This document shows positions 1 to 64,000 of a stretch of DNA of 64,000 nt, in pieces. The number at the start of each line of letters is the position of its first letter. Within the stretch, counting starts at the first letter, position 1. Made by a program: the position numbers and the translations under genes. The notes under the pieces are model-generated. The model was given only the letters and a program-made list of their open reading frames with translations. It ran no database searches and was not told where the DNA came from. The DNA comes from Yuukianura sp. NJ FZ-2021 (taxonomy: Eukaryota): assembly GCA_046563655.1 (NCBI GenBank), contig CM102287.1:8680001-8744000 (forward strand). The letters are read 5' to 3'.

Positions 1-366
1 CAATCGCTGCAATTTTCAAAATCGCAACAATTTAAAAACTTGGTGCTGGAGATGGACCGAAATTCGAGCAGAATCGGCAAAACTATTTTCAAATTCCGTG
101 CAGAAAATTGCGTCTTCTGTGTCGTTCCATTTTCTCGCGAATTCCGTAAAACTTCGGCTCCAGATACCTCGGGAAAGGGGAATCCGAATCGCAAGGAATT
201 CAAACGACCAGGGAAAAAGTAATTAATATAATAAATAATAAATTAATAATAAATAATGAATAATATATTAATAATAAATAATAAATTAATCATTGACATT
301 AACATCTACAATTTTCATCTGCTCATTCCCAACAGCTTAAATAAGTAGAACTTTATTTTATTTCAG

Positions 367-574
367 TGCCACTGATGCACCTAAAACAACATACACTGCA
401 GACAAGGTTACAACTACAGGAATGCTCATCTCATTGGCCATAGTGTCTATTATGATTTTGATCCTGATGACCTTGATGACCTGGACGTTCCACCAGTGGG
501 TCAAGGACACTTATGCACTCATTAACATCAAACTCCGTCGCAAAAGATACGATACCAAAATATTCACAGTTTGA
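367..574 (+). CDS. Last coding exon of a single-pass membrane protein; the gene starts upstream of the window or in unresolved exons
   Basis: Acceptor tttcag at 361-366, then an open frame ATDAPKTTYTADKVTTTGMLISLAIVSIMILILMTLMTWTFHQWVKDTYALINIKLRRKRYDTKIFTV* with a hydrophobic TM segment and basic cytosolic tail. Confidence 0.5.
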
Positions 575-1074
575 AACATATTTCAAAATTCAGTTCTAAG
601 CATTTCAGAATCCGATTTGTTCCAAAACTTCTTCAGTCTGGTTCGTGACTTAAAAATTCCGAATCAGCAATTTTTGAAAGTGTTAACTGTCCACTTCCAG
701 AAGGCGTCGTCAGTAAAGAAACGTGTGATGAACCATTGTTCTAAGGATTGTTTATACATTTCATTCTTCGAAGGCATTACTTTTCAGCACTATTTTTATA
801 GTTGACACTTTAAAAACTGTCCTTATCGTGTCTTTTGCCCTGGGAGGACAAAAGGACAGACTCTTCTAGTAGTTGCACTAATTTTTAAGTCGTATTTCTT
901 CTTGGCCACTGCATTACTTTGTGCCTTCTCCAGACGAAATTTATTGGGTTTGGCAAGCACGTCTCAAAAGTCACCGAAACTTGAAGGTATTGTGTTATAT
1001 AACATATTTTAATTATTATAATGATCATTAAATATTTAAATATAAAGTATAGTATAATACGGAAGCTGTTGGAA

Positions 1075-2173
1075 ATGAACAAAACCGAAATGGTGTGGGA
1101 AGGAGAACGAAACTTTTATAAACTTCGTCACAGACTTATGCTGAGAGAAAAAGTTGAAGCCATAGGAGTGGCATTGTTCGATTTCGTAAGTCTATCTTTT
1201 CTGAATTTTGAAATATTTTGAAAATTGGTTTCCGAAATTTTGAAATTAGTACGTTTTGGATTTTACAGATTGTAGGTTTCGTTGGTACAATTGCTTGTGT
1301 AGCGCAAATGGTTGAAACTAAGTCGTTTTTTCCATTTGTCGCTCCCGCTGGATACGTTGATGACATGGAAGGTTAGTTCAAACCAAAATTTTCAAAAGCA
1401 CAAATTCAGGCTTGATTTTTGGAAAAAAAACTTTTCGGAAAATATTTTTCAAAATTTTAGGACCAATTTCAAGACGACTGCTGTACTTGTCATTCTACTG
1501 TACTTTCCCATCACTTCTCATTTGCTCCATTCTCCTGCTCGCTGGAATTTTGATGGTAAGATTTTGAAAAACTTTGAAATGAAAAACAAGATTTGCACAA
1601 AATTCAGAAACTACAGCTCTTTTCTTTTCATTTTAGCGACGAACTTGCTGCATCAGTTTTTGGTACATCCCGAACGCACTTGGATTGATTCTTCACACAG
1701 CGCTTGTCGTAATCGGCGCAGTTTTGAATGTGTGGAGAGTGTATGCCATCAGTGGCTCACTTCTGGCTTTTAGAATCCTTCTTCTTGCGAAAATCTACAA
1801 TTTCCAGAGAGCTTTAGCATTTGACCGAGCTGAAGACAAGTTGCTTGATGACCTTTGTCTCCAGAGCCTGGAAGTTGAAGAAGCATGTCGACGACAATTC
1901 GATGACATGCGTAAGGTCAATGGTGAAATTGTCAAAGAAACGAAGGCGGTCACCCGAGCTGTTCTGAATGACATAGGTCAAACTGTTGCCAATGATGGTC
2001 CAGCTTCACAACGTCCAAACGTAAACTCCTGCCCAGTACAAGTCGCTGTACACCCAAATACAAGTCATAGTGCTGCTGGAAACCATTTGGAACATCCGCC
2101 CGCCTACAATTCTCAATTGTTTTCTGCTGCCAAGCAACGCGCAGTTCATTTGAATAATTCAGTTGTGCCCTAA
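1075..2173 (+). CDS. Four-TM membrane protein, LAPTM/DUF4728-like, with a C-terminal PPxY motif (4 exons)
   Basis: Phase-compatible exons 1075-1185, 1269-1371, 1461-1555 and 1637-2173 with GT-AG introns. Four hydrophobic segments; the tail contains HPPAY. Confidence 0.6.
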
Positions 2174-3367
2174 ACATATTAACGAAATTCAACTTTTTCT
2201 TTTACAAAGGATTGTAAAATCTTCTTTCTGTTTTAAAAAGTAATGTAAAATTTTTCATTCAATATTTTAAAATAGATTATGACAAGCAAAAGTGAAAGAA
2301 GAAACTGAAATTTGCATTGGTAGAAGTTAAACGCCAAGTAAAATTAACTACAAATTTTTGTTGGGCTTTGTGCTAAGAGAACATGGTCAATATATAAAAG
2401 ATTTTAGAGGGCGTGAAAATTATGTAAACGAAAAAAGCATAAAAGTGAAAAAGTGATTCTGAAACCTCAACATTAAGATTTTGAAATTCCTTCTATTAAA
2501 TAGTTTGATTTCTCTAAAATTTGACACCTTAACTGCATTCTTACAATAATTTTATGTAGTTTAATAATGCTAAGAGCTTTGCAAACTGTTTTAAAACTCA
2601 ACCTCCCCCTACAGCCTTGTTTAAAAAATCAATTGTTAAATTGTTATAATTCAAAGAAAACGTTGATATTCACACAAAAGAAAATTAAAAAACTCAGTTT
2701 TCGAAAGAAATTTTATTGCTACGAGTCAAACGCCAAGTGAAAATTAATAAATGTCTTCCTTTGATTTTGACGAAGAGGAAAACAAATAGAGAATAAGTTT
2801 AGTAGGAATAAAAGTGTAATTTGCAAAAAAAAATGTAATAATTTTAATTTACTTTTTATTTTTATTTAGTTAATTAAAGTTGATTTAACCTTTAAACTCA
2901 TTATTTAAATTCGTTATTCAGGAGGAACTCAACATTTTTTAAAGTACTGTTTATTAGTTTTTGGCGTCACATCGACACCATTTTCTCGTTTCTGATTGGT
3001 CGGAGATATTGAAAATGGAAATGAGCGCGAAACTCCACTTGTCTCTTTTGTTTACATTCGCGCTCATTTCTAACCTCACCTCATTCATTTTAATTTGTTT
3101 TAGTAATTAGTTTAATTTAATTAACTCTATACGATTTTTTCAACAGTCAGTGATTCGAATTTAAAGATCAGTTTTGGCTACAACAGCTGCTTCCCTTGGA
3201 AACTGTTTAGACTTCGCAAGCGGCGGTGGACGGAGGGAACCTTTCTTGTCGTGTATGAATTTGAGTGACAGTTTGAAAAGCTCATTCCCAATTTCACGCT
3301 CAAAATGTTTCTCTCAAAAATTGTTTTTGTAGTGTTAGTAGTTCAGTTGATAATTTTAGAGGTTATA

Positions 3368-3992
3368 ATGGTTAGTGCCGGAAGAGCGTTGGTCACTACG
3401 AAAACGTCAAATTCTAAGTTCAGGTTTGGGGGAATCGATACGTTTGTCAGAGTCATCAGTGGCGCTGCGTCAAGGTGAGCGTGCGACGGATTTACGTTTG
3501 ATATAGTTTGAGGTCTTTGGCGTTTTGTTGATTTTATGTCTGAATAATTTGTAGGAATGAAGGATTAGTGAATAAATTGTTACAAGTCACACCTGAAGCG
3601 CCGCTGAACCGGAAAATCGTACGCATACCAACTGCCAGCTCGAGCACCCGACGACCATCAGTATCAGAACTAGAACTGTTGTCAGATACCGAACCAATTC
3701 GACAGTGAGAAAAGCATATGAATTACAATACCCTGACTAGCTACATCATCTATTACAACTTCTCTATCATGCTTTGTTCTGTTGGTCCTGAGCTAATTGA
3801 TTAACCTAAACTTTCTGTTACTTTTTCGCTTTGTAAAGTAGTAGACGACGGCCTGAATCCATCGCCTTGACTTCTTCAATAAGCAAGCGCCACACTCGTC
3901 ATCCGCCTGCTCGTGTTCCTATCGCTGGTTTTCCAGAGAAAATGTTTCCTGCCATTACTGGTGTAGCTAACACATTGGCACGACATCTGTAA
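3368..3992 (+). CDS. Hypothetical basic Arg/Ser-rich protein, about 136 aa (3 exons)
   Basis: Exons 3368-3474, 3555-3704 and 3839-3992 join in frame through two phase-2 GT-AG introns (MVSAGRALV...NTLARHL*). No family recognised. Confidence 0.4.
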
Positions 3993-4183
3993 GGCAATTT
4001 CAAAATCTGCACTTGGTTTTGGGGTCGTTGACCCTCTGTTTTCTTTTCTTTGTTCTTGTACTTTGGTTTTCATTTCTTCTTTGTGTCTACATTTTATTTT
4101 CCAACCTATAAACTTAAACTTCAATTATATAAATCAATAATTCTGAAAACGTTTTCCACATTTGTTCATAAAACGAAAACATC

Positions 4184-4955
4184 ATGTTGCTACTTTGTGT
4201 TTTGATATATCTTTGTCAATTTTACAGTTCTGGTGGACAGCAAACCGCTACTCCAATTAATGGTACCGGGTTGGGCGGCAGACAGTTGAGCGAGGATAAT
4301 AATCCGGATAACCTGCCTATATTTGGTAGAGTACTGAAACCATATGAAAATTTCAACGGCACTAGCCCAGGTAAACTGACAGCTAAATCATACTTTACTA
4401 CATTAACATTTAACGTTACGCCACAAGTTTCCTTTATCCTTTGTCTGAAACAATCTTTGTCAGCTCTCGAGTGCTTCGTCTGTGATTTCGACAACCCCAA
4501 CTGTGTCGATATGAATTCTACCATGGACAGGTTCAACGGAAATGGTAGCATTCAATACAAAGTGAACTGTCGGAAGAAGTACGGTGAACTGGCAAGATAT
4601 TGTGGCAAGATCAAAATGAAGAACGGACGTGTAAGGCGAGACTGTTGGTTAGAACTTCCTGGGGGTTACAGCGCTGGATGTACGTTTGGGAAAATGGAGT
4701 ATTACGGCAAATACTTTCCCGTTGAATTCTGTTTGTGTAACAACACTGCAGGTACGAAAATTCCAAACAACTGATGTGAACCAAGTTGCTAATGTTGTTT
4801 AGTACACAAGTCTTGGTTTTTCAGCGCAAAATGCAAAAGTTCCTTGCAATACGGGGTGTCGGCTGTTAACACATTCTCCAACCTATTTCGTGCTTTTCCT
4901 TCTGATGTATTTTCTCATGAACGACTGGCGACATCAATTGAAACTTCGTCTTTGA
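4184..4955 (+). CDS. Ly6/three-finger (quiver/sleepless-like) GPI-anchored protein
   Basis: Signal peptide; ALECFVC...C...YC.KI...RRDCW...C...FCLC...PCN; hydrophobic C-terminal tail. Exons about 4184-4370, 4465-4751 and 4825-4955. Confidence 0.75.
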
Positions 4956-5314
4956 TCCATCTCCTTTGTCCCACAATCAATGCGTTCTCTTCTCCTTATG
5001 ACGTGCTATGACTTGACCTGCTAATTGTTGTTAGATGTTGCTTTACCAATGACTTGGACTTAAAATATTGCGCAATTCCTTTGTTTTATGTACGACATTC
5101 GACATTACATTGTAAGTAAATCCAAACTTTAACGCGCTATTGTTTCTCTGGTAACGAAATTTCCTTGCCAGTTTGTTTTATTTGTTCCTCAGTTGTTTTT
5201 AAGTTCAAATATCTAAAGATCAGTTTAAAATTGAAGTCATTTATCAAAGTTAGCGCGTCATCCTTATAGTTTTGTCCACTTCAAGTTCAACCTTTGACCT
5301 CACCCAGATCCACT

Positions 5315-6041
5315 ATGAGTTGCATTAAGTGGTTCGTCCTGCTTCATCTCTTCATCAACGCCGTAGTTGGTAAGTTATCCGCATTCTTTTGATTACAATT
5401 TTGTACATTTGATTGATACTGAACTTCTCGCAGTAATTAACGCACTCGGTTATGGTTTATACAGGAGTGAAGTTTCCTATCGAATGTGTCAGATGCAGCT
5501 ATAAGGACATCAATTGTCGCGATACGATAGACACCGTTTCTACATTGAATGGTCGCTGGGGCCATCGAGCAGCTAAAGGAACTGAAGAATACGCAGCATT
5601 GGACAGCTACTACAAATATCGTTGTGCGAATCCAGTGAACAATACATGGTGCGTCAAAATCAAAATCTTCACTGGCTTGAGTAACTACCGTGACCAACGA
5701 GTTCGCCGAGATTGGTATGACAAAGCATAGTCTTTAATAATTTACTTTAATTTTTCAACTTAAATTCAGTCCATGAGTTTCCAGAATTCTGAATTTTAAT
5801 AAGGTTTCCCCCATTTTATTCCAGTTGGGACAAACTTCCTCCTGGAGTTGACCAAGATACGTGCGTTTACAGAAAGGAACTGCTGGAAGGAGTGTTACAT
5901 CCAGCTCTATTCTGTAGCTGTCGAGATTCTGACTTTTGCAATTCGACGCCACCGCAACTGACGTCCAAACTCCTCTTATCCGCTATCTCCTTGTTTGCTA
6001 CAATTGTGTTCGGAGTAGGACAAACTCTTCAACTTTCTTGA
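5315..6041 (+). CDS. Second Ly6/three-finger (quiver/sleepless-like) GPI-anchored protein
   Basis: Signal exon MSCIKWFVLLHLFINAVV; IECVRC...WCVKI...RRDCW...FCSCRDSDFCN; hydrophobic GPI-type tail. 3 exons. Confidence 0.75.
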
Positions 6042-6138
6042 TTAAAAATAACATCCAAAGTTCAACTTCACGTAAGTTTACATTTTCATAACATTGTAAC
6101 TTCGAATCAGTTTTTAGTCGTTGAGTTACAAACTAAAC

Positions 6139-6322
6139 GTCAATATGCCTGCATTTACGTTTAGTCTGTCAATGTGCCCGCATTTACGTCTAGTCTGTCT
6201 CTGTCAATGTGCCCGCATAGGCTTTTTGTCTGTCAATGTGCCCGCATTTACTTTTAGTCTGTCAATGTGCCCGCATTTGCGTTTAGTCTGTCAATGTGCC
6301 CGCGTTTACATTTATTCTGTCA
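6139..6322. repeat. Minisatellite, about 6 copies of a ~29-bp unit
   Basis: Unit gtcaatgtgcccgcatttacgtttagtct repeated head to tail with point variants. Confidence 0.9.
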
Positions 6323-7056
6323 GATTCAATGCTGACTTGCGTAGTTGTTATTTGAGGTTACCAAGCGATTGCCGCCATTATTTCCTTGATGCCTGAGGGA
6401 ATACGGAAGCAATGGAAGTCAAAACACTTGAGTCATGAATGTTCTGATAATTTTCTGTATTTGACTCTGTGTGTTTACATATCTTACAAGACTAAAACCT
6501 AACCACACAGACAAATTGAAAAGTCACGTTAGGATAACCATTCGATCAACTGCTTAGGATTGGTTTGGTTCAGACTTGGATGATGTCCCAAGCTTAACCT
6601 TGTTATTACAATTTCTTGCTGACGTGGTTCATATTGTCTCGTTGGTTTCTCTATTTGAAAAAGTTCAATTGTCAATGTATACAGTCCCTTGAAAAGCTTT
6701 CAGTTGATTTTTGTCTCTCTTTGCAGATAGTCAAGTTCAAAGGTCTCAATCAACATCACAAGTGCTCACACTACTTTACAACTTACTAATTGCTACAACT
6801 CTACACAATTGTGCTGTTTGAACAACTTTTGATGCTCCTCCAAGTAACGTTACTCAAAACATTCGGAACCGTTAGGCTGTCAATGGCTACAAATCACGAC
6901 TGTGACAATACGAAGGTGACTCCTGCTCCGCTCATCTCCTACTGCTGCCACACGGCATTCCTGGATACACCAATTTCCAGCCCAACATTTGGCCTGGATC
7001 CGTAAAATTTCAATTTCAATTGTTTTTAAACCTAATTTTTCAAATTCAAATCAACC

Positions 7057-7622
7057 ATGACCAGACACTTCATCTTCATCATTGTGCTGTCACTCTTGGC
7101 ATCGTCAATTCAAGCATATCCTACTGTCACTACTGCTAACGACGACCAACCACCTTCATCAACCTTACCAGAAACACTGCCAAAGGAGGGAGTAGCAAGT
7201 CCAACTATTGGGGACTTTTTAATCAATTTTAACATCAAGCATTTGTAAGTTTTTTTTTGAAATCGAGATCAAAATTTTGAAAGTTTTGAAAACGTTTAAT
7301 TGTCGTTTCCGTTTCTTGCAGGCTCCCGAACTCTCCATTTCAAAGATTCTTGATCCACCTTGTACGTGTGCTGGCAGTATCATTGGTCGTGTCTCTCTGG
7401 ATGTTTTTAGTGATTCAACTGTTCGTGAGCCTTGGAAAATGCTGCCAGTTTCTATGCAAGTATTTTCATAAGAGAGACAACGGAGGAGAAAGAGACGCCG
7501 AAGAGACGCTGAACAAAGATTCAGTTGAGATGATAAAGAAAGCCATTGGGAAGGAAGGAGCTTACCAGAAAAACTATGTAAACCGAGCACACTCTATGCC
7601 TATTCTTGTCTTTAAGAAATGA
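7057..7622 (+). CDS. Small type I membrane protein of unknown function (2 exons)
   Basis: Signal peptide MTRHFIFIIVLSLLASSIQA, a phase-2 intron at about 7245-7321, TM segment VLAVSLVVSLWMFLVIQLFVSL followed by KCC. Confidence 0.6.
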
Positions 7623-7630
7623 ACTGTTTG

Positions 7631-7715
7631 TGACCTTTTGAAAAAATGTCGTTGACCTTATGACCTCTTCAAAAAATGTCGTTAAGGTATGACCTTTTCA
7701 AAAAATGTCGTTAAG
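7631..7715. repeat. Three-copy ~30-bp tandem repeat in the 3' flank
   Basis: tgaccttttcaaaaaatgtcgtt-type unit present three times. Confidence 0.8.
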
Positions 7716-7967
7716 TTCAATGGGTTTTATGAATTCTTTTTATGATTGTTTAGAAATAGCGGTTCCCTTTGTTCTTTTTGCCTTGTGGTAAAAACCTAAC
7801 TTATTTTGGGCTTACCCTTCATTTTGTTTTGTACGTTTCCATTTTTTTTTTAGAAAACTAGGTTGAAATGACTCTTTACATTAAAAGTGTATGTTTAAGT
7901 TGGAAATTGAAATTCAAAAGTAAACAATTTTAAAAACTTACATTTTATGAACTTGAAAACTTCAATT

Positions 7968-10389
7968 TTAGTACTGATTCCCAATTTTGGTTCGGATGAG
8001 GTCCAGTATAGATTGGCAGTTGTGGTCCGTTCCAGCAGTCGTTACGAAAAGCGTCTTCTGCTTTGATTTGGCCCCCTGTAGGATTTAAGAACAGTTTTTA
8101 AAAGTTAGTTTTCCATTTTAGATTTCTAATTTCCAATTTTTGAAAAATTGTTTGAAGCTTACACTTAATTGAATGTCTCCCTTCTTGACTCCAAGAACAT
8201 CCGAAAAGAATTTGACAATTGCCAAATTCGCTTCGCCATCGACGGGAGGAGCTGAAATCTGGAGCGAAACGGCTTCTGCTGACACATCTATTAAAGTCCA
8301 AAGTTGATTAAGTGTTCAACCAATGAGATGTCAAAGGTCAATTCGTTTTAGTGAAGGACTTACCTGTAATGCAGTTGAACTTTGACCCGGGTTTGACCTG
8401 AAGCGGTATAGCAACTTCACCGTTCTTTGTTAATGTCAGCGGAGGAGTTCCAGCCACGGCAGCATCTTCCTGGATGAGTTTAAACAAAATTTAGAAAGAA
8501 GCACATTCAAAAAACACTGCTGTTTTTTTTTTCGAAAAATTGGTGTAAATAATACTGAAACGGATTTCGACTCAGATCTGAACTAATTTGAAGAACTTTA
8601 TTGCTAAATAAGAGTCATTAATTGAACTTTTAAAAAGATAGAAATCTAGTCAGAGTCGTCTTCATTCGGTGGAGTCACTGGAGGTGTTGGTTTGTCCGCT
8701 TCAGCAGCAGCAGCACCCTCTGGATCTTCACTGATAAATTTTTCCCAGTTCTTAAGTCTATCGTCTCGCTCTGCATCCGTTTCTTCAATTTTGTATTTCG
8801 TATGTCCATCCCAAATAAATGCAGAAATCTTCTTGCCTCCGAAGAATCTTCCATCAAATAACTTCACAACTCCATCAGCCTCTTCCGGTGAACTCATGTA
8901 GATTTGCAGAATTCCTTCAGGATGACGATCAAACACAACGACTTTCTTGCAAGTACCGCACTTTCCAGCTTCTTCTCGGAAGTCTTGTTGATACTCCAGG
9001 ATCAGACTCACATCGGCATCAAAATCGCTTGGAGAAAAAGCGTTCTGGACAACGACGATCCGCTCATGCTTTGATCTCTCTCCACGCATTTTCTCTGGTT
9101 TCCATTCAAAAAGCTTCTCTTGCTGCTTTTTCAACTTTTCCTTGTCCTTGCGTTTCTTTGATTTTGGTTTCTTGGTTGGATCGTAGGCTCCTTTCAGTTG
9201 AAAATGTGCCCGTTCTACAGAAACTTTGCGACCTCGAAGGTCAAATCCATCTAGGATTTGAAGTGCTAGCTGGACTGATTCGATTTTGATGTAAGTGCAG
9301 AGTCCGTCGCCTTTGAGGTTTCCTTCTGGGTCGGTATATAATTTCAGTTTGGGATGTCCACTGACAGGGTCCTTCATGACAAGTCCACATTTTGACATGA
9401 ACTCGCTGAATTCTTCTTCAGTGATGTCAAGCGGAAGGTTGGAGACGTAGACTTTCGTGTTCTGAGTTTCGTCCAACTCAAACCATTCAGCAGCAGTAGG
9501 AGCTTTCCGTTTCAGCGATTTGTCTTCTTTCACGTGAGGAGGTTTTGGATTTGGAATGGTAGCGGCGTTGACAGGAGCAGCTGAGTTTGAGTTCGACGAT
9601 CCATCGGCATTGGTTACACCGTAACTCAATTGATAACGAACGAGGAACTCTTCGTCTAGTTTAGGAAACCAAGCTGATTTCGTTGCGTCATACTCGAATA
9701 CGGTTCCATCCTGAGGATCTGTGTAATTGTACGTGGATCCATCAAAGGTGACTTGATTCCCAGCTACTTTGAATGGTTTCCATTTTTGCAGGCTTTCCTC
9801 CCAAGTAAATTCATTTCCGCTTGCTGGATCTTTGTAAGTGTAAACACCGTCAACCATGGAGCAGTTCGGATTAGCGGCAGTATTTTCTTCTGTTTTCGCC
9901 GTTGTTCCATTGGGACCAGCATCTTCAGATTTATCATCGTCTTTATCGTTGACTGGTGGAGGAGAAGGTGAATCCATTTCTTCTCGGTCGTCTTCCATTG
10001 TTCTATAAAACGAATCAAAATACTTCAACCAAACGATCTTATAATTGAAACATGAACTAAACCTTGATTTCATTACTCTAAAACTCCTCCAGTCCAATTA
10101 CTTACACAAAGCGGTGTATGATTTGGGTATTTTGAAATCCTGTTCCTGTTGAAAAACGGCGCAAAGAAGATGGAGGTGAAAGGCGTTTGAAAATTCGCTT
10201 TTGGAAAGAACTCGTAGAAGTGTCTTCACTCAGATTCAGATGAACACCTTATTTGTTTTCGTATATAAATCCAATTTATGACTGTTTTAACCAATTACGT
10301 AATTGTTAATTAAAGTAAATCACCTTTGACGTTGACCGGTTTTGTTTTTGTTTTGATTTCGATGCAGCAGAGCCAGAACCTTTGGGCAT
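7968..10389 (-). CDS. C15orf40: UPF0235/DUF167 (C15orf40/YggU-like) protein, 4 exons; not in the ORF track
   Basis: Exons 10389-10324 (MPKGSGSAASKSKQKQNRSTSK), 8469-8364 (…VAIPLQVKPGSKFNCIT), 8287-8163 (DVSAEAVSLQISAPPVDGEANLAIVKFFSDVLGVKKGDI) and 8075-7968 (GAKSKQK…). All phases are compatible. KPG and APPxxGEAN motifs are typical of DUF167. Confidence 0.85.
8646..9998 (-). CDS. HTATSF1: HIV Tat-specific factor 1 homolog (TatSF1/Cus2/barc), a U2-associated splicing factor; CDS has no introns
   Basis: RRM (NTKVYVSNLP…KGDGLCTYIKIESVQLA) plus a UHM (RHPEG…DGRFFGG…WDG). The true ATG is probably 9998, just after the acceptor TTTTATAG. Confidence 0.93.
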   Translation of the reverse strand: MEDDREEMDSPSPPPVNDKDDDKSEDAGPNGTTAKTEENTAANPNCSMVDGVYTYKDPASGNEFTWEESLQKWKPFKVAGNQVTFDGSTYNYTDPQDGTVFEYDATKSAWFPKLDEEFLVRYQLSYGVTNADGSSNSNSAAPVNAATIPNPKPPHVKEDKSLKRKAPTAAEWFELDETQNTKVYVSNLPLDITEEEFSEFMSKCGLVMKDPVSGHPKLKLYTDPEGNLKGDGLCTYIKIESVQLALQILDGFDLRGRKVSVERAHFQLKGAYDPTKKPKSKKRKDKEKLKKQQEKLFEWKPEKMRGERSKHERIVVVQNAFSPSDFDADVSLILEYQQDFREEAGKCGTCKKVVVFDRHPEGILQIYMSSPEEADGVVKLFDGRFFGGKKISAFIWDGHTKYKIEETDAERDDRLKNWEKFISEDPEGAAAAEADKPTPPVTPPNEDDSD

Positions 10390-11135
10390 GTTCGTGCAAC
10401 ACAACCGATTTATAGTCGTGGAAAATGTGCTGACCTTAGACAATGAATTCATTCAACACCCGTACGTGCACCACCCTCGGCGAGTAGGTAATTGTTGCTT
10501 CTAAATTAATTGACAAATCAATTGGATTTGGAGGAACAGTTCGATTTTTTTCAAAAACAAAAAACGAAGACTTGCCAAAAATAAATTTCAACTTTCAAAA
10601 CTCGCGCGCTTCTCTAGTTTTAGATTCGGCAACCTACCGCCGCAATACAACTTTCACCCGAACACTTTCACTTTATTAGACAACTAGCTAAGAATTCCTA
10701 CCTTTTTAGTTAATCATTAATTAAAAGTGTAATAACTATAATTCCAGTGTAGTTTTGAAAATTGGTTTTAATTCGTGCCCATTCACCTTCACACAGTTAA
10801 AAGCTAGTGAAAGTTATTAATTACATGGGTTCATTTTTATGATATTGTTGTGTTTACGTTTAAAATACGCTACGATTAAAATTAGTAGTTAAATTGTGTG
10901 TGAAGAGGTTAAAATGTTTTAAAATGACGACGCTTGAGAAGAGTTTACAGTTGCAGTTTTAAAAGAACTGACTAAATTATAGTTTTCTGCGGATGGTGTG
11001 TTCTTGTGTTACTTGCAGAATTTTAATTAATACAAGTTCTACTTGAGTTGTTCCTGTTCAGTTTTTAAAAAGTTAAAATTAAAAAAACACATTAGCATGT
11101 TCATTCAGCTGGAATCCACGATAGTTCAAGAATTC

Positions 11136-12982
11136 TTATTCATCGAGACAGATTGTCCGAACGAGAACTTCAGTGACCGAGTAGGGATCACAATTTGAAC
11201 TGGGTCGACGATCTTCCAAGTAGCCCTTCCTCTCTTCAGCAACTGATCGTGGAATACGGATACTGCAGCCACGGTTAGCAACGCCAGCAGAAAAGTCATG
11301 AATTGACGACGTCTCGTGGTGGCCGGTCAGACGACGTTCGTTGTCTTTTCCTTGTTTTGGATCGTAGGCCTTGATATGACGAAGATGGTGTCGGGACAAC
11401 TTGTCAATTGCTTTTTCAATGTCCAAGATTCCGTTTTCTTCTCGCATGGCCTGTAATCAAAGTGAACGAATCAGTAATAAGATGTCGGTCCGAATAACAC
11501 TTTTCGGGCCAAAAATTTTTTTCGGTCCGAATAACTTTTTCGGTCCGAATCAAAACGGCGAGGACAAGAACAATGGAAACTCACCTTGGTTGAGAAGTTT
11601 GTGTGGCATCCAGCACCGTTCCAGTCACCTGGAATTGGTTTGGGGTCCAAGGAAACGTTGACTCCGAAGTCTTCAGCTACACGGTGCAGAATGTACCGAG
11701 AGATCCACAGTTCGTCGCCCATGCTGATTCCTTCTGATGGTCCAATTTGGTACTCCCACTGAGCCGGCATCACCTCGGCATTGGTTCCGCAAATGTTGAG
11801 TCCAGCGTAGAGGCATGCGCGGTAATGTGATTCGACGACATCACGGCCGAAGACCTTGCTTGCGCCGACTCCGCAGTAGTACGGTCCCTGTGGTCCTGGA
11901 AACCCGTTCTTGGGCCATCCGAATGGATGCATGTCTTGGTCCAGCAGGGAGTATTCCTGTTCCATGCCAAACCATGGGACTTGGTCCTTGGCTTTGATCA
12001 TGGCGTCTAAGCAACTGTGACGGTTGTTAGTTTCTGAAAGTCAATACAAAATCATTAGTTACTCCGTAGTATGTACTTCGGCAGCATGTACTGCCAGTAT
12101 TCTGAACTTTGAGCTCACCTGTTGGCTTCTTGTTGTACTTGTAGGTATCGCAGAGAACGAGCTTGTTGTTTCCAAGCAAAAATGGATCTTTGTACATAGC
12201 TACTGGGTACAAATAGGTGTCCGAATTGGCTCCCTCTGCCTGATAAGTTGAGCTTCCATCGTAGTTCCACACTGGCAAATCTGCAATTTCGAAAAAAAAA
12301 GTTATGACCTTTCGACCTCTGACGCAACTTTACGAAATTGTTTGTGTTCCGCTAGTTTTGCATTTTTGAAAAGCTCGCTCTATGAAATTGCAAAAATCCT
12401 GGAACAAATTTTGCACGCACGATTCCAGGAATTGGCAAACCATTTATTTACATACGTTATTCGCATCAATTCGCGCAAATTTCACACCTATGCGTTCCAC
12501 GACGCCATTTTTTGTTTGCAAAATTGTTTCATCCGAGTAGACGTTCTTTGTTAGTTGACATTGTAGCTTTGTAGAAGCCAATTTGCAAAAATATTTGCAA
12601 ATTTCATTAGCTATGTTTTGCAAATCGAAGGTCATTAGCACTTATTTGTAAGTCGAGCCAATGACACCGCTCGAGTTTACAGAAAAGTTCAGCAATCAAG
12701 GTACGCTAAAGTTTGCATAGTTTATGGGTGGGAGTTTGCAAAATGAAATTGAAAAAATTTGCAATTTGCAAAAATGATGCAAAATTTTTGCAAAGATGAG
12801 ACTTATCAGTATTATTTACCATCTGCCTTCTTGGGAATGTAGTTGACTGTCCTAGTTTTGCAGCGAACGTATTCCCCTGTTCCGTCAATCCACACGTACG
12901 TAGCTTGACAAATGTTGTCTTCAATTGGAAGGCTCAAGTAGCGATCCAGGACTGCCTTGTTCGTGTAAATATTTGGCATCAT
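11136..12982 (-). CDS. GS: Glutamine synthetase (type II), 4 coding exons
   Basis: [59 protein letters not shown] and [10 protein letters not shown] motifs. Confidence 0.97.
11484..11551. repeat. Short degenerate tandem repeat in the last GS intron
   Basis: tcggtccgaat occurs three times plus one variant, separated by T tracts. Confidence 0.6.
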
Positions 12983-15900
12983 CTTGACTCTGCAAATCTG
13001 GAAACATAAAAAAAGTTGTTCAAAATCTTTGTTCAAACAGTTTTTTCAAAAAACTAATACGCCAATGAATCCAGAACAATCCAGCCTTACATCACGGTCC
13101 ATTTCCCTCCTATGCTCAACTTTTTTCAAAACCTTTGTTCTTGTTCTAAAAATAGGCTTTGACTTTTTAGAAAAACCTAATAAGTCAACAGGAACTGACT
13201 CAAACCAGCTCCACACGTCATGACCTCGTCAAAACCACGTTCAAAATTTCAGTATTGTCAACAACCTCCTTTCTTCCTATCTCAAACCACCAAAATTTTG
13301 AAAAAATCTGGACTGCTAGCGGTCAAAAAACCGCAGCTAGCGTGATTCTATTGCTCAACTTTTTTTTTGCAAACTTGAAACACTTTCAGGCCAATTCCGC
13401 CCGTAATCAACAAAGATTAAGGTTGTTGTTGAAATTGGCAAATCAAGTTAATGTCGTTACCATGAGGATTCTCTAGCTGCGACAACTTGCCACTTTCAAG
13501 TGAACCCACTTGACCTTGCCATCATCCTACAAGAACATATCTACTTTTTAACAATTTTTTGCAAACTCAACTTTGCAAAAAATTGTTAAATCAAACAAAA
13601 GACGAGTGTTTTGCCACTTTTGTTAAGGATGCGCAGTATAGTAGAGTGGCACGACATGTTTTTCCATTGTTCCCACACACGCCATAATTATTTTAATCAT
13701 TTTGATTTTTTGTTTAAAAAGAGAAAAATGAAAACGCGTTGTCAATTAAAAAGTGTCTACAGCTAGATGGTATTGAGCTACTTACAGAAACAGAGGAGCT
13801 CTGGTTCGAATCAACCTTAGATGAAACCTTAATTGTCTTTTTCCTGACTGTTTTAGGCTAAACCAGTTGTTAGGTTTAACTTTTAGCCTAACGAATTGAG
13901 ACACAGGAGACTACGTGACAGGATCCAGATCCAAAACAGGTTTTAAATTGATTGTTTCCTGATTAATGCTTGAATTTTATGGGAAAGGAAAGTGGAATGA
14001 GGATGACGAATGAGAAGATCAAAAGAAGTTGACCTTCGAAAGCACTTTAAAACACGATTTGGCAAAATTCTAGTTCTAAAATTTATGCAATTCTTGCAAG
14101 TTTTCAATTTCAACCAATCCCTAAGCGTCTGTGCCACACCCCCAACAAATTGCCAAAGTCGTACCACCAAAGTCGCCCTTTTGCTAATTTTCAATAGTTT
14201 AGTTATGTATAAAATCCAAAATTCACGAATTTCGCGACGCAATTTATAATCTAATGAAAAAAATCTTCGAAAAAATCGTGAAAAAACTTTAGAACAAAAA
14301 CTGATTTTTATCCTTGACCTTGAAACGAGAAGAAAAAATCAAGGTCAAGGCAAAAGTGTAACTCAAATCTTCGAAGATTTGAAATCTTCTTAACAAAATC
14401 TTCCGTTTTTGTCTGTTACCACCCGACCTTAACTTTTTACCTTTTTTTTAAATTTTGTAAAATTCAAAATTTTAAATTTCGTTTATGACAATGCTTCCCC
14501 TCTTTTATAAAATCCAAGATGGAATCAACTTCTATGAGACGCGTAACTTTAACGTAATCCAAAATCCTGAGCTTGCTTAATTTCAAAATTTTGAAATTGT
14601 TTTTAAAAAATGTGTTTTCCTTACCAGTAGACTTGAAATGAAATGACACTAAAAATTTCAACTTCTTGTTTGCTGAAGTTGACGATGAGACCAGGACGAT
14701 GGCCAGGAAATGACAGGGAAGAGGATAGTATGATGCCAATGGTTTTATACCAAAAAATCTAACTTGCTACTTGCTTTTTTTCCTTTTAGGTTTAACATTT
14801 AGCCTGCAGTGTTGCATAGACTGGGCTTGGAATTTAGTATTTCCAACATACAAAAGCTTCAGATTGAAGTAATTCCCTTGCAAATTGCTCCAGGACAGGA
14901 GGGGCAGTTGCCTATGGCTAAAAAATGTCCATGATTTCATGTCCATGTTCCATGTATTCCTTGTGCCTCTCCAGTCGATGAATATTGCATGGAAACCTAC
15001 TAACTTTTGTATAAAAAATAAGTCAACTCGAAACCAATTTGCGTCAATTCAAGCTAAACTAGCTACATCCTCCTTGCTAGACATCGACAAACACAAAAGA
15101 TCTTGGACAAGAGACTGCGTCTCGACGAAGCGACTGAAATGTTTTTTTTAGGCATTTCCATACTTTGATGTGAGTTAGGTCAAAAAGTTTCAAAATTTTG
15201 AAAAATTCAAATTGAAAATCCATTTTTCTATGATTTTTTGTCGATTTTTAACAGCCTTTCAGGTCGTGACCTTTGGAAGCCCTGAGTTCCTATTTTGGGA
15301 AAAATCGAAAAGTTCTTTGACCTTGAAAGTTGGATTGGAACTAAACCCTAAGCTTATTGTGTAAAAGATTAAAGGTGTGATAAAAGTTATTGGAATTGTG
15401 TTGACAAACAACTTTATTGCAGAAACATTTTTTGCAAATTACAATTTCGCAACTGCAATGACTTGCAAATTCGTTACGCTTAATAATAGCCAATTTCCTA
15501 AGTCCAAAAGACGCATCTTCAGTACATCTCCACGCGCAGTGTGTAGCAAGTTGTGCAAATAGTATTGATTTTTGCACAACATGACTTTTCTTGCTTGGTT
15601 TTGACTTGTGAAGCTCTGTGGCGAAAAGTGTCTATCACTTTTCATTAGAACATCCACTCGAAACCTGTCACCTAATCCACTTTAGCACAAAAGTACCTAA
15701 ATCCAACAACTTTTTGATAAGCAGCGTCACTAAAGTTGTCGAAAACTCTTTTTTTGTCAAAATTTTTAGTACTCGGGCTGAAGTAGTGGTTTTCATAAGC
15801 TCGTAGCTTTCCTCAGGCTATTTCAGAGTTTATGGTGTCTAAAAATACGATTTTCCTTTGTTTCGTTTCTTTTTTTAAAAATACATTATAGTTTTTGAAA

Positions 15901-17014
15901 AAAAAACAATCAACAAATGGAAATTTTGTGGAACTGTCTGCTTATTTCACAAGAGACTTGGTTTTAGCTTTTACAAAAACAAGATGAATATAGGCAAAAG
16001 GTACAAAATAAGTTAAGCTGTTGGCAGAGAAGGTTTAATTTTTCTTGAAAACGAGATTTTCAAAGACGTATTTTGAGTAAATCCTGAAGCTTCAAAAAAA
16101 AAGTCGACACATTATGCGGAACACTTTACATTTTCTTGCCATAGAGGCAGACAAACTAAACTTCCTTGGCACTCCTCATTTTAAAATGCTAAATTTTTCA
16201 CAATTTGTATAAAAATTGCAAACTGAAGAAAAACTGGTTTGTTAAAGTTAACATCGCGCCACTTCCTAACAGTCTGACCTCTGACCTTCCCTAACTCATC
16301 CATCCAGAATCCAGAAATCGATGTGTTTACATAAAAAACGACTAACTTTAACACTTACGTTTGCACTTCAACAATTGCAACAGTTAAAACCATGTAACTT
16401 GGAAAAAGCTATAAGGGTTTACGAAATACTGAACATGCTAGATGCCTCGTAATCTGTTTCCAGCGAATTTTTTATACAAACATCAATACGTCATAGACGT
16501 CATGTCCAGAACTAGTGCATTATGATTAATGAAAAACCGCAGCGATGAAAAGTGTAGTATGGTGTGACAGAAGAGTCGAAATCCCTAGAAAATTATAAAT
16601 CATCGTCTGTCGCAATTCCAAGAATTGACATGCGCATTATATCCAAGTAATCGTAGAAAGCCAATCAGGTTTGACCTGGATTGACCTCATCACTACTCAC
16701 CACCCTAGCTCACGTAATTTTTTGACCGCAAGAGTATTTTTGGCTCTGCCGCAAAAGACCAACGACTTTTTCATTTTTGGCAGAAAACATAAATCTAAAG
16801 TACTTTTTGGGGTCAAAATGTGAAAAGACAATCGCTGAATCGCTGATTTTCTTTTCCTTTTGGCTTCTGTCCAGAAAGTACCTCTGAATGAGTCAAACGT
16901 TGAGGTTGGTTGCGTAATTCAACCTAACCTGCCAACGACATATCAAAGTTCTCACTATTTCAATATTTTAGGCTTCTTTGACCTTTGACCTCAACAATTG
17001 CTACGAATGAATTC

Positions 17015-17174
17015 CTCCGAAGCGAATTGTTCCGAATGACTTTCTAGGAATCCATTTCCTCCGAACGGCAAATATCTTCAAAAAAATCTGCCTTCCGGGG
17101 GAAATGAATTCGAAGCGATTAATTCATAGCAATTCCCTTCGGAGAAATTCCCGTCGGAACAATTCCTTTCGGAG
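17015..17174. repeat. Imperfect palindromic element (MITE-like or Helitron-like remnant)
   Basis: ctccgaagcgaattgttccga (17015-17035) is the reverse complement of tcggaacaattcctttcggag (17154-17174) with 2 mismatches. Internal tccga/tcgga sub-repeats are also present. Confidence 0.55.
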
Positions 17175-19696
17175 CAATGGCGTGCTACCCTTTGACCTTG
17201 AGCATCTTAATTAACATTAGACTAGAGTAGCTCGGCTAACCTATTCAATAGTGATTTAGCTTACAATTAGTTAACTTATTAGTTAGTTAACAATATTTTG
17301 TTAGTCTAGCAACTCACCTTAATGATAATGACTGTTTGTCTAGAATCGTTGCTTTGTAGTCGTTTTTAAGTAGGCAGTTAGTTAACCGCAGTTTTTCAAA
17401 ATCACAATCGTAGTAATTCTCTTTACCCTTGAAAATACTTTTCTCCTCTGCAAATTCTAAGCGTTTCTCAGTAGGAGGCATATGAATTAAGGCCAGTTTT
17501 TTAAAAATTGCAAAACTGCAATTTGCAAATTGTTCACTCAGGTAAAGAAATTCGCAAACTTGCAAATTTCTGGTTCTTCGCTGTTCAGTTTCTTAAGTTC
17601 GACTAAAGTCCAAGGCCCTCTGAGTACTTTTCCGCTTAAAAGGAAAATTTTGGCAAAAAATGTAAAAGGAGAGTTTCCTTTCGGAAGTTGTGCAAAACTG
17701 TTTCAGTTTAGAAACGGAAAGTGTTTTATATGGAGCTTCAGTTGCTCGTGTTTTGCACATGTTACATTATAGGATCGTCTTTTGCTCCTATCCTCCTATG
17801 CGGTCGATTACTCCGAATAATACCCGCCTCCCCACCCAAAACCCGAATCTATCCCCGTACAAAGTCTTTTCAAAGTCAACTTCTTAGAAACTGACTGGAG
17901 AAGGAGAGGTTCTAGAAGCAATTTTTTTCTAGACTTTGCACAGCTATTCACGTGTCAAACTGAAGTTCGCACTTAACATTTTGTACAAAGTCGTTTATGT
18001 GCCTTTATCTGCACAAACCACAACCAATTTTCAATAGCTGCTGCTCGTGGGCTGAATCTTTTCAACCACAAACAACACGTTAGGTTAACATAACCTAACA
18101 AGAATCTAACATTAGCCTAACCTTACATAAATCTAAAGTCAAAAAGTAAGAGGAAATGAAAAGTGGCTTATGATTTGGATGACGTTGGTTTATACCAATT
18201 TTGGAAAAAATTTTGACCTTTGACATTTAGATTTTCCATTACTCTGAAAAATGACCCTAATTTGTTATTTTTTCATCATTTTTGTAGCTATAAACTTTCG
18301 TAAAGCATAAAGAAACACTACACGCTTTTCATCACAGCGTCTTTAGCCCATTTTTCTTCATGTTCCACTTTCTTTCAAAGGTGAAAGTGAAAAAATAGGT
18401 CATGAATTTTTTAGATCCGTTTTTTGAGAAAACTGAAACTTTGCTGCTAGTAAGTAAAGGTGAAGCTGAACAAGGAATTTTTTGATCAACAAAATGAAAG
18501 TAGTTTGTAGAAAAATATTTGTAGAGCAGAGGCTTACCTCAGAATTCTAAAGTTTAATTCTGTGGAAATGCTGGCTTGAGTCACCCTATGCGTGAGTAAG
18601 TACTTGAAATGCTGCGGAAGTATCGATTGACCCAGAATGGCCTCGAGCGTAGATTCAGGTTGAATTTGTGTTGTTGAGATACGGATTCCAGAGAAGATGA
18701 AATAATTCTGAGTCTTCCTGGAAATTGTTTCCTTGCGTATTCGTTCGTGCCTGTTTAAGAAATGTTTTCTTGGATGAGAATTTTCACTTGTTTTGTTTTG
18801 TAAATTGTGACGCAAGTGACCCAAATGAACTTCTGTGTAGTAACTTAAAATATTTCTGATGCAAGAAAAGTATTGACTCAACTCAGTTACAGCTAATTTT
18901 AAGTTAAGCAAAAGTTAATGCACAAGTCAATTAAGTTAACATGAGTTAGCAAAGTGACATGCACATGCAATCGGTTCATTATTAGCATTTTCAATGCCTT
19001 TGAGTTTAGAGTTTAGCATTTCAGACTACTATGCTATTGTTTTGCTCGCGTTTTAGTAACATGAAAAACAGATTAGGTGCAAAGTTCAACTGAAGTTCTT
19101 GAGCTGACGTAACTTCTAAGAACTTTGACGTAACTATTTGTTTGAAAACAAAACAACAAGATCTACAGAAGCATTACATTTCATGTTTTAGTTTTGTGAA
19201 ATCATTTTTATTTTGAAGAAATTACTTTTGGAAGAAAATTTTTAATACGAAATCAATTTGAATTTGTGTTAAATTTTTGTTAGAATTTTATGTTTAATTT
19301 TGCCAATCTAAAGTTTCAACGCCATTTAAAACTTTTCAGAGAAAAATTTTCGGTTTTTGATATGGAGGAAAATATTTTCTTTTTAAATGGCGTGGATGTG
19401 AAACAATGAATTTGGATTTGCGCAGTTTCGATTGCGCACGGCTTCGGATGATTCAAAATCTTGAAATTTTAATAGACCGTGAAAGTGGTAAGAGATTGGG
19501 ATTAATTAGTTTCATATAAATTTAATTACGGAGTAGAACAATGGAGATGATAGAGTCTCACCGACACGAGTAAACAATTTGAAACGATTTTTTCGTCGTA
19601 AACTTTGAAAATAAAAAAGTTCGTTGCGCTGAATCAGAGCTTTGTCAGTTTTTTCAGCGCTTTTGAACACTTGAAGTGAAAATTCAAATTTTCAAA

Positions 19697-22163
19697 ATGA
19701 GTGTTTCTAATCCTAAAACTTTTCTAATAGTTTCCGTTTTAGTTGTAGTTGTAGCCGTAAGTTTACAAATTGTTCAAAAACTTCGGGATTTGGAGTTTGA
19801 TTTTTTTTTCGAAACTAGGAGAGAAATCCTCTTTTTTTTCTGATTTTTTTTCTTTAAATTTCAGTGCTGTCTGGTGCAAGCGTTTGATGACCAAGAACTG
19901 GCCAACATCGGTGCTTCTGGACCGCATCGCTCGGGCCTTCCGGTTCCGGAAGTCGGTAAATCAGCGCGTCCAGTCCCTGTACCCCTAATTGACCCAGCCC
20001 AGTTTCAGCCACCTCCGGGAACTCCAGAAAACGTTCCAGGGGCAGCGCCAATACAACCAGAAGCGCCAATTCAACCAGCATCACAGTCAACTGGAGCAGG
20101 AAGTGACAAATCTCAACCAGCAGTAGTGTCACAGCCTCAGCAAGTAGCAGCGGGACAATCAAATCCAAAACAAAATGGCGCTGCAGTTCCGCCTCAACCA
20201 CAACCTGTAACTTCGAACGGAGGCCAGCAATATGGTGGCGTTTCACAATCTATTCCGCCTGTCCCACCAGTTCAAGCGCCACCGCTGGACGGAAACGCTC
20301 GTTTCTTGGATATTTTGGCCAATGCCAAATGCTTGGGACAAAGTTTTGGACAACTTCATCCACAATTTCCAACATACAGCCAAAGTTGTTCCAATGAACC
20401 GAAAACGGTAGGTTGGAAAATAAAATTTCGGAAAATCTTGCAAAAAATTTCAAACAAAACCAAAAATTTGCAATTTTCTACAATTTTGACTTTATTTCTT
20501 TACAGTGTCGCTCGGTTTGCATGTTCGTGAAACTCGGATTGGTAGTCAATACTTTAATTTTTAAATATTTAAAAAACAATTTCAAAATAGTTTTTGAAAA
20601 CGAATTCGTAACTAATGAAATTTCTGCTAGATTGAAGAGAAAGGAGGAATCAGCGTCCCAAATTTTCTGAAATTTTGTGAAAATGTTTTCACTGGTCCAC
20701 TTGGGCAATTGGGAATTGAATTTCAGGGAGCCTCCAAATCTTGTCTAGCAAAACACAACTACCCGGGTAACATCGATGTTCAGGGAGGATGTCCAGCCTT
20801 CCAGCCTGTCATGAACTGCCTAACGGATTCCCTGCGACAGGTTAACCGATGAAACGATTTGACCAGTATTATTGTAAAAACTAGTTTTCTGCTTGGTTTT
20901 TCCTAGATTTGCAAGCTGGGCGAACCAAAAAAAGATGGCGGAAGAGGAAACAGCGGTGAACGTGGTAGCAATCCTAATGGTGTCTACAACGGTCAGCCAC
21001 GTCAAGGCTACAACGATGGAAAACCTGACAAGAAGGAATCAGGAGAACGCAAAGGTGGACTCTTTGGATATCAAGGTCAAGACAATCGTCGTAAAGAGTC
21101 CGGAGAACGTCAGCAACCTCCAAATCAAGGTTACCAGGCTCCACCTCCGCAACAAAATCAAGGCTCTGCATATCAGCGTCCACCGCCAACTCCAGCGCCA
21201 GCATATCAAGCTCCTCCTCCTCCGTCGAATCAGGCTCCACCAAAACCACCTCCGACGTCTTACCAAGCTCCACCAAATCCACCTCCGTCGACCCACCAGG
21301 CTCCACCAAATCCACCTCCGTCGTCCTACCAGGCTCCACCAAATCCACCTCCGTCGACCCACCAGGCTCCACCAAAACCACCTCAGTCGTCTTACCAAGC
21401 TCCACCAAATCCACCTCCGTCGTCTTACCAACCTGCACCAACTCCACCTCCGTCATACCAAGCCCTCCCGTCTCCACCTTCGTCATACCAAGCCCCTCCA
21501 GCTACCCCGCCATCATATCAAGCTCCACCGAACCCTCCTCAGTCATACCAGGGTCCCCAAAATCCACCTCCGCCATACCAAGCCCCTCCAACTGCTCCAC
21601 CATCATACCAAGCACCACCAAATCCACCTTCGTCGTACCAAGCACCGCCAACGCCTGCGCCTTCTCCAGGATACCAAGCACCTTCAGTTCCAAATGCAGG
21701 TTATTCGCTTCCCCCGCAAGGCCAAGGGTATCAACAACAGCCTCCGCAGGTACAACCATACCAACCACCTCCGCAGAATGCAGGATACCAGCAACCAGCT
21801 TCCCAAGGTCAATCGTACCAACAACCTCTGGTAAGTCAACCATTACCTTCCGGACAGGGATACCAAGCACCATCAGCTGACGCTGGTTTCGGATACCTGC
21901 AACCAGAAGGAATGATGCAGGGATACCAACAACCTCAGCAAGGTTACAACATTCCAGCGGCAGGGTATTCTCCAGACGTAGGTTCTGCTTTTGGAACTGG
22001 GCAAGGAGTAGGATTGACCAACAACCAACAAGCAACTGGCTTCGGCCAGCCCAGTATGCAAGGTTACAACTTTCCGATGGCAGCCTACAACCAGAACCCG
22101 CAAGTTCAGGGATACAACCCGCCAATGCAGGGTTTTAACCCTGCAGGTCAAGGGTACAACTGA
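19697..22163 (+). CDS. Secreted ~700-aa protein: Pro/Gln-rich region, OBP-like Cys domain and extensin-like repeats (5 exons)
   Basis: Exons 19697-19756, 19865-20407, 20506-20541, 20631-20840 and 20907-22163, all phase 0. Signal peptide; C-X25-C-X3-C-X44-C-X15-C-X8-C spacing; YQAPPNPPPSS repeats. Confidence 0.8.
21200..21660 (+). repeat. Coding tandem repeat with a ~33-bp (11-aa) unit
   Basis: caagctccaccaaatccacctccgtcgtcttac-like units encoding [Y/H]QAPP[N/K]PPPS[S/T]. Confidence 0.9.
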
Positions 22164-22402
22164 AAACTGTGGGTTGTATTGTCAATGGAGTTATCAATTA
22201 GTTGAGCTATGAATCAATTCGAACGCAATAAATTGTAACTTTGAGAATTTCTTACTCCCGAAACTGAATTTACGGCGAAAAATCCCAATGTACTAATATT
22301 ATAACTCAAAATACTCTATTCCTAACTAACGTTTTAACTTGTGACGTACGAATACACTACAGCTAGCATTTCATTTGTTGCTGCCTTGGATGTTGTTGTA
22401 AC

Positions 22403-23158
22403 TCAAGGGTAGTTTTCATAAACGTATGGGGGTGGTAGCAAGTCTGTCGCCGGAGTCGACTTCAACGTAGAAGCAAATGTAACTCGTTTCATTCCTACCA
22501 AAAAAATTCAAAGTAATTCGAAACTAATTCAACAAAGGTAGTAAATTGTTCATTACTAGTAATTCAGTATACCTTGTAGCGGAATCATGTTAGCCTCCGT
22601 TTCGTTAATAGTTGAAGAACGACGTACAGGAGTCGGAGCAGTAACAGGGACAGCGACAGGTAGTCGGATACTTCCGGTATTGAATGGAGTTGGACCCATT
22701 TCTACAGAAAAGTACAACAGTAACCGACAAAACAACTGAAAAACGTATTTCCAAAGTTTCAAATTCAAACATTGCTTTAGTACGTTGATAAGTTACAGTT
22801 GCCTCCCCTCGACATCCATCACAACAAAAGTGCTTGCAGCAGTAGAAGCAACAAATTGTGATGAAGAAAACAGCTAAGCATGATATAACGTAAACAGCGA
22901 TTTCGATACTGGTAGGTGGCGCTCCCGTAACGTTGATACTTGGATCGTCTGTTGACTTGTTGATCTTGACACCGGAAGGTCCAACGCTGACCTCAATGCT
23001 AAAAATAAAATCAACTTCAATGACATTCACCTAATAATTTATTTAGATTGGGATCGAACTTACTTGGCTGTAGGTTTTGATCTAGCTTCACAATTCGGAA
23101 AAATGGCGCCAGTCAGTACTGCCAGTGTGCAAACCAGACAGAAGAATTTGCTGGCCAT
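22403..23158 (-). CDS. Single-pass membrane protein with a Cys-rich juxtamembrane region and RVxF and PPPY motifs (Shisa/WBP1-like architecture)
   Basis: Signal MASKFFCLVCTLAVLTGA; TM segment IAVYVISCLAVFFITICCFYCC; last exon GMKRVTFASTLKSTPATDLLPPPYVYENYP*. The donor of intron 2 is uncertain. Confidence 0.65.
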
Positions 23159-24698
23159 GCTGTAGTGGAGGAGCTGTAAATAAGCTTTAACTGGATTCAA
23201 ATTTAGAAAATACTAAACAACTAGAAAGTTACCACAATGGCTACAGTTGTTCAAGCATCAGCCGATGAGTGAAGAAGAAGTTTGAAGATTGAAGAATACG
23301 CCTTTGACCTTGGAAACTTCAAGAAATTTAAAAATCTTGATCTTATGAAAAAGTTTATCATGTAATTTTGAACCCGTGGTTTCACGAAAGAATGCCAAGA
23401 ATGTTGGCGGCAAACACCGAATTCAAAAATGATTTGTTTTGATTATTGCAATCCATTCATTCTCTGTCATCTGTCAAATCTGTCTTCTCGTCCTCGCAAT
23501 TAATCTTAATCTTAATTAATTAATTAATTGTAAATTTAGGTTTTCCATATTACTACAGTTTTAGCGTTCACATTACAGATTCAGAAGCATCTTTGAGTCC
23601 AGAGACAGACACCAAAACAGACGAAGGTAAAGCTAAATTGGTTACAAATTATGAACTAACGAACTGAATGTTTTCAGGATTCAGGATTACTGAACACGGG
23701 AATTCTCGATCCCGGTTGATGGTGTTCGATTGGGGATTTTCGGATTTTAATTTTTGGATTTCGTTATCGTCTGGATATTCAATCATCCATCTTCTACCTT
23801 CGTACGGGGTACGTAGATTTTGTAGTGAGTTTGGATAAAAGAAAGATAGAGGGTTGATTTTGAGAAGTTACGAAGAAAAAGAAATCATCAAAACTAACTC
23901 TTAGTTTTTTTTATTTAGTTTCAGGTCATTAAAACGAAGTGACGTCCGGCTTTCCTCCGACTGCACAAGCGACCAACTGGTCACTGAGCTCTCCGATTAG
24001 TCCACCGAAATCTAATCTGAGATGTCAACAAGCTTAGGATGACACTGCGTGGAAGCTTTGAATTGATTATCATCTTCGGCTGCTGCCCAAACTGCTTTAC
24101 TCTGTCAACTTTGGTTTTCTGGCCATATCGTCTTGATTGTAAGTGGTTTCAATGTGACTTGCTAAGCTAAGCTAAGACATAACCATATGGGTAAAAATGT
24201 TGTAAAATCTATTACAGTAGGACGTACGTCGTGGAATTGTAGGCAACCTGTTACACTATTCAGCTCCTTTCCTCATTGCCTTGGCTTATTCCATTCCATA
24301 TGGATGAGAACAAGATTCCCTGGCTGACTCAAATCCTCCTGAGTTCCCCATTGCCTCCAACAGTTCAAATCCCAAATTGAATTCATCTGCTGTCCTCTTC
24401 CGTTCGTGTCTCCATCATACTTAAATCCACCCACCTTTTGTTATTATAATTACTCATTAACTGAACATTTGCAGTTGGGATTTGGGAGGTTAGGGAGGGG
24501 CTCATTAGCTCAGTTTCACTGGAAGTTACTGCTAATTCTAAGGTTAAATTTTCAATTTCTTAAACGTTTCTAATCGGTTTATTGATTTTTGCACTGAAAA
24601 GGCAAGGTTTAACTTCTATTGTTGCTTTTCAGGGACCTAGTAGCTGATACTGCTCAAGTTTTACGTTCTTCAAACGTTCAGTGAGACCTACCATCAAG

Positions 24699-27600
24699 AT
24701 GTCGCTCTTCCAGAGCGAGGAAATGACCTTATGTCAGCTCTTCCTCCAATCGGAAGCAGCTTACGCATGTGTTTCAGAATTGGGTGAACTCGGTCTTGCT
24801 CAATTCAACGATGTAAGTCTAATTTCTACTGAAATCATCACCGTCTAATTGAAATTCATAACTTTTTGACAAATCGTAACTCCCTTTCCCGTCGGTTTTG
24901 TAGCTCAATCCAGACGTGAATGCATTCCAGCGCAAGTTTGTCAATGAAGTAAGACGTTGCGATGAAATGGAACGAAAACTTCGATACTTGGAGAAGGAAA
25001 TTAAGAAAGATGGAACACCAATGTTGGATACCGGAGAGAATCCAGATGCTCCACAACCAAGAGAAATGATTGATCTAGAGGTAAATGACAACAGTATTCT
25101 TCATCTAATTCGTGATTAATCAAAAATGGTCAATTGTTCCCCGGTCTGCACTGCTCTGAAACACTCCCGAGCTGTTGACCGAGCTAAACATTGCAGTTAC
25201 AGGTTTTAATTGACCGAAAATTACAAGAGTTACTTCATGCGTCTTCGCTGAGAACTTTGAGACAGACGTTATTTGCGGGCTCAAACAATTTTATTAATCT
25301 AAAGTTAATTTAATTGATATCTATTTGATTTAGGCCACTTTTGAGAAACTAGAAAACGAACTTCGTGAAGTCAACCAAAACGCAGATGCCTTGAAGCGGA
25401 ACTACTTGGATTTATCCGAACTTCGTGAAATTCTGCGTAAAACGCAAGTTTTCTTTGACGAGGTTAGAACTTGAACAGCGACGCACGTAAATCTACCAAG
25501 TTTCAATTAACTTCCTTAATTGTGAATGTTTTGCTTCATCGCTTTTCACATTTACCTCAAACTTAACCTCCGTCTTGGCCTAACTGCATTGTGCATTTTG
25601 AATTATCTCAATATGTAACTAGTCATTTTCTGCAAAATTGTCTTAATTTCAAATTTTTTTCATGCTTTTCGTTCTTTGTGTTGTGTGCATGTCAAAACTG
25701 TTTTAGTAGTGCCTTGAATTCATTTAGCGCACGACGTTTATGACGTTTGATGTTCAAAGGGAGAATTTGGATGGATATCACAGATGGGGGGAGGTGCCGT
25801 GTCACCAACAAGTTCACAAGATGACGAGAAGACTCGGTTGCTCAGTGACGAAGGACTAAGAGGTCAAGCTGGGTCATCGGTCAAGCTAGGGTTAGTGAGT
25901 CTTAGTCTTGTCCTAGTTTTAACATAACAAAAACGTTTTTTTAAACCGCATGGGCGTCTGGGGGTAAACTTTTCGGGAAATCGGTTCGGGTGGTGGTGGT
26001 CTTTTCGGTTTTAAAACCGAAAAATTTCATCTATGGCTGCTACTCGCTGTCCTTTTTCTAATGTCATGTCAAGTCTCTCTCGCATTCTGCTCCTGTTCTT
26101 TTTACTGTAAAAATCATCTTAATTTCTGAAGTTAAAACGCGATTGTAATTATATTCTCCTGACCTTGAAGCGCGAAGAGGCAGGAGGGGGTGATGGTCCC
26201 GTGCGCGGTCCGCTGGCTGATGAGCCATTTACTGGTAGAATTGCACCAGGCCAGGCACCCGCCCAACTAGGGTATGTCAACATCATCTCAACTTCCGAAA
26301 TTCTATGAATACTTGACTACTTTTCAATTCTTGACTAACTTTAAGCTTAAGTATAACTTAACTTAACAATTCTTAAGTTTCTTAAAGTTAAATTAACTTG
26401 AACTAAAGTATTATAAATTATCATTCGAAGGGATACGTACATGACATAAGTTATGGTGGCGGGTAGAGCGTAAGCGTGTAACTTTACTTTAGTTTTAAGT
26501 GAAAAATTAACTTGTCTAATTGATTTTTTCATTTGCATAAATGTCCAGTTTTGTGGCTGGAGTGATTTTGCGGGAACGGCTGCCAGCGTTTGAGCGTCTT
26601 CTGTGGCGCGCTTGTCGAGGAAACGTTTTTCTGCGTCAATCGGATATTGAAAAGCAGTTGGAGGATCCATCAACGGTAAATTATTTTGAGCAAACGCATT
26701 GAAGTAATTAGAACAGTCGATTAATTGATGTTTGGTTTGATTTTAGGGTGACAAAGTGTCAAAAACTGTTTTCATCATTTTCTTTCAAGGCGATCAACTC
26801 AAGACTCGAGTGAAGAAGATTTGTGAAGGATTTCGAGCAACTTTGTATCCATGTCCAGAAACTCCAGCAGAACGGAGAGAAATGTCACTTGGAGTTATGA
26901 CGCGGATTGAAGATTTGACTACAGTTTTGTCTCAAACGACAGATCATCGTCACCGTGTCCTCGTAGCTGCTGCGAAGTCAATCAAAAATTGGTTTATCAA
27001 AGTCCGGAAAATTAAGGCCATTTACCATACGCTGAACTTGTTCAATTTGGATGTGACGCAAAAGTGTCTCATTGCTGAGTGCTGGATTCCAGTTGCGGAT
27101 TTGGAGAAAATTCATGCAGCACTTCGTCGTGGAACTGTAAGTGTTTAACTTTAAAAACTAAAAAAAGTTTGCTAATGAAAAGTTTTATGATAATTCAAAT
27201 TCTTGGTATTTTTTAGGAGCGTTCTGGATCTTCTGTGCCGCCAATTTTAAATCGGATGGAGACGACAGTGGATCCACCAACTTTTAATCGATTGAACAAG
27301 TACACGCGTGGATTTCAGAACTTGATTGATTCTTATGGAATTTCATCTTACCGTGAAGTCAATCCAGCTCCATATGCTATCATTACGTTTCCATTTTTGT
27401 TTGCTGTCATGTTTGGTGATGCTGGGCACGCCCTTATTATGATCATGTTTGGAGCTTGGATGATAGTGTCGGAGAGGAAGTTTGAGGGAAAGAAAGGGAG
27501 TGAGGTAACTTCACTTAAGTTTTCATGATTTTGAATTTTCGAAATTTTGATGACACTGATTTGATTTGAATTTCAGATTTGGAACATTTTCTTCGGCGGT

Positions 27601-29030
27601 CGTTACATCATCTTCTTGATGGGAACGTTTTCACTCTACACTGGAATCATCTACAACGACGTCTTTAGTAAGAGCATGAACGTCTTTGGTTCTCATTGGT
27701 TCACCAACAAATCACGAATAACGACGGAGCAGATACTCAATTCCAAGGAACATTTGATGCTGGATCCAAAGGACTGCTATGTCCAGTACCCTTATCCCAT
27801 TGGAATTGATCCTGTTTGGCAGGCAATTGCAAAAACGTCAAAATTTTATAAACTGTTTCTGATTTGAACTTGTTTTTAACATTTTGTTGACTTTTTAGGT
27901 TGCTGAAAACAAAATTGCGTTCTTGAATGCCTACAAGATGAAGATTTCAATTATCATTGGAGTGTTGCACATGTTTTTTGGAGTTTGCCTTTCCATTTGG
28001 AATCATCTTTACTTCAAGCGTCTCATCAACATCTTCTGTGAATTTATTCCACAAGTCATCTTCCTCCTCTTTCTATTCTTCTACCTCTGTATCCTCGTGT
28101 TTCACAAGTGGGTTTGGTATGGGCCGCTGGGTGGAGATGTGTCTGGACCGTACTGTGCCCCTTCAATTCTAATTACGTTCATCAACATGGTTCTTTTCAA
28201 GGGAGCAGATGATCCACCTCCAGGATGTAAAAGTAGTCTTCTCTATACTGGTCAAGAAACTGTCCAGAAGATTCTTGTACTCTCGGCACTCGCCTGCGTC
28301 CCCTGGATGCTCTTTGTCAAACCGTTAATACTGTGGAATCAGCACAGGACGAAGGTACAAATTTCAACATTCGAACATTTAATTGTGAATTTTGGAATAT
28401 AATTGTTTGTTTGTTATTTTAGCCTGGACACGTTTATGCTGGATCGGTTGTAACACATGACGAAGAAACGGCTCTAGCATCAAATGGAAATTCGCCCCAC
28501 GGAGCATCTCCTGGACAATCTCATGGTGGCGGTGGTCACGGTCATGGGCACGGTGAAGAATTTGAACTTTCAGAAGTCATGATCCATCAAGGAATTCATA
28601 CGATCGAGTACGTCTTGGGATCTGTGTCACATACGGCTTCGTACTTGCGTCTCTGGGCTCTTTCATTGGCGCATGCACAACTCTCCGATGTACTTTGGTC
28701 AATGGTGATGAAAATGGGATTTGGCAGTACTACGGCTGGATTCGGAGCAATCATGCTGTACTGTGTGTTTGCGTTCTGGGCAGTTCTTACAGTGAGCATC
28801 CTCGTTCTTATGGAAGGACTCAGTGCATTTCTACATACTCTTCGTCTACATTGGTAAACAAACGATCAAGGAATTCGACTTTCGAAATTTTGGTTGAGGA
28901 TAAAATTAAATCGTTTCTTGTTGTTTCCAGGGTCGAATTTATGTCAAAGTTTTACTTGGGTCAAGGATACCCCTTTGCTCCGTTTAGCTTCAAGGACATG
29001 CTGGCTGCTGCGGAAGCAGCAGAAGAATAG
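24699..29030 (+). CDS. Vha100-1: V-type proton ATPase V0 subunit a (Vha100-1/ATP6V0A1-like), multi-exon
   Basis: [59 protein letters not shown] and [11 protein letters not shown] motifs. The exact paralog assignment is tentative. Confidence 0.95.
25127..25290 (+). ncRNA. Intronic H/ACA guide RNA (SNORA79/ACA65-like), predicted to target U6 Psi31 and Psi86
   Basis: Hairpin 1 (ggtcaat/attgacc), H box aaatta at 25218-25223, hairpin 2 (gagtt/ggctc; cgtct/agacg) and ACA at 25285-25287. Pockets gttcc/tttta and cttcat/atttgcg each lie 14 nt from their box. Confidence 0.8.
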
Positions 29031-29885
29031 GATCGTTAACGCTTGCATTTACTTCCTACATCACATTAATCTAAACTGGTTACAACACAAGGCTGGCTGC
29101 AATTTTGGGACGAAAATCTTCTGATTTTGGAAACTTTCGGTCATTCCAGTACTTGTAGTAGTTGAAATATTTTTTCGTAGTCGATTTCCTGATAGACTCA
29201 TTAGAACTTGTAGCTTTCAGAATTTAGTTCAATTTTCCAATTGTAGTTGAGTTCCTGTAGCAAGAAATTTATAGATTTCACGTTTTGTTTAAAATTCTAA
29301 ACACTGTTCAATCAGGGTTGAAAAATTGACATATCGGTGGCACGCCCTCCCTGAAACCTCTTTCTGGCTACATAAACTGTGATTCGAACCCAAACTGCTA
29401 CACTTCATGAAATATATTTCTTCCAAAATGTAATTTCAATCTAAAAATTATGAAAACAATCGAGAGAACAATTACTATTTGCGCGCTTTTAGACAAAGGT
29501 TAGAAAAACCGCAGCGAGGGAAGTTCAGTAGAAATAAAATCAATCAATCGAGAATTAAAGCTTCCTTTTTAATGCGAAGTCATGTCAGTTATTGTAATTT
29601 GACGTTTTTTGTTGGTTTTTTGTGGGGTTTTCAGGGGATTGAAGTTTCCACTGAAAAAAAAAGTACTGAAAATTGTGACATTACCTAACCTAACCTAATG
29701 TCTTAGCCTAAGGGGGAGTTGGAGGGAACGCGTCCAGAATGAACGCCAATTGGCCACTATGTGTTGGAACTTGAAATTGGATACTGTCGCTTTCCAACAC
29801 CACTACTTCTAAGGTTCTTCGATAGAACAAAATTGTCTCTGCAAGTCATGCATCATCAAGTGCTGCTGAGGTTGGTTGTAAGGAA

Positions 29886-31590
29886 TTAAACAGAATTTGA
29901 TTTTGATACGTACCTCCGCCGTCTTTTGCGTGGTCGTTGCCGGATGGTTGTTGCCGGCTGGAAATGCTTAGCGCGAGGGCGGGTACGCATTGGATATCTA
30001 CGCGTGAAGTTGGCTGCGACCGAGTTCAACTGAGCGGAGCTTTCATCCTTAGTAGTGGCAGTATTCTGGGAAAATGCTGTTGGTTTCAAAGATGGTGGTG
30101 GTACTGGTGCATGAACTTGCGGAATAGATGGTGCTGGTACTACTGTTGGCGGAGGAGCTTTTGGCTGTACTGACTCGTGTGTTGGAGATGTAGAAATAAC
30201 TGCACTGGGCATGGGCTTTGACTCAGTTTCAATTGTAGTTGGTTTGGTGGCTCCATTAATCGTGGGATTCGTAACACCATTGGTGGGTTTCTGGATAGTT
30301 TGAAGAGGGGGATTGACCGTAACGGGTGGTGGTGGTGGCGGAGCATTGTCCAACCTTGGATATTCAATTCCTGACAATAATGACGCATGTCCAGAGGCAG
30401 AACTCCTTGCAAATTCGTCCAGTTGTCCATTCATTGGACGCTCGTTGGTAAAGTACGTCGGGTATTTCCGGTAGAAGTGACGAAATCCACCTTGCAGAAT
30501 CTTAACTTTCCCTTTGTATTTCGTGTTAGAATCCCACTAATATTGACAAAAGAAAATTGAAAAAGTTCTTTATTCAATTTTTCGGATGAAAATGGAAGAT
30601 TTTAAACCTTACTTGTGTGATAGAGTCGTAGAGTACAAATAACGGTAAAGTGGAGTCCCTCCGTTCGAAGCTGTTCGACCAGTCATAGAGAATGATTAGG
30701 TCAAAGGTTGCACGTATGTTCCAAAGTTCCAGCGATTCGACGCTGGATTGCTTCAACTTCGTCGTGAGCGAATCTATAGTGATTCTGGAAGAATCAAAGA
30801 ACAGAAACCTGAACAGTATTTGTACAAATCCTTGGGCAGTAGTAAAAGCTTACCCTTTCACAAGAAACACATTGGGAATGCAAATGGCATCGTGGTGGAC
30901 GGGGTGCGAACTCTTAAAATCCACTGGAGAACGAGTGTCAATGAGCAGAAACCGGGTTGATTTTTGGTCCATTAAGGTTTTGAGTTCCTCTGCAGTGATG
31001 TTAACATCGTGATGACGATGAGATAGAATGGCAACGTTGACAACGGCTGGCCGTGCTTTAGGTCGAAGTACATCGTTGCCCTTGACGTTGCGAGTTGCAT
31101 CCTGGAGTTTCAGTTTCTCTTCCTTCACTTTGGCTTCTGCTGCTTCACGTTCTTTAGCCATCGCATATCGCTTGTCCAGACGTTCTGCCAACCCCTCTAC
31201 AAGTTGAACGGCGACTTTTGATTTGGATGAAAACAGGGCCGTACGATCCGGTTGTTTATAATACTTCAAACTAAGGACGAATCTCATGTATAGAATGTAC
31301 GACAGTTCATCGTCCATTTCCATCCAAAAGGCTTTCTTGGCCGAGTCGTATAATTTGTTCAGCATACCCGAGGTCATCCTGAAAAGTGAAAATGTAAAAT
31401 TGAACTTTATTGAATAAACTTCACTTTAGCTTCAACATGCGGTGAAGTACTATAAGAACTGAAGTAGAACTTACGTGACTGGATCCGTGTTTTTGATTTG
31501 GTCACCTGGATCCACCTCACTATTAAGTTCTGCGACGCTGGAAGCCTTGTAAAGTTCACGCAGTTTCTCATTCTGCCCCGCGACTGGCAT
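29886..31590 (-). CDS. Truncated USP8 paralog (N-terminal MIT-like, rhodanese and Pro-rich regions; no catalytic domain); possibly a pseudogene
   Basis: MPVAGQNEKLRELYKASSVAEL…DDELSYILYMRF…FLLIDTRS…; similar to the copy at 54006-57453 up to about 30045. The frame then diverges and stops, with no Cys or His box. The exact 3' end is uncertain. Confidence 0.75.
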
Positions 31591-32585
31591 TTTCGGTCCT
31601 TCCAAGTACTAACAGGACTGCAGGCCCAAGTCCTACCTAAGCTCAATTCACGGTCAAAATAAGAGACACCAAGTCAGACTTATCGAGTGAGAGACATGGA
31701 GGTCACTGAAAACTAAAAGATTAGCTGTACCTGGGAGTTATCGTTCCAGGTCACCAAGGTCAGTCTATTTAGGTAAGCTTGTGATTCAGTCAATCTTCCT
31801 TTCTGTTTCTCTGTTTATGATTGTTCCACTTTCTGCAAATAACAAAAGTAAATGTCAATTAGTTACTCATTGTCACTGACCCTGTCTAAAAATTCAGTAG
31901 TTAAGTTACCTATAGTAATTGATATGAGATGGCTTGGTATAGTACTTGTACGATAAAATAACAGAGAGTAGATTGAATCGTGGATGGTGGTGGCAATGTT
32001 AAGTTGGGAACGTTGGGTTGGGATTAAAGCTTTAATTAATTAGTAATTGAGGATATTGACAGCTCACGTGTGAATGTGTAAATTCTCAGATGAAGGCAAG
32101 AGACACACCAGACAAGTAAGCAGCGATACCACCTACGAAACTAAAATTAAACAATTGTCTGACGTCGAGTCGAGTCGAGATGACCAAAAATAGAATATTT
32201 TTCAGTCAGTAGTGGAGCAGAAAATGAAACATGAAATTGGAGCAATACTTCTGATTTATTTTTTTGAAATTTTGTGTTTTGCTACTCATAAAACCGGAAG
32301 TATGGGAGTACGGGCTTTTAGGAAGCGTCACTCCTGTTGATGAGTTGCTCATTGACAGGGAAGCACAATGTAGGGACAGTTTGATGAAAATGATGATGAG
32401 GGACACGGGAGATTCGGTTTTGGGATTCTACCCAAAACAAAACAACAGGAAACAACTTCCCGAAAAATGTTGAGCTATTGTCTTTTCACTTCTACTTTCA
32501 CCACGTACTTAAAACTTAACAACTCATCATCAGTGTCGACTGTATTTTTAGACGCGTTGTAAGAATTTGAAATTTAGATTTCAAA

Positions 32586-35288
32586 ATGTCTGACGAAAGT
32601 AAATTACTGACCCCTGCTACTTCCATGGTTCGTACAGTGCCGTCAACTCCGCGTGAATTTTTTGCGAAATTGTATGAATCAGGGAATCCGAAATCCGAAG
32701 AAAATTTTGAAAATCCAGTTTCCGAAATTTTGGAACAAAATGCTCTGGTCAGACCAACAGAAGAGCTTCCCCTTGGTGGCTTGACTTCAATACTATGGCC
32801 AACGTCTTTTGCAGCCGCTGCAGCACAATTGCACTGGAATTTTGTGCACAATTTGCGAAACACTTCCGGAATCAACTTTCCAGAAGATGCTCAACAAGTA
32901 GACGCAACGGTCACACCAAATCCAAACTCAACACTTCTTAACTACCAAATTCCACCGGCTTTCAGCAATTTCCGTAAGTAGTTGTACTTTTGACTGGAAA
33001 AAAAAATGTTTTCACTTTATTTATTTTAACGCCAGTTAAATTTCTTCTGCATTTTTGCCAAGGTTTGTAAACAAAAAAAAATTAGTTTTTTCTTCAACAG
33101 CGAATGAAAGAGCGGTTGCTATAGAAACCTTGATTTTTGCTGTATAAAACCTGGTGTAAAAATAGTTAATTTTTAGGTGGCGCGATGCTTTAGCCATAAA
33201 AATTCGAGTTTAAAAAATTATTTATTATATTCCACATAATTTGTTGCGAAATAATTTAAAAATTTTGTTTTAAAAATTCAAAATTGTAAATCCTTAAGAA
33301 ATTTTTCATAAAAGCATCAGTATCGCCTTAGACAGTTTTCCGCAGAAGTTCAGATAACACCTCAAAACCATTTTCGGTTTCATGAATTTCAGAATGATTT
33401 TTCCTAATGTTTACCGTTAAAACTTTTTCAAATGAAAACTTTCGCCGTTCTTTTTTCACTTTTTTTTAAAGTTTCTTTTGCAGTTGTGTCTGAAAGCGTT
33501 AAGAAATTCCATGCACTAACTACCGCGTAGCGTTCTCAGGAACCGTTACTACATTTTTCCTATGTCGTGAGAGCTTGGGGTGTTAGGTTAATTAATTGTG
33601 TTAATAATTAGACTAATTTTGGGTTAATTCTAGGTTAACATCTCCTGGTACTCCAGAGTTGTGATGGTGTTAATTAGAGCCATGAGGGCCCAATTGGAAA
33701 TGACCCATGAGACCAATAACTCATCTCTATTGAATTTGTACCTCAATTTCCAATTTGCCAAGGACCAAACACGCTATTTAGCTAGGTTGGTTAGGTTAGG
33801 ATGAGCCACGTGTATTGAGGTACAACTTTTCCCATCATGCTCAGATCAAGATCAGATACGGAAGATCACATGGAAGTCTCCCATCCTCCCATTGTTCTCA
33901 TCTCCTTTTCATTTTGTACTAAAAGTGGTTTAGAACAGACCATGATTAAGGTGTTGGACACAAAACGTTTAGACACGCACACAGGGCAGACTTTATAGTC
34001 CGTTTTTCTAAAAGTTTGGACTCCATGAGGGGATAGTCGGAGCAGTTCACTATATGTTAGGCAACGAAGTTTGGCAGACTAAGTTGGCGTAAACGAGCTG
34101 TAAACCCTTGTAATATTTGTGGATGTGCGTGTTAATTCAACATTAGTTGAAAACTAATAGAAAACTGTTTTAGACCCCATCGGAAACTATACTGGAACTC
34201 TAATTGGATAACAACATTTTTATCCCCAAAAATCACTTCATGCAACAAACTTACAGGAAACTAATTTGAAAACGTTCAGTACTAAATATTTTTTGAATTG
34301 TTGGGAAACTTGGGAAAACATACCGCGGAAAAGTAGAATTTTTTTCGGAAAATACTTTTAAGTTTTTAAAAAACTTACAGAAAGTTTGTAAAAGGGTTTT
34401 TGGGTGAGATCAAAAGCGTGGATGTGGATGTGGTTTGCGGAGGGATGATTCCACCCCTTCACAAAATGGTTATTGTGTCCTTGTAAATCGCTTGATTAAC
34501 CACTTGCTGCTTCCAAATACGAATTAACAGGAGTACTTACTTTCTTTTTCAAGCAAAACATTTTCAACTCATCCTCATCTGCTAAAATTCTCACTATTCG
34601 GATTCTTAATTTAAAAATAAGTAATTTTTTTGTCAAAAAAATGATAGTAAATATTTTTAGGCAGCATGATTAAAAAAAAATCGTCTGTTTACTTAAACTC
34701 CGGTCAAAAAATTCCGTCTCGTATGATAGCTTTAAAAAAATTTGATCTAACACAAATTTTTAATTTTTTGTAGTGGCGCGGAAGCGACGTCGTGACGGCC
34801 GAGTGCGACGTCAAAGAACGACGTTTAGCAGTGAACAAACTGTGTCACTGGAAATTGAATTCCAGCGAACAGAGTACATCTCCAGGTCAAGACGCTGCGA
34901 ATTGGCTCAGAGACTTGGTCTCAGTGAAACACAAGTAAACTTTTCAGTGTCAAAATTGGACATTATGGCATTTTATTTATAAGCAAAATACAATTAAGTT
35001 ATATCTAAGCAGTAATTAATGATTAAAGATTGGATTTCTTCTATTTCCCTTGCAGATCAAAATTTGGTTCCAAAATAGGAGAGCGAAGGACAAGCGTTTG
35101 GAGAAAGCCCAAGTAGATCAGCATCAGGTGAGAATTGACCCTATTCAAAAAACGAAAATAGAATTAAACATGTGGTTTTGTTTTTCTGGAATTTTGTTTT
35201 TAAAATTTTTGAAATTTTTGAACCTAATTTTGGATCTTGTATAAACTAGGTCTTCAATGTTCTCAACCCCTGCTTCCCGGCACTTTAA
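32586..35288 (+). CDS. ro: Homeobox protein rough
   Basis: [10 protein letters not shown]-terminal motif; homeodomain [34 protein letters not shown]…[22 protein letters not shown]. 4 exons; the last (35250-35288) is tentative. Confidence 0.9.
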
Positions 35289-37160
35289 AGCTTAGAGAAA
35301 GCTCTACACTTTCACTTTTTAGTTTTCACGAACCAATCGAAAGCAAAAACTTTGATTTTTAGAAAATTAGTTTTGTTTAGTTTTTAAAATTTCGAAAATA
35401 TGTTAGGCAGTATGGTATAGTTAATCGCTAGTTTTCGCTTCAATGTTCTTAATTCAGTTGAAATCAGTCTTAAAATTTGTCAATTGAGGGGGATGATATT
35501 GAGCTCTTAAAAGTAAGAATTATTGTGGGAAGTGTTTCAGGTGCTTCTCTATTCACCAAAATTCAATTGAATTAGACACAGGATTTCCTTACGACTAACT
35601 TCAAAATTTCTAAACAAAAACTTACTTTCAATCCTATTTTCCAAATCGGAAGTCACATTGTTCCAAACAATTTTGAAACACGAGGATTTCGTTTAATCTC
35701 TGTACGAAATTTGGAAAATTTTCATTATCATGAAAATCTCAATTCAATTTTCACACAATTCATGTAATTTCGATGAATCTCAACGAGGGTGACAAAATTA
35801 CTGAAAATAGACGACAAAATATAGAAAGAAATTTTTGTTTTTGGATTTTGAGCTGCAGAATTTTTCAAAAAACGAAGTTTGATTTTGTAAACCTTAGATT
35901 TTGGTGGCTCCAAACATGTTATCTGTATAAGCTCGTGACTTTTGGACTTTGTCAGTGACAACATGAGAGCGTGACAACTTGTGACAATCAATTGACCCGA
36001 ATTTATCTAATTTAATGTTCAAGTGTGTGTCATTTTAGTCACTTCGAGGAGTCTAACGTTTAAAAAAAATTCTCTTTTGAAGCTTTTGATCAAACATAAG
36101 GTAGATTTAGTAGGTGTAAAAACAGAAATAATCATAACAAAAACATTCTTGAGCTTTCCAATGTCACAGTCAAGTGAATCACTGAAGTACGCTCAATTTG
36201 CGGGGTAAGTGAATTAACTTAACTTGTATTTAAACATTTTAATTAACTAAAAATCTCTTGTTCGATATGTTATGGTCACAGCTGGTTTACAGCAAATTTG
36301 CTTTTACTGCTTCTGGTCATTTGGAACGACGTGCTGGAATTTTGGATTCGAGTTTTACGACGCGGAATTGCTTTTGGATTTGGAACAAAAGATTTTGAAA
36401 AATTTTGTGAAATGTTCCCGGACGAAGTGAGGATTTGATTTTACCACGAGTATTCAAAATTTTGAAATAATTTTTAAATTACATTTGGTTGAATTTAGGA
36501 GGACGATGAATTGACTAGTAAAAGTGCGTCTGAGGGCCTTCTGACCTTGAATTACTATAACATCTTCAATTTTGGAAAGAATTTTAGCAGCGGAGGTTTC
36601 CAATTGTTTAAATACTTTGCAACTAGTCGATGGCATTGACGGTATTTATGGAACTAATCAATTTTAAAACGTAAACCGTAAACGTATTTTCAAACGTAAA
36701 GTTAGGATTAATCGCTTTTTGGAGGAATAAAATACATGTTGATAGTTAATCTTAATTAAGCTTTTGTACAACTAAATACCGGTAACACGTAGATGTAATA
36801 CGAATTACAGAGAGTGAACAAACTAATTTTAGTTATTACTAAGCAATTAAATTAATTAATCATCAAATTAAACCGTAATTATTTTAGGTATTTTGTTAAT
36901 AGCGTCTTTACATGAATAAAAGTTCATCACGAGCGCCATCCAGTAACTCCTTGTGCAAAATTCAAATTTAAAAAATCGGGCGCCAATTTTGTTTGAAAAT
37001 TTTGTCTGTCACTTTTTCAATTTTTTTTTTCATGAGAATTTGATTTGCCCGTGCTCTCTCGAAGTACTAATCATCTCACCGATTAATTAGTTTTGAAATT
37101 GATTTGGTGTCAATTACTTGGGTTTTCGCAGTTTGTTATTGAGGTAGTGAGCATAAGAAA

Positions 37161-37861
37161 ATGACTGTTCCAGCAGCAACAGAGCAGAAGCCGAAGGTGG
37201 ATTTGGGTCTTCTTGAGGAAGATGACGAATTTGAAGAATTTCCAACTGATTGTAAGATTTTTTAATTTTGGAAAACAGATGATTTGTAATGGAATGGGTT
37301 GTGTGAGACAAATTGTCTGTAATGGGTTTACTAGCAGTTGTACCGTAATTAACTTTTGCCGCATTTACTCGTTACATTCAGTTTTCCCCGAATTGACGAT
37401 TATGGATTAATTTTAAGTGAATTAATTTTATTTCAGCGTACACCGGGAACGCTGATGAAGATGACGATGTCAAGGTTTGGAATGACAACTGGGACGACGA
37501 TAACACCGAAGACGATTTCAGTCAGCAGCTAAAGTAAGTTTTAAAGTAAAGAGAGCCGTTTGCTTAATTAAGATAGGTATATCTTCTGGAAGGATCGCGC
37601 ATTTAGTGTATTATAAAGTTCCGTTTAAGTTCAGTTAAGATTACGTTTACGTTGCCCCTTTTTCTTTGTCCCTACTTCCTGGAAAATGCCGAGTCTTCAA
37701 AACAAATTCAAAAGTCCTGCAGTCTAGTTAGACTGAGAATAACGTTATCTCAATAATTAAAGTCATGTTTAGTAATTCAGCATTCAATTTTATTGAATCC
37801 TAGGGCTGAACTGGAGAAGCAAAGTTCTACTGCTGCTGTCAAGAAAGAAACACCATCATAA
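37161..37861 (+). CDS. SEM1: 26S proteasome subunit SEM1/DSS1 (3 exons); not in the ORF track
   Basis: VDLGLLEEDDEFEEFP…[25 protein letters not shown] across phase-compatible introns. Confidence 0.95.
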
Positions 37862-38696
37862 GTCATTCATTTCTAATTCCAACTCTTTATTACTATCCCC
37901 ATTAACATCCTCTAAAATAAATCCTGCTGATTACTAGAAAAAACTTTCAACTTTAAAAATTTCGTATGCTAGTAGGCAGGGCCCGTGTGGACCACAAGTT
38001 GTGGTGTGCTATTTTTTGTGTAGCCTTTCTCCAATGCCAAATCTTACCCCTTTTTCATTCGCATCTTCACTTACATGCATATAACAAATCGGAGGTTTCC
38101 GGAAATTCGGAGTGCAAAAAAAGTAGGGTTTTGATATTTACTTGGTAGGCAAAGTGGGCAGTACAGTGTGAATGCGGTCGCGGTGTAAAGATGTAAAGTC
38201 TAGTCATAAAATATTTGTATTTCCTCATACGACACTTCTAAAGTGTGGTCTTGATATCAATTCTCAAAACAATCACACTTTTTAATATTTCTGTGTTAAT
38301 AATGCAGTTTCTGGCCACTCTGTCACTGTCACTGTAAACACATTGTTCGATTACGTTCTACTCTTGAGCTTCCAATCTCCATCCTTCCATTTCACGAAGC
38401 GTTGGAGGTGCGGCATAATAAGTCATTTCATTTGATACTCGATAAGACCATCATCCAAGAGTCCTAGGCCCAAGGTCAAAGTTTTTCCCATCATCCAAGT
38501 CCATTTCGAATCGTTACTGCTTGCTTTTAGTAGGTTGCTCCATTTCCAATTGTCAGAGTTTATCTTCTGTCGTGTCAAGACTCAAGAGGGAGTAGTTACT
38601 CTACTAAAAAGCTTCCCGTTGCTTCCTAAATTCGATTCACTTTGCATTTGGACCTCGAACGAACCGGTACACTTGCTGTCTGTCTGAACAATCATC

Positions 38697-40447
38697 ATGA
38701 GTGGAGACGCTGGAAAGAAGATGAAGGTGGCAATTGTTGGATCCGGAAACTGGTAAGAACTCATGCCAAATCAAAATTACTGTAAATCAAATCTGAATCT
38801 ACGTAAACTTTAACTAATTGTGTTTTTTTTATGTCAAATAGGGGTTCTGCAATTTCAAAGATCATCGGAAGCAATACCAAGAAGCATCCAGACCTCTTTG
38901 AAGAAACGGTCAAGATTTACGTCTACGAAGAACTTGTCAACGGACGGAAGCTGACCGAAATCATCAACCAAGAGCATGAAAATGTCAAGTATCTCCCAGG
39001 TCACAAGTTGCCAACGAATATCGTACGTTTTTAACTTTGGAAGGTCAAGTTAACTTGCAAATTATGCATTTTAGTTTGACATTTATTACTACTTAGGTGG
39101 CAGTGCCGGATGTCATCGAGGCTGCAGGAGACGCCGACATCATAGTGTTTGTTCTTCCACATCAGTTCATTAAAAACACATGTAAACCATTAGTCGGAAA
39201 GACGAAGGAAGGTGCTATTGGACTTTCGCTTATTAAGGTAAGTGTATGTCTATCATCAACTGCATGAACCAACTGGACATATTTACTGAAGCGACAGTAA
39301 TGAGGTTTTGAAATTTGTTTGTGAAGGGCTTCGATATTGCTGAAGGAGGAGGAATCGATTTAATTTCGCACATTATCACTCGCCATCTCAAAATACCGTG
39401 TAATGTCCTAATGGGAGCCAACTTGGCACATGAAATTGCAGAGGGAAAGTTCAGTGAAACTACAATTGGTAAATCTACCCACAATTCTTAGTATTCCAAA
39501 AAATATTTCGAACTGATATCGTAAAATGATGAGTTTTATTATCTTTGAAGGTTCTCACAACATTGCCCAAGGCCGCATCCTTCACAAGCTTATTCAGACG
39601 GACGACTTCCGTGCAGTCGTCGTTGCTGACGTAGAAACGGTTGAACTTTGTGGTGCACTTAAGGTAACTACTAACTATGATTTGACATTTGATGACACAT
39701 TTGCTCGGCACTCTGGATAAAAAGTTTTCTTAATCGCGTTTTCATTTTAGAACATTGTTGGAGTTGGAGCTGGTCTAATCGATGGTTTGGAATATGGCGA
39801 CAACACCAAAGCAGCAGTGATTCGCCTTGGACTGATGGAGATGGTTCGGTTTACTTCCGTAAGTGGATTAGGAATAACATTGATTGCAATTTTACCTTAA
39901 TCTGCTAACCAACAGTCTTTGTGCTTGTTGCTTTTAGGAATTTTACGGAGGGAAAACGGAACTGTCCACGTTCTTAGAAAGTTGCGGTGTAGCGGATTTG
40001 GTCACAACTTGTTACGGTGGTCGTAATCGGAGAGTAGCTGAAGCGTTTGTCAGAACTGGGAAGGTATGAAACCAATACAAAGATTAAAATTATCCTTTTC
40101 ATTCTATTTCAACTTTTAACTTTGTTTTAACCTTGGTCATTTGTCAACTTTTTAGACCTTGGCTGAACTTGAGGTAGAAATTCTCAATGGCCAGCGTCTT
40201 CAGGGCCCGGAAACAGCCGCTGAAGTCAACTATATGCTCAAAAAACGTGGTCTTGAACACAAGTAAATTGTTGAACTAAAGATTACTTGTGCATTTCAAC
40301 TTTCAACTCATTTTAACTTTCAATTTTGTCTAAACTTGTAGGTATCCACTGTTCACTGCGGTCCATCGGATCTGCTTGGGTGAAATCCCTCCAGTAGCAA
40401 TAATTGATGCAATTCGAAATCACCCTGAACACATGTTAGTCGATTAG
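38697..40447 (+). CDS. Gpdh: Cytoplasmic glycerol-3-phosphate dehydrogenase (NAD+)
   Basis: [49 protein letters not shown] and RNHPEH motifs. The C-terminus may vary by splicing. Confidence 0.96.
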
Positions 40448-41063
40448 CAATCTAAGCAATTAGCAACTAAATAGCTGCCCTACCCAGTACCCATTCGCTA
40501 ATCAATTCGCTACTAACTAACTTTCTTGTGATTTGTGCTGTACTGTCAAGCGGTGATAATACTCCGGGATTTGCTTTATTCGTTCCTTTGCTCTACTTTT
40601 TTGTTGATTTCTCTGCAATTATTGGATTTGATTTATTAATTTATTTTGGTTTTTGTTTGTAGATCTTCTACCATAGACAATTGAGTGATGCCTTTGAGAG
40701 TGTTGAAAACCCAAAAAATCAACTAAAACTGATTGATTCCCTTATTTTGGGACTAATTCGTTTGTTTTGGTACAAATTACGTACAATTTACTAAATTCTT
40801 GATGTTTCTGCCAATTCTTCTGTACTTCTTCCAAAGTGAAAACAGGCAGAAAAGAAACATTGCTTTTCTGAGCCAAATAATTCCGTCAATTGTTAACTTT
40901 GTAAAAACAAATTCTGAAATTCTCCTTCGTATAGTCTTTGCGGGCAAGAAATAAAGCAAATAAATCAAAATTAATTCAATATCAAAGTATCGTACTGTAA
41001 TTCTTGACAAATTCAAATTTTTTTTATACTCAAAATTTTCAGTTGAGAATTTCTATAGTTTTG

Positions 41064-43009
41064 TTAATGTTCGAAATGGACTTGTTTCCTGGAACAAAAA
41101 TTTTGAACTTGCGAAGCGTAATCGAATTTTCGACTTTCTCCATCTCTAGCTCTGTATACTGCCCACCGATCGTAAATCGGAATTGAAGTGTCAGCTAAAT
41201 GCCAAAGATGTCCGAACTCCCGCTGACTTCTTAGCTGTACTTGAAACTGTTCATGGAATTCATAAGCACTGGAACCGACCTCGCCAAGGTCAATGCCCAT
41301 TCGCTCTATTTCTGGAGTTACACGCAAACGTAACGCTGGAACCAAGTTCATCGCACCCAGCAGTATCAGTGTTACAACAAAACTCCAAGCGAATCCAGCC
41401 GCAGTGTCGACCAATTGATGAAGCTGAGGTGAAAAAAAACTTAGACAACTTTTTTTCGAAAATGTATTCAAAATGTTTCCTTGTTTTTTATGTTACGATT
41501 TGCATGTAGTTTCCTTCCAGCCATCCACCTTCAATCGCTGGAGCGTATTTCTTTTGTGCAAAAATTCCAGTTAGCAAGCAGCCCAGGATTCCTCCAACTC
41601 CGTGAACAGCAAAAACGTCCACCGGATCGTCCAATCTTGAGCGTTCCATTAACTTCGTCGAAGCGTTGCAGACAAGAGCGCCCAAACTTCCGAAAACTAG
41701 ACTGCGTAATGAAACAAATCAAAAATTTCAAAAAAAAAAATTCAAAAAACATCGTTAGACCTATTGATTCCCATTTTTTTTTGTTTTCTACCTGCTTGCA
41801 GGACTGACGAATCCGCAAGCCGGCGTGATACAAACCAGCCCTGCGACTGCGCCAGAACAAAATCCAAATGCTGACCATTTTCCTTTATGCAGGAAATCCA
41901 GAAAAGTCCACACGATTCCGCCAATAGCTCCTGATAGATTTGTCGTCAGACAAGCATTTGTTGCTTGTAAGTTCGGAGCGAGTGCTGGATATAAGTATTT
42001 CAAAATTTCGAAAATATTTTCAAAATTTTGAAAGTGAAACGGACCTGAACCACCGTTGAAGCCAAACCAGCCGAACCAAAGTATTCCAGTACCGAGGACA
42101 GTATACGTCAAGTTGTGCTGTTTGATTTGGTCACAACAGGAACACGGTGCTCGTTGTCTGGGTCCAAGCAGCAAAGCATACGCCAACGACGCTGCGCCGC
42201 TACTAACATTTGTAAAACTTAGATTTTCAAAAAATTATCATAATTTCAAAAAAATTTTAACTCAGAGAGCAAATCTGAGTACCTAACATGTACTGGTGTT
42301 CCTCCGGCAAAGTCCAAACCTATGTTAAAATTAAAGTTTACAATTAAAAACAGTACATAATTAACTTTTTTAATTTCAGAACACTTACTACCTCCCAGTT
42401 TAGCTGACCATCCATTGGGATTCCAGGTCCAGCAGGCCAAGAAATCATAGACAAGAGTCGTCCAAGCAAAGATGAACAGCGTCGTGGGTAGAAACCGAGC
42501 TCGTTCTGCGCCTGCTCCAAGCATCAGCGCTGGAGTAATCGCTGCAAACATTCCTTGGTACAAACAGAACAGCAGCGCTGGAATTTTGGACGATCCGACT
42601 GACGGTTGATCAAAAACATCTTGGAGAAACAAATGCTGGAAGTCTCCTATTAGGAAATTCGCTGTCGAGCTGAACGTCAGTGAGTACCCAATTAAAAACC
42701 ACTGAAATTCAGATTTCAAAATTTCGAAAAATTGTCAAATTTTCAAATTTGTTACGCTTAACTTACTTGAAACGAAACAACAGCCATAGACCACAGACAG
42801 AGTAGCATGACGCTGAGAGCGTTCTTGGCCCGGATCATTCCGGCATAGAAGAATCCAAGCCCAGGAATCATCAGCCACACCAGTGCAGTGCAAATTAGAA
42901 TGTAACTGATGTCGCCGGGGTCAAAGGTCACATAGCCTTCTGGATTCTCGGTGGTCGCCATTTCTTCTGATGAGTCAGGGTCTGAACCCGGAAAAACTAT
43001 GTTCGCCAT
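41064..43009 (-). CDS. Ammonium transporter of fungal MEP (Amt2/MEP) type, 7 coding exons
   Basis: [98 protein letters not shown] and ERMGID motifs. Six phase-compatible GT-AG introns. Confidence 0.95.
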
Positions 43010-43365
43010 TGGTCAACAAGAGTGAAAGTGAAAGTTTACTTTCTCCGAGAACTTTAAACACTTCTTCAGCGAAAAATTTAGATCAAAAGTGAAAGTTTGC
43101 TTTCTTGGACAACAAATTACAAAAATTTTACCTCAAGCGACAAATTTAGACCAAAAGTGAAAGTTAAGCGACAAGCACTTGACATCATGTCGTGCTCTTC
43201 CTAATTTGAATGTCACTTTTTCCCTCATCGCTGTCACCTCTTTGACCCATTTCCGCTGATAGGGTGAAAACTTTTATTGACCAAGAAGAAACCGTTTTGT
43301 ACGCAGTAGCACTTAAATCAAAATTTATCTAAATTCTAAATTTCTAAAAAATCAAAATCAACTGT

Positions 43366-43668
43366 TTACACTGGAGGTTTTACAGCCGCGTCTGTTTCAG
43401 GCACTCCAGTTGGATTTGCCACTGGTACAGCGCCTTCTTGTAACGGAGGAAACTCTAACACGATGATGAGTAGACCAATCAGACAGACCAGCGTAAACGC
43501 AAGGATCATTCCATTGCAAATCCAGAAGTCTCTTTCGAAGGCCTTCCGCGGAGGCTGGAAGTGCAGCAATTCCGTGTGCTGTTGCGGAGATGGATACTGC
43601 CGGATGACTACAACTGTCTCACCGTCAATGTCACCCGAATTCGGTTTTTTCGTCATCTTCACACTCAT
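43366..43668 (-). CDS. Small single-TM protein of unknown function
   Basis: Uninterrupted ~100-aa ORF from ATG 43668 with TM segment MILAFTLVCLIGLLIIVL. GC content is higher than in the flanks. Confidence 0.55.
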   Translation of the reverse strand: MSVKMTKKPNSGDIDGETVVVIRQYPSPQQHTELLHFQPPRKAFERDFWICNGMILAFTLVCLIGLLIIVLEFPPLQEGAVPVANPTGVPETDAAVKPPV

Positions 43669-44337
43669 TTGACCCTCGTCCCCGTTCACTCTGGACACTG
43701 AACACGAAAAACAAGGCAAATTTTGATCAAGACTGTGGAATTTAGAAACTTCGAAAAATTTTCAACTTTGAAAAACTTTTAACTTTTGGCGAAAGGACAA
43801 ACTATGTTTGGACAAAACAAAATCAAACTTTTACATTTGTTTTCTCCACAATCGTGCAGGTAGGCTTACTTTTAATTTTGTAAAATTTAGTGAATTTAGT
43901 CACCTGAAAACAATTCACCGCAACTTTTTCTTAGAAATTGGCAAATTCCCGAACTTTTAAAAAAGTTTGAGCAAACTTTTCAAACCAGCTCAGTTTCTAA
44001 AACTAAAAAGTGGGACAAATGCTATGTTCTTGGAACGTTGCCAAAGTTAAGTTGTTTGAATTCCAGATTTGCAAAATCAAATTCAGAACATTTTTTTTTA
44101 GTTTTCTAAAAATAGGGAATCACTTCAAGAAGCCAACAACTGAAACACTACTGAACTTCTGGAATTTGCAAAACTAAAGAGACCACAGAGCACTTCCTGC
44201 TGTTACGAAACAAAAAAAAATCCGAAATTATGTTAACGTCAAAACCACAATTGACATTCTCCTTTGACTCATAACTTTCTTTAGTTTCCAGTAAAATTGA
44301 AGTACAAGGTTTATTTAATTGAAGTAATTTAACAAAC

Positions 44338-45731
44338 TTAAACTTTACGTCCTTCCTGTGCTGGTGCTGTTGCAATTCTTGATTCAATCCATGCTGCAAA
44401 GTGAGAAACTTTGGTGTAAACTGCTGGAGAGTCTTGCCTTGCACAAACAGCAGCTGAAAATTTAACAAGTTTTTATGGAATTTTATCTGGAATAGGAAAG
44501 TTATCGAGTCATACGCGGTGTCGTAATATTGAAATACAAAAAAAAATAAAATAAATAAACAAAAAAACAAAAACGAAAACCAAAGTATTTTCAAAAATTT
44601 TGAATTTGTTTTGTTTTTCTCTCTTACTTGCAGAAGAGAGACCATAAACAACATTTCCAGAATGAACAGGACTTCCAGAATCGCTATTACATGAGAAACC
44701 GATTTTTTTTGAAAATGTATTTTATTTTTGAAAAATCGAAATAGTGAATAACTTTTTCGATATTTATTACCCGAAGCAAGTTCCTTTTCCAGTGTATCCT
44801 CCAGCACAGAAGACGCCTTCGTTGTAGTCAATTCCTCTTAGAGAATCTAGTCTGTTCTTGCATTGGTCTTTTGGCAAGAGTAAAATTTTCACCTACAGAT
44901 TGCAAATTGTGAAAATTTAGGCTTTCAGTGACAAATTTTTTGTTTTGAAAACCTGCAAAAGTTCGTCTGAAACTTGTTCATGCTTTTCACTTTCCAGGCC
45001 CCACCCAACAGCCACCACCTCTGCCCCCTCCGGAGAGAAAGTTTCATTGGCAATTGTCCCTGGTTGGACAAATTCGTTGAATTGAAAAGATTCGTTGACC
45101 TTGATGATCCCAATGTCACTCTGCAGATTCAGTCTATCAAAAAAAAAGTTCATTTTTCTATTATTCTGAAACGGAATTGGCAAAAACAGGCGTTTTTTGA
45201 AAGTTTTGACCAACATGTCAAAGCCTGGATGAATTTTGACTTCTGAAATTTCTCGTCGTTGTTCCGTTCCTTCATCAGTGGCCAACGAATACTCTCCGGC
45301 AGTGATTATGTATCCACGAGAAAAGTAGCGCAGGCAATGAGCCTGAAATGTTAGGTCAGAAGCCACCATTTCTTAAATTTTTTGAAATTTTGTCAAAATT
45401 TTGAAAATTAGGAATTTTTTAAATTTTTACTGCCGTTAGGACGTAGTCCTTGTTCAAAATTGTTCCGCCACAAAATGGAGTGTCAAAATACTTGATGGAA
45501 ACGACCCAGGGGAAAGTTCCTGGAGAAACGTCCGAACCACCCACGATGTACGGTGTTGGCACGTCTTTGAAATCTCAAAAAACAACCAACGCTTCAAAAA
45601 ATTTAGGTTTAGTTCAAAAAATTTTTTTTTCAAAATTCGACTGACTTACCGCGGTCACTTTGACCAAGCGCAATAGAAATTATATGAACTACGAAAAACA
45701 GCAAGACGTGAATCCCTGTCCCGAGAAACAT
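44338..45731 (-). CDS. Secreted S1A serine protease, chymotrypsin-like specificity pocket (7 exons)
   Basis: Signal peptide, IVGG, FCGG, LTA|AHC, SDIGII, GWG, GTCFGDSGSP and PAVYTKVSHFAAWI. The catalytic triad is intact. Confidence 0.9.
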
Positions 45732-46207
45732 TATTTTCAAAAAATAAAAAGCAGTTAAATCAGATTTTGAAAAACTTAAACTTAAAAAAATTAAATAAAA
45801 AATTTGAATTTTTTTTTTCAAATTCAGCGATTTTTTGAACGTTTCTGTAAAAATATTGCACTACAGTTTACAACTCTGTGTTTACTTGTACAATGTAAAG
45901 GTTGGCCTTGAAGTGAAAGTGTTTCGGCATTCTGCTAAATGTAGAAAACCGGTTTGAGTCGGAAGTACACTCGAATTTGGCAAATTTTCAGTACTTTACC
46001 GTTACAACGCTCAACCTTCGTTCATAAAAAATCGGGTTTTGGGCTTAAAATGCTGTCAGTCAAGGAAATGTCAACAGATTTTAAACATTTTACTTTCAAC
46101 TGTTTCTGTCAGATAGGAAGAAAAAACATTTGAACTTTCGGGGCTAGACAAGAATTTAGCTGGAGAGTTTTAGAAAAGAGAAGAAAGTTGAAGAATTTTG
46201 AAGTGGT

Positions 46208-47907
46208 TTATTGTGGGCAGTTCCATCGGTGGACCTTGGTTTGTTCCTGGAAGTCAAACGGCGAGTCGTGATGCCTGACCTGTCGGTGAGCCTCGTGACC
46301 TTCATGGAAACTGTGTGACACGACATTGAAACCAAACGGTCCCTGGCTCTTGTCATGGAGGTAGACGAAGAATGGCTTGTCAAAGACCAGTTCAGCTGAG
46401 GAGTACTTGTTTCGGTACTGGTTGTTGTTGAAGTTATTTGTGATAGTATTCGGGTTGAATTGTGATTGTGGCTGGAACGGCCTGTTTGGCTGGTTCAAGT
46501 GTCGGGAAGTTTGGCCAGCTTGGTTCACCTGAGCACCATTAGCTACGGAGTAGACCAATTCTTCATGGTTGATTGAAAATGTCACGACTTGGACGACTGG
46601 CTGGAGAGTGTGGGGCTTCGCACCACCTTCGACGTGGCACTCAACTCTCTAAAGAAATAAACAAAAAATTTTAAAAAATTCTTGAATTTTAAAAATTTCT
46701 TAGTTTAAAAATTTTGTTGTGTGGTTGTATGCTTACGTGTTCCTGGAGTTGGCTAAATCCATGCGCAACGGTGTAGTTGACATGGGGAACTTGGACACGA
46801 ACGTTCTTCGTTGGCCAAGCCTCTGGTCCATTAGTAAAGATTTCATCGACGACTCCTTGGGCAAAGTAATCCTTGACATCATTGTGGGTCAAAACGAAAA
46901 CGGCATGCTTGACGCCTCCTTCAAGTGGAACAGCAACTGCAGTGTAGCTCTGGGTTTCCAAAACTGGAAAAGCTCCACTGTGTTCGTAGTTTTCAATTGG
47001 AACTGGTCCATTTTGGGTATTGAAATTGTACTTTCCAATCTTGGTCCACTCATGCTTCCAGTCATTGGCAAAGTGGAAACTGTTCACAAAAACTCCGGCA
47101 GTGTGTTCATGGAATGGCGGAACTAAAAACAAATCCAAGGTTTCAAAAAAATTCAACTTTTTCCAAAAGCTTGTTTTTAAAAAACTGTTTTAATACCTTG
47201 TGGTACAAGTTCATCTTCAACGTAGTCGCGTGTAGCTACTCGAACAAGTTCGTTGATGTGATTTGGCGCATGCGGATTCTTCCAGAGTTGCGTAATGAAT
47301 TTCCTGGTGTAGAGACGCTCAACTCCTGGAGTCGCTGGAAGGTTTTCGTGCGGAGTGAACAAGTAGCTGGTTGGGTATACGTGATTGTCCTCCTAGAAAA
47401 ATTATTCAAATTAAAATTTTGAAAATTATGAAATTAGAAAATGTCTAGGTTAAATTTTTTTCCAATTCTTACTTCCTCAAAGTTGTAAAATTGTTTTGAG
47501 TACGACTCGACAGCATCTTGTGGTGACTGGACACGCAGAATCGTTGGGATGCTGGATGTCGGGAGATCAAAAGTTTCTTGACTCAGAACAGCCAAGAAGT
47601 GCCCCAGAGTGAAACTGTTTGTGGCTGAAACTCCATTGTGGTGAATGTTTCTCCAGAAACCAGGATGTTTGAGGAGGTCAGAAGTAAAGCGATGGTGGGC
47701 CAGAAGATGTTCTCGTGGAACTGGAACGTGACCTTGTCTTCCCCGAGAGTGATGGCATTCATCATGGTGTTGTTCATGTTCTTGAACCCGTGGAGCAAGT
47801 ACTGGACGCTGAACTGGAACATTTTGGGGGTGGTTTGGATGATTTTGAAAAGTGTTGTGCTGCGCTGAGGCAACGGCCAACAAAGAAAGAGCAAGAAGAC
47901 GAAACAT
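46208..47907 (-). CDS. Divergent secreted serpin-fold protein, probably non-inhibitory (4 exons)
   Basis: Signal peptide; INELVRVATR, VFVNSFHFANDW, AVAVPL…VFVL, VQVP and LVFDKPFFVYL match serpin core motifs. The hinge consensus is absent. Confidence 0.75.
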
Positions 47908-47980
47908 TCTGATGTGTCAGGAAAAGTGACGATTCCAGTACAAAGAAGTTGACTGGTACCGGCTAATGTGTCCGGGCTGT

Positions 47981-47988
47981 CTTTTATA
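47981..47988 (-). promoter_or_regulatory. TATA box of the serpin gene
   Basis: TATAAAAG about 30 nt upstream of an Inr-like CCAGTC and about 75 nt upstream of the ATG. Confidence 0.55.
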
Positions 47989-49308
47989 CCGGTAAGCCGG
48001 CCGGTTAGAAAGTTCTGGACGCGTCAATCTCCAGAAGGAGTTAGTAACTCCATTTGTTTTCATAACTGGTTTGCCGTAATTTATGCGTGGCTGTCATCAT
48101 AAGTTGGCAACACTCCTAGAAACAAGAATAAAAATCCGAAAATCATTACAGTTTTTCTTGTCCAAGCAAGCCGTTTGCCCGGTTCAGTTTCATGTGATCA
48201 GTGAGTGAAATTGAAATTGCGTAACCTTACAAACATTACCGGCCACGTCTACATACTAGCATGGCTTGTCCTGCTATTTACAAAACTGGGTTTCAAGGAT
48301 CTCCGGTCTTCGGGCTGTCAAATAAGTCTAAAACCCGTCTTTTTGTTTATCCAGATACTCAACGCAGCATTTAGCAACAAAAAACTTCATTTTTTTCTGG
48401 AAGTTGTTGACGTGACCTTCAAAGTTCATAGGCTCCTCTTACTTCTATTTCTGTTTGAAGGTCAACATTTGACCCTCAACTCCTGGAGCTGAAATTCATA
48501 GCAGTAGCGGTGCCAAACCCTAAAAAATAAAAATAAAAAAGTTGAAAGAGCAGCATATGAAAAACTTAACATCCAAGCATGCCTTTAAAATCTGAAAACC
48601 TAGTCGTAAAAACACGTCATTTTTTTAAAAGTAAATTAAAAAGTTTGCGTAGTTACATAGTTAAGAAAATCAAAGCAATTTAAAAGCTCTGTAAAACGTG
48701 TTATGTAAAAATGGCTTTTTTTTACTCAACGCAATTCATCCTATTCTAATTTTTTCAGCAAGTATTTCTGAATTGAAAATTGATTAATGGATGTATTGTT
48801 AGGATCTCCTTACCAGTATTCGCTTCTTTCCCTTTAAGGTTTTATACTCTCACACAATACAAATCAATTATTATGACTCAAAAAACTGAATTGATTGGTG
48901 CACGATAAACACGCAGATCCACTTTCTGAAAGCATGAAAAAAATATAGTTTCAAATCTAAAATATTAATGTTAGTTTTTTTTGAAGAAACTAGTGGTGTT
49001 GGCACCCAGTAGTCCAATTTTCGAATTGCGTTTTGCAAGCAAGGGGGTCAAACGATGCTAGGAAATGGGCGTTTCCTTGTCAGTATCACTAACAATTAAC
49101 TTCACGGAGCTTAGCAACCACGCCCAATTCCAATCACTTTTGATCTCCCAATTAACCAGAACGAGTAACGATCCTATAATTTGCATTGTAAATGTTATAA
49201 CACTGGAAAAAAGATGACCTCGGAGAGCCATTTCCGTGTCTCCGCCTTCTCACACATTACAAAGATGTCGTCTGAAGTAGAACAGAATCCGGCTAAAAAA
49301 AGATCAAG

Positions 49309-49316
49309 TATAAAAG
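49309..49316 (+). promoter_or_regulatory. TATA box of the cuticle protein gene
   Basis: TATAAAAG followed about 20 nt later by an Inr-like TTAGTT; ATG at 49401. Confidence 0.6.
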
Positions 49317-49400
49317 GCAATGGACATAAATTTTAGTTTACCAATATCAAATCATCCAGCACTCAGCACATTTGAGACACTCCGAGACCTAGAAACCAAA

Positions 49401-49881
49401 ATGGCTGTAAGTTTTTTGGAATACTTGGGAAGTATTTTGAAACTGCTGACCTTTGACTTTTTTTTAAACAGAAACTGTTCGTCCTTGCTCTTCTGGTTGC
49501 TGCTGCTTCAGCTGGCGCAATCTACCCAACGACTTATATCAGCCGAGCACCAGCGTTCGACTCGGCAGTGATCAAATCGGACAGACTCGGAGGAAACTTT
49601 GCCTACTCTGTTGCTGAAAACCATGCTTATGCTGCTCATACTCCAGTTGTACAAACTGTTGCGTAAGTTCTGCATCTTAACGCAGCAGTTTAAGTTCAAA
49701 GTTAATGTGACCTTTGACCTTTAGAGCTCCAGTGACCTACGCTGCTGCCGCTCCTGCCGTTACATACGCTGCTCCAACAGTGACCTATGCTGCTCAACCA
49801 GCTTTCTACAAAGCTCCACTTGGACTTGGACTACCAACGGCCTACGCTGCAGCTCCAGCTTCAGTCGCAACTTTTCTGTAG
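49401..49881 (+). CDS. Small Ala/Pro/Tyr-rich cuticular protein (3 exons); not in the ORF track
   Basis: MA|KLFVLALLVAAASA signal, RAPAFDSAVIKSDRLGGNFAYS motif and (V)TYAA(P) repeats. Confidence 0.85.
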
Positions 49882-50051
49882 AAAAAAAATAACTTGACAC
49901 CAGAAATTAAATGATCAATGTGGAACATTAATTTGATACAAAAAAAATGAAAAGAAATAAAATTGTCGTTTTCTAAAAATTTACTTATCTGAATTTAAAA
50001 ATGAAGCGATGTTTACAGACTGAGTTTGTGTTGTAACGTGTTCTTTCGTTG

Positions 50052-52935
50052 TCAAAAGTCTTTGTCCCATCCAGAATTGTCGTCCGGAAGTTCGCCAATT
50101 TCTATTTCGAATTTGTCAAAGTGCGAAGTGTCTTGGGGGCCCTTGAGACGCGGTTGGATAGGGGCCTTGATCCGACATTCCCTTAGTCCTTCCCAATCAA
50201 ATCCTCCAAACCATCTATGTGCAATGACTTCACGGACTCCATTTTGAGCTCCAAGTCGTTCTCCTGGATACTGGCGACATAAACGTCGAATCAGAGAAAT
50301 ACTGCCACGAGCCAGTTCTTTTGGAAACCGGACACATTCAATTCCTTTGAGAATTTGGTTGTACGTTTCCAGTGGGTCAGTTTCGGTAGTCGTTGCTCCA
50401 CTGCACATCTCCACCGACATTGGTCCCCACGGCGGTCTACAATCAAAAATGCGAAACAATTTAAAAAAAAAACTTTAGAAAATTGAGATCCGATTTGATC
50501 TTACAGTCCTGAGAGAAGTTCAAATAGGAGGACACCGAGAGCCCAAAAATCTACAGCACGATCATGACCTCTCTTCAAAATCGTTTCCGGTGCAACGTAC
50601 TCTGGTGTTCTAAACACAAAATTTAAATTCTGAACAAATGATCCAAGCGTTTTAGAGAAAAATCAAATTGTACATGAAAAATTACCCACAGAATGTCCAT
50701 GTTCTCTCGCCACTTGGAACGACTTTGCTAAATCCAAAATCAACCTGAAACACAGTCAACCTCAAAGTTAAACTCGACAAACAGCAGAAACTGATGGAAA
50801 TTAATCCAAAAACTTACCAATTTGACGTATCCGTTATTAGCAAGCATGAGATTCTCGGGTTTCAAGTCACGGTAAATGACATCTTTGGAATGAAGATACT
50901 CCAGAGCTAGTAAAACACAACCAAGTGTAAACCGAGCTTCATCTTCATCAAAGCGACACTTTTCACGCAAAAGTGTCCAAACTTCGCCACCCAAACAAGC
51001 TTCCATCAAAAGGTAAACACACTTGGAATCCTTAAGGGTTTTGTGGAGCCTATACACACAAAAAACACCCTTCTTTTAAACATTTAAACTTTTTGAACTT
51101 TTTTTTTAAATGAAAACTTGACCTCTCTGACCTTACTATGAACGGCGAATTCACTGAGGCCAAAATACTTTTTTCTGCAAAGACGTGTTCCTTTTGTTGT
51201 GTTTCGAGAATCTGAACTTTTGGAAGACACTTCAAAGCAAAGACAAGATTTGGCTCACCTCCGACCTAACAAAATCGGATTCAATTTCCAAAAATTTAAA
51301 CACGGAACTTTTTCAAAATCGAAATAGAGGTTACCTGCACAAGTTCTACTCTGCCGAATCCACCAACACCCAAAGTCGTAACGACCTCCAAATCGTCCAA
51401 GGTCAAACTTGAAATTAAATTCTCCACAGTTTGTTCTTCTCCAGCGTCCTTGGCCTTCTTCAAAGGCGACATTTCACAAGCATCAGATTCTGCATCATCG
51501 TTGACTTGAAAATCGACATTTTTCTTTTGAAATTGATTCAGCGTTCCAATCAGTTTATGAAACGACTCTCTGTCTAATGTGAGACAGGAAACTCCAGGGG
51601 AAAGTGCAATGACACTGGCCGTTCGACGCTCCGTTTCCCTCAGTAAAGCTTTTTCTCCAAAATAGTCTCCTCTTCCAAGTTGTCGTAAAATGTCGCCACC
51701 ACCTCCATGCTTTCCTTCTTTTCTTACTTCAACTCGACCTTGACTGATGATGTAAAAGATGTCACCAACTGCACCTTCTTTGATTATCGTCGCGCCAGTT
51801 GAGAAGTGAGCCTAGAACAATCGAAAGAACAAAAAACTTAGGCAAAATTTCAACAAAGTAATTCAAAAAATCCTAAAGTGTAGAACATAACCGGTGAAAG
51901 ATGGTCGGCAATTCGTGAAAGCAGGAGCGGTTCCAGCCCTTTCAGGAGTGGAACTGACTTGAGAAAGGCAAGGCGGTCCTCCATCTTGCGCATTCCGACT
52001 TTGACCATCACTTGTTGAAAAACACGACGTTCCAAGGCCCATATCCGGCAAATTGTAGTGGCTGAAAGAAAGAGTAAAATTAATTCAACAAAATTGACAT
52101 AATGGACCACAGATTTATACAAAAGAGACGAAAGTAAATTGTACCTTTAACAGTTGCTGTTCTTTTGCAGTTGTAGAGTAGTGCCAACTCTCCAAATGCT
52201 TTGCCAGGACCAAGAGAGCCAAGAGATGCTTCATCTTGCAACACTTCCAGCTCACCTTCACCCGACACGTACAAATGGCTACCTGAAATTTAAAACAACA
52301 AAAATGAACATGTAATTCATAAAACATTTTGAAACTTGAAAAATAGTTGCAGTTTTTTGAAAATGCTTACCAACTTCTCCTTCTTTGATGATTGTTTGAC
52401 CTGGTTCATACGAAAGTGGAAACATGAAATCAACCAAGTCTCTCAGTTGCTCCGAATCCAAATGTCGCAGAAACGAGTTGTCACGAATGGCACACCGCAG
52501 CAATTGGCGCGTACGGAAATCTTTGACATGTCGCTCAGCTTGTGGTCCATCTTCCCAGCTCTCTCCAGAAACTCCGCACTTTTTGATCAGACCTCCAAGA
52601 AATCCTGAAATTCCAGACACGCTTGGATGGTGAGACGTCGCCACGGACGGAATTCTTTTCAGATTTGATCTTTCTAAAACAGACTAACAAAAAACAATTA
52701 GAATTCCCCGGACTCAAAAGTTAATTCAAGGTTGGAATTGCCGTACCCTCAGCTTGTGAATTTCTCGTTTGAGTCTTCCGATTTCCGTTTCTCGTTCTGT
52801 TAAAGTTTCCTTGAGCTGTTTCAGTTCAGCATCCATGTTGGCAACAGCGCTGTCCAAATTCGACTGGCAACTCCAGGACGTTGATTGCTCATTTTTATAT
52901 CTCCAGAGCCTGGAGCTTTCCAATCGCCGTGACAT
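50052..52935 (-). CDS. PKG: cGMP-dependent protein kinase (isozyme-1/Pkg21D-like)
   Basis: Coiled coil (REIHKLRSVL), KKCGVSGES pseudosubstrate, two cNMP-binding domains ([22 protein letters not shown]), kinase YRDLKPEN and C-terminal SGWDKDF. The start codon is tentative. Confidence 0.93.
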
Positions 52936-54005
52936 CAATTGGAGCTGGAGTTTCCCGTAGACATTCAACTGTTGCTGTTTGAATTAATTGGGATTGGAGT
53001 TTGTGTTTGTCTGAGTCTTAGGAAAAAGTTCCACTCCATCAAAATTGAGCTTCCAGAGGCAGGTGTATATGAAGCCAATTTAATCCACAAGTAAACAATA
53101 TCCGAAGTGGAGAAAAACAGAAAATGAGATCACATCAGAACATCCAGATCTGCTGGAAATAGAAACAAGAAAATATAAATCAAACAATTCAAACATGGGG
53201 GATGCGGGATCAAAGTATTGAAAAACTTACCACTTTTACACGTGGAGAAACCTTAAAAAATTAATTAACGCGGAAACTAGCAAAGAATAGACAATAAATT
53301 GTCGATACGAAAACCAAGGGATACAAGGGCTCCGGGTCATTAGAGCGAAAACCATAAGCACGAATTCCACAAGTTGGCAACACTGAACATAATGAAACCA
53401 GACGCCGTTGTAGTTCCACTGTAGCCAACTTGCTGAATTCGCACTTACTGTTTTCGCCCTAATTTTTACGTCTAAACGTTCCTCCTGCCAAAAATTTATT
53501 CATAATCCCCAGTCACCGCATGCCACAAAAAATTTACTATAAGATACTTAAGTTGTGTCTTAGTAAATAAAACTTCTTCTCGAAAATTAATTAATTGTTA
53601 ATCACTTTCTCGACACGGGAGTCAAAAAGCTAAAAAGGTTTCTGTCAGACTAGAAACGAGGCAGCAAGGAGCGGCGGTCAGGGGTTACGGAGGACCCTTA
53701 AGGGCTAAAATGGCAACAAACAACATACAGAAGTCAGATTCAAGGTACATAAGTTCCTTTAAATTAATTGGCTTAAAGTAATTAATTAACCTTAAGTTAA
53801 CCTATCAATTCATCAAAATAATTTACTCCGTAACTTTCCTAGAAAATAACTAAAGGTAAACGCTCGTTCTCGTTTCCGGAATGAGGAAAAATAAGGAGGT
53901 ACTCAAAAGGCTGAATCTTCTCATCAATCGATTACCGTAAATCATCAATGAATTACCGGTATTTCCGTGTCACGTGACATAGACTGTGGTCATGTCCAGT
54001 CGTCT

Positions 54006-57000
54006 TCAATCATCCTCTCGAGCCTGGTAGAACAAAATGTACGCAGCAGTGGAGATAATTTCTCGATGAGAAATGAGTGAAGTGTCAGCATCGTCAAACT
54101 TGGTCCAAGATCTGTAACGAGTACAAGTATGTTCAAAAACTGTTCTAAAAAATCAACATTTTCTAAAAATGTAGAACAAAAGAGCACTCTTACTCTGGAT
54201 TGCGACAAAAAGCAGTGTAGTGTCCACCTTCCATGGATCCGTAGTGGTTAGACACAGCATACAACTGGTATCGTGTACTTGTCGTAGTAGTGGGCCCTTT
54301 GACACGATCCGTAATGTCCAAATTATCAAGAGGGAACGAAACTTTGGTAATTTTCTTCCGATAGTTTCCGTTGTGCTCTTCCGTGTTGAAAAATCTACAG
54401 TCACAGTTAAGTTATTAATAATTGAGATTATCAGATTGAATTTAAAATTAAATTAGTGTTAACATTACAATTAAGTTTTGAAACCTTAGCTTACCTTTGA
54501 AGGTGGATCAGCAAATAGTGAGGCATGCGCCACAGCTGGGTGTATTTTTCGGTTTGTCCAAAAGTCTTACACTGGCTACACTCCATGTCAACTTTTTCCG
54601 TTTGTGTGTAAAGATCAAGACATTTCTTGAACAAAAACAAAAGGTCAATGGTCGAATTGTACAAAAGGACAAAGGTAACAGACTTCATAGGAATAAAGGT
54701 TATGTTGGACACGACTTACCTCAAGTGCACAACTCCCATCGACCGTTACGTCTGGAAGTGGGATTGAGAGGAAGTAGAAGGGCTCAAAAGTTACTGACGT
54801 CTTGAAGCACTTCTTGCATCGGATTGTTGACGTTTGTTCTCCAGCAAAAAGTTTCGAAATGACGGAGTTGTTTACACTCTGGAAAAAAAAAACTTATTAA
54901 AAATGCACATTCAACCAGAAATCTTGTCCCGGAATTACCAGATAATCATCCCGAAACACATCATAAGCAGCATCGATTGGAACATTTTCGTTCTTCTGTT
55001 CTTGTAGTTTGTGCCGTCTTCTAGGAGCCTGAAAAAAATCATAAGTTAATTAAAACTTACTGACTTTTACTATTTTCAAATGAATGTTCTACCTTGTTGA
55101 GTTCCTCGTGCATCCAATCGAGCAGAAATGTCAAGAGTTCATGAGAGTCATGCTGTCCTTTCCCAGCAAAAGATGGATTGTGTTTGCCAATGATTCTCTT
55201 CAACTCTTCGGGTGCATAGGAACGCACTCCCCGACTGAGTTGCTGAATCGTCATTGCCACTTCTTTCGTCACCTCTCCACATTGGTCAAAACCTCGCCTA
55301 CATTTTATCAAAACAACTTCTTCAAAAACATAACTTTTCGGAATAAAAGCAAAATTTTCCGGTTTTCACTTACCGTTGAAGGTCAGAGGTCAAAAAGTCA
55401 GCCAGATCTCGAGTATGTGACAGGCATTGGATTATTGAGTTCATGTAGCAACTGTTTCCCAGATTTTTTAGTCCAGTTCGGTGGTGTCGTGTCTAAATTC
55501 ACAAAAAAAACTTAAAAAAAATTCAACCCCAAACGAAAGTCTTTTCTTTTTCTTAAACTTACGCTTGAGACTGGCACAATCGGGAAATCTCTCCTCACTT
55601 GAGGTTTCTGCATGCGACTGTACGTGGGAAGGTCATCCGGCTATAAAAAAAATAATAAAAATATATAAACCATTCAGAAACATTTTAACAATTTATGATT
55701 TTAACAATATCAACAAAATGTGATATACTTACCCCTTGAATCATGTTCAAGTTTGGATTAGATTGGGATCGTTTCAAAGACGAATTGCTCCTCTGCTCTC
55801 CCTCAGTCTTCAATTTTTCCGTCTTTATTTCCTTACTTGGGCTGTCCATGACTCCATTCACTTCTGGTTTTCCTTGCGAACTGATTCCAATGGAATCACC
55901 ATCCTTAGTGGTGGCAGTATTCTGGGAAAATGCTGCTGGTTTCAAAGAAGATGGTGGTGGTACTGGTGCATGAACTTGCGGAATAGATGGTGCTGGTGCT
56001 GGAGTAGCTTTTGGTTGCACCGGCTCGTGTTCTGGAGATGTAGAAGTAGAAGGAACTGCACTGGGCGCGGACTTCGACTCGGCGTCAATTGTAGTAAGAT
56101 GAGTTGGTTTGGTGGCTCGATTAATCGTGGGATTCGTAACAGCATTGGTGGGTTTCTGGATTGTAGGGGCAGGGACATGTTCGCCGTTTGTGATTGGCTG
56201 AAGTGGTGGTTTGACCGTAACGGGCGATGGTGGTGGCGGAGCGTTGTCCAAGCTTGGATATTCAATTCCTGACAATGACGCATGTCCCGAGGCAGAACTC
56301 TTTGCAAATTCGTCCAGTTGTCCATTTGTACACAAGTTGGTAAAGTACGTCGGGTACTTGCGGTAGAAGTGACGAAATCCACCTTGCAGAATCTTCAGTT
56401 TGCCTTTGTATTTGGTGTTAGGATCCCACTAATATTGACAAAAAAATCGTTTTGAAAACGTTTTTTCTCTTGCAGATGAAAATAAAGATTTGAAGTCTTA
56501 CTTGTGTGATAACGTCGTAGAGCACAAATAAAGGTAGAGTCGAATCTGAATCCCTCCGTTCGAAGCTGTTCGACCAGTCGTAAAGAATGATTAGGTCAAA
56601 GGTTGCACGTATGTTCCAAAGCTCCAGCGATTCGACGCTGGATTGCGTCAACTTCGTGGTAAGCGTATTCGCAGAGATTCTGGAAAGATGAAACCACAAA
56701 AACTTGAACAGTATTTGCACAAATACTTGAGCAGTACTAAAAGCTTACCCTTTTACAAGAAACACATTGGAAATGCAAATGGCATCGCGGTGGAGGGGGT
56801 GAGAACTCTTAAAATCCGCTGGAGAACGAGTGTCAATGAGCAGAAACCGGGTTGATTTCTGGTCCATTAGGGTTTTGAGTTCCTCCGGAGTGATTTCAAC
56901 TTCCTGATGAGTTGATGGAATGACACCGTTGACAATGGCTGGTCGTGCTTTAGGTCCGCTGCTCCTGTTGAAGTTGCGAGTAGCATCCTGGAGTTCCAGT

Positions 57001-57453
57001 TCTTTCACTTTGGCTTCTGCTGCTTCACACTCTTTAGCCATCGCATATCGCTTGGCCAGACGATCGGCCAACTCCTCAGCAAGTTGAATGGCGACTTTGG
57101 ACTTGGTAGCAAACTCGGAAGTACGATCCGGCTTCTTATAATGGTTCAAACTGAGCACGAATCTCATGTATAGAATGTACGCCAGCTCATCATCCTTGTC
57201 AATCCGAAAGGCTCTGCTGGCCGAGTCGTATAATTTGTTCAGCATACCCGAAGTCATTCTGAAAATGTGAAGTTGGACTTCAATAATTAAACTTTAGTTT
57301 AGTTTCAACATGAGCAAGTGCTATAAGTAAAACTTACGAGGCTGAATTCGTGTGTTTGATTTTGTCACCTGGATCCAGCTGACCATTAAGTTCTGACATA
57401 CTGGAAGCCAAGTAAAGTTTACGCAGTTTCTCATTGTCCCCTGCAACTGGCAT
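54006..57453 (-). CDS. USP8: Ubiquitin-specific protease 8-like, full length and divergent
   Basis: MIT-like N-terminus, rhodanese domain, [10 protein letters not shown] 14-3-3-type motif, Cys box [18 protein letters not shown], His box [14 protein letters not shown] and FDD…AYILFY. Confidence 0.9.
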
Positions 57454-58438
57454 TTTCGGTTCACTTCCAAGTTACTAACAGGATTCCAGGCCCAAGTCTC
57501 ACCTAAAAGGTCAATTCAAGGTCAAAATAAGAAACATTAAGTTAGACTTATCGAGTGAGAGACATGGAGGTCACTGAAAACTAAAAGATTAGCACTACCT
57601 GGGAGTTATCGATCCAGGTCACCAAGGTCTCTCTAGTTAGGTAGCTTGTGATTCAGTCAAAAGTCAATCTTCCTTTCTTTTGTGTTTCGGTATTTGTGAT
57701 TGTCCTTGTCCCACTTTCTGCAAATAACAAGATTGAATGCCAATTAGTTACTCATTATCGCTGACCCTGTCTAAATTCAGTAGTTAAGTTAGTATTTGAT
57801 ATGTTATGCCTTCCTTGTTCCTTGAGCTTACTGATAAACTAACAAAGAGAAGATTGAATATTGGCTGGTGGAGGGTATTGTAGTTAATATTAGGGAAGGT
57901 TGGGATTAAAACTTTAATTAATTAGTAATTGAAGATTCGAAGATATGGACGGGTCGACAGGTCATGTGTGAATGTGTAAATTCTCAGATGGAGGCAAGAG
58001 AGACACCAGACACGTAAGCAGCGACACCGCCCACGAAACTAAAATTAAATACCCTATGAAAAACTATTGGACGTCAGCTGGATACTCGATATCAATCAAT
58101 CAATTGATTGATATGATGAATAAACTTAAGGAAGATGTTGCTGTACCGATTAACACTACGATTACTTCGGTTCAATACATGCGAACGTAGGAAATACCGT
58201 AAGTGCGACGAGAACGAGAGGAGATCGAGATGCCTTTCACTTTCTACTTCCATCTCAGGAAATACCTTATCTCAGCCAGAGATATCACTGGTTCATGGTT
58301 CTTGTAGTAACTTTCTCAGTGTTTGTTACATTACTGGTTGTTGATTAATCAAGTTCTAGTCTACCTTCATAATTCACTTAATTAGTAAACAACAATCGAT
58401 TATTGATCTTACCTGGTTACCTTTGCTTCAATCTCGAG

Positions 58439-58627
58439 ATGAGACAGCTGAGGTCAAATCCACGGCTGAAGACGTTCCTGATTCCCTTGGCTCTTTCTAT
58501 AGCAGTTATTCACACTATCTTTTATTTTAAACCCAAATCAAATTACGATGAAATACTGAAGAGACATCCAGAGATGAGATCCAACCAAGCGATAGTACAA
58601 GATTCCACTACTAAATCAACTAATTAA
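58439..58627 (+). CDS. Possible 62-aa single-TM microprotein
   Basis: MRQLRSNPRLKTFLIPLALSIAVIHTIFYFKP…: basic N-terminus plus one hydrophobic segment. No family recognised. Confidence 0.3.
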   Translation: MRQLRSNPRLKTFLIPLALSIAVIHTIFYFKPKSNYDEILKRHPEMRSNQAIVQDSTTKSTN

Positions 58628-58929
58628 TTAATCAATCAATCGTCTCCTCTCCAGCTCCGCTCCGGAAAATTCCTTAAAATCCAGTCAAGGGATTTCCCAA
58701 CTCTACCAACTGCTGCGCACTGCTGTCGCGCAGGCACTTATTGCCGGACTTAAAACAACAGCAGCTGATTTTGGATTTTGAAAACTAATTGACATATTTT
58801 CCATTTGGACACCAAAAAAAGCCCAAAAAAAAACGTCAGATTCAGAAGGCTAATTGTTAATCGGGTATTTGGTTGGCCGTTGTCGTGGTTACTTTGGAGC
58901 CAGCAGCACCGCTGGATTCGAAAATCAAA

Positions 58930-59501
58930 ATGGCCTCCGAGTGGATTCAGAAAAAGAAGCACAGTGATACCGAAAGGTTACGTTTTCCTAGATTACATTT
59001 ACGTCCATGTAAACTTATCAATTACGGTGATAATTTGGTGTTAAATTATCGTTTTTAGATGGACTTGTATTTATCCGGCTTACATCAATAGTAAAAAGAC
59101 GAGAGCCGAAGGTCGGCGACTTCCGCTGGGCAAAGCTGTAGAGAATCCAACATATGCTGAGATCAAAGACGTTCTATCCGCTTCCGGTTTCAACGTCGTA
59201 GCAGAGAACAAGGCCTACTCTAAGGAAAGGTCAAATGAACCAACCACGAGAGGTCGAATCCGAGTACAACTTCGGAATGATGATGGAACCCCTATCAATC
59301 CCAAATTCCCGTCACGTGAGTTAAATTGAGTTTAATCGATGAAAAGGAAGTTACCTATCTGCATAGCTTGGATTTTTAGGTGACTCTGTACTGGAGTATA
59401 CTGCTGAGATGATTCCCAAATTGAAGACGAGAACTAATCCAATCACCAGTGCTCAACAATCTACGGCAGCAGGAGGAAAGAAGAAGGGAAAGAAGAAGTA
59501 G
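58930..59501 (+). CDS. SRP19: Signal recognition particle 19 kDa protein (3 exons)
   Basis: RWTCIYPAYINSKKTRAEGRR, AVENP, RGRIRVQL, MIPKLKTR and a lysine-rich C-terminus. Confidence 0.96.
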
Positions 59502-59943
59502 TGCTTATTTGTCATTTTGAAGTGTATTTCAATATGAACTTGTTGATAATACATAATTAATTACAATTAAATTGTTAATGCAGAAACCAGCAAAGAATTG
59601 CCAATACTTGTCTGTTTATAAGGAAAGGATCTACCTTTTATTGGTTAAGCGTTTTAAAAATCAAGTTAAATTGACCTGACATGACACAAATACGGAAATT
59701 ACAATGTCACATCCAACTTAAAACGCTTTTTAGCGTTACATTTACAATCACTAACTGTTTAAAGTTTAAGTTAAATTAGCGTGTAGCTTATTCTTAGTCT
59801 TTTGTGTACCTCGTACAGCACCGGAGTACAAATATGAGATAAAGTTGAAACGTACTTCTGACGATCCGATCTCCGTTCTTTCCACGGGACAGACTATACT
59901 ACTTGAAATTGAAATTGAATCTTGCGAGAGCGTGTTGTAGATT

Positions 59944-61317
59944 TTAGCAATGGTACAGCAGGTAATTCTTCAGAATTTTCGGCAAAGGGAGACTCCGGAC
60001 ACCGCTCAACCGAATTGAATGAAGAATCGTATCTCGACACATGGACTGAAGAGTGTCGACTGAAACGAAAAGTTAACAATTAACATGAAACTTAACGAAA
60101 ACAATGGACTCAATCAGTTGAATTTGAACTTACCTCCATAGAGTTGACAAGTTCGAATTCTTTTGGTACTTCCATACAGATCTACTACAGCGTAGACGGG
60201 CGCGTCCTGGTAAGGGATGTCACGAGAACAAGGTCCTTGATCTTCTCCGTTGATGATAAAGTGCATGTTGGCAGTATTGTCACCAGTGGGAACAAACATG
60301 ACTCCAATACGACTTCCGACATCAGTTGGCAATTGGGCTCCGGCACCATCCCCTTGAGTAACACTCTGACCGGCCAATACACGATGTTGAACAAAGCCGC
60401 AAGGAGTCCAGGTCACTTCTCCGTGTCCTAGAGGAAATAAACCTTTGACTCTGGCAATTCTTTTGATTTCAAATTCAGTTTGTAACTTACGTCGTAGGAC
60501 AACGTTGGTACCAAATCTGAGTACATGATCTGCGTTACGAGCATTGTCTTCCATCGTCTCTTCAGCACTTTCAGGATCTGGGTTCCGGTCTATATTCAAG
60601 CGGGCCAATCTTGGGTTATTTTCGAATACTTTACCGCCGATTCCAGGACTACCATATACACTATCGTCTTCCTCCTCTTCATCACTACCTCTGTATTGTA
60701 TTCGACGAATGTGTGGTATATCTGCATTTTGTGATCTTCCAGTGATACCCAACCCTTCATACCGTTCTTCCAATAGTTGAATACTAGTATTTCTTTTGGT
60801 GATTGCGTACAACCAACATGGTCCCATTGCCAGCAGATCTGGTAAAGCATACAGCGGAAGCTGAAATCTCGTGTCAGGGTTCAGCTGAGTCAGTCCAATT
60901 CGCATGTGACCTAGAAGTATATGGAATTGTTAATCGGATTCAATTGACACTCCACGAAATCAGTTTCATTGTATTGACTATAATCACTTTCAACTTCCTT
61001 ACCACTCCATCCTGTCTCTGTCTGTTCGATTTCGATGAGGAATATTTCGCCTGGTGCGAGTGGCTTCTCACTGAATGTAATTGCATTAGCAAAACTTGCT
61101 GTTCGAATGGCGGTTTGAAAGTTGTTCTCGAACTTGACATTGACTCCAGCATGTGGATGGAACCGTGGAGCTCCACATCCGCGTTGAGATTTTTTCGAAA
61201 AAATGGCCCTCGTCCTAAACAAATTCAATGCTTATTTATGCAAACTCCAGAATAATAATAACTGCGTTATACTAATTGGAGCTGGACTTACCTTGGGAGC
61301 ATTATTGGGTTATCCAT
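59944..61317 (-). CDS. NEURL2: Neuralized-like protein 2 (NHR domain plus SOCS box)
   Basis: RFHPH…SFANAITFSEKPLAPGE…GWSGHMRIGLT…YAVVDLYGSTK; last exon TLQSMCRDTI…LPLPKILKNYL is a SOCS box. Confidence 0.9.
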
Positions 61318-62248
61318 GTTCAATTACTGTTTTTTGTTTTGATTTTCGAAAACCGTGTCTCCTCTAAAGCCAGTAGTGTAGTTTTTACGTTCAGCTGTTT
61401 CTATCAAGCATTAAGAACTGTCAGTTACGACGTTTAACCTGAAAGAAAGAGACACCAAATTTTATGATTAGGTAGGACGATTTATAACTAAAGTACTTAC
61501 TTTTACTTTTACTCTTGTGACTTCTTCTCACCGAATTAATTGCAAATCTGACCTGGAGAAAGAGACCGATTACCGTGTGTGTACCAAACGAAGAAAGAAA
61601 GTGCGGAGAAGAAGAAATCAAAACATCAATCAAAAAATAAAAATTCAAAGTGAAATTTTTCAAAATTTACCGTTTCCCGGTCTTTTGTTGAAAAAGCCAG
61701 GTGAAGCGGAAGAGGGAGTGAGTGACGGGAAAACGGGAAACTTTTTGTGCAGTATGATATCCGGTTAGCTCCCGAACAAAAACCGAAAGTGCACTGTCGG
61801 TGGTGCACTTGCATTGTTTTTTGCATGACGTGACGTAGTTTGTATTTTATATTATATACTAATTTATATATTTATTTATACCAATTTATATGTATAATAA
61901 ATTGTATACTACATGTAGTATTATGCAAGCGACCGCCAGCATATTGACGGGGGATGGAAAACCGAAAACTAATTTCCGCCGTTTCATCTTACTCCGATGA
62001 CTTTAGATTGTTTTATTGGTTGTTCTAATTTTCTAATTTCCCTTTATCTTGTGCCTTACTAAGCACGCCCTTTGTTTAAACATCTAAAACAGACAACGTA
62101 ATGCTCAAAATCCATATGTGTCGCTGCATTTAGACAACGTAGAACGCAAACTCAGCATTTTCCTCCTGCAATTGTCCATAAGAACATGCTGCATTTCGAT
62201 CTTCTGAAAATCAAAAGTCCGTTTCAATTCCAATCTCGAATTTCTACA

Positions 62249-63857
62249 ATGGTGGACAGTGAATTTCAGGCATTCGAACAAGTAAAGAAACAAAGGTTAA
62301 AGGTCACTAAAGAAGCCATTTTCGAACAGTCACCGCTCTACAAACACTGGAGATGGTTATTTCTTTCGCTAAGAGCTTTTGGAAGTTGTCCAATTTCTCA
62401 AAATTTGGAAAATTTTCAATTGAAATTTCGTTGTTTTTCGTGGACAACTTTGTACACACTGACTATTCACTTGCTTCGAATTTCATTTTCGGTTTGGTTC
62501 TTCAAGGACTGGGGAGCTATGCTTGGAGAAAGGTGCTATTCCAGGAGTTTTTTTTTTCAAAATGGTTTTTCAAAAATTTGAGTTTTTTTTGGGTTTTGAC
62601 AGATATAGCAATGGGAATCTGCTGGTTCAGTGGATTATTGGCAGTATGGGCTACACTATTCCGCTGCAACAAATTTGGGAAATCATTGCAAGTTGGGCAA
62701 CAGCTACCAAAATGGCGGCAATTGGAAACGAATGGATCCAATTCGATACAACGTTTCGCGAAGCTTTTGGAAAAACGTGTGCGCAGTACTATCGGCGCAC
62801 AAAATGGCGTAAATGTGTCTTATTCTTTATAGTCTTTGTTGTTGGTGGGCACGTCTGTAGCACCCGAGCCGAATTGTTCCAAGAAGAAAAATTCGGTAAT
62901 TTAAAAAAAGTTGTTTGTTGTCTATTATTGGATTTCTGCTATTTTAATATATTTTGTATAGGAAATTAACTTTTGTGTTTTTTTTTGTTACAGAGGTTTT
63001 GCATGTTTTGCGTATAATTCCTAGCTTCATGTTGATTGGTATCATGGTAGTTGAAGAAATTCGGATCCTCATGATGAACTTTACTTGTGCTGAGGGGTTT
63101 TACTACATACGGTCAGCCATAGAAGAACAGGTCAAAGGTCATGACCAAATTCTGACTCAAGTAGTGGTCAAGTGGACATCGATTGCCATGACATTACGAC
63201 GCAGTGTCCAACTGACTGGAGATATTCAGATGTACTTCCTCATTCCGGGATTTGTCCATATTGTTTTCATCCTCACTGGAGTTATTTTCATTTCAATTCA
63301 AACTGTGGTGGGGCAACATGCGACGGAAGACTTTATTTATATGGCCATCGCTGCAAGTTCCATGTTTGCCGGAGTGTTGCTAATAGTCAACATGGCAGAA
63401 GCTGTATCTCAGGAGGTACGTGTTCAAACAATGCCGCCCCTCTAGTATAACCTACAAGTTTGCTCCAGAAACTTAATCTTCATTTTAATTTGTTGCTGTT
63501 TTTGAATTTAGGAACAGCTTTTGGCTTCTGTGTTAATTGAATGTGACCCAGATATGTTTGACCTCAATGGAAAGATGGAAATAGCCAAGTTGATTGTAAC
63601 GCTTCAGCAAAATCCATCCAAGATATCCCTAGGTGGATACATTTCAGTGGAGAAAAGGCTGGTGACAAAGGTAATTCTATTTGACACAATTGGAAAATTG
63701 CGGTAAACTTTATTTGAAAGTGTTTTGAATGTTTTGTTGAATTTTGACTTTTAAGATGCTGACACATATCGTAGGCTATTTACTTCTTCTTATCCAGTTT
63801 GACCTCGCGTTCCACGTTAGAGACATTCCAAATTGTGGAAATGGAACTTCGTCGTAA
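62249..63857 (+). CDS. Gustatory receptor family protein (5 exons)
   Basis: Multiple TM segments; C-terminal ISLGGYISV…|MLTHIVGYLLLLIQF matches the GR TYxxxxxQF signature. The 3' introns are phase 0 and the frame is intact. Confidence 0.85.
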
Positions 63858-64000
63858 ATACTTCCGCCATATTCCAAAATTTGGGTTGAAGTAAACTTTT
63901 GGCGGCCTGACCGTACCCACCGGTTTGAAACAGAAACGCAGAAACGTCACTCCTACCTTAACTTATCTAATGTTAACGCGGGTCGTAAAAAGCAGAACTT

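Follow-up and report, generated by a model that had tools for sequence, protein, structure and literature searches.

We analysed a 64,000-nucleotide window of contig CM102287.1 from Yuukianura sp. NJ FZ-2021 (positions 8,680,001 to 8,744,000 of the forward strand), in which all features described here lie on the minus strand (Table 1). One of them is an intronless ORF whose coding sequence is contained in a single exon. Its first RRM is detected by Pfam (RRM_1, E = 1.6e-11, residues 183-259). The second RRM, which is of the UHM type, is not called in the Pfam search of this ORF; it is found at residues 307-403, which match the human HTATSF1 chains 2dit, 6n3d and 6nsx with E-values of 1e-24 to 1e-26. 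Moreover, residues 95-427 match the human HTATSF1 chain 6y50_q from U2 snRNP structures (E = 2.8e-96) in an alignment that spans both RRMs. The best match in the protein collections is 76% identical. Among the 120 best homologues the named ones, identical by at most 57%, are mostly HTATSF1, the others being hypothetical or unnamed, and all of the best named homologues come from hexapods. These matches identify the ORF at 9998-8644 as an HTATSF1 homologue of the U2 snRNP factor family. Around HTATSF1 we found neither a target-site duplication nor convincing flanking direct repeats as marks of a retrocopy. Its flanks hold only a pair of 13-nt low-complexity repeats and, some 70 nt beyond the AATAAA hexamer, a stretch of ten As. 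The initial annotation had placed this hexamer between the HTATSF1 stop and the acceptor of the next gene, and its coordinates (8602-8597) are correct on the minus strand: it lies 42 nt past the stop and 127 nt ahead of the acceptor.

Table 1. Positions of the genes and sequence features in the window.
Feature	Position	Strand	Remarks
Glutamine synthetase, last exons	11136..12040	minus	upstream same-strand neighbour gene, complete, ends at 11136
Proposed first coding exon of DUF167	10324..10389	minus	22 codons, MPKGSGSAASKSKQKQNRSTSK (MPKGSG...); donor AAG|GTGATT, phase 0
Intron 1 of the DUF167 model	8470..10323	minus	1854 nt; contains the whole HTATSF1 CDS and its poly(A) signal
ATG-free stretch, possible HTATSF1 5' leader	10106..10323	minus	218 nt; from ATG count
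TATATA hexamer in intron 1	10262..10267	minus	269 nt upstream of the HTATSF1 ATG; consensus match only
Last 40 nt of the ATG-free stretch	10145..10106	minus	good acceptor at one end, donor TTGT|GTAAGT at the other
Predicted HTATSF1 5' UTR intron	10003..10105	minus	103 nt; GTAAGT ... TTTTATAG; prediction
HTATSF1 (Tat-SF1/Cus2 family) CDS	8644..9998	minus	ATG 9998-9996, stop 8646-8644, 450 codons plus stop
AATAAA	8597..8602	minus	sole canonical poly(A) hexamer from the HTATSF1 stop to that of DUF167
DUF167 exon 2	8364..8469	minus	EDAAVAG...KPGSKFNCIT; acceptor catccag|; no Met, no usable in-frame upstream start
DUF167 exon 3	8163..8287	minus	SAPPVDGEAN, LGVKK core; Pfam DUF167
DUF167 exon 4	7968..8075	minus	includes stop 7970-7968; variant hexamer CATAAA at 7949 after it

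The exons that follow HTATSF1 belong to a second gene. Exon 3 on its own reaches 43.8 bits for the Pfam family PF02594 (DUF167), for which the gathering cut-off is 30.9, and it is weakly similar to YggU (1n91) and the UPF0235 protein PF1765. When exons 2 to 4 are joined to the proposed first exon, the four are separated by GT-AG introns, of which introns 2 and 3 measure 76 and 87 nt, and together form an open frame of 405 nt or 134 codons. We tested the family motifs KPG[AS]K, APPxxGxAN and LGV[KR]K for their order. The spliced model aligns with eight homologues from end to end and keeps KPG[AS]K, APPVDGEAN and LGVKK in that order. Its best match in the protein collections is 69% identical. 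These results support the reading that the exons at 8469-7968 are part of a homologue of DUF167/C15orf40/UPF0235, a family of obscure function. Among the matches listed in the literature for C15orf40, DUF167, UPF0235 or YggU there is no paper on the function of the protein, and we found nothing relevant that pairs C15orf40 with HTATSF1.

Exons 2 to 4 contain not a single Met, and the frame of exon 2 runs into a stop a short way upstream, at 8490. The gene therefore requires a first exon further upstream. No ATG between 8643 and 8470 reaches a usable donor. Between 11135 and 8470 an ATG can be paired with a phase-0 GT in 167 ways, and in only 10 of them does the donor agree with at least seven of the nine consensus positions. 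Three of the 10 do not use the HTATSF1 frame: 10389>10324, 10452>10324, which is in frame with the former, and one of six codons. With 8 of 9 consensus positions matched, the donor of the exon at 10389-10324 is the strongest of all phase-0 donors in the region. We also looked for M[GP]K starts from which the frame stays open to a good donor, a criterion that was set post hoc after the homologues had been seen. The two strands of the window (128 kb) contain a single one, at 10389, and such a start turned up in 9 of 2000 shuffles. The N-termini of the homologues fit this start. Anchor motifs are present in 119 of the 150 best DUF167 representatives, and 68 of these 119 carry M[GPSA][KR] 15-70 residues before KPG; M[GP]K accounts for 44 of the 68, with MPK as the commonest form (33). 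The distance from Met to KPG has a median of 40 residues in the family (31-56) and is 47 in the window model, a value that is obtained only when exon 1 is included. The exon at 10389-10324 is thus the only good first-exon candidate outside the HTATSF1 ORF, as the initial annotation had proposed, and it would supply the basic MPK leader that is typical of eukaryotic homologues.

Alternatively, exon 1 could be a chance ORF, in which case the DUF167 exons would be a decaying copy that lacks a start or would have their first exon outside the examined region. In keeping with a chance ORF, exon 1 is short (22 codons), of low complexity and rich in S and K. Its donor, the rarity of M[GP]K in the shuffles and the N-terminal statistics of the homologues speak against chance. 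A decaying copy would also have to account for three DUF167 exons that are open, with canonical splice sites and phases and with all three family motifs preserved. Finally, the complete glutamine synthetase gene leaves little room for another first exon. We therefore regard this explanation as very unlikely.

Joining exon 1 to exon 2 places the whole HTATSF1 coding sequence and its AATAAA within a single host intron at the level of the gene models, and the coding sequence fills about 73% of this 1.85-kb intron. We estimate a probability of roughly 0.7 for the predicted layout, in which HTATSF1 is nested on the same strand in the first intron of the DUF167 gene. The exon geometry, the domain matches and the N-termini of the homologues agree with the initial annotation on this point. 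From this arrangement we infer how the exons are joined in RNA, where the transcripts of both genes start and that read-through and polyadenylation compete. For the DUF167 mRNA, polymerase would start upstream of 10389 and cross the whole HTATSF1 unit together with its poly(A) signal. Splicing of the exon-1 donor to the acceptor at 8470/8469 would then discard the HTATSF1 sequence as intron. An AATAAA at 10677 follows glutamine synthetase, so that the DUF167 promoter and leader would have to fit into some 290 nt at most. In the whole window no Rfam family reaches its gathering score, and a scan for bacterial-type promoters and terminators, which is not relevant here, stayed at the level of shuffled sequence.

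Exons 2 to 4 could also be expressed from HTATSF1 transcripts, as a second cistron, by trans-splicing at 8469, or as an HTATSF1-DUF167 fusion through an in-frame donor at 9012. Nematode operons show a characteristic spacing between poly(A) signal and acceptor, and the distance of about 127 nt from the AATAAA to the exon-2 acceptor within intron 1 recalls it. There is also a phase-0 donor, GAT|GTGAGT, at 9012/9011 inside the HTATSF1 ORF. A second cistron or trans-spliced mRNA would, however, be startless: no start codon of its own follows the acceptor, as it would in an operon of the nematode type, since exons 2 to 4 lack Met. Moreover, the best named HTATSF1 homologues are all from hexapods, and spliced-leader trans-splicing is not known to occur among them. 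As for a fusion, splicing at 9012 would cut the second RRM/UHM. PF02594 is present in none of the 120 best HTATSF1 homologues. A scan of 11 long DUF167 representatives, made up of the 8 among the 150 best that reach 215 aa and three more of about 200 aa, found no RRM; their fusion partners are ZZ+UBA_5, RWD+RING and Prp3_C. Expression from HTATSF1 transcripts thus seems even less probable than a chance first exon.

Within the nested layout, the HTATSF1 mRNA would most likely arise from its own start site inside the intron, at about 10320 to 10150. Its leader intron of 103 nt (10105-10003) would be spliced out, and its 3' end would lie beyond 8602-8597. The stretch 10323-10106 contains no ATG; the 219-nt segment that was tested, which is near-identical to it, would be expected to hold about 3.4 (P ~0.025, of marginal significance). 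Among the 953 ATG-free runs of the minus strand, the one from 10389 to 10073 ranks 15th by length. The upstream ATGs at 10073 and 10053 both lie within the predicted leader intron, so that its splicing would remove them. Only two TATA-like hexamers occur in the region. The one at 10267 is a candidate for a separate HTATSF1 core promoter, of which it gives a weak hint. The other, at 10414, lies 25 nt before the exon-1 ATG; if it were functional, transcription would start at or after that ATG, which counts against the model. DRE, Ohler motif 1 and E-box patterns were not found between 11136 and 9990. Together, the ATG-free stretch and the TATA-like hexamer hint at a separate HTATSF1 leader.

The two genes might instead share one promoter upstream of 10389. 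Exon 1 would then be joined to 8469 to give DUF167, and it would be joined to 10145 or 10002, or left unspliced, to give HTATSF1 by intronic polyadenylation. Competition between splicing and polyadenylation would set the ratio, with possible feedback on the level of HTATSF1. Several features are consistent with such sharing. There is a well-formed acceptor, tttttcaacag|, at 10146/10145, with the strong donor TTGT|GTAAGT 40 nt further on, and the predicted splice sites at both 10145 and 10002 are plausible. A separate promoter would be crowded, with just 325 nt available between exon 1 and the HTATSF1 ATG. The only two ATGs from 10717 to 10073, at 10452 and 10389, share the DUF167 frame, as would fit a common leader region. 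Loci of the same design are also known, as described for ChAT/VAChT (PMC7524744) and CPNE1/RBM12 (PMC2568002). Against a shared exon, exon 1 holds the DUF167 start codon, with an A at -3, and this AUG would interfere with the nested ORF by opening a uORF of 27-41 codons in each of the three splice variants of an HTATSF1 mRNA that carries exon 1. The uORF has 35 codons and ends 2 nt before the HTATSF1 AUG in one variant, has 41 codons and overlaps the AUG in another, and has 27 codons and ends 204 nt upstream in the third. In addition, splicing from 10324 to 10145 as a rule would leave the ATG-free stretch 10323-10146 unexplained (0 ATGs vs 2.9 expected, P ~0.04). The hints in the sequence thus lean mildly against a shared exon, and we consider a single promoter for both genes unlikely. 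Fairly improbable, in our estimate, is a single start region with a mutually exclusive choice for each transcript. In that case, U2-dependent removal of the 1.85-kb intron would destroy the HTATSF1 message and yield DUF167, while failure of splicing with cleavage at 8602-8597 would yield HTATSF1. Given that HTATSF1 is a U2 snRNP factor, the choice would amount to negative feedback on a core splicing factor.

A metagenome scan with the HTATSF1 alignment recovered 24 related loci, most of them with short flanks. Informative flanks are confined to L001, with 2.3 kb on the upstream and 5.9 kb on the downstream side, and to L007, with 2.7 kb of downstream sequence. In L001, the closest related contig found, the last exon of glutamine synthetase is 99% identical and HTATSF1 is 77% identical over residues 112-450, and the two genes still adjoin each other. 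Neither an MPKG exon nor any DUF167 exon was found there within the 2.3 kb upstream or the 5.9 kb downstream, which argues against one promoter for both genes and is in line with a chance origin of exon 1. Searches of all 24 loci by tblastn with the spliced model, P0124 and 10 eukaryotic homologues detected no DUF167 exon; the matches obtained were at noise level, one on L024 with E = 0.86 and one on L007 with E = 0.29, the latter on the wrong strand. A blastn comparison of L001 with the window revealed no non-coding similarity on either side of HTATSF1. Synteny, which had been put forward as a check of the layout, was thus not borne out in the closest contig. Since the layout is not conserved in L001, selection on it is unproven. 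The lack of a DUF167 exon beside HTATSF1 in L001 would be compatible with a recent rearrangement.

The locus belongs to the known pairs of host and nested genes, and it would be of the ChAT/VAChT kind if the exon is shared. There, the whole VAChT ORF lies in one exon inside the first intron of ChAT on the same strand; the transcripts of both genes carry exon 1 in ticks, and the configuration is called similar to that of other metazoans (PMC7524744). The window resembles this locus in that the entire ORF of the nested gene occupies one exon in the first intron of its host on the same strand. Unlike ChAT and VAChT, which serve one pathway, a U2 snRNP factor and a DUF167 protein are unrelated products. 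Moreover, cDNA demonstrates the shared exon of ChAT/VAChT, whereas sharing here is a candidate deduced from the sequence. The candidate exon also carries the start codon and 22 codons of the host and would impose a uORF on the nested gene. CPNE1 and RBM12 have unrelated coding sequences with a common promoter and common 5' exons, and more than 20 such human pairs are reported (PMC2568002). The common region described there is 5' UTR and apparently non-coding, and its sharing is backed by RT-PCR and ESTs; the candidate here is coding and was predicted from the DNA. For H13/Mcts2, transcription of the nested gene in an intron of its host has been described to promote intronic polyadenylation of the host (PMC13309782), and same and opposite orientations are reported to be about equally common among mammalian host/nested pairs (PMC11694760). 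H13/Mcts2 and the mammalian pairs have long introns and methylation-controlled CpG-island promoters, whereas the intron here measures 1.85 kb.

Same-strand nesting is common and loci with a shared exon have already been described, so the locus is mainly a matter of careful annotation and introduces no new principle. If the nested model is true, every DUF167 transcript traverses an entire splicing-factor gene, poly(A) signal included. The compact intron would then be a tractable case for studying how splicing competes with intronic polyadenylation, and the locus would also be useful for interference between closely spaced start sites on the same strand. HTATSF1/Cus2 acts on the U2 snRNP. The pairing of such a factor with the intron that would contain it makes the feedback idea worth testing.

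We predict that the HTATSF1 gene lies, on the same strand, within the first intron of the DUF167 gene (a C15orf40/UPF0235 homologue), and judge this nesting likely, with a probability of about 0.7. The features described in the initial annotation are confirmed, and the arrangement put forward there is supported by the exon borders, by the splice phases and by the missing downstream methionine. All 1353 nt of the HTATSF1 coding exon fall inside the predicted intron, flanked by 325 nt on the 5' side and 174 nt on the 3' side. DUF167 introns 2 and 3 measure 76 and 87 nt.

Coordinates of the HTATSF1 and DUF167 features in the window
Feature	Position	Strand	Remarks
HTATSF1 leader intron (predicted)	10105-10003	minus	103 nt
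HTATSF1 CDS	ATG 9998-9996 to stop 8646-8644	minus	one open exon, 450 residues
AATAAA	8602-8597	minus	sole canonical hexamer between HTATSF1 stop and DUF167 stop
DUF167 intron 1 (predicted)	10323-8470	minus	1854 nt
DUF167 exon 2	8469-8364	minus	canonical GT-AG borders, compatible phases
DUF167 exon 3	8287-8163	minus	Pfam DUF167 43.8 bits by itself (threshold 30.9)
DUF167 exon 4	8075-7968	minus	canonical GT-AG borders, compatible phases

Residues 183-259 of the HTATSF1 product match Pfam RRM_1 (E 1.6e-11), human HTATSF1 chains from U2 snRNP structures align to residues 95-427 (E 2.8e-96), and structures of an isolated human HTATSF1 domain match residues 307-403 (E about 1e-25). A protein collection search returned 1122 of 7141 candidates at E <= 0.001. 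Among the best 120 of these 1122, the named proteins are mostly HTATSF1, all from hexapods including the springtail Allacma fusca, and the rest are hypothetical or unnamed; the top matches overall (76%, 64% and 67% identity) are unnamed. These matches point to a hexapod-like arthropod as the source of the sequence. PF02594 is absent from all 120.

Among solved structures, exon 3 of the DUF167 gene additionally gives weak matches to a UPF0235 protein and to YggU. Methionine is missing altogether from exons 2-4, and a stop at 8490 closes the frame entering exon 2, so that a start-bearing exon is needed upstream. Ten solved entries (PDB 9unt and nine more) belong to the archaeal 'UPF0235 protein PF1765', which points to structural studies of the family in recent years; the matches listed in a literature search on the family included no work on what the protein does. 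Between the 3' ends of the DUF167 gene and of a small, convergent, signal-peptide/TM-like ORF (7036-7622, plus strand) sits a 29-nt tandem repeat (7631-7715; 2.9 copies, 87% matches). Elsewhere, a G+C-richer (0.49), strongly strand-skewed stretch with long overlapping open frames (20878-22163), which matched no Pfam family, contains a 33/66/30-nt tandem repeat (21231-21652) whose plus-strand translation would be a repeat that is Pro-rich and PPxPPPSYQ-like.

To find the first exon, every ATG from the glutamine synthetase stop (11136) to exon 2 was scanned for an open frame reaching a phase-0 GT. Only 10 of the 167 ATG/GT combinations have a donor matching at least 7/9 consensus positions. Seven of them are HTATSF1-frame ATGs, all with the single donor at 9012, and the others are 10389>10324, its in-frame extension 10452>10324 and a 6-codon ORF. 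The donor at 10324 (AAG/GTGATT) is the best of all combinations scanned. Searches with exon 3 and with protein P0124 brought up eukaryotic homologues that open with MGKK or MPKK and continue into a Ser/Pro-rich linker. A profile of seven such homologues gave 15087 matches at E <= 0.001 among 1.84 billion representatives, and the best 150 were surveyed for their N-termini. Of these, 119 contain the anchor motifs, and in 68 of the 119 M[GPSA][KR] precedes KPG by 15-70 residues (M[GP]K in 44; MPK, with 33, is commonest); many others begin in a comparably basic way (MPQK, MPNK or MSSKK, for instance). The distance from Met to KPG has a median of 40 residues (range 31-56), against 47 in our model, which begins with MPKG and, with exon 1, comprises 405 nt (134 codons). 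Across the two strands of the 64-kb window, an M[GP]K start followed by 10-60 open codons and a good phase-0 donor is found a single time, at 10389; shuffling the region 2000 times gave such a start in 9 cases. The criterion was picked after seeing the data, which makes this test supportive rather than clean. Thus, 10389-10324, the first coding exon favoured initially, is probably that of the DUF167 gene, given its donor and its family-like start. The ATG at 10452 shares its frame with that of exon 1, and no stop interrupts 10452-10390; a transcript from farther upstream would gain 21 residues (MNSLSK...) and no out-of-frame upstream ORF.

The initial annotation also proposed that both mRNAs have exon 1 in common, with HTATSF1 spliced from 10324 to an acceptor at 10146/10145. 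This acceptor is indeed well formed, and 40 nt after it stands a strong donor (TTGT/GTAAGT, exon end 10106); a further acceptor at 10003/10002 lies four bases ahead of the HTATSF1 ATG. The leader intron predicted from these sites takes in the only two ATGs (10073 and 10053) that separate exon 1 from the HTATSF1 start codon. None occurs in the 218 nt of 10323-10106, while 3.4 are expected in the near-identical 219-nt segment tested (10323-10105; P about 0.025), and the ATG-free run 10389-10073 ranks 15th longest of 953 on the minus strand. Such depletion is the pattern expected of a translated leader. It agrees with HTATSF1 transcription starting within the intron, or with transcripts in which the exon-1 donor is left unspliced, and less well with splicing from 10324 to 10145. 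In the interval from the glutamine synthetase stop to the HTATSF1 ATG, the minus strand has just two TATA-like hexamers, both by consensus match only: one inside intron 1 (10267) and one awkwardly close, 25 nt before the exon-1 ATG (10414). Moreover, an HTATSF1 mRNA with exon 1 would begin translation at the DUF167 AUG, the resulting upstream ORF having, depending on the variant, 35 codons ending 2 nt before the HTATSF1 AUG, 41 codons overlapping it, or 27 codons ending 204 nt upstream. Taken together, the ATG depletion, the hexamers and the upstream ORF cost incline us towards distinct start sites a short distance apart, and a common exon appears unlikely.

One scan of metagenome contigs with an HTATSF1 alignment found 24 loci, most with short flanks, and none with a DUF167 exon. 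The closest relative found, L001, is clearly syntenic: its last glutamine synthetase exon matches that of the window at 99% identity across 106 residues, and 730 nt past it follows an intronless HTATSF1 stretch corresponding to residues 112-450, with 77% identity. No MPKG-like exon lies between the two genes, no DUF167 exon within 5.9 kb downstream, and similarity to the window stops at the HTATSF1 stop. The synteny comparison suggested initially therefore does not show the layout to be conserved. Both DUF167 parts were either lost together in the L001 lineage or gained in that of the window; their joint absence is weakly consistent with exon 1 and exons 2-4 being parts of one gene. The L001 protein (region 1563-3360; 76-77% identity) begins at about residue 112 of the HTATSF1 in the window. 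The first 111 residues, which hold an N-terminal acidic stretch and the region of the double Y-x-Y-x-D...W motif, left no trace in the whole 9.3-kb L001 contig, which may reflect a truncated paralogue or lineage-specific shortening. In another locus (L007:1337-8545), the exon for residues 46-118 sits 5.7 kb upstream of the gene remainder, and the gap holds an open frame of 335 codons on the same strand (3548-4552), whose WW-domain match is sub-threshold; in that organism, HTATSF1 may be host to a nested gene of its own. RRM is absent from the 11 long DUF167 representatives scanned, which have other fusion partners. Three long predicted proteins (P0256, P0282, P0285) carry a C-terminal DUF167 behind ZZ+UBA_5, RWD+RING or Prp3_C domains and may represent genuine fusions or adjacent genes run together; Prp3_C is spliceosomal, possibly by coincidence. 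Glutamine synthetase (11136-12040), an ammonium transporter and V-ATPase subunit a, all tied to nitrogen or ammonia handling, lie within 32 kb of each other, possibly by chance; the latter two occupy the segments 26747-28857 and 41067-42734.

Host/nested gene pairs are common. One study describes same and opposite orientations as about equally frequent in mammals, and a preference of nested genes for 5' introns (PMC11694760). Designs in which a single-exon ORF occupies the first intron of its host and has exon 1 in common with it are known from the cholinergic locus (PMC7524744) and from CPNE1/RBM12 (PMC2568002). The pairing of HTATSF1 with DUF167 was not found in the literature searched, to which it is new; the type of layout is already known. 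The proposed common exon and the putative autoregulation of HTATSF1 are both somewhat disfavoured. The AATAAA noted initially between the HTATSF1 stop and the exon-2 acceptor is present, 127 nt before the latter, and under our gene model every DUF167 pre-mRNA must traverse it. At H13/Mcts2, transcription of the nested gene can cause the host transcript to be polyadenylated within an intron (PMC13309782). In the window, splicing would compete with cleavage on the DUF167 pre-mRNA.

What the first reader, a model, noticed from the sequence alone, without database searches (positions are those of the whole stretch)
41064..43009. Fungal MEP-type ammonium permease in an arthropod genome (candidate horizontal transfer)
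Seen: an intact 7-exon transporter with host-like short AT-rich introns, lying between ordinary arthropod genes (Gpdh, serine protease, serpin). Both pore histidines (GGTPVH, FAVHG) and the C-terminal ExxGxD motif are retained. Known: animal ammonium transporters are normally Amt1-type or Rh. Strings such as [46 protein letters not shown] and GGWL are, from my recall, characteristic of fungal MEP permeases. Inference: a fungus-to-arthropod transfer that has been domesticated, giving the animal a high-affinity ammonium uptake or sensing route. A CSCC motif in the loop before HNLT looks lineage-specific.
Basis: partly seen in the sequence, partly recalled or inferred. Interest (0 to 1): 0.88.

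Follow-up and report, generated by a model that had tools for sequence, protein, structure and literature searches.

The report
Fungal-type ammonium transporter in an arthropod
An animal genome, most likely an arthropod's, carries an intact ammonium transporter gene of the kind otherwise found in fungi, and its nearest relatives are in springtails and a fungus gnat, which points to gene transfer from a fungus.

Summary
On the minus strand, 43009..41064, seven exons joined by six GT..AG introns (60-90 nt, GC 0.19-0.26) encode a 501/502-aa Amt/Mep/Rh protein (PF00909), with all named motifs present.

Its nearest proteins are "ammonium transporter 1(-like)" entries from Folsomia candida, Orchesella dallaii and Bradysia coprophila (59-62% identity). 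Mortierellomycota and other fungal Mep proteins follow at 54-58%.

In trees the five animal sequences form one clade (SH-aLRT 99; UFBoot/SH-aLRT 100/100). That clade sits inside the crown of fungal Meps (99; 100/99). Forcing fungi to be monophyletic without it is rejected (p-AU 0.007).

The gene looks resident and constrained:
- The flanks are animal genes.
- Read depth matches the flanks in two studies.
- GC3 is like the neighbours', and 9 of 10 listed coding variants are synonymous.
- 89 of 95 family-invariant columns are kept.

So a fungus-derived Mep gene in soil arthropods is well supported. Its physiological role, its expression, the donor lineage, the host's identity and the number of transfers remain open. 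I found no report of it in the searched literature.

The parts
42767..43009 (-). Exon 1: ATG at 43009-43007, 81 codons, N-terminus and TM1 with FFY(55)AGMIR(60)AK; phase-0 donor GTAAGT
   Evidence: (PF00909 profile 2-46). An in-frame stop lies one codon upstream of the ATG (ORF 42758..43012).
42392..42701 (-). Exon 2: [10 protein letters not shown] ... CWTWNPNGW(179)SAKLG; ER motif (E147). The alternative donor would end the exon at 42389 and add one Ser.
   Evidence: profile 48-145; Candida Mep2 97 bits against AmtB/Amt-1 42 bits
42283..42319 (-). Exon 3 (37 nt): LD(187)FAGGTPVH(195)V, holding the conserved Asp and the first pore His
42045..42202 (-). Exon 4: SSGAASLAY..., the lineage-specific loop with CSCC (217-220), HNLT, WFGWFGF(245)NGGS(249)
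   Evidence: (profile 160-211)
41792..41984 (-). Exon 5: LAPNLQ ... [29 protein letters not shown]
   Evidence: (profile 219-275)
41497..41701 (-). Exon 6: ...[10 protein letters not shown](347)GVGG (second pore His) ... FAQKKYA (clade-specific 4-column deletion follows) ... [11 protein letters not shown]
   Evidence: (profile 278-346)
41064..41423 (-). Exon 7: TM11, the C-terminal region with E(422)RMGID (ExxGxD), then a ~64-residue unconserved tail and TAA at 41066-41064. A further intron in the tail cannot be excluded.
   Evidence: profile 349-399; aligns to Candida Mep2 381-434 only
41424..42766 (-). Span holding the six short AT-rich GT..AG introns: 42766-42702, 42391(42388)-42320, 42282-42203, 42044-41985, 41791-41702, 41496-41424. 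Introns 1 and 4 carry the palindromic word TTTCAAAATTTTGAAA, which is also found in other non-coding parts of the window.
   Evidence: 19 matches against 0.61 expected
43018..43170 (-). 5' flank with three spaced copies of a GTGAAAGT-containing word within about 160 nt of the ATG. A possible cis-element; untested.
   Evidence: direct-repeat families D5, D6

Best explanation
This is a nuclear gene of an animal, most likely an arthropod. It descends from a fungal Mep (MEP-clade Amt/Mep/Rh) ammonium transporter gene taken up by horizontal transfer. Since then it has gained host-type short introns and host-like composition, and it is kept under purifying selection.

It belongs to a small clade of such genes also present in the springtails Folsomia candida and Orchesella dallaii and the sciarid fly Bradysia coprophila. 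A common origin for all of them is the simplest reading.

Mechanism, inferred from the family: a trimer of 11-helix subunits. NH4+ docks at an outer Trp/Ser site (W179, S249) behind a Phe gate (F245 is one of its two residues). It is deprotonated, and NH3 passes through a hydrophobic pore lined by the twin histidines (H195, H347), which also relay the proton. The C-terminal ExxGxD segment (E422-D427) and the TM1 tyrosine (Y55) set the open or closed state.

The fungal Npr1/autoinhibitory switch is not recognisable, so control in the animal must differ.

The physiological role is inferred, not shown: an extra ammonium route, either uptake for assimilation or export, useful to an animal living in decaying, fungus-rich, ammonium-variable substrate.
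For: SHOWN

Family and type:
- PF00909 on all six larger exons, collinear.
- Exon 2 scores 97 bits against Candida/yeast Mep2 structures and 42 bits against AmtB/Amt-1. Exon 7 matches only Mep2.
- The Folsomia relative scores 401 bits (Mep2), 284 (Amt-1), 262 (AmtB) and 32 (Rh50).

Nearest relatives:
- With exon 2 as query, of 120 listed hits the best is Bradysia (70%). Every other named row is a fungus.
- With Bradysia as query, the top hits are Folsomia 71%, Orchesella 72%, Folsomia-b 67%, then Mortierellomycota 62-67%. All other named rows are fungi.
- The joined target is 60.3/61.8/59.3% identical to Folsomia/Bradysia/Orchesella and 54-58% to fungi.

Trees:
- The five animal rows form one clade: SH-aLRT 99 and 100/100.
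- That clade lies inside a branch holding Dikarya, Mucoro-, Mortierello-, Glomeromycota and most Zoopagomycota, excluding chytrids, Paraphysoderma, Sanchytrium, Smittium, Gefionella and prokaryotes: 99 and 100/99.
- AU test: fungi held together against animals plus prokaryotes costs 35.0 lnL, p-AU 0.0071.

Common origin: 8 alignment columns have one state in all 5 animal rows that is absent from 11 fungi, including a 4-column deletion.

Residence in the animal genome:
- Neighbours are an animal-type glutamine synthetase, V-ATPase a, Gpdh, trypsin, PKG and Neuralized.
- Contigs from runs of two studies cover the gene and its flanks at like depth (X1 154-167 against 162-220; X4 3.2-4.3 against 2.6-6.2). 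One 1216-nt contig runs from exon 7 into the downstream spacer.
- GC3 is 0.447, inside the neighbours' 0.35-0.545.
- The introns carry a word over-represented in the window's non-coding DNA.

Constraint:
- 89 of 95 columns invariant in 15 relatives are kept, and the 6 changes are conservative.
- All checked functional motifs are present.
- 9 of the 10 coding variants listed by the read tool are synonymous.

Background: animals are described as having AMT and Rh genes, fungi only MEP, and the sampled insects a single AMT (PMC4814505, passages read).
Against: - No transcript evidence could be obtained, so splicing and expression are inferred.
- No transport assay exists for any member of the animal clade.
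- The sister group within fungi is unresolved: 93 and 83 SH-aLRT for a grouping with Mortierellomycota plus Entomophthora/Ramicandelaber under the mixture model, a polytomy under LG+G4.
- The careful mixture-model search on 46 rows did not finish (742 s). The key supports therefore come from quick mixture trees plus one careful LG+G4 tree.
- The target sits on a long branch (1.15 against 0.15-0.5 for its clade mates).
- The deep fungal and Gefionella rows are also long, and the AU test shares the model's weaknesses there.
- Holozoan protists and other animals were represented only by what the protein searches returned. No animal AMT or Rh sequence was in the tree.
- The list of read variants is truncated ('288 more not shown'), so 9 of 10 is a sample.
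- The laid contigs are short. None bridges from the gene to Gpdh or to the protease.
- The host is not identified beyond 'arthropod-like'.
Confidence: 0.8

Rival explanations
1. Several independent transfers. Each animal lineage (this host, springtails, the sciarid) took the gene separately from one unsampled fungal lineage that already had the clade's deletion and signature residues.
For: The distribution is patchy: 4 animal proteins among 120 listed of 7990 scored. All carriers named by the databases are soil or fungus-associated animals. The order inside the animal clade is unresolved, and springtail monophyly is neither shown nor rejected (p-AU 0.37).
Against: No fungal or environmental protein fell inside the animal clade. 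The 5 unnamed environmental rows put in the 76-row tree all sat in fungal clades. None of the first 60 of 150 representatives of 50% clusters exceeded 56% identity to the target. Eight shared derived columns and clade support of 99-100 are explained more simply by one entry into animals.
Confidence: 0.15
2. Old vertical inheritance. A MEP-clade gene of the opisthokont ancestor survived in a few arthropods and was lost in nearly all other animals.
For: The animal sequences are monophyletic. The exact fungal sister is unresolved. A non-fungal eukaryote (Gefionella, transcriptome-derived) also has a related gene.
Against: The animal clade lies inside the crown of fungal Meps, with chytrids, Paraphysoderma, Sanchytrium and Gefionella outside (99; 100/99). 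Fungal monophyly without it is rejected (p-AU 0.007). It is 54-58% identical to Mucoromycota and Dikarya proteins but 40-49% to the full-length chytrid-grade representatives. This reading would also need very many losses, and the review passages describe animals as having only AMT and Rh.
Confidence: 0.04
3. Assembly artefact. Fungal contaminant DNA was joined to animal DNA.
For: The organism probably lives with fungi. No single laid contig spans from the gene to a neighbouring animal gene.
Against: Depth of the gene equals the flanks in four runs from two studies, and one contig runs from exon 7 888 nt into the spacer. The six introns are unlike the CDS in composition (GC 0.19-0.26 against 0.48) and share a word with the window's other non-coding DNA. 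GC3 lies within the neighbours' range. The nearest proteins are from three other animal assemblies on contigs of 2.6-15 Mb, not from any fungus.
Confidence: 0.02
4. A decaying relic. The gene is integrated but no longer functional, or is drifting.
For: The branch is about three times longer than those of its clade mates. The tail is unconserved and there is an odd Cys-rich loop. No expression data are available.
Against: The frame is open through seven exons with canonical splice sites. 89 of 95 invariant columns and all pore and gate motifs are kept. 9 of 10 listed coding variants are synonymous. The host's own PKG is also on a long branch (0.95 against a median of 0.21), so the fast rate may belong to the lineage rather than to this gene.
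Confidence: 0.04

Closest known systems
Fungal Mep2 ammonium transporters/transceptors (S. cerevisiae Mep2, PDB 5AEX; C. albicans Mep2, PDB 5AEZ/5AF1)
   Same: They are the best solved relatives by sequence. Shared features: twin-His as His/His, the TM1 Tyr, RxK, ER, the Trp/Ser site, the conserved Asp and ExxGxD (features as described in PMC4852598, passages read).
   Different: The host is an animal and the gene has six short introns. The autoinhibitory region with the Npr1 phosphoserine (Candida 446-453) is not aligned; the match ends near residue 434. There is a clade-specific 4-column deletion after FAQKKYA, and a target-specific CSCC loop.
Database proteins 'ammonium transporter 1(-like)' of Bradysia coprophila (P0001), Folsomia candida (P0121, P0158) and Orchesella dallaii (P0122)
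   Same: They form one clade with the target (99-100 support) and share its derived columns. All come from large animal contigs.
   Different: They are only 59-62% identical to the target, which branches first or is unresolved among them and evolves faster. Their names suggest the animal AMT1 type, which the trees contradict. I found no paper describing them.
Animal AMT-clade transporters (e.g. mosquito AgAmt/AeAmt1) and Rh proteins
   Same: Same superfamily (PF00909) and the same substrate.
   Different: They belong to different clades. Animals are described as having AMT and Rh, and fungi only MEP (PMC4814505). Rh50 structures score 32 bits against 401 for Mep2 with the Folsomia relative. 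No AMT-clade animal protein appeared among the listed hits. None was placed in my trees.
Land-plant AMT2 (MEP clade in plants, attributed to horizontal transfer)
   Same: A precedent for a MEP-clade gene entering a eukaryote lineage that already had AMT genes (PMC4814505).
   Different: Different recipient, and per that paper's passages a different (not fungal) history. Not tested here.
Canonical terpene synthase genes of Sciaridae, Collembola and acariform mites (PMC11665903)
   Same: A foreign-type gene shows the same odd taxon pattern: sciarid flies plus springtails plus other soil microarthropods. The authors interpret it as horizontal transfer, including transfer within arthropods (passages read).
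   Different: An unrelated protein family. Their nearest donors for Sciaridae are mites. Here the sciarid gene groups with springtail genes, and that order is unresolved.

Membership tests
Amt/Mep/Rh superfamily (Pfam PF00909) | Significant, full-length, collinear match to the family profile | tested here: met
   Six exons have E-values from 1e-5 to 2.8e-18, each above the 23.2-bit cut-off, and cover profile positions 2-399 of 399 in order.
Amt/Mep/Rh superfamily (Pfam PF00909) | Twin-His pore motif, conserved Asp, outer Trp/Ser site, Phe of the gate, and ExxGxD in the C-terminal region | tested here: met
   H195, H347, D187, W179, S249, F245 and E422-D427 were located by motif and by alignment to 15 relatives and to Candida Mep2. 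The first Phe of the gate was not numbered because no reference numbering was at hand. The residue roles are from PMC4852598 and partly recalled.
Amt/Mep/Rh superfamily (Pfam PF00909) | Eleven transmembrane helices, homotrimer | tested here: inconclusive
   A crude hydropathy scan gave 11 windows above threshold, but some overlap and TM5/TM6 fall below it. The fold is inferred from full-length alignment to Mep2. No structure or complex prediction was run, because the joined protein could not be handed to those tools.
MEP clade (as opposed to AMT clade or Rh) | Groups with fungal Mep and prokaryotic AmtB-type proteins rather than with AMT1-type or Rh | tested here: met
   The nearest named proteins are fungal Meps at 54-58% and prokaryotic AmtB-type proteins at 45% or less. 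The PDB ranking is Mep2 > Amt-1 > AmtB >> Rh50. Caveat: no AMT-clade or Rh sequence was in the trees. The placement against AMT rests on similarity ranking and on the clade definitions in PMC4814505.
Fungal Mep2 subtype (transceptor type) | His (not Glu) at the first twin-His position, and the TM1 Tyr that bonds to His2 | tested here: met
   H195 in GGTPVH and Y55 in FFYAG. That Mep1/3 types carry Glu at the first position is recalled; one Basidiobolus row shows E there.
Fungal Mep2 subtype (transceptor type) | Autoinhibitory region with the Npr1 phosphoserine about 30 residues after ExxGxD | tested here: not met
   The exon 7 alignment to Candida Mep2 stops at about residue 434, and the AI region is at 446-453. 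The tail does not align with any relative. The gene should therefore not be filed as a Mep2-type regulated transceptor.
Horizontally acquired gene resident in an animal genome | Phylogenetic nesting inside the donor group, with the alternative rejected | tested here: met
   99; 100/99; p-AU 0.0071.
Horizontally acquired gene resident in an animal genome | Physical linkage to native genes, host-like introns and composition, same depth as the flanks | tested here: met
   Linkage beyond about 0.9 kb rests on the window assembly itself, because the laid contigs are short.
Horizontally acquired gene resident in an animal genome | Transcription and correct splicing in the host | not testable with these tools
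It needs RNA reads of this organism.

The most novel reading that the evidence does not exclude
A fungal Mep gene entered one soil arthropod once. It then moved between distantly related soil microarthropods (springtails, sciarid flies and this host) by animal-to-animal transfer, as has been proposed for terpene synthases. In these animals it provides something no other animal is known to have: a MEP-type route for taking up environmental or gut ammonium for assimilation by glutamine synthetase.
Probability: 0.2. Interest if true: 0.85.

Novelty: new member of a known kind. Interest (0 to 1): 0.62.

Why it matters
Reviews of the family state that animals carry AMT and Rh genes and that MEP genes in eukaryotes belong to fungi (and to plants as AMT2). 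An intact, constrained MEP gene in at least four animal genomes changes that picture.

It also adds a membrane transporter for a core nutrient or waste molecule to the list of fungal genes kept by soil arthropods.

The taxon pattern (springtails, a fungus gnat and this host) repeats the one reported for terpene synthases. It may therefore help test whether genes pass between soil arthropods.

The function is directly testable by yeast mep1-3 complementation and by oocyte electrophysiology. The loss of the fungal Npr1 switch raises the question of how an animal controls such a channel.

Tried and rejected
- Whole-genome search of the window's own assembly: no genome is held. I could not ask whether the host also has AMT or Rh genes or more Mep copies.
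- RNA evidence: no RNA holder is listed for the 8-kb stretch. Expression and splice junctions could not be examined.
- Laid contigs are short and break at low-complexity intron repeats. None spans from the gene to Gpdh or to the protease. The many 'joints' listed lie in those repeats and were not interpreted.
- Earlier findings of this scan: nothing by place, sequence or words.
- Host identification. The PKG exon search gave only 40-52% identity to anything. Summed tblastn over 120 PKG proteins did not discriminate between taxa. The Atlas look-up of the glutamine synthetase exon gave uninformative taxa. In the PKG FastTree the window's gene joins a second Pseudolycoriella PKG, which the tool flags as a long-branch join; I do not rely on it.
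- An alignment of Bradysia with the exon fragments alone misaligned (A2) and was dropped. An alignment holding fragments could not seed a locus search. A3, made of full-length proteins, was used instead.
- The careful mixture-model tree on 46 rows was unfinished after 742 s. It was replaced by quick mixture trees and a careful LG+G4 tree.
- Representative search: it found no additional lineage close to the animal clade. It did supply chytrid-grade fungi and Gefionella for the tree.
- Viral contigs: 77 pattern matches, none a relative.
- Metagenome contigs: 79 loci, all 50% identity or less and prokaryote-like, so there were no intron-bearing fungal or arthropod genes for an intron-position comparison.
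- Intron positions in the fungal, Bradysia or springtail genes could not be compared, because no tool gave their genomic DNA.
- Literature: six searches found no report of a MEP-type gene in arthropods. The two held supplementary files of the Folsomia genome paper contain no 'ammonium', 'PF00909' or 'Mortierella'. Supplements that are not held, and subscription papers such as large insect HGT catalogues, were not seen and may list it.
- The hydropathy count of helices was too crude to use.
Full report
THE OBSERVATION

Reading 40700-43400 on both strands shows the gene on the minus strand. A script that joined the exons by coordinates gives seven exons from the ATG at 43009 to the TAA at 41066-41064. 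The six introns are all GT..AG, 60-90 nt long, with GC 0.19-0.26. The CDS has GC 0.48 and the window 0.39. A stop lies one codon upstream of the ATG.

Each of the six larger exons hits Pfam PF00909 above its cut-off, in collinear order, and together they cover profile positions 2-399 of 399.

One detail changes. With the GTAAGT donor, exon 2 ends at 42389 and the protein has a Ser that none of 15 aligned relatives has. The donor 3 nt upstream (GTAGTA, exon end 42392) removes it and gives 501 aa. I could not decide between them without RNA.

WHAT IT RESEMBLES

With exon 2 as query against about 5.8 billion proteins, the best of 120 listed hits is a Bradysia coprophila protein (70%). Every other named row is a fungus.

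With that Bradysia protein as query, 7990 proteins were scored and 120 listed. The next hits are Folsomia candida (71%), Orchesella dallaii (72%) and a second Folsomia protein (67%). Mortierellomycota follow at 62-67% and then other early-diverging fungi. No other animal appears.

The joined target is 60.3, 61.8 and 59.3% identical to the Folsomia, Bradysia and Orchesella proteins, and 54-58% to fungal ones. Prokaryotic AmtB-type genes reach at most 45%.

Against solved structures:
- Exon 2 scores 97 bits with Candida/yeast Mep2 and 42 with Amt-1/AmtB.
- Exon 7 matches only Mep2.
- The Folsomia relative scores 401, 284, 262 and 32 bits for Mep2, Amt-1, AmtB and Rh50.

An exhaustive profile search of 1.84 billion cluster representatives listed its best 150. 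Of the 60 I compared, none exceeds 56% identity to the target. Those above 50% are fragments that are 72-75% identical to a Dikarya Mep. Ten of the top representatives were named. They are Rhizopus, Circinella, Paraphysoderma, Phlyctochytrium, Chytriomyces, Sanchytrium, Smittium, a Meira/fern-labelled cluster, an unnamed JGI cluster and the malawimonad Gefionella.

PHYLOGENY

I built four trees.
- 76 rows: target, 4 animal proteins, 56 named fungal proteins, 5 unnamed environmental proteins and 10 prokaryotic outgroups. Quick LG+C20.
- 46 rows: 30 rows of the 76 dropped for speed. Quick tree; the careful search did not finish in 742 s.
- 41 rows: 35 of the 76 plus the six deep lineages named. 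Quick mixture model.
- The same 41 rows, careful LG+G4 with ultrafast bootstrap.

In all four, the target and the four animal proteins form one clade (SH-aLRT 99, 99, 99; 100/100).

In the 41-row trees this clade lies inside a branch that holds Dikarya, Mucoromycotina, Mortierellomycota, Glomeromycotina, Basidiobolus, Entomophthora and Ramicandelaber. That branch excludes chytrids, Paraphysoderma, Sanchytrium, Smittium, Gefionella and the prokaryotes (99; 100/99).

An AU test was set up as 29 fungal rows held together against the 5 animal and 6 prokaryotic rows, with Gefionella free. The constrained tree is 35.0 log-likelihood units worse, p-AU 0.0071. The gene's ancestor was therefore a fungal Mep.

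The fungal sister is not resolved. A grouping with Mortierellomycota plus Entomophthora/Ramicandelaber gets 83-93 under the mixture model and collapses under LG+G4.

Inside the animal clade the mixture trees put the target first (94-96) and Bradysia among springtails (84-94). LG+G4 leaves a polytomy, and holding the three springtail rows together is not rejected (p-AU 0.37).

Eight alignment columns have a single state in all five animal rows that is absent from 11 fungi. They include a 4-column deletion after FAQKKYA. This favours one entry into animals.

IS IT REALLY IN AN ANIMAL GENOME?

Pfam on 45 ORF pieces of the window found:
- an RRM protein
- glutamine synthetase
- five pieces of V-ATPase subunit a
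- two USP8-dimer pieces
- Gpdh
- trypsin
- a cNMP-binding and kinase gene (PKG)
- Neuralized
- a weak 7tm_7 hit

The serpin is weak. The glutamine synthetase is of the animal type: human and dog 281 bits, Drosophila 267, yeast 238, maize 228.

The PKG is only 40-52% identical to any listed relative. In a FastTree of 38 rows it falls inside an arthropod-only clade (local support 99) on a long branch. I therefore accept 'arthropod' only coarsely and cannot name the lineage.

Five public DNA runs from two studies hold the stretch, and four were laid. Contig depths in the gene match the flanks: X1 154-167 against 162-220, X2 42-57 against 26-60, X4 3.2-4.3 against 2.6-6.2. One X2 contig of 1216 nt runs from exon 7 into the downstream spacer.

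GC3 of the CDS (0.447) is inside the range of ten neighbouring coding pieces (0.35-0.545). Introns 1 and 4 carry the palindromic word TTTCAAAATTTTGAAA, which occurs 19 times in the window against 0.61 expected, always in non-coding places. Contamination or a chimeric join is therefore unlikely. The laid contigs themselves do not reach the neighbouring genes.

IS IT FUNCTIONAL?

- Of 95 columns invariant in 15 relatives, 89 are kept. The six changes are conservative.
- Y55, R60xK62, E147-R, W179, D187, H195, F245, S249, H347 and E422xxGxD427 are all in place. Their roles are as described for Mep2 (PMC4852598, passages read).
- Of the 10 read variants that the tool listed within the CDS, 9 are third-position synonymous and one is Q226P in the variable loop. 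The list is truncated.
- The C-terminal alignment to Candida Mep2 ends near residue 434, before the autoinhibitory region and Npr1 site at 446-453.
- The last ~64 residues align with nothing, and the CSCC loop is unique to the target.

MECHANISM

Shown: family, clade, intact pore and gate residues, and purifying selection.

Inferred from the family: a trimeric 11-helix transporter that binds NH4+ outside, strips the proton and passes NH3 along the twin-His pore, with the C-terminal region gating it.

Inferred from the missing Npr1 module: regulation differs from that in fungi.

Speculative: the role in the animal. I lean to an added ammonium uptake or handling route in the gut or excretory epithelia of an animal of decaying, fungus-rich substrate. 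Export is equally compatible with the sequence.

COMPARISON WITH WHAT IS KNOWN

The review passages I read state that fungi have only MEP genes, that animals have AMT and Rh, and that the sampled insects have one AMT (PMC4814505). Six literature searches, and the held supplements of the Folsomia genome paper, gave no report of a MEP-type gene in arthropods. Subscription papers and unheld supplements were not seen.

A PNAS paper reports canonical terpene synthases in Sciaridae, Collembola and acariform mites and proposes transfer within arthropods (PMC11665903, passages). The taxon pattern here is similar.

VERDICT

The finding is real, and its main inference stands: a fungal Mep gene resident in an arthropod-like genome. 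The gene is a new member of known kinds, namely the Mep family and fungus-to-arthropod transfer. It belongs to a small, apparently undescribed animal clade. Function, expression, donor, host identity and the number of transfers remain open.

Noticed in passing
window 11139-13045 (-): A glutamine synthetase gene of the animal type lies about 28 kb from the Mep gene. PDB scores for one exon: human/dog 281 bits, Drosophila 267, yeast 238. Both act on ammonium, and the proximity is probably chance.
   Followed up: partly
window 43018-43170: Three spaced copies of a word containing GTGAAAGT lie within about 160 nt upstream of the Mep start codon (direct-repeat families D5/D6). Possibly a cis-regulatory element.
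   Followed up: no
window, 19 sites including 14581, 15188, 36452, 41998, 42018, 42714, 45391: The 16-nt palindromic word TTTCAAAATTTTGAAA (one mismatch allowed) occurs 19 times against 0.61 expected, always in non-coding DNA. Laid contigs break and show high summed depth at these places, so it is probably a genome-wide short repeat.
   Followed up: partly
window 30853-31425 (-) and 56748-57293 (-): Two separate ORF pieces with a USP8 dimerisation domain (E 2.9e-4 and 5e-7), about 26 kb apart on the same strand. Possibly a duplicated gene.
   Followed up: no
window 50055-52836 (-): The cGMP-dependent protein kinase gene is unusually divergent: 40-52% identity to all 120 listed relatives, and a branch of 0.95 against a median of 0.21. 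Either this is a fast-evolving host lineage or a divergent paralogue.
   Followed up: partly
window 20907-22160 (+): A 418-codon open frame rich in Pro/Gln with many YQAPPNPPPS-like repeats and no Pfam match. The overlapping frames on both strands are also open, as expected for a simple repeat.
   Followed up: no
window 62463-62966 (+): A weak match to the 7tm_7 chemosensory (gustatory) receptor family (E 3e-4, below the cut-off), which would fit an arthropod host.
   Followed up: no
proteins P0001, P0121, P0122, P0158 (not in the window): The Bradysia protein sits among springtail proteins in the mixture-model trees (84-94, not significant). The database names 'ammonium transporter 1(-like)' suggest the animal AMT1 type, but these are MEP-clade proteins.
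   Followed up: partly
cluster of P0359: A representative labelled as the fern Adiantum nelumboides shares a 90% cluster with the basidiomycete Meira miltonrushii. This probably reflects fungal DNA in the fern assembly.
   Followed up: no
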